Source: Octopus vulgaris
Taxonomy: Eukaryota
Reading direction: 5' to 3'
DNA: 64,000 nucleotides
NCBI GenBank assembly: GCA_951406725.2
Contig: OX597815.1
Coordinates: 10,726,001 to 10,790,000, forward strand
Under the pieces are notes generated by a model. It had not been told where the DNA came from. It searched no databases and was given only the letters and a program-made list of their open reading frames with translations. The position numbers and the translations under genes were made by a program. Below are positions 1-64,000 of the stretch, one piece after another (position 1 is the first letter of the stretch; each line of letters begins with the position of its first letter).

Positions 1-13129: not shown

Positions 13130-13555
13130 TACTCTTTACTCTCTTACTCTTTTACTCGTTTCAGTCATTTGACTGCGGCCATGCTGGAGCACCGCCTTTA
13201 GTCGAGCAAATCGACCCCGGGACTTATTCTTTTTGTAAGCCCAGTACTTATTCTATCGGTCTCTTTTGCCGAACCGCTAAGTGATGGGGACGTAAACACA
13301 CCAACATCGGTTGTCAAGCAATGCTAGGGGGACAAACACAGACACACAAACATACACACACATACACACACATATATATATATACATATATACGACAGGC
13401 TTCTTTCAGTTTCCGCCTACCAAATCCACTCACAAGGCATCGGTCGGCCCGGGGCTATAGCAGAAGACACTTGCCCAAGATGCCACGCAGTGGGACTGAA
13501 CCCGGAACCATGTGGTTGGTTAGCAAGCTACTTACCACACAGCCACTCCTGCGCC
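13130..13555 (-). mobile_element. SINE family B
   Basis: Full-length reverse copy, inverted relative to 12512-12940. Confidence 0.88.
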
Positions 13556-15177
13556 TGGGGTTAAAAAAATAACAATAGCCGCAACACTTTACCGGTTATT
13601 AATTTGTCAAACCCTGCAAGATGAAAAAGGTTAAGCTAACACCGTAGTGAATTCGTATTAGACCAATAGCGTATCGATTTTGTTGTTGTGAATCATTTAT
13701 GTCAGAAAGCTGCAGGCATTTGGCACATGCAACCACTTTCTTTTGTTTAGTGTTGTGGAGAGAGAAAAAAAAGGTAGTTTTATAAAAATTTCATTGAGTC
13801 TTAATTGTATTTCTAACTAGCAGAGATACCCGGCGTTGCCCGAGTTACATGCAATTGAAGAATTAGACTTTTCTGTTATATTTTCTGTAATGAACTGGAA
13901 TACCTATGATTCGAATTTCATCAAAATTGCAGATGAGGGTTCTTTCCCTCTTTACACACCCTAAAAAAATTGTAATCATGACACATGTATCCCATACTAC
14001 TGATTTTTATGTGCAGATTCCAAAATTCCAGTCTTATAGAACCTGTTAAAAATGGAGTTCCTGAAAAATGGAGGTCATGGAGCTCTAAAATGTGGGAGTT
14101 AAGGCCCTTATTGGAGGTGGGTGTCTTAATGTCAACCAGAGAAGCTGAATTGTTGAGAATCTTTTTAACTTGGGTCTTATATCTATTGTTTGAATTTACT
14201 TGAAATAGGAAATATATGTATGTTCACTGGGTTTGTAAAAGAGAGCAAAGCTACAGGAAACCAAAAGACGAATGATCACAATAAGCAGTCAGCTACAGTA
14301 CCCAAGTCGTTACCACCCCCAATTTAGGATTCCTCACCATAAATGAAAAAATAAAAACATCTTACCATCTAATTTCCTGGACCAATTGGTTTCTGATTTT
14401 AGTTTAGCAAGTAACTAACATTTACCCGCTAGGTGAAATCGTATTCAATAATGTTTTTATTTTTTCATATCGTTCCTGTCGAATTTTATCCCTAATTTTG
14501 TGGTTATAGAACCTAGCTGTTGTTTCTAGCGTGTTAAATCCCACGAGTGGATTCCTTATGTGTTTAAATGTGCACTGTATTGTATGACTAATACATAGTC
14601 TTTGGACTAAATTTTTACACGTTAGGCCACTGGAAATGTAAATTTTAATTAATTTCCATTCCTCTTTGATATGATTAAGTATTGTAAGTTTTTGGATAAT
14701 TTTCGGTTTTTAAAAGTTGGCATTTTTTTTTATTGCGGGTGAAGGGCTGCGTCTGCGCAGCAGATTTTGAAAAAATTAGGATGTATAAACAAGTGGCACA
14801 TAGTTTATGCTTATATATTTAATCTAAGGTGTACCTGTTGAAGATGATTTCACCTAGCTATTTACTTGCTAAACTAAAATCGGAAACCAATTGGTCCAGG
14901 AAGCTAGATGGTAAAATGTTTTTATCTTTTAATTTCGTTCCTGTCGAATTTTATCCCTAATTTTGTGGTTGAAGAACCTAGCTGTTCTTTCTAGTGTGTT
15001 GAATCCCACGAGTGGATTCCTTATGTGTTTAATTGTAAAGTGTATCATATATATATATATATACAACTACACATATACATGTATACATATACATCTATAT
15101 CTATAGAAATACATCTATACATATACAGCTATACATACATATACATCTATATATGTATACATGTATATATATATACA

Positions 15178-15226
<49 letters not shown>

Positions 15227-15398
15227 GTAAACAAAGTCAAATGCGATACAATAAAATTAATTATTATCGCCGGTGTTCTCGCACACGCCATATATTATTC
15301 ATATATAAGTACATTAAAAGGCGAAGTGTGTGCTAGATACACAAAAGCTGGATAAATTTAATGAGATGAAAATTAAAAACTTTTACAAACTTAGTTCT

Positions 15399-15471
15399 TC
15401 TTATACTGCAGTTTCGCCTATTTCAGCAATAAAAATAATATTTATTTACTCAGGTAGGCTCTTCAGTAAGA
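15399..15471 (-). ncRNA. Minimal type I hammerhead ribozyme motif, copy 1
   Basis: Minus strand reads tctta-CTGAAGA-GCCTA(loop)TAGGC-GAAA-CTGCAG-TA-taaga: canonical core, stems I and II, palindromic stem III, GUA cleavage triplet. Confidence 0.8.
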
Positions 15472-15802
15472 TTCCTGTTATTATGGGAAGCGCACATCAA
15501 TAGAGGCACATGCGTCTATTAAATTGCTCTTTCTAAACTATTCAAATCACTGCGCAGATTCAGAACGTACCCGACAAAATAGGGTTTTCTGGTATATCGT
15601 TTAACGCTCAAAAATTTATCGAGAAAATACGTAAACAAAGTCAAATGCGATACAATAAAATTAATTATTATCGCCGGTGTTCTCGCACACGCCATATATT
15701 ATTCATATATAAGTACATTAAAAGGCGAAGTGTGTGCTAGATACACAAAAGCTGGATAAATTTAATGAGATGAAAATTAAAAACTTTTACAAACTTAGTT
15801 CT

Positions 15803-15875
15803 TCTTATACTGCAGTTTCGCCTATTTCAGCAATAAAAATAATATTTATTTACTCAGGTAGGCTCTTCAGTAAGA
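15803..15875 (-). ncRNA. Minimal type I hammerhead ribozyme motif, copy 2
   Basis: Same sequence as copy 1, 404 nt away. Confidence 0.8.
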
Positions 15876-16418
15876 TTCCTGTTATTATGGGAAGCGCATA
15901 CATATATACATGCATATATATATAAATATATATATATATACATTTGTGTAGATGTATACACATATATATATATACATTTGTGCAGATGTATACATACATA
16001 CATGTATATATATAAATAATATATATATTTTATATATATATGTATATATGTATGCTTATATATATGTGAGATAATAGTTTCACTTTAATAGTTTCAGTAT
16101 TAAAATGAAACTGCCATTACAACAGAGAGATGTTATTGTTTCACTTTTAACACAATACTGAAATACTGGAGAAGATATGATATTGCTGTGGGCTCGAACT
16201 AGGCAAGAAGTTAAACCTTTTTGGCCTATAACACTACATGGACCCTAAGTAAGGCATTTGTAAAATTTGAATGTAATTGGTTGTGTAGTTCTCAAGTTTT
16301 AGGGATTCACACGGACTCACATACACACAGACACACGTTCTCATCTTTATATATATATAGATAATGTGTAACAATGTTTTTAGTAACCATACAAATCTAA
16401 CATATATTGTTATTACAG

Positions 16419-16596
16419 ATTGATAGCAAACTGGAGAACTGCACATCTAGCCCAGTATTTACTTCTACCAATGAAGGGGACGTATATCCGTGGAATGGCA
16501 GCCAAAGCAACCAAGATTCCAATGAAAATACAGGGTGTGAAGAGACGCTTAAAACTAATGAAAACAACAATAAGTCACTCGCCACAGGCAATATAG
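16419..16596 (+). CDS. Internal coding exon (first detected in window) of a CAP-Gly-terminated protein gene; IDSKLENC...ATGNI, phase 0 to 1
   Basis: Acceptor ttattacag|ATT and donor ATAG|gtagat. Open frame; the phase-1 end joins the 25040 exon to give GAA. Confidence 0.72.
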
Positions 16597-16619
16597 GTAG
16601 ATCTCTTTACTGTCATTCA

Positions 16620-16991
16620 TCTCTCTATATATATAAACGGCAAAATGTCTGTGTTTGTGTCCTTTATACAAATCAACAATCTTTCGGTTAGAGGGCTCAC
16701 ACTTTCTATGGTCATTCAAAACCGTCCAAGGGTGGTCGTGCACATCTTTACATTTCCCCAGTCACCCCGCAAAGCCATTAAAAAATCAATAGAAGTAACT
16801 TTTTTGTGCATTTTCTATCCAAAACCCAATCAAAATGCCCGAAACTTGATACGCCAATTGAATGCCAGCTAGCTGTATGTGATTGGTCGGAGATTTGGAC
16901 AGTACTCGCGTGTATGTGCGCACGCACGCACGTAGCTCTATATGCATGCACTAGCACTATGACCCAGTGTTGCCGGGTCATATAGTGCTAG
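16620..16991 (+). mobile_element. Non-autonomous Helitron
   Basis: A|TCTCTCTATATA start, hairpin GACCC-agtgttgcc-GGGTC, CTAG|T end. Confidence 0.8.
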
Positions 16992-17544
16992 TTTATAATA
17001 ATATTATATACCATAGCTCCGTCTGTGCATGTTGGTGTTGGTGTCATTGTTCTTTAGCCCAGTTAGGTCCAGAAAGAAATATCCACGAATTAAAGGCGGC
17101 CCCACTACAACAATTCAGATTTTTTCAAGTAAGGTGCACTTAGGACAACATTATCTAATACATTTCTTTCTCTTATCAGATTCTTGGCAGCTGTTTCTAG
17201 CAAGCCAAGCAGCAATATAGAGGCTCGGCATAGCTGTCTCTATCGTGTTATTGAGATATCTCGCAAGAAGAATGTAGAAGGGAAATGCTCTAAATTGTAT
17301 GTTTCTTGTGGTAAGATTGGTAAGGAGCAAGAATTTCTGAGAGCTGTAAGATAGAATAGAGACACAGATGTCACAAGAAGGAAATTCAAACTACTTCATT
17401 TACAATATATACTGATTCTGAAAGCTTTTGAAAAGAAGTAAAGGATTAAAACTAATCTATGTCATTTCATTTAAAGGAACCATCGATAAAACAGTGACTA
17501 ATACAATATCCTGAATTACTTCTCAATATATAGTATTCATTTTT

Positions 17545-17906
17545 TCGTCTGCCGTTACGTTCTGAGTTCAAATTCCGCCGAGGTCGACTTTGCCTTTCAT
17601 CCTTTCGGGGTCGATAAATTGAGTACCAGTTACGCACTGGGATCGATATAATCAACTTAATCCGTTTGTCAGTCCTTATTTGTCCCCTCTGTGTTTAGCC
17701 CCTTGTGGGTAGTAAATAAATAGGTATTTCGTCTGCCGCTACGTTCTGAGTTCAAATTACGCCGAGGTCGACTTTGCCTTTCATCCTTTCGGGGTCGATA
17801 AATTGAGTACCAGTTACGCACTGGGGTCGATGTAATCGACTTAATCCGTTTGTCAGTCCTTATTTGTCCCCTCTGTGTTTAGCCCCTTGTGGGTAGTAAA
17901 GAAATA
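17545..17906 (+). mobile_element. Headless SINE-A dimer
   Basis: Two body-plus-tail units joined at aaata|ggtatttcg. Confidence 0.8.
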
Positions 17907-19903
17907 TATAGTGTTCATTTTTATAAAGTTATTAGTTTTACAGATATGCATCTTTTAAATATTGTACGGGAAGGAACTGTGACCAACACTTTCATAGTCC
18001 TTCCAAACTGGTGAGATATGCAGGAGTTATTGTTTCTCTTGAACAAATTAGCGACCACAAAAAGAAACATGGGTAGGAGTAAAAAGAATGAGTGTAGTAG
18101 CTGCTGAAAGTGGAATGGATGAGCGAGACGAAAGTTGGTTATCGGGAAGGGATAAGTAGACCAGGCGGAACTAAAGAGCAGAAGTAGAGGTAGCATCAGT
18201 AAAAGAATAAAAAGGGGAGATAATATATATCCATAGGTCCGAGGCTGGAATGTATCATTGACTGTTCTAGATAAGTCAAGTGGGCTCTTTTTTTACTCAA
18301 TATGTCAGTCATTGCGTCAATCAAAGTATCAGTCAATATGTCAAATATGTCGGTCAATATGTATTTTCATCATTGTGTTAGAGTTCTGGGATGAATTGTT
18401 TTTTTTTTCTTTTCTTTTCATATTGAAACTTTTTAAGCCAGACTCCATATGCACAGTTTTTATCTGTCGATGTCCTTGTTAAAAGGCGACATGCTGGCAG
18501 AATCGTTACCACCCCGGGTAAAATACTTAGAGGCCTATCGTCCGTCTTTACGTTCTGAGTTCAAATTCCTTTTATCCTTTCGGTGTCGATAAAATAAGGA
18601 CCAGTTGAACACTGAGGTAAATGTAATCGATTTACCCACTTCCCTTACCTATAATCGCTGGCCTTGTACCAAAATTTGAGACCGATATCCATGTGTTTTT
18701 CCATCAACCGACATAACGTCTACCTCTCTCCACATTATCAAACTTGGCGGACCTGGATTGCAGCAGCTCAACCTCCGGGGCTTAAAACATTTGACCTCTA
18801 GTAGTAATAAAAAAGTGTTACGATATCCACAGATAAAGACCATTCTCCTTGATTAATTTCAAAAGCTTGAACCGAATGTAGATAATATGAAATTTTATAT
18901 TCTAAAATTGTGATATCATTTCTACTGGAAGCACAAGGCCTCAAATTTGGGGGAAGGGATTAAATCGATTACATCGATCCCAGTGTGTAACTGGTTCTTA
19001 TTTAATCGACCCCGAAAGGATGAAAGGCAAATTCGACCTCGGCGGAATTTGAACACAGAACGTAGCGGTGGACGAAATATCACAAAGCATTTCTCCCGGC
19101 GTGCTAACGATTCTGGCAGCTCGCCGCCTTTAAAATTGTGATATCAACATCAACATTAATAGGTTCTTTCATTGAGCTTCCAGAGCCCAATCACATATAC
19201 AATAGACTTGTTATAAAAGAGATAAGAGGATGTACAACAAAGTTATATAAAACGGCGGGGGGGGGGGGAGATGCCATAAAATACAGTAAGACATTTTGTA
19301 AGTGCTAACATCACAGAAAATAACCACACAAAATAATCAGATGATTAGATAAAAGCGCAGAAATAATTTCACAGGCAATAAGTTAAAGAAACAAGAAAAT
19401 AAATAGAAAATCCCAGTGGAACGTGGATGAGAAACGGCCTTCTAAGTTAAATCAGAGCTCCCCACAATTCCAGCATGCTTGCATTCCCATGTAATTATTT
19501 TTGTGTTAGAAATGTCTATTTCTCTGAGTAAATCCCGAGTCGGAAAGAGGCAGTTCATATCCTCTACATGGTTCTGGTACATCTGCCAATAAACAGCTGA
19601 TATCGTCTTCCTCCAAGAGTTTGTCGTTCGGGTGTTCGTTATATTTTCCCCTCGTATCTTTGCAAACCAGTTCTCTTCATGCACGATGTTCAGGAAATTC
19701 ATTGGTTCCTCGTTAGATGTTCTTGCCATTGAAGAAACCATGATGTTCCAGGAGGAGATGAGTTTCTGAATTCTGGTTTCTTCGAAGGGAAAGGAAAACG
19801 CTTCTTTCTTTTCTTCTATTTGGGTCAATTCTTACTTTTAGGGTTCTTTTTTATATTTTAGTTCCTATTTCCAACATTTTTAAACCCTCACGCAAGACGA
19901 TAT

Positions 19904-20135
19904 ATTTCTTTACTATCCACAAGGGGCTAAACATAGAGAAAACAAACAAGGACAAACAAAGGGACTGAGTCGATTACATCGACCCCAGTGTGTAACTGGT
20001 ACTTAATTTATCGACCTCGAAAGAATGAAAGGCAAAGTCGACCTCGGCGGAATTTGAACTTACAACGTAACGGCAGACGAAATACCGCTAAGCATTTCAC
20101 CCGGCGTGCTAACGTTTCTGCCAGCTCGCCGCCTT
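19904..20135 (-). mobile_element. SINE family A
   Basis: Full reverse copy. Other dispersed copies near 18484, 18922, 23765, 29150 and 34621. Confidence 0.8.
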
Positions 20136-20539
20136 AGTAGTAAAGTCCACTGGACTTTGGACTTGGTGAGTGTTCACCCTCCCTTCCATTAGAGAGTCGA
20201 AGGTGAAGGACTTTTACGTGTATTGCAACTCACTCACATAGATACCTCTGGCTTCCTCCTCCTTTTCTCTGAGGAGAGCGAACATCGCCATGTTTGTTTG
20301 TTTTTTTGTTTTTTTCGACACACTTTTTCCAAAACGAAACGTAAATTTTCCTTTCGAATTTAAACCCCACCGAGAGGTATAAGGAAATAAACAAACAAAC
20401 AAACAAGCAAACGAGACCTATGCGATGCTGGTGGTTTCGGCAAACGTTTTGTAAGGACATTAAACAATAAACAACTGCTGGAGACACAAATTACACGCTA
20501 AAAACTTACAAGCTATACCACACGCGTCTAGCCACTATA

Positions 20540-20601
<62 letters not shown>

Positions 20602-20608
20602 CAACAAC

Positions 20609-20651
<43 letters not shown>

Positions 20652-20652
<1 letters not shown>

Positions 20653-22393
20653 GCCATCTATATTATATGGATGACTTAAAACTTTATGGTAAAGACAATA
20701 ATGAACTTGAAGGCCTATTGCGCACCGTGAAAGCATTCAGCGATGACATCGGGATGGAGTTTGGACTTGAGAAGTGTGCCAAGGCCACTTTCCAGAAAGG
20801 GAAAGTGAAGACCACAAATTCAGTCGTGTTAGATGTTGACACAGTCATAAGAGAGCTTGAGCAAGAACAAACATACAAATATTTAGGGATAAATGAAGGC
20901 TCTGGTATTCAGCATGCAAGCATGAAAGAGAAAATCAGGAAGGAATGTTATAGGAGAGTTCGTGCAGTCCTGAAATCTGAACTAAATGCACGTAACAAGG
21001 TGTTAGCTATAAATTCCTTAGCAGTTCCAGTTGTTACTTATTGCTACAATGTGTTGAACTGGAATATGAGTGAAGTAAAGAAAATAGATAGGAAAATACG
21101 CAAGCTGCTGAGTTGTAATAGGATGCACCACCCAAAGGCAGACGTAGATCGCCTTTACCTTCCCAGAGCCCAAGGAAGTCGAGGCCTGATCCAATTTGAA
21201 CTAGCTTACAAAACAACCACAATTGGACTGGCCAAATATCTCGAAATATCGAATGACTGGATGCTAAAGCTCGTGGAAAATCACGAGAGACGAAAGAAGC
21301 TTCATTCTATCATAAAGGAAAGCAAAAAATTTGCTATTGATCTCGTGCAGGATACCCAAACTGAACAACCCGAAGGAAGTACGGCAACTATTGTTGCAAA
21401 GAAGGTGAAAATGATGGCAATGAAAAAAGCGCACGAGCAATTGGCTGATAGGTGGGAGGAGAAACCTCTGCACGGCAAATATGTGACCCGCAGCAAACAA
21501 GCTGATGTTGACCAGAAGCAAACCCATCAGTGGCTACGGAGCTCAGGGTTAAAAGCAGAGAGCGAAGGTTTCATCTTGGCTGCTCAAGATCAAAGCCTAT
21601 TAACCCGGAACTACCAGGCCAATGTGATGAAAAATGGAGCAGACCCAAAATGCCGATTCTGCAACGACATGATTGAAACAGTGGACCACCTAATCTCTGG
21701 ATGTAAAGTCTTAGCACCAGTGGAGTATAAATTAAGACATGACAGAGTTGGACAATATCTCCATTTGCTAATAAGTCGGCATTACAATATCAAAACTGCC
21801 GACAAGTGGTATAATCACCACCCTGAGGCTGTAACTGAAGGAGAAAATGTAACCATTCTGTGGGACTTTCCAGTACATACAGACCGAACCATCAAGGCCA
21901 ATAAACCAGATATTGTTGTGAAAGACCAAAACAATAAAGTTTGCTTATTGATCGACATGAGCATCCCCTGTGATCATAATATCTCAGCGAAAGAGTTTGA
22001 CAAGCACAGAAAATATAAAGATCTACTCATTGAAATTGAGAAAATGTGGCATCTCAAGGCGGTTACAATACCAGTGATCGTAGGAGCACTAGGAATGATC
22101 AAGAAGGGAACCGAAAATTATATGAGAATGATCCCTGGCTTACCATCCCTGCAAGAAGTGCAAAAGATTGTCTTAACTGGTACATCACATGTATTGAGAA
22201 GAGCATTGTCGATGTGAGAACTGTTGCTGCTCATGTATTTTAATTTAACTTTAAAAAAAATTTTTTTTTTTTAAATGAACGAACTACTGAGTTTGGTTTA
22301 ATGGCCTACCAATGTATACTATGAGTTTCTTTGCCCTAGGAGTCGGGAAGACACTCGGCAAGAAATGGAAGCAAATTTGAAAGAAGAAAAAAA

Positions 22394-22395
<2 letters not shown>
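20652..22395 (+). mobile_element. 5'-truncated R4/Dong-type non-LTR retrotransposon (RT C-terminus, CCHC knuckle, REL endonuclease) in (AAT)n
   Basis: Intact 516-aa ORF 20667-22217 with (Y)MDDLKLY, YKYLG, CRFC..ETVDHLISGC, RHD and KPDIVV..LLIDMSIP..KYKDL. (TAA)n on both sides. Confidence 0.92.
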
Positions 22396-22441
<46 letters not shown>

Positions 22442-22442
<1 letters not shown>

Positions 22443-22705
22443 GTATGAATACAAGGTAATGGGTGCTTGGTACCGGAAAAGGTAATGGACGAAAAGGGTA
22501 AGGCAAAATTCCTCTGGGCCTTTGACGTCCAGACAAACAAGGTTTTTAGGACACCGAAGGCCGGATATAGTAACCTTTAGGAGGGACCAACAAGGGTGCC
22601 TACTGATCGACGTGGCAGTACCAGGAGATCAACAAATCGACATGAAAGAAAGACAAAAAGTTGATGAATACGGAGACCTGAGAATTGAGATCACGCATAC
22701 TCCAT
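22442..22705 (+). mobile_element. Fragment of a second REL-LINE endonuclease region
   Basis: Translation RRPDIV..CLLIDVAVPGD..KVDEYGDLRIEI. Confidence 0.7.
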
Positions 22706-22824
22706 GAAGTACTGTTATTCTGAGGTCCTTGTGACTTGACAGACAGTACAAACCTCTGTTTGTAGAGACAATGCCTTCATTCAAATCAACAACATCACGA
22801 TATCCGATACTGTGCGACATCTTC

Positions 22825-23375
<551 letters not shown>

Positions 23376-25039
23376 TTAAGAGATATTTCTTACTTGCACC
23401 GGACACCAAGAAAATTAAATATTCGCCTCAAGTTTCTTAAATTTTTCCCCTCCCCTTCTCTCGAGGGAGCGAAACACTCACATATCAATATTCCGTTTTT
23501 GTCATCAACACTCAGGCAGCATATTACCAATCTCAGTTTCTCTCTTATTTCAAACTAATAATCATAATGATTTTTTGTTATGATAATGAGATGACAATGA
23601 CGAAGATGACGACAATGATGATGATGATGATGATGATGACGACGACGACGACGATGACGATGACGACGATGGTGGTGGTAGTGATGATATTCGCCAGTGT
23701 CATCGTAATTGTGGTTGTGATGGTAACCATTTCTAATTTCTAAATTTATAATTCCTTGCTGAAATAATTTTCTTATTTTGGCACGTGACAAACAATTTTA
23801 GGGTAGGGGGTTTAGTCGATGCCATCGACCCAGTGCTCAACTGGTACTTTATTTCATCGATCTCGAAAAAATGAAGGGTAAAGTCTACCCCGACGGATTT
23901 TGAACTTAAAACGTAGAACCGGAATGATGGCCACACACGTCCATTTCGACGTATGATGGTTTGAAGGGGAGGGTTTTAAAATAAAAAGATTACAAAATAA
24001 AAGAAGCTGTAACTTTTTGTGATGGATGCAAGAATGTAATTTGAGTCCAGGTATATCACAATTGTGACTATGAAGTCACAATTGGGACACTGGCGACTTT
24101 GATTTTGCCTGGTATTGGACAAATGTGTATTTTCCATCTAAAGCATTATCCAGCCTGTAAAATGCTGTGAGAGTTTGGGAACATTGTGGATGCTAAATCC
24201 CAGTTTATCTGAACACATGATTGCAGTTCGGTCAAAGTGACAAGCCGCAGAATGATATCACACGAACGACACCCACACCAGTTCACCTGCATTTTCGTCG
24301 TTATCATTTCCATAATATAGCGCGTGCTTGCACTTCAGCAGAGACGGCATCCAAAAACCAACACGGGGCGAGTGCTGGCAGCAGATGGATTTTTTTCTAA
24401 TCAACAGAACCTGATTATTCCGTAAAAAGCAAAATATACAATCCATCTAGTCAGATGTAAACACCAATAAGAATATGTTGGCACTATCCACTTCCTCTCG
24501 GTTTTTCCAGGATAACTTCTTAACCCAATTCTCAGTGAAAGTGGCTCCTCTACCCGAAAACCTCTTCCCAGATCTTTTCTACCTCGAGGTCCCAATAGGA
24601 TTGTGAAGGTCGTGGACACAACTTCTCGCTCCGGGACAAACTGATATTGCAGACAAGCAAAGTCTACGTATATCAGTTCGAATAATTTATTATTCAGAAC
24701 ACATTTCGTTACACAGACTAACCGATACATTGGCTTACACACAATCTGACTGACATCTTAACTCATACATTGACTAACATACTGGTAAAGAAATAATTGC
24801 TTCATTCTAAAAGGGAATGAATCATTTTCTAGAATAAGCAGCAGCCATGTTTTAAGTATATCTTTTGACGAAATGAAACGAAGATTCATTGACAGACCTA
24901 GAATGTATGCTGATATCGATGAGTTATCGTACATGCTTTCGTATGATGAGTTTAACTGCTGTTTTTGCTCAATGATAGCGTCTACTTTATTTTGAAAATA
25001 GCTCTAATCTATTTCTTTTCTCTTCTTTTCTATTTTCAG

Positions 25040-25591
25040 AAGTTACAGACTGCGTGTTTCCACAGACTAACAGCCGGCATTTAAGTGCAGAATCGAAAGA
25101 AATGCAGAATATTCCTGGAGGAAAATCTCAGCTTGAAAATAATCATTCTGGTCCAGACTGCAAATCTTCATCTGAGCTTTGGGCCAAAGACAAAGCACAA
25201 CTTACTGAGATGGGAACGGATAATATGAATTTGATATCATCTTCTCTGACATCATCGAAAAACGGCAAGAGAAATGACAAAATGCACAGGGAAGATGCTG
25301 TCAACAGAAAAAAAGAAGCTCAACATCGTGAATTCAACAATATTGAGTTGGTTAACAACTCATTGATTACAGATGTCCACAGTTTTCCACCTTCGAGACA
25401 GACCCGCTGGGACCAGTACAACCAAGTCAGACTCAATGAAACTTCCATTCGAAAACTGCAGAAATCCCTGGATGCTCAAGACCACATGCACCAAAGCTTC
25501 CTGGAACATTATAAACCGAATAGTAATTTCCAGGCCAGTCTCTCACACACCAGCGATCAACAGAAGTCGTCAAGAAATAGATTCAAACGTG
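25040..25591 (+). CDS. Coding exon, low-complexity Ser/Asn-rich region (EVTDCVFPQ...RFKR), phase 1 to 1
   Basis: Strong polypyrimidine acceptor ttttctattttcag|AA and donor CGTG|gtaaag. Frame continuous with the 251-aa ORF at 25054. Confidence 0.8.
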
Positions 25592-26301
25592 GTAAAGCAA
25601 GATTGAGTTTCCTTCAAATATTTTTGTTCCTACGAACAAAGACAACACCATCATTACAGCCATCCATCACCACCAACATTATCATTACTACAAGCACCAA
25701 TACTGCCTGTACAGTCACAACAAACACCTCGTCCCTAGTGCTATTACGACCATCGACACTACTCCCATTATTATTTTCCCGATCACTACCTCGAAGGCAC
25801 GTGGCTTAGTGGCTGGTGTATTTGGTTCGTGATCGCTAGATTGTGATTACAGTTCACAAAGACGGGCTGTGTCCTTGAGCAAGACACTTTTTTTTTAAAT
25901 TTCAAGTTGTTCCAGTCCCACTCAGCTGACAAAATGAGTAGTACCTGCATTTCAAAGGACCAGCCTTGTCACATTCTGTGTCACGCCGAATCTCCTGAGA
26001 ACTCCGTTAAGGATACGCATATCCGCAGTGTTCAGTCCCTTGTTACGCTAATTTCGCAAGCAGACTGTTCTGTTGATCGAATCAACCGGAACACTCATCG
26101 TCGTAACCGATGGAATGCCATTATCTGTCACTACCATCATTACCTAACCACAAACTACATCTCCCTACAACTAACCACGACAATTAACCATAACGACATC
26201 TCCCACAATTGCCCCCAAGTACCACGACTGCCATCTCTCCCCGCTCCGTTGACGTTATTACTTTCACTGCCACAATACAATTATCTACAACATAACACAC
26301 T

Positions 26302-26595
26302 GTGGAGGCATATGGCCTAGTGGTTAGAGCAGTGGACTCGCAGTCGAGGGATCGCGGGTTCGAATCTCAGACCGGGCGATGTGTGTGTTTATGAGCGAAA
26401 CACCTAAACTCCACGAGGCTCCGGCAGAAGGTAATGGCGAACTTCTGCTGACTCTTTCGCCACAACTTTCTCTCACTCTTTCCTCCTGCATCTTGCAGCT
26501 CACCTGCGACGGACTGGCGTCCCGTCCAGGTAGGGAACCTATACGCCAAGAAACCGGGAAATCGGCCCTTCTGAGCCAGGCGTGGCTCGAGAAAG
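26302..26595 (+). mobile_element. SINE family C
   Basis: tRNA-like head with B box gggttcgaatc. Confidence 0.8.
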
Positions 26596-41530: not shown

Positions 41531-43770
41531 ATTTCTTTATTGCCCACCAGAGGCCAAATATAGAAATGGTCAGAACAACTGATGGGATATGATTTTATAT
41601 ATAATGTGACTTTAAAAGTTTAAATACAATATTAAAAAATCGAATGGAATTAGCAATACAAAGACAATACAAATGAAGCGATGATAAGGCCACGCTCCGA
41701 CCCCACAAGCCTCGATCTACCACTGGTACCTTTTTTTGTTCTTTTTCTTCCCATCTATTCACACGGTTCCTTGCACGTATAACACTCGTGCAACATGCTT
41801 CCATCTCTTTTGGAACGTATACTCCGACAGACACCTCTTCTCCAGCCACAGCTTACTTTTCAAATGAAAACAACAACAAAAAAGTTATCGTAAATTGTGG
41901 CCAGAAATAAAGTTACCTGTCTTAATTCCTTTTATCCTAGTCTTCCATACTGCCTCTTTTGCTATTGCTACCACCGTGAGAAAACAATTCTTACCTTCGT
42001 TCGTTAAAACTCCTGGTGGGTCAATTTCTATAATTGACTCAGTCGACAACTGTACTCTTCCTTCGTCGGACAACAGGTGTTCAGCATAAGCCCACATTTC
42101 AGTTATCTCCGGATACTGAACAATAGCGTGAGGGACGGTTTGCCTGCCCCCCCCCTCCGCATCTTGGACAGGTCGGCGAATGACGCTTGCCGTGTCTTGC
42201 GAGCTTATCTCAAACGGGCAAGGCACCGCTGTAGCATTGCCAGGTTAAGGACTTTTGGAAGTTGTCCAATGTTCTCAACCCGAATGTACGGTGAAACAGG
42301 CTGTCCAGTTGAATAAACCCGGGACCTAGAGTCGCCCCCAGGCCATCGTCGCATTCAGACTGTACCAACCGACTATATAAAATCCGTGTGGAACCCCCAT
42401 CGCTGGTGTTGCCCGAGCGCCAGAATAGCAAGAGGGCCTTACGGCACTCTTTATGCCATTCACTCGACCTCGGTCTACGAAAACACTAGGCTTCCTGTTC
42501 GCAAAAACTTTTGAACTCGGGAACATTTGTCTGGTCAGCGGAGACCACACCTATTCATTATCCAGGAGAATCCAGAGGTGCCTCAACCTCAACGCATGTC
42601 TGCGCATCATTAACCAAGGCATCCCTAAACCTCCCTTTAAAGGATTTTGACAGCAGACGGAGTTTCACGAGTGGCGGCCTGCTCTTCCACAAAAAGCGAA
42701 AGAGCTGTTTCTCAATCGCTAAAAAGGACGTATTGAGTTCCCAGTAGCCAGATCCCTGACTATGCAACTTATCTACCGTCAGTTTACAGGTAACCATCTT
42801 GTGGTCACTGTAGCTGACTATAAAAAATTGTGGACACTCGGCGATGGACTTATCTGTTTCTCTGTTCTGAAATTTTTTGGTCAGTCTGCAGTATGAGGTT
42901 AAGCGTTTGATCTATACAATAGGTATTCTCTGTGATGGTAGTCTGCAAGAGGTTAATATTATCTTCCCTGTTTGCTAGGTCTGCCGCCATCAAGCACATA
43001 GGGTTTACTCCGGGTGGAATTCTTGGAATTCTCACTTTTGATGTTTTCATTCCCATATAAATTGGGATTAACATTGTGTCTTCCGGCTCTAAAGATTTTA
43101 CAGTGTTTTTGTGCCGTTTCTGCATTCTTGAACCTCGCCACGATGGTTCCAAACTTCTTCTCTCTGGCTAGATATGTAATGTCCTGCCAGATGGGTTTTA
43201 GACATTTTTCAGTTTTTTGCTCACATTTCTTATCAATTTTATGAGCTTTTAAGCAGAATGTCTTTAAAATAACAATTTTCTTTTTTTCCTCCGTTAATTC
43301 TTCTTCTGGTATTTCCACTTTTACTACTCCATCTCGTTCTGTTATCATATCTTTGTATTTAGTAATTCTTTTCTGTCACTTGACAACTGTCGCATTCCAC
43401 CACCTGCCGCTGATACAAAACTTTTCCTTTCTTCATTTTGGATGGTCCATTCTTCTGTCTTTCTTTTGGTGTTCGTAACTTTTGGTAATGCCGAGATTTC
43501 GCTTTCCGACACATCAGAAACGTTATTAAAAGTTAAACTTTCTATTTTCTTTGCTTCTCTCTCAATCGATGATTCATCATCCGACGAAGAAGACACACTT
43601 TTCGGCATCTTCCCGGTAATTTATGTATTCCCCCACAGGGGAAAACCACAGATAGCTTTCGAAAGAAACCTATACTATAATTTTTCCAACAATAAGTCCA
43701 ACAATTGGCATAACAAGAGATATAACAATTAACAGAAACTTACGAACACACTCCAACAATAAATTTTCAA
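41531..43770 (-). mobile_element. Internally deleted Tx1/L1-group LINE
   Basis: Frameshifted ORF1 (43608-42850). ORF2 pieces include the APE end SDHKMVTCKL..GSGYWELNTSFL, IEKQLFRFLW, GGLGM-like KGGLGMP, and a degenerate C-terminal knuckle followed by AIAKEAVWKTR. Confidence 0.72.
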
Positions 43771-44285
43771 TATGGTGGCTGCCCCCTCATTATCGAGTAT
43801 GGCCATTGCGCGAAGCTTAATCAATGTTGTTATCGTGCAATGCCTGTGCAAGAAGATTTTTTTTAAAGTGAGGAAAGGCTGTGCACTGAGTCAATTCCAC
43901 TCACTAAGCAACAGCAGCTATAATCCGAAAAGAAGAACAAGTCAACATCATCGGAAACCACTGAGCCGCAGGTTTTATGTCGGAGTTATCTCAGTTACCT
44001 GAGTTACCTTCTCCTAGAAGAATTCCTTAACAAAGGCTAGGAGTCCTTCACTCCCAATGGTTTAACCGCGCGATCGGGTATTCAGTCCGATTATTTCTAT
44101 GTCTCCGCGCATGATACAGCCTCAAGACATTTATTGGATGGCCGTTGATTCTCAAGAGTTCCTCCGCCCTTTGACGGGTTTTGTTTTTTCATCCCGCAGG
44201 GTGTCCAATAAACACCCTCCTCACCAAGCAAGCTTGGTGGGGTTGCCGGTTTAGTCGCCGACGAACCGACCATGCAATAACAGAC
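43771..44285 (-). mobile_element. Non-coding RTE-derived short element, copy 2, with RTE 3' tail
   Basis: Minus 3' end ttaagcttcgcgcaatggccatactcgataatgagggggcagcc matches 63654-63697. Confidence 0.68.
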
Positions 44286-44289
44286 TTAC

Positions 44290-44710
44290 GAAATACCTAT
44301 TTCTTCACTAAACACAAAGGGATAAACACAGAGAGGACAAACAAGGACACACAAACGATTAAGTTGATTATATTGACCCTAATGCGTAACTGGTACTTAT
44401 TTAATCGACCCCGAAAGGATGAAAGGCAAAGTCGACCTCGGCGGAATTTGAACTCAGAACGTAGCGGCAGACGAAATACCTAATTCTTTACTACCAACAA
44501 GGAGCTAAACACAGAGGGGACAAACAAGAACAGACAAACGGATTAAGTCGATTATATCGACGCCAGTGCGTAACTGGTACTTATTTAATCGACCCCGAAA
44601 GGATGAAAGGCAAAGTCGACCTCGGACTTTGAACTCAGAACGTAGCGGCAGACGAAATACTGCTATGCATTTCGCCCGGCGTGCTAACGATTCTGCCAGC
44701 TCGCCGCCTT
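44290..44710 (-). mobile_element. SINE-A dimer/chain
   Basis: Units joined at tail|GGTATTTC. Confidence 0.82.
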
Positions 44711-44771
44711 TAGTATTAAAAACATTAAAAACAAAACTGGAACAAAATAAAAAAAAGTCTGGTTCAACCTC

Positions 44772-44823
<52 letters not shown>

Positions 44824-45728
44824 TTTCTTTCTTTCTCTGTCTGTTTTTCTGTATATATGTATCTTGTGATAAAATATATTTGCATGTTTTTCTAGTGGAG
44901 CAATATAAATAGAATTCTATTTAATCTGCCTATGAAGGCGAGTTACCATAGAGAGAATTTATTCAAACACAACTTATGTCTGATAAGGTAGGTTGGAATA
45001 TATTATGGCAGTAAAAAAAAACGGCCGATTGATCACGACTTGCAATGTCTTTGATCATAAGTCTGCTCAATGAAGCGGGTCTAGCAACAACAATAACGAA
45101 AATATGATGGTCAAACTAAAGTCATCTATCTCATCTATATGGATGGCTTTAAACTACCATCAAAAGTCAACGCCCAGATGGAGAATCGAATTGTAAATGA
45201 ATTCAGTTATGATATCAAAATAAGCATGGGAATAGACAAATTTGCGAATCTACTCTGTGAAAGAATCTAATTAAAACTGGAAACGTTAAATTAGATGCTG
45301 ACTTTGAAATCAGGAAACCACAAGGTCAGAAACAAAATTGCAACTACAGACAAAACGTGCAGGCGTGGCTGTGTGGTAAGGAGCATCCCAATCGCATGGT
45401 TCTGGGTTCAGTCCCACTGCATGGCGACTTGGGTAAGTGTCTGCACCATAGCTTCGATTTGATAGACAGAAACTGGAAGACGCCCGTAATGCGTGTATGT
45501 GTCTGTGTATTCTTTTACTTGTTTCAGTCATTTTGACTGTGGCCATGCTGAAGCACCGCCTTTTATTGGAAGAAATCGACAGCTGAACTTATTCTTTGTA
45601 AGCCTGATATTTATTCTATCAGCCTCTTTTGACGAATCGCTAGTTTATAGGAACGTAAACAGATCAACATCGGTTGTCAAGCGATGGTGGGGGGACAAAT
45701 ACAGACACAAACACACAAATATATACAT

Positions 45729-46120
<392 letters not shown>

Positions 46121-47257
46121 CCAGTAACAAAGAAACAAATGGAAAACAAGACAAGCAACATGAAAACCGATCCTTCATCAGTTGCCGGCTGTTTTTCTAC
46201 TTCGTATTTCGAGCAATTAACGACAAGATACATTTTCGACAAAAAAGTTGCTCCCGCAAAACAAATTATATAAAATTTGGGATTTTGCGGAGGGTCAAAG
46301 TTGGTAACAAAAACAGGACAGTGAAAACAAACAGAAAGGGCTGCTACGCCTAAATGAGTTGGGTTGGTGAACGCGGAGGAACAAGCTCTGACAGGAGACA
46401 GACAATCCCTGTGGCTGATCAGAGAGAAAGAAAGAAATTCAAGTTAGGAAAAGAAAGATGGTCGATGGTAACGTGCGAGCAGCAAGAGAACAAATGCGGA
46501 AGAGTGAGGGAGAGAAAGGGACAGACAGAGAAAGGCGAAAGGGAGAGGAAAAGAATTAGAGAAAGAATGAGCGAGAAAAAACGAAAGGGGGAGAAGGGGG
46601 AGATAAAAAGAATTAGCGAGAGGAAACGAATATATATACACGTGTGTGTCTGCCTGTTTCTCATTTGCAACCAATCAGTTTTGGTATGTTTACGTTCCCG
46701 TAACATAGAGGTTTGGCAAAACAGACCGATAAAATAAGTACTAGGAATAAAAAACAAAATTAAACAAGACTTGGGGTCAATTTGTTCGACACAATTCCCA
46801 AGGCGGCGCCCCAGCATAGCCGCAGTCTAATGACTGAAACAAATATATAATAAAAAGGTAAACATAAAATTACTATATCAAGGTAGAGAGCCTGCTAAAC
46901 TCTGTGCGTGAAGTCAACATTTGGTTCAATTACTTATCGACTGGGAATGAAAACTTGTAGTTATTCAGGCATTTCCTAAGGATATTATCAACGTATATAA
47001 CGTTAGACGATTTCCATCGAGAAACGAAACCACATTAAAGCCTAAAATCGCGAGAAATTTTACATTCAGTTGAAACAGCGCGGGCGAAAATTAAATCGAA
47101 TTTATAGAAAATCATTATTGGAAAGGTTTATGGCTTTCGTCATCAGTTACGTCTGTGAAATAATGTTGTTTACATAACACAATGTAGAGTAAATAGTTGC
47201 GTTGGGTGAAGATCGTGTAGTCTCATAATAATGAACGTAGTTTTTTTTTTATATATT

Positions 47258-47355
<98 letters not shown>

Positions 47356-47376
47356 ATGTATATATAATGTATATAT

Positions 47377-47780
47377 AGGCGCACGAGTGGCTGTGTGGTA
47401 AGTAGCTTGCTAACCAACCACATGGTTCCGGGTTCAGTCCCACTGCGTAGCATCTTGGGCAAGTGTCTTCTGCTATAGCCCCGGACCGACCAATGCCTTG
47501 TGAGTGGATTTGGTAGACGGAAACTGAAAGAAGCCTGTCGTATATATGTATATATATGTATATATGTGTATGTGTGTGTGTTTGTCCCCCTAGCATTGCT
47601 TGACAACTGATGCTGGTGTGTTTACGTCCCCGTCACCTAGCGGTTCGGCAAAAAGAGACCGATAGAACAAGTACTGGGCTTACAAAAAGAATAAGTCCCG
47701 GGGTCGAGTTGCTCGACTAAAGGCGGTGCTCCAGCATGGCCGCAGTCAAATGACTGAAACAAGTAAAAGAGTAAAAGAGT
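47377..47780 (+). mobile_element. SINE family B
   Basis: Full-length copy. Confidence 0.88.
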
Positions 47781-48172
47781 ATATATATATGTATGCATAT
47801 ATATATATACATATGTATATGTATATATATATATATGGTAAAGACCCCCTTCGGTCATGAGTGACCATGGGATTGCACCTAGAAAGTTACCCTCCTAGAC
47901 ACAAGTCCGGGCAAGGTTGTTTATGGAAGACCAGCAGTCGCCCATGCATAGCAGCCTCCCCTCGCCACGCCACCAGTGTTATCCAAGGGAAAGACAAAGG
48001 TCGACACAGCTTAGCACCTGTGACGTCGCAACTCATTTCTACAGCTGAGTGAACTGGAGCAACGTGAAATAAAGTGCCTTGCTCAAGAACACAACACGCA
48101 GCCCGATCCGGGATTCGAGCTCACAACCTCACGATCGTAAGCTCGACGCTCTAACCACTGAGCCATGCGCCT

Positions 48173-48208
<36 letters not shown>

Positions 48209-48509
48209 GTATAAAATCACAGAGTAGGAGAAAGAGTAGTATAAGTGAAGAGAGAGGAGAGAAAATAGTAATTCGGTGAAGGAGAAGTAGTAGGAGTAAT
48301 GCTCTGACTGAGAGGGAGTGAGGGAAAGTAATAGCAATGGAAAAAGTAAGGGGTGATAGAAAAACAAGGAAGAAAGGCGCGAAAAAAATCAGCGTTTCAA
48401 CTCTGTGTGAGTATGTGTATATATGTGTATGCATGCACAATAGAAGTATGTGAATGTTTGTATCTGTGATTATTATGTACCTTATTTTATACCTTATTTA
48501 TATATAAAA

Positions 48510-48902
48510 CTAGCAGTGTAGCACAGCGTTGCTCGGGTTTGTTTCGACCCTTTAGAATTGGAATTTTTGAAAAGTAAAAATTTTGCATTATGTAGCTTGT
48601 TATTCTCTTTAAATGAACATTTTTCTGCTTGAAATACACCGAAAAATGGCGACACAGCAGACAAAAATCGTAAAAGATAGGGATTTTCATAGAAAAAAAA
48701 GCACCTTTTTGATGTAAATAATTTTCGGTCTTAACATGGTCTGATTTGAATTTTTTCTTCAAGGAAAGAAGAGCAAGCCTTCTTCTATCATACTCTCAAT
48801 TTTGGTCAACTTGCGCCGCAGGGTCTCGGAGGAGATAGTGTTAGTTGAAGGTTACCAAACCTGCCACGCACACACGGACAGCTTCAGTTTTATATATATA
48901 GA
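48510..48902 (-). mobile_element. Non-autonomous Helitron
   Basis: TC...CTAG ends and A/T target. Longer relative of 861-1195. Confidence 0.8.
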
Positions 48903-49140
48903 TAATACCATTAACGGTCATTTTTGACGGCACAGGATCAGTTAGTGTAATATGACCAACAGCTGTATTTCTCACATAATACTGCCAAAGCAACACAGTA
49001 CTACAGGAAATAGATAAGTGAAGATAGTGTTATGTGACAGAGCCTACAGCTTTGTCTCTCCTGTGATATTTTTCTATAGTTTACAATGCATGATGAACTG
49101 AATGAATATGGTGTTATGTGATAGTGTCAGCATTAATACC

Positions 49141-49525
49141 TATTTCTTTACTACCCACAAGGGACTAAACACACAGAGGACAAACAAGGACAGAAAAACG
49201 GATTAAGTCGATTATATCGACCTCAGTGCGTAACTGGTACTTAATTTATCGACCCCGAAAGGATGAAAGGCAAAGTCGACCTCGGCGGAATTTGAACTCA
49301 GAACGTAACGGCAGACGAAATACCTATTTCTTTATTACCCACAAGGGGATAAACACAGGGAGGACAAACAAGGACAGACAAACGAATTAAGTCGATTATA
49401 TCGACCCCGAAAAGATGAAAAGGCAAAGTCGACCTCGGCGGAATTTGAACTCAGAACGTAACGGCAGACGAAATACGGCTACGCATTTCGCACGGCGTGC
49501 TAACGTTTCTGCCAGCTCGACGCCT
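49141..49525 (-). mobile_element. SINE-A dimer with 16-bp TSD
   Basis: TSD tgtcagcattaata(c/t)c at 49125-49140 and 49526-49541. Confidence 0.88.
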
Positions 49526-49722
49526 TGTCAGCATTAATATCTGTCACTCACACGCACGCACGCACACACACACACACACACACACAAACAAACAAACAAA
49601 CAAACACACACACACAGACACACAGACACACACACAGACACACACACAAACAAACACACACACATACACACACACACAAACAAACACACACACACACACA
49701 GACACACACACACACACACACA

Positions 49723-49818
<96 letters not shown>

Positions 49819-50133
49819 GCTATCAATAAAGCACAGAAAAGCATACCTCACATTGCGTCGGCAGTTGTATGTATGACATACGGTTTAATTCGAAAAACGA
49901 CGTAACGCAAAAATACATCTTAAAAACTCATTAGCTGTTTGCTTTAATAAATGGTTTGTACGTATTTTCATGTATTTTATTTGATTTTCTATTTCAGTAT
50001 TGGTTTTAAGTCTTTTTTTTGTTCTTTTTTTGTAATTTTTATGCTAAAAATACTGACTGAAAGAGACGTAAAGTCGCATCAATCAATTGAAGTTGTTTTT
50101 TTCCCCATTAATTTTTTTTTAAACAAATGATAT

Positions 50134-50535
50134 AGGCGTAGGAGTGGCTGTGTGGTAAGTAGCTTGCTAACCAACCACATGGTTCCGGGTTCAGTCCCAC
50201 TGCGTGGCATCTTGGGCAAGTGTCTTCTGCTATAGCCCCGGGCCGACCAATGCCTTGTGAGTGGATTTGGTAGACGGAAACTGAAAGAAGCCTGTCGTAT
50301 ATATGTATGGGTGTGTGTGTATATGTTTGTGTGTCTGTGTTTGTCCCCCTAGCATTGCTTGACAACCGATGCTGGTGTGTTTGCGTCCCCGTAACTTAGC
50401 GGTTCGGCTAAAGAGACCGATAGAATAAGTACTGGGCTTACAAAGAATAAGTCCCGGGGTCGATTTGCTCGACTGAAGGCGGTGCTCCAGCATGGCCGCA
50501 GTCAAATGACTGAAACAAGTAAGAGAGTAAGAGAG
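50134..50535 (+). mobile_element. SINE family B
   Basis: Full-length copy. Confidence 0.88.
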
Positions 50536-50981
50536 TTGAAAAGAACGTAACACGAGTTGACGTAAATTGAGGTAGGCTTATTTTTAAAAAAAATAGTTTG
50601 GTCAACTATTTTCCATCAGGTTTGTCTCCCACACAGTGCTGTCAACGCTGTCAACGGAGCTTGTCATCAACTGTCAATCACAATGTCGTCGATGTCACTC
50701 TATTTAAATGGCTGCACAGTCGTTTTCAATAGCTACGTTTGTGACACAATGAACCAGTGACAGAGAAATCTATAAATTAATTTACATGGTTAATCTACAA
50801 CTCCATGATTGCTATGTTCACGTGACAATCTAATGGACTATTCATGCGATCATTCATATGTCAACTCCTGGTGTTGTTGTGACTATTAGTGTTATTCTGC
50901 TTACTGCTACTGTTATTGTTGTGGTTATTAAAGTTGTTATAGTTGTTGTTGTTGTTATTATTATTATTGATGTAGAAGCAA

Positions 50982-51735
50982 AGGCGGCGAGCTGGCAAAA
51001 TCGTTAGCGCGCCAGGCGAAATGCTTAGCGGTATTTCATCTGCCGTTACGTTCTGTGCTCAAATTCCCTCGAGGTCGACTTTGCCTTTCATCCTTTCGAG
51101 GTCGATTAAATAAGTACCAGTTACGCACTGGGATCAATATTGTCCTTGTTTGTCCTCTCTGTGTTTAGCCCCTTGTGGATAGTAAAGAAATAGGTATTTC
51201 GCCCGTCGCTACGTTCTGAGTTCAAATTCCGCCGAGGTCGACTTTGCCTTTCATCCTTTCGGGGTCGATTAAATAAGTACCAGTTACGCACTGGGGTTGA
51301 TATAATCGATTTAATCCGTTTGTCTGTCCTTGTTTGTCCTCACTGTGTTTGCCCCTTGTGGGTAGTAAAGAAATGGGTATTTCGTCTGCCGCTACGTTCT
51401 GAGTTCAAATTCCGCCGAGATCGACTTTGCCTTTCATCCTTTCGGGGACGATAAAATAAGTACCAGTTACGCACTGGGGTCGATGTAATCGACTTAATCC
51501 GTTTGTGTGTCCTTGTCTGTCCTCTCTGTGTTTAGCCCCTTGTGGGTAGTAAAGAAATAGAAATAGGTATTTCACCCGTCGCTACGTTCTGAGTTCAAAT
51601 TCCGCCGAGGTTGACTTTGCCTTTCATCCTTTCGGGGTCGATAAATTAAGTGTCAGTTGCGTACTGGGGTCGATCTAATTGACTGGCCCCTTCCCGCCAA
51701 AATTTCTGGCCTTGTGCCTATAGTAGAAAGGATTA
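50982..51735 (+). mobile_element. SINE-A tetramer chain: one head, four bodies
   Basis: Internal junctions tail|ggtatttc near 51191, 51375 and 51566. The last unit has the alternative tail. Confidence 0.88.
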
Positions 51736-51831
51736 TTGCTGTAGAAGCAACCGTTATTACCCTTCTTGTGGTTATTTTCATTGTTGTTGTGGCTAATGTC
51801 ATTATTTTTAGAGTGGTTTTACTGATGTAGC

Positions 51832-52845
51832 TACGAGGAGAAGTCAAAACTAATCCTCACTTTCACCAAACCCTTCTTTACATTGGCTGCACTACCTTCA
51901 GGTGGGACACTTCGGATTATGTAATTGAGATTGCTCGGGTTAACTTTCTTGTGTTACCAAGGAAGGACAGAGAACAGTGGATCTAATTTCCCTTGTCTGA
52001 AGGTGTGTAAGGGATTGAAATTTATTGCAGACTTTCAGTACAATAGGGGAACAGCATTCTACCGCGTAAAAGTGTGTATGAGTGGATCGAGAAGTTTTAA
52101 AATAGCCGTACTAGCGTGAAGCATGAAGAGAGAACAGGACGCCCATCCACCTCCTTCCACTGGTGTGAAGATTCAACAAGCTCGAGATATGGTTCTGACG
52201 AACAGATGAATGACTATCGATGAGGTGGCCTGTTCTCTGCAAATTGGCCACGGTTCTGCATAGGAAGTCATTCGCAACAGGCTTCGTTAAGTCTCTGCGA
52301 CATGGGTCCCCAAGTGAGCTTCCCGAGGCGCATAAGTGCATTTCATGTGGAGATCTGTCAGTGCTTATTCGACCGCTACAACGATGAAGGCGACGCTAAT
52401 TTGGAGAGAACAATAACAAGAGATGATACCCGGGACCCTCAATTTGAGTCAGAATCCAAAAGACTGAGTATAGAGTGGAAACACCCGGGTTCGCCATCGA
52501 GAAAGAAGTTCTAAACTCAACCTTTCGCAAAAAGAAAAAGTGATGCTAACCGTTTTTGGGGACGCAAAAAGATCAGTACTAGAACATTGCTTGGAAAAGG
52601 AGTCTACAGTCACCAATGAAGGCTACAGTAAAATGCTGGCCAACAAACTGGAACCAGCAATTCGCACCAAACGCCGAGGTCTATTGTCAAAGCAAATGTT
52701 ATTATTACACGACAGTGCATGCCCCTATACAGTCGCCCACACCGTCGAAACCATTGAGAAATTGGGTTTCGAGTTTCTGAAATACCCTGCATACAGTTCT
52801 GATCACGTCCCTTTCGGCTATCACTTCTCTAGAGCACTCAAACAT
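51832..52845 (+). mobile_element. Decayed mariner transposon
   Basis: TA-cgagg start. Remnants WVPK, MMLTVFGD..G, AIRTKRRGLL..LLLHDSA.PYT and YPAYSSDHVPFGYHF. Confidence 0.78.
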
Positions 52846-53395
52846 TTTTTACAAGATTCTTTATATGAGTTCGTGTGTTGAAGCATATTCTGTTGTGTCT
52901 GGGGAGGGTAATTTTCTTTTTCTACCTTATAATGTAACACAATCACCGGTAAAATTTCCACATTTTTCTTATTTTTATTTTCCTAAAATTTTCGTTGCGT
53001 CTTGCAACCTTTTCAATAGTCTTGACTCTGAAAAGATTGCAAAGCTATTGAAAAGGTTGCAAGACGCAACGAAAATTTTAGGAAAATAAAAATAAGAAAT
53101 AAGTGGAAATTTTGACTCTTGAAAAGGTTGCAAGACGCAACGAAAATTTTAGTAAAATAAAAATAAGAAATAAGTGGAAATTTTGACTCTTGAAAAGGTT
53201 GCAAGACGCAACGAAAATTTTAGGAAAATAAAAATAAGAAATAAGTGGAAATTTTGACTCTTGAAAAGGTTGCAAGACGCAACGAAAATTTTAGGAATCT
53301 AAAAATAAGAAATAGGTGGAAATTCTACTGGTGAGTGTGTTACATTATAAGGCACAAAAAGAAAATTACTCTCCCCAGACACAACAGAATCTTTT
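52845..53395. mobile_element. Foldback-like element with four internal 71-bp tandem units
   Basis: Long inverted arms. Units start at 53048, 53119, 53190 and 53261. Confidence 0.75.
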
Positions 53396-53749
53396 ACAAG
53401 ATTGTCGATTTGTTAGGGACAAAAATTGCAGGAAGCTATGCATAAATGGCTATGCAACCAGCCAAAATTCTTCTTCTTCTTCTTCTCGATGCAATAAGCA
53501 AGGTTGTGGCCCCCGCTGGAAGAAGTGCATCGAAAAGCAAGGAGACTACGTCGGAGAATGAATTGCTTAATCTCGGTTTTTGTTTTAATAGATTTTTGAC
53601 TAAAACTCGTACTTATTGCTGTAGCTAAAGTTGTTTCGAAACTAACGTTGCGGCTGTGACAACTGTTTTCACTGAGCTGCGGTTATTTATTGCTCATCCG
53701 ATTACTGTTGTAATTGTTGTCTATTGTTGCTGCTGTTATAACAGTTGTG

Positions 53750-53955
53750 TTGGTGTTGGTGTTGGTGTTTTTGCTGGTGGTAGTGGTGGTGGTGCTGCTG
53801 TTGTTGTTGTTGTTGTTGTTGTTGTTGCTGTTGTTGTTGTTGTTGTTTTTGTTGTTGTTGTTGCTCTGCTGCTGTTATTGCTAATGTTTTGTTCTGCTAT
53901 TGCTGTTTATTTTCATTGCTTTTGTTGTGATGTGCTATTCCGACGGTAGTGGTGG

Positions 53956-53999
<44 letters not shown>

Positions 54000-54003
54000 G
54001 TGG

Positions 54004-54085
<82 letters not shown>

Positions 54086-54229
54086 GTGAAGGAATTGGAA
54101 GAGGTTACTGTTGTTGTTGTTGTTGTTGTTGCTGTTGTTGTTGTTGCTGCTGTTATTGCTGCTTATTTTCATTGCTTTTGTTGTGATATGCTATTCCGAC
54201 GATGGTGGTGGTGGTAGTGGTGGTGGTGG

Positions 54230-54285
<56 letters not shown>

Positions 54286-54330
54286 TGAAGGAATTGGAAG
54301 AGGTTACTGTTGTTGTTGTTGTTGTTGTCC
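53750..54330. repeat. (GTT/GAT/GGT)n compound microsatellite with an internal duplicated block
   Basis: gtgaaggaattggaagaggttactg and ttttcattgcttttgttgtgat each occur twice. Confidence 0.9.
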
Positions 54331-54365
54331 GTATGAGATTAAAACCAGTTTTAATATGTTTTCAG

Positions 54366-54540
54366 TGAAGAATTCAGCCGTTTCCGATACACTTCAAGTA
54401 GATTCCATTGTGGCAGAGAACAGAACTGCCAGGCTGCACTCATCTCACCCCACGCAACTCAACTACATGAATAGGCTTAAAAAGGTGCAAGAAAAACCAG
54501 CGAACAGGAAGTTTATAACCGGAAGTGAATCTAGCAAACG
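54366..54540 (+). CDS. Coding exon (VKNSAVSDT...SESSK), phase 1 to 2
   Basis: Acceptor atgttttcag|TG and strong donor AACG|gtgaga. Open frame. Confidence 0.8.
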
Positions 54541-55148
54541 GTGAGATTATAAATCAACCGCTTGTGTACTTCGAAGAAAAACTCTACGCACACGCATAAT
54601 ACACACGCATACACACGCACTCTCATACGCGCACGCAAACGATAATACATTTACACACAGACATATGCATGCATATACACGCATATACCGGCACATTTAT
54701 ACGTTTGCGCAAATTGGTGCAAGAATGCAGGAATACTTACTTACATACGTACATTTTAACACGATACACAGGCACACACGCTGTCGCACAAGCATACAGA
54801 TATATTGAGAAATGCAGGCACACATACACAGTCATACACGTATACATTCATGCACACACATGCGCGTACATTCGCATACATGGATAAATTGTGAGCTTGC
54901 ACACGTGTTTACATTCGTTCGTTCTCACACGTGATTGCTCGCTCACATCTACACGGAGCCACGCTGGTCTACACATGCCGGCATAAACAGAAGACATAGA
55001 AAGTCAAGCATATAGACAAACTTGCATTACACTAATTAATGAAAACTACTGCACAGGACAGTGCCATATCACACTTCTATGCGCAGAGTTATCATACACA
55101 ATTGCACGAGACATCGGGAGTACTTCTGAGCTGAGACTTCACTGACCA

Positions 55149-56574
55149 GAAATTGTGGCTAAGTTTACCTCATTTAACACCCTATCGAAATTGTGGCTAA
55201 GTTTACCTCATTTAACACCCTATCGAAATTGTGGCTAAGTTTACCTCATTTAACACCCTATCGAAATTGTAGCTAAGTTTACCTCATTTAACACCCTATC
55301 GAAATTGTGGCTAAGTTTACCTCATTTAACACCCTATCGAAATTGTAGCTAAGTTTACCTCATTTAACACCCTATCGAAATTGTGGCTAAGTTTACCTCA
55401 TTTAACACCCTATCGAAATTGTGGCTAAGTTTACCTCATTTAACACCCTATCGAAATTGTGGCTAAGTTTACCTCATTTAACACCCTATCGAAATTGTGG
55501 CTAAGTTTACCTCATTTAACACCCTATCGAAATTGTGGCTAAGTTTACCTCATTTAACACCCTATCGAAATTGTGGCTAAGTTTACCTCATTTAACACCC
55601 TATCGAAATTGTGGCTAAGTTTACCTCATTTAACACCCTATCGAAATTGTAGCTAAGTTTACCTCATTTAACACCCTATCGAAATTGTGGCTAAGTTTAC
55701 CTCATTTAACACCCTATCGAAATTGTAGCTAAGTTTACCTCATTTAACACCCTATCGAAATTGTAGCTAAGTTTACCTCATTTAACACCCTATCGAAATT
55801 GTGGCTAAGTTTACCTCATTTAACACCCTATCGAAATTGTGCTAAGTTTACCTCATTTAACACCCTATCGAAATTGTGGCTAAGTTTACCTCATTTAACA
55901 ACGAAATTGTGGCCCTCATTTAACATCGAAATTGTGGCTAAGTTTACCTCATTTAACACCCTATCGAAATTGTGGCTAAGTTTACCTCATTTAACACCCT
56001 ATCGAAATTGTGGCTAAGTTTACCTCATTTAACACCCTATCGAAATTGTAGCTAAGTTTACCTCATTTAACACCCTATCGAAATTGTAGCTAAGTTTACC
56101 TCATTTAACACCCTATCGAAATTGTGGCTAAGTTTACCTCATTTAACACCCTATCGAAATTGTGGCTAAGTTTACCTCATTTAACACCCTATCGAAATTG
56201 TGGCTAAGTTTACCTCATTTAACACCCTATCGAAATTGTGGCTAAGTTTACCTCATTTAACACCCTAATTGAAATTGTGGCTAAGTTTACCTCATTTAAC
56301 ACCCTATCGAAATTGTGGCTAAGTTTACCTCATTTAACACCCTATCGAAATTGTGGCTAAGTTTACCTCATTTAACACCCTATCGAAATTGTGGCTAAGT
56401 TTACCTCATTTAACACCCTATCGAAATTGTGGCTAAGTTTACCTCATTTAACACCCTATCGAAATTGTGGCGAAGTTTACCTCATTTAACACCCTATCGA
56501 AATTGTGGCTAAGTTTACCTCATTTAACACCCTATCGAAATTGTGGCTAAGTTTACCTCATTTAACACCCTATC
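55149..56574. repeat. 38-bp minisatellite (GAAATTGTGGCTAAGTTTACCTCATTTAACACCCTATC), about 37 copies
   Basis: Head-to-tail near-perfect units with a G/A variant at unit position 9. No spacers. Confidence 0.97.
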
Positions 56575-56639
56575 ACCCTGAAAAAAATCGTCATAAATTA
56601 TATACTGAAGTCATAGGTAGATGATGGTTCCTGCTACAC

Positions 56640-56866
56640 GGCGAGCTGGCTGAAACGTTAGCACGCCGGGCGAAATGCTTAGCGGTATTTCGTCTGCGTT
56701 ACGTTGTGAGTTCAAATTCCGCTGAGGTCGACTTTGCCTTTCATTCTTTCGGGGTCGATAAATTAAGTACCAGTTACGCACTGGGGTCGATGTAATCGAC
56801 TTAATACCTATGTCTGTCCTTGTTTGTCCCTTCTGTGTTTAGCCCCTTGTGGGTAATAAAGAAATA
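56640..56866 (+). mobile_element. SINE-A monomer with 14-bp TSD
   Basis: TSD ggttcctgctacac at 56626-56639 and 56867-56880. Confidence 0.9.
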
Positions 56867-58169
56867 GGTTCCTGCTACACCTTTGATAAAAGCTCCGCTA
56901 GATAAGGTATACCACCGCGGGCTAAACAACAGCAGTATAGTTTCTGTCCTTGTTTAACTTTAATACAGCGCACAACAACCAGACCTGCTATCAAGTGCAT
57001 TCCAATCGTGACTATCCACTTGTTACCGAGGAGCACTGCAAGTTCGAGACAAACTCTGCAAGCATGAAAGTGCTGTCAGGCGGGTCTGACCGAGATGCAC
57101 GCAGGACGGTTTGGCCGTTCTGCGTGCAATTCCTGCAGTATCCGAGTATTGTTGTTTTGTGAAGTTATGTCGGCGGATAGTTGTTGTCATCGCATGTGGA
57201 ACGAATTCGACTATCGACCGAATTCATCTTAAGGATTACCCGCACGACCTATCTTTAATAAGGCAGGACAGGCGGTGTTTCCCTAACTAGTGTCTATGGT
57301 GAAAGAGCTTGTGCGGTGGATGAGACTGAAAGGATTGAGGAAAGATACCTTCCATTTCGATCAGGTACTCATCGATTGTCTAAGTCCCACTTGGAAAGGA
57401 AAATGAGAGTGGTGAGCAAAATGCTACCTCCATGTGAATTTCTGGAAAGATGGGTGACTGTGGCAAAAATGGTTTGAGTGAGGGATCCTACTCTAAGAAC
57501 GCACCTGTAGACTGGAAAACATGAGAGAGGGCGCGTGCTTTTGATGGTCAAGGTAATCTTGGAGCTGTGGAGTTACTTGATTGGTTCTTGTTGGAGTCTC
57601 TTTTGTATCAGGAGGACTACATTCATTGATAAGTAGGTCTATTGAGCAGAAAATTTGTTGTTGTGCATCTTTTACACCAAGACAAAGCATGTAAATGTTA
57701 GCACTTCCAATCAGTTAAGATCAGAAGCCATGAGAGCCACTGCCTGGTATTTATTATTTTGGTTTGTCTCAGGACCGGTCTCATTCCTTGTAGGGTTTAT
57801 GTGGGTAACTGATTACAACCTCTAACCTTAGGTATCTACAATTTTTCAGCAGTTTTTCGAGTGTTTAGAGCCTTCTTGATAATCCTTGCTGTCCTGTGGG
57901 AGCTATACCGAACATTCTATTTCAATCTCCTTCAGTCATTTGTCTACATCTTGGCTTACTTTTTCCTAAGCATCAATTATTATAGGCACGATCTTTACTG
58001 TTCACATGTTCCTATTCAAATTTTAAGGGATTGTTTTTGTTTTGTTTTTTTCTCTTTTCATTACGATCCTAGAATTAAACGGGCATAGTGGGTCGATTAG
58101 TAAGCAATTTCGTTTTTCCTTTTCTATAATTGTTATGTTTGGGGTTTTTTTTAAAGTTTCAGCTCAAAG

Positions 58170-59475
58170 CTGCGGCCATGCTGGGGCATCGCTGTTTTGC
58201 TACATTGTTATTATTGAGAACCTCCACTAATATGTGGCCTTTGATGAATAAGGGGGTTTGATGTCACTACACTCATTTTCACCTCTTGCCGTGAGGTAGG
58301 TTCATCTGGGATTCTCGACAGGAAGAGGTTCAGTTTTGATTTGAAAACACTTACATCCACTTTGTGTAGGTCCCTCAGGCTCTTTGAGAGAATATTAAAA
58401 TGCTGTGGGCCCCTGAAGTCCAAGCTGTTGCAGTAACTGGTCTTGAGGCATAATGGCATTGCTGGGATATTTGGTACTTTGCAGTGTCGAGCCGTTCTGG
58501 CCTTGATGTAGCTTTCAATACCAAACTTTGGCACAATTCCTTCCAGGATCTTCCAGATGTATATTACTATATACCTCTCCCGCCTTTGCTCCAAGGAGTT
58601 GAGTCTTGGCTGTTTCAGTTTTTCCCAGTAGCTGAGCTGTTGCAATGAGACAATCTTCTTTGTGAAGCTTTGCTAGATTGCTTCAAGGCCCACTTTTAAT
58701 TTTACACTGTTGGGTGACCATAGCTGGGAGCAATAAGCTAGGCGGCTGAGGATGGATTTCCTCCAGAGGACCATCATGGTTTCCTTCTCTCTGCTTCTGA
58801 AAGTTTTCAGGATCCATTCAGCCAGTCGTCTGCACTTTGTTGTCATCCTGGTTGTGTGCACTTGGAAAGAGGTATCACCACTCATATCAATACCCAGGTC
58901 ACTCACTGATTTAGGCTCTGGAATTGTAATCCCATGGGCTAGTGTACCCTGTAAGTTTTATATTCAGTCTTGGATGTTGGTAGTACAGGGCTTGGAATTT
59001 TGCAGCATTAAACTGCATATTATTGTCAGCGTATCTTCAAATTGAGTCCAACTTTTGCTGCAGGTGTGCAATATCGCTGGGGTTCTGTTTTTTCTGCGAG
59101 ACTTTCATAGCAAGGGTAGCTATCCGGGCAGCTGGGGGCATATCTGAGAGGGCCACTATGAAAAGCAGTAGTCCCAAGACAGTGCCATGTGGAACACCAC
59201 TCACTATTTGTGTTTTCTTTAAGGTGGCTCCATTGGCCACTACTGCCTGACTTCTATCTTTTAGAAAGTCATGTAACCACTCTCCAAGTTTTCCAGCTAT
59301 GTCTAGATCACGCAGTTTGTGGCATATCAAAAGTTTTTGCAAACTCAAGGTATATTACGTCCACATTTGATTTGTTGAGTAACTGCCTCAACACCCAGTT
59401 ATAATACTGTAAGAGCTGGGTCAGGCAGCTCCCACCTGGTCGAAAGCCATGCTGGGTATCACTCAGCAAGTTGTA
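58170..59475 (-). mobile_element. Decayed CR1-group LINE (RT and C-terminus)
   Basis: QHGFRPGGSCLTQL, VDVIYL, SGVPHGTVLGLLLF, DLGI, YCSQLWSP and LNSLEQRRER motifs. Confidence 0.85.
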
Positions 59476-59504
59476 TTCTGGTCAATTATTTTCTAACTTC
59501 TTGT

Positions 59505-59751
59505 CCGTTTGAATAGGTAAGTTACATTTCTCCGACTCCAGTACTCTTTCGATTCGATTATTGTACCATGTGTTTCCAGTTTCAGATCCCCATTCCTGGT
59601 ACAGTTTCTAGTGTAAAACTGCTTTTTAATAACCTGGTCATGCCTCCATTTCTTATATTCTTCTTGTGACAGCTTGGGGCATTCTGTCACAATGTGTGCC
59701 ACTGTCTCGTTCCAAGTTCCACTGGCTCTACATTTTTCTGACATATTCTCT

Positions 59752-59752
<1 letters not shown>
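59505..59752 (-). mobile_element. REL-LINE knuckle-region fragment
   Basis: Translation KCRASGTWNETVAHIVTECPKLSQEEYKKWRHD. Confidence 0.7.
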
Positions 59753-59842
<90 letters not shown>

Positions 59843-59885
59843 TTATCACTTATTTACCTATAACATAATCTTCTCTTCCGGACAG

Positions 59886-60067
59886 GCAATGGTCATTGAC
59901 CCAAGGGAAAAGACCTTATGTCCCTCAATCCCCAGACGACATTCATTTGGGAGATATTGTGAAATTCTCCAAATATGGCGGCAAAATATCACAAGGGATT
60001 GTGAAGTTTATTGGCCCACTATCTGGTCGCTCGGATACCTATATAGGGATTGAACTACATCAAGACG
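59886..60067 (+). CDS. Coding exon, N-terminal half of CAP-Gly domain (IHLGDIVKFSKYGGKISQGIVKFIGPLSGRSDTYIGIELHQD)
   Basis: Acceptor cttctcttccggacag|G and donor GACG|gtaact. CAP-Gly pattern G-x-V-x-F-x-G...G-I-E-L. Confidence 0.9.
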
Positions 60068-60382
60068 GTAACTACTAATTATCTCTTATTAACATCGTAA
60101 TTATCATGTTAAAGTTACATGTGACTCACCGTACCAAAGATTTTCTTTAACTTTACTTTAGATTTCGATATATGTCTTTCTTCTTTCTGTTACTTTAGGT
60201 ATCAGCTGTTCTCCTGGAGTTGCTTAAACGTGCAGCAGCTGTATTCGAAATTTGAAAAAGCCGCACTGAAAAATGTAGATTGTTATATATAATTATTTAG
60301 TTGCATACTTCTTTCAAGTGAGAGAATAAAAAAAAACTAGGAAATCTGTTGCTAATAAAATTGGCTTGTTAAATAAGCAGAC

Positions 60383-60816
60383 CGGATCTGTTCGGTTTGA
60401 ACGGCAGTTTTTTTAAAATAATTTCCACGTAACTAAACACTTTTAAACTTCGTATAGTGCTAGAATGTGTTTATAAAACATCTTTTTCTCTTGGCTTTAT
60501 TGAGAAAATTCTATAGTTTGTAAGATATTTGTTGTTTTTTTTTCTTCAATTTCTGCAATTTCAACCAATCAGTGACGGTCTATTGAGGTGAAAACATTCT
60601 GTGCCGTATGAATATGTTCCTCGTCTAAGAAACAGATCGAGTTTATTTACATTTGTGAAAGAAAAAAGATACCCTTCCCCCACCCCCCCTAACCCTAACT
60701 AACCCTAACCCTAAAACAGATTGAACTGCAATAGATCGATACTAGGGTCATAATTATGGGTGACAATTTCATATGACACCGCTAGAAGAAACTGCCGTTC
60801 AAACCGAAAAGATCCG
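60383..60816. mobile_element. MITE with ~28-bp TIRs, 6-bp TSD and internal (CCCTAA)n
   Basis: TIR CGGATCT(G/T)TTCGGTTTGAACGGCAGTTT. TSD GCAGAC at 60377-60382 and 60817-60822. Confidence 0.88.
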
Positions 60817-61395
60817 GCAGACCTTTCCAAAACATGGGGTCGGAGAAAATTTCATGTAAATAATTGGGAGCCTTAGTATTGAAACGATTAGAACAGCTTC
60901 AGCAGAGATGTTTCCGAGAATTAAGGGCAATTCTTAGGATTGTAATTATCTAAACGTCACCTATAGGAGGTTTTTCTAGCCAGTTCTTGATTTTTTTGTT
61001 TTTTACTTGCTCCCTTACTTCACAACTCCCAACGTTCATATAATGTCTTCATGTTACACATTTTTGCTATTTCAATCTCCAGACCTTCTTTTCCTATTCA
61101 ACAATAATAGAGAAGGCGGTCAGGAATTCCCAAGCTAATAAAATGATCCAAACACCATCAAATAGATCTCTGTCATGGGCACAAAGCTGCACATTTAGGA
61201 AGAGGTGTAATCGATTAAATCAGCGTTTGACAGCTACTTGATTTTTATCAATTTCAAAATGTCTGCCGTGCAGTATTTACTATACGGCATTATTTCATCT
61301 CTACTGTTGCAAGTTATTGATTCCATTTATTCCATAGTTCCCAGAATTCTCTGGGTTACTCAGTAAGTTCTCAACGATCCGATCTTTTTTTACAG

Positions 61396-61441
61396 ATGGT
61401 AAACATGATGGTGTGTTTGAAGGAAATAGATATTTCAAATG
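61396..61441 (+). CDS. 46-nt exon with the CAP-Gly signature (DGKHDGVFEGNRYFK)
   Basis: Acceptor ctttttttacag|AT and donor ATG|gtaaga. Encodes the GK(N/H)DG...RYF motif in the frame inherited from the previous exon. Confidence 0.92.
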
Positions 61442-61560
61442 GTAAGAGCACTCTTCTATTCAATTTAAGCATTTACATACAGATTACCTCTACACATACA
61501 CACATATACCATTACACACACACACACACGCACACACGCACGCATATATATATGTGTGTC

Positions 61561-61601
<41 letters not shown>

Positions 61602-62290
61602 CTATGTGTGTCTACGTGTGTGTGTGTGTGTGTATGTACTTATCTATATGTATGTGTGTATATGTATATATGTGTATATGCAGACGTGTACTTACATATG
61701 TGTATATATATATTAACAGATCGTCAATAAGCATATAATTTATCACTATAAGCACGTGTCTCGAAGTAAGCCGACAGAAATTTCTAAAAAAATTCCGTTA
61801 TTATCGTATCGGTCCCAATTTCAGAGTTAATTCATAAGAATTTTCTCCTCGTAAGCGATAAATACGGTAAGAAATAAATGAAATACTTTCTTATATCCAT
61901 GGAAGAAGCAAACACTAAGTCATGGGCACACTTAAGTACCCCCAAATAGATCCAAAATAGAAATTCTCCAGCACACCTCGAGACACGTGCGATCTGACTG
62001 AAAATTCTCATAGAGTGAGAGAGTCCGGAAGTGTATAGTATTAAATTTACATCTAATATGGGAAAAAATATTTCGAAAGAAATTCTATCCATGGCCAGCA
62101 TATTAAAAAATACATTTAAAGATTAAATTTATAAACAACTTATAAACAAGAGCAAGAAAAAAAAATTGAATTTTTTTTTCTTTGAGTCTTAGCTGTTTCA
62201 GCCTTTCCCAGTTTTTTTTTTTTCTGTATTATACATTCTTTTGTTTAGAGGTGAAGCTGATTATATTGCTGTTTATGTTTATATTTTCAG

Positions 62291-62354
62291 TAAACCCAAC
62301 AAAGGTGTATTTGTGACATACAACAAAATTGTTATGGCTTGGGTGCCGTGCTAA
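62291..62354 (+). CDS. Terminal coding exon (CKPNKGVFVTYNKIVMAWVPC*)
   Basis: Acceptor atattttcag|T completes a TGT codon. CAP-Gly C-terminal C-x-P-x-x-G-V-F-V motif. Stop TAA at 62352-62354. Confidence 0.9.
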
Positions 62355-63459
62355 CCGGGAAAACTTCTAGGATGCAGAACCTGTTTATATCATCATGCGA
62401 CCTTTGGAAGAATTACTGTGCCAAACCGGAAAATTGAAAGTATTTCCTACATCGATCTAATTGTTCTAGCTTTTAGATTCGGTCATAATCGAGCAAAAAT
62501 AGACACATGATCAGTATCGACTTATGAATAGTGTCAGGCTGTAATGAGGATGAAGCTAAGAATGATACGAACTTATGATCAGAACCTGTGTACTATAACT
62601 AGTGTGGATTTATGATTGAGTTAATCAGTGTGAAATTATCAATCGAAGTGAATAGTAGGACCAGTATTTACATACCTATGACCAATGTTGTCTTATGACG
62701 ACTGTGGATTTATGACTAGTATTAAGCCGTGTTCAGTGTGAATTTTTACTTTCTGAGTCAGTATAAATCTTGAACCTGTGTTGACTTATTACCAATACGA
62801 ATTTATGACTAGTGTTGATCAGAGAAAAAGATGATCAATATTAACGTATGACTAGGATTAATACAAACTATGATTATTATGAACCTATGACCAGTATGGG
62901 CCAGTGACTTATGACTAATATCAATCATTATGAAACTGTGATTAATGCGAAGTTACGACAAGGAACAATGTCTACTTACGACCAACTTAGACCTATGATT
63001 AATGTGCAGCTATGATACATATGAAATACAGAAGTATCCTGAATGTAGCTGTTCGTGTTGATATGTCTTAATTAACATTATTAAATTTTAAAGGTCTAAT
63101 TGAATTTATACCTAAGCAAAAGAGTTCAAATCTTCAAAGAAGGGATAGCGGATTTTGTGACTTTATACAGCATTCAGCAGAATTGAATTTAGGATGCTGG
63201 CTAAATAAAATGGCTACTATCTACGATCGAAGTATATAGTTTCATCCCCCTTGGTTATAACTTCAAATGGCTGCAGGAAGCAATATTATTTTTTCTTTCT
63301 TCGGGGATCGTTAATTTATGTACCAATAATTCACTGGTGTCCATTCAATAAATTATTCCATCTGTTTAGAAATACTGTGCATATAAGAAACCAATTTGTA
63401 GATAAGTCATATATGTGTGCGTGTAAAAATAAGCTTATGCTATGTGTATGTATGTATGT

Positions 63460-63698
63460 ATCATATCTGTCGGGCATGTGGAAGAGAGTGTAATTCGGCA
63501 GGAGGACTTAAACGACATGCAAAGGTACATGAAACCCAGTTACAACTACAGCCGGCTATTACCAGTAAAGGTTTTAGTTGCCAATTTTGTACAAGACATT
63601 GTAGATCTTTGGCTGGGCTAAAAAGTCACTTTCGATCACAGCACAAATAACAGTTAAGCTTCGTGCAATGGCCATACTCGATAACGAGGGGGCAGTCA
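63460..63698 (+). mobile_element. 3' end of an RTE-clade LINE encoding two C2H2-like fingers
   Basis: HICRACGRECNSAGGLKRHAKVH..FSCQFCTRHCRSLAGLKSHFRSQHK*. The short 3' tail is shared with 43771-43820. Confidence 0.65.
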
Positions 63699-63890
63699 TG
63701 TATGTATGTATATATATATGTATATGTATGTATGTATGTATATATGTGTATATGTATGTATGTATGTATGTATATATATATGTGTATATGTATGTATGTA
63801 TGTAGGTAGGTAGTTAGGAAGATCGGGTGGCAGGTAGATAGGTAAATAAATAGTTAAGTACGCATGTTTGTATGTAAATATATTTAATAC

Positions 63891-63963
<73 letters not shown>

Positions 63964-64000
63964 AATGGGAGACATAAGAGACAGAAAGAAAGATGGAGCA

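Follow-up and report, generated by a model that had tools for sequence, protein, structure and literature searches.

Two identical direct repeats, each carrying a hammerhead ribozyme motif, are embedded in TA-rich microsatellite sequence at one locus of the Octopus vulgaris genome, and their arrangement raises the question of which kind of element they form and by what route it arrived. We addressed this question in the window (the whole stretch of DNA analysed, 64 kb long) and by comparison with public sequencing runs.

Architecture of the insertion and its hammerhead motifs

The insertion occupies positions 15223-15898 on the minus strand (delimited by exact-repeat comparison) and totals 676 nt, or 1.67 copies of a 404-nt unit (272 + 132 + 272). 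Its two direct repeats, 15223-15494 and 15627-15898, are 272 nt each, 100% identical (272 of 272 nt) and set at a period of 404. The original prediction of identical ~270-bp repeats with a ~130-bp spacer in a TA-rich microsatellite is therefore borne out, although its bounds of 15225-15899 were off by 1 to 2 nt. The spacer (15495-15626, minus strand, 132 nt) is the remainder of the unit and occurs in single copy; at least three contig pieces from the sequencing runs span it together with both junctions. Read in the ribozyme sense, on the minus strand, the 5′ repeat is 15627-15898, and its 5′ end at 15898 is likely a truncation point. The 3′ repeat (15223-15494, minus strand) abuts a (TA)n tract with 3 nt of microhomology, the letters ATA being common to repeat and tract, and the left element end is ambiguous by these 3 nt. 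That 3′ end, at 15223-15226, falls 178 to 181 nt beyond the predicted cleavage site. In the tandem-repeat listing, TA-rich microsatellites flank the insertion on the left (15047-15225, ending in a pure (TA)n run) and on the right (15898-16065), and the left (TA)n tract is the likely insertion target. Target-site duplications of non-LTR retrozymes, where present, are taken to exceed 4 bp; here, a search for them returned TA-type matches only, of at most 7 nt and indistinguishable from the microsatellite. The 64-kb window holds no further copies of the element, and the 1.67-mer is absent from the output of Tandem Repeats Finder.

The degenerate TA flanks (15047-15222 versus 15899-16065) form a loose inverted pair (74% over 121 nt), and a brief stretch of non-TA sequence occurs in both, oppositely oriented; this inverted likeness may be mere microsatellite symmetry. 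Adjoining the left TA tract on its outer side, inverted repeats at 14341-14448 and 14838-14935 (82% over 108 nt) are overlapped by direct repeats at 14450-14580 and 14915-15045 (91%). Together, the repeats at 14341-15045 look like a rearranged MITE-like or inverted-tandem element, of which the window has no second copy.

Each repeat contains, on the minus strand, all the hammerhead parts that had been named for it: a stem I of 5 bp, CUGAAGA, stem II (GCCUA/UAGGC), GAAA, CUGCAG and GUA. Both copies were recovered by a core pattern, a pairing descriptor and Rfam: the first, at 15802-15876, with predicted cleavage 3′ of 15808 (GUA), and the second, at 15398-15472, with predicted cleavage 3′ of 15404 (GUA here, GUC in many contigs of the family). 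Helix II is prolonged by an irregular AU-rich hairpin. The motif had been described as a minimal type I hammerhead with a palindromic CUGCAG stem III; the type I core and the palindrome stand, but the palindrome is 8 nt long (ACUGCAGU), and the term "minimal" does not apply, since helix III consists of 2 bp with a UGCA tetraloop. By definition, the minimal hammerhead of Penelope-like elements (PLEs) lacks helix III, and in most cases its helix II is preceded by an additional base (PMC4209133). The octopus motif has the 2-bp helix III, and its G10.1 directly follows A9; it resembles the invertebrate type I hammerhead, with its short helix III, more closely than the "minimal" form of PLEs.

The motif is unlikely to be a chance match. 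The core pattern has 2 matches, against 0.04 expected and with 2 matches in 0 of 100 dinucleotide shuffles, and across the 64 kb the stem-pairing descriptor identifies these 2 and no others, whereas 100 Markov simulations yielded 0.01 on average (0 for its strict form). Because the two matches are one motif duplicated, they count as one independent observation. An Rfam scan, suggested along with the original prediction, gave 0 matches at gathering level. Below that level, both copies match RF00163 (Hammerhead_1) over the full model (E 0.00067-0.0032), with all core letters aligned, helices I-III present and helix I open, as in type I hammerheads; their 24.2 bits remain under the gathering cut-off of 34, and loop 2 carries a 32-nt insertion. 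Matches to miRNA families in the same sub-threshold scan were dismissed as TA-tract noise.

In the predicted fold of the 676-nt transcript, helix II forms with a probability of 0.95-1.0. Each copy's 8-nt palindrome pairs with that of the other copy (P 0.61-0.66), leaving monomeric helix III at 0. Double-hammerhead folds in the active form account for 0.012 of the ensemble with the cut at 15404 and for 0.003 with that at 15808, folds with both sites active together for 7e−5 and single-ribozyme active folds 2-3e−6. Cleavage is thus predicted to depend on the dimer. Stem I is sparsely formed (monomer pairs 0.02-0.27, cross pairs ~0.02 and 0.006), and because helix I is weak in the model, activity may be low or may require a protein. 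In the lowest-energy circle, the core CUG pairs with the helix III CAG, which, if the model holds, would guard the circle against re-cutting. The predicted circle is 65% paired (z −1.26, with 7 of 100 shuffles as good), whereas its opposite strand folds better (z −2.37), and the comparison gives no support for selection of a compact circle.

The predicted monomer lies between the two cleavage sites (15404-15807, minus strand), and would be released as a 404-nt RNA with 33% GC. Stops break all six frames of the unit, the two longest frames of the monomer have no Pfam match, and no ORF with a telomerase-like reverse transcriptase and a GIY-YIG endonuclease lies in or adjoining the element. The locus combines two consecutive hammerheads, whose direct repeats have a period (404) within the 150-450 bp described for non-LTR retrozymes, with a non-coding sequence of less than 50% GC, also described for them.

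The nearest exon of a host gene, at 16419-16595 on the plus strand, lies ~520 nt to the right (downstream) of the element, and protein mapping places further plus-strand exons at 25039-25593, 28215-28355 and onward. The exon at 25039-25593 is 100% identical to an Octopus vulgaris protein and 98% to an O. sinensis protein. Homologues of the host gene carry PF01302, the CAP-Gly domain. We infer that the element sits in a long intron; its intronic position is inferential because residues 1-615 of the mapped protein (P0001) map nowhere in the window. Since every mapped exon is on the plus strand, the minus-strand ribozymes are antisense to the host gene, as had been predicted. The host pre-mRNA has the non-catalytic strand and would escape cutting. 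The antisense intronic position makes it unlikely that the host transcript is affected directly, and this copy is likely a tolerated passenger. Other repeats populate the region. The host gene has two intronic minisatellites, at 55149-56574 (38-nt period, 38 copies) and 53048-53324 (71-nt period, 3.9 copies). Pieces of non-LTR retrotransposon ORFs, resembling those of R4/Dong-type elements, occur beside (AAT)n tracts at 20541-22217 (with a weak RVT_1 match), 32102-34197 and 36101-36733. Head-to-tail arrays with periods of 249 and 183-184 at 2173-3425, 17543-17906, 44288-44660 and 51141-51684 look like one SINE-like repeat.

The family in public sequencing runs

Part of the unit is present in 20 of the 24 listed runs, which come from 10 studies and carry four organism labels. 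We compared four of these 24 runs (X1, X2, X4 and X11, with three organism labels), using one permuted unit (15295-15705) as the reference. X4 and X2 are DNA runs, X11 is RNA by guess only, no listed run is recorded as RNA, and the contigs of all four carry no strand or end information. All four contain contigs matching the unit (14, 184, 227 and 43, with 184 and 227 in the DNA runs), numbers that are not true copy numbers; the multi-copy nature for which a check had been suggested is thus established. Identities range from bands of 99+ down to <90%, and the family includes a subfamily diverged by ~13%. These contigs represent a multi-copy family in which a short unit is conserved, as in retrozymes. 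The copy in the window differs from all compared contigs at 15559 and 15601. Among the listed differences between the window and the runs (15295-15705), plus-strand T>A exceeds A>T in all four runs (9:1, 6:2, 8:3 and 9:2), counts that are unpolarised.

The arrangement of the unit recurs outside the window. Among the 32 pieces listed (470 in total), five bridge the junction 15626/15627 with at least 31 letters on each side, and they come from X1, X4 and X11, i.e., from three of the four runs. Three of the five also cross 15494/15495, one of them with 3 differences in 311 nt and another with 37 in 292 nt. Because the junction is common to several runs and to a diverged contig, we consider it a trait of the family rather than a truncation peculiar to one copy. 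In the contigs, the unit closes on itself after 403-404 nt (joints of 385 + 18 and 388 + 16 letters); these joints stem from the reference having been cut inside a repeat and so show the unit length, not a circle. Only the 1.67-mer was seen, with no long array. The contigs are short: among the 19 loose contig ends listed of 58, none exceeds 125 nt, and no autonomous partner element was found in them. Position 15627 corresponds to the element end at 15223, and in one X2 contig it is immediately preceded by an AT run, so that a (TA)n target beyond this locus is represented by one contig. Summed depth is highest at the 3′ end in both DNA runs, with 26k at the spacer, 68k at the ribozyme, then 80k and 171k in X4, and 9k, 17k, 14k and 22k in X2. 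This gradient weakly suggests that the 3′ end is fixed and that copies are truncated at the 5′ end; the suggestion is weak because summed depth is no copy number.

Variation within the motif bears on the covariation that the original prediction had asked for in stems I and II, and it supplies one compensatory pair in stem II, whereas helix I is invariant among the 40 of 50 variant rows available. In record 7 of X1, helix II pair 4 changes from U-A to A-U, pair 5 changes from A-U to G-U and a distal U-G becomes U-A, so that pairing is kept. Depth sums point to the same pair-4 change in one contig each of X11 and X2, and the three occurrences probably represent a single inherited event. An unphased variant at 15420 would break helix II pair 5. 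Position 17 is A or C (GUA or GUC) in all four runs, with C accounting for 80% of the depth in X2, 14% in X4 and 45% in X11, and for one contig in X1. Both GUA and GUC are cleavable triplets. For X1 record 7, 32 differences are listed, and all of them lie outside a 35-nt set made up of the core, helices I and III and the three basal pairs of helix II (P 0.013). This set was chosen after inspection of the variant table, and five of the record's 37 differences are unlisted, so that P would become 0.04 if one of them lay inside the set and 0.14 if two did.

A possible 96-nt intron (15475-15570, minus strand) has a donor-like site in the spacer and its acceptor AG 3 nt before helix I, a layout like that described for D. 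virilis Penelope. Its GT and acceptor are unchanged among the listed differences of the diverged contig, the donor changes at +3/+4, and the X11 contigs contain no spliced joint. Sites of this kind are common in the element (3 donor-like and 10 acceptor-like), and the intron is no more than a lead. Hammerhead pattern scans gave 0 matches in viral contigs and, in metagenomes, 0 and then 1 match. The latter contig (L001) has a minus-strand motif at 191-241 (within 170-260) whose helix III palindrome is identical, next to a frame that recurs at the end of the contig; we rejected it as a relative, as it has a single hammerhead-like motif and just 14 nt in common with the element.

Origin of the insertion

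We propose that the 676-nt copy is most likely a recently inserted non-autonomous non-LTR retrozyme that was mobilised in trans by a PLE. A source locus with at least two units would have been transcribed in the ribozyme sense, and the 8-nt palindromes of two units would join these in a double hammerhead, as the fold prediction suggests. Two cuts would then release the 404-nt monomer, which a host ligase may close into a circle, by analogy with mussel and axolotl. The GIY-YIG endonuclease of a PLE would nick (TA)n, and, to judge from the end at 15223, its reverse transcriptase would start ~180 nt beyond the cleavage site. Copying of more than one unit, from a circle or from an uncut multimer, with a stop after 676 nt, would leave identical repeats.

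Several published observations provide a background for this scheme. PLEs account for 6.83% of the O. vulgaris genome, with 190 families and 336 recently active insertions (PMC13282606), and a microsatellite bias is reported for Neptune and Naiad PLEs (PMC8557442). Frog non-LTR retrozymes match PLE pLTRs (10.64898/2026.07.22.740005), mussel units of 350-390 bp yield circles (PMC7229834), and copying of more than a unit from a circle has been proposed (PMC4209133, PMC7229834). PAc, the one PLE reconstituted, inserts from unprocessed RNA, without need of ribozyme cleavage, and its ribozyme is protein-assisted (PMC11167929). As for age, JC 0.09 corresponds to 25 My, or 0.0036 changes per site per million years (PMC13282606), and zero differences in 272 nt then give an age of at most ~1.5 My (95%), barring gene conversion. 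We call the insertion young because its repeats are identical, in line with the recent event originally suspected.

The same DNA could also be a doubly 5′-truncated partial tandem (pLTR) of an autonomous PLE, in which 272- and 404-nt 3′ fragments lie head to tail and an independent short family does not exist. PLEs are described as inserting as partial tandems and as carrying type I hammerheads in their pLTRs (PMC4209133, PMC8557442), and the depth, with its 3′ peak and a dip near the junction, agrees with such an origin, as does a 57-aa minus-strand frame that ends in the spacer. A truncation junction should vary, yet the same junction appears in three of four runs and in a contig diverged by 13%; the 57-aa frame, moreover, has no Pfam match and no homologue among longer proteins, and we consider this origin quite unlikely. 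One stretch of the frame we take to be loosely like a GIY-YIG C terminus. The only match to the frame in 1.84 billion representatives (P0005, by phmmer) was discarded as a tandem-repeat translation whose score is summed over 7 stretches.

Alternatively, the family may have the origin proposed here while the second repeat arose through a local DNA event (unequal crossover or slippage between the TA tracts) or from an uncut tandem transcript, the ribozyme being a barely active relic that makes no circular RNA. Perfect repeat identity suits any recent duplication, an uncut tandem transcript would yield identical DNA, and the predicted circle is without special structure. The frog preprint favours local satellite-like expansion, with 8 of 9 retrozyme dimers uncleaved in vitro and 1 of 9 cleaved (10.64898/2026.07.22.740005), and for PAc, which uses unprocessed RNA, the account given is that no RNA-seq reads end at the cleavage site (PMC11167929). 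A purely local event leaves unexplained both the junction shared with runs from other organisms and the stem II changes that keep pairing. We judge a local or relic origin very unlikely, and its uncut-multimer variant overlaps with the retrozyme explanation at the step of multi-unit copying. An assembly artefact, with the duplication created between the two TA microsatellites, is hardly credible: the repeats are 100% identical, the flanks are of low complexity and no read spanning the locus was seen, but independent contigs close the unit at 403-404 nt and bridge both junctions, and the arrangement therefore exists in the family beyond this assembly.

For the non-autonomous retrozyme that we favour, the formation of circles has to be considered separately. 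That some member of the family gives rise to circles has, in our view, a slightly less than even chance, and that this antisense copy does so is unlikely. We only tentatively raise the rather doubtful possibility that the insertion is the footprint of rolling-circle reverse transcription, in which a PLE enzyme, primed at (TA)n, copied 1.67 turns of a 404-nt circle that a ribozyme had produced. If so, the family would represent a circular-RNA retroelement active in a cephalopod, with the start of copying fixed ~180 nt beyond the ligation site, and it would offer a direct genomic and biochemical test of the long-proposed, unproven circular template for tandem formation by retrozymes and PLEs.

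Relation to known retrozymes and Penelope-like elements

Octopus PLEs with a (TA)n preference are represented by Naiad_Ovul and Naiad_Obim (PMC8557442 supplement), and the element likewise lies in (TA)n. Naiads differ from the element in that they are described as lacking canonical hammerheads and as remnants in cephalopods (PMC8557442), and their ends, compared by eye and without alignment, bear no clear resemblance to it (PMC8557442 supplement). A Naiad was dismissed as the parent, given this lack of canonical hammerheads and the fact that no 11-mer around helix III matched an octopus entry in that supplement.

The hammerheads of PLE pLTRs (PMC4209133; PAc, PMC11167929) share with the element a 5-bp helix I, a palindromic helix III, the logic of a dimer, the partial-tandem layout, a 3′ end downstream of the ribozyme and an AT-rich target. 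Unlike these, the element has no ORF, has a helix III and lacks the extra base between 9 and 10.1. Its 3′ end extends ~180 nt past the cut and is U/G-rich, compared with ~85-92 nt and an AC-rich end in PAc (PMC11167929). Non-autonomous PLE derivatives are known from hosts that have PLEs (10.64898/2026.07.22.740005), and the octopus is such a host. That survey covers 35 species (31 vertebrates, three insects and one coral), with no mollusc among those given. In it, Li, Clavereau and Pollet define an active retrozyme by two consecutive complete hammerheads, which the octopus element has.

Non-LTR retrozymes are a kind of element already described, in mussels, corals and amphibians, the axolotl example being HHR_Amex2 (Cervera and de la Pena 2020, PMC7229834). 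Our search, from which most subscription papers were excluded, found no published description of a retrozyme in cephalopods. The giant squid genome paper counts 235 Hammerhead_1 loci (PMC6962438), and the present family may be contained, unlabelled, in the O. vulgaris repeat library (Zenodo; PMC13282606). Because mussels have retrozymes, specialists would expect them in cephalopods, and the value of the octopus family lies in its testability: it is young and of high copy number, both its ends are visible, and its genome has recently active PLEs. It could be used to ask by which PLE clade retrozymes are moved and whether circles serve as their templates.

The closest counterparts of the element are the metazoan non-LTR retrozymes of PMC7229834, with which it shares a spacing of 150-450 bp between direct repeats that carry type I hammerheads, a tetraloop-capped helix III of 2 bp, GC below 50%, the absence of an ORF of a known family and coexisting PLEs, and, with those of Mytilus galloprovincialis (350-390-bp repeats), a mollusc host. 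Relative to the elements described there, the 404-nt octopus unit is at the upper end of the size range, loop 2 has a 32-nt AU-rich hairpin insertion, and only 1.67 units are present, inside (TA)n. Retrozyme circles are described as highly self-paired, whereas the octopus circle is not strongly so in silico. As a likely member of this kind, the octopus family extends non-LTR retrozymes to the cephalopods.
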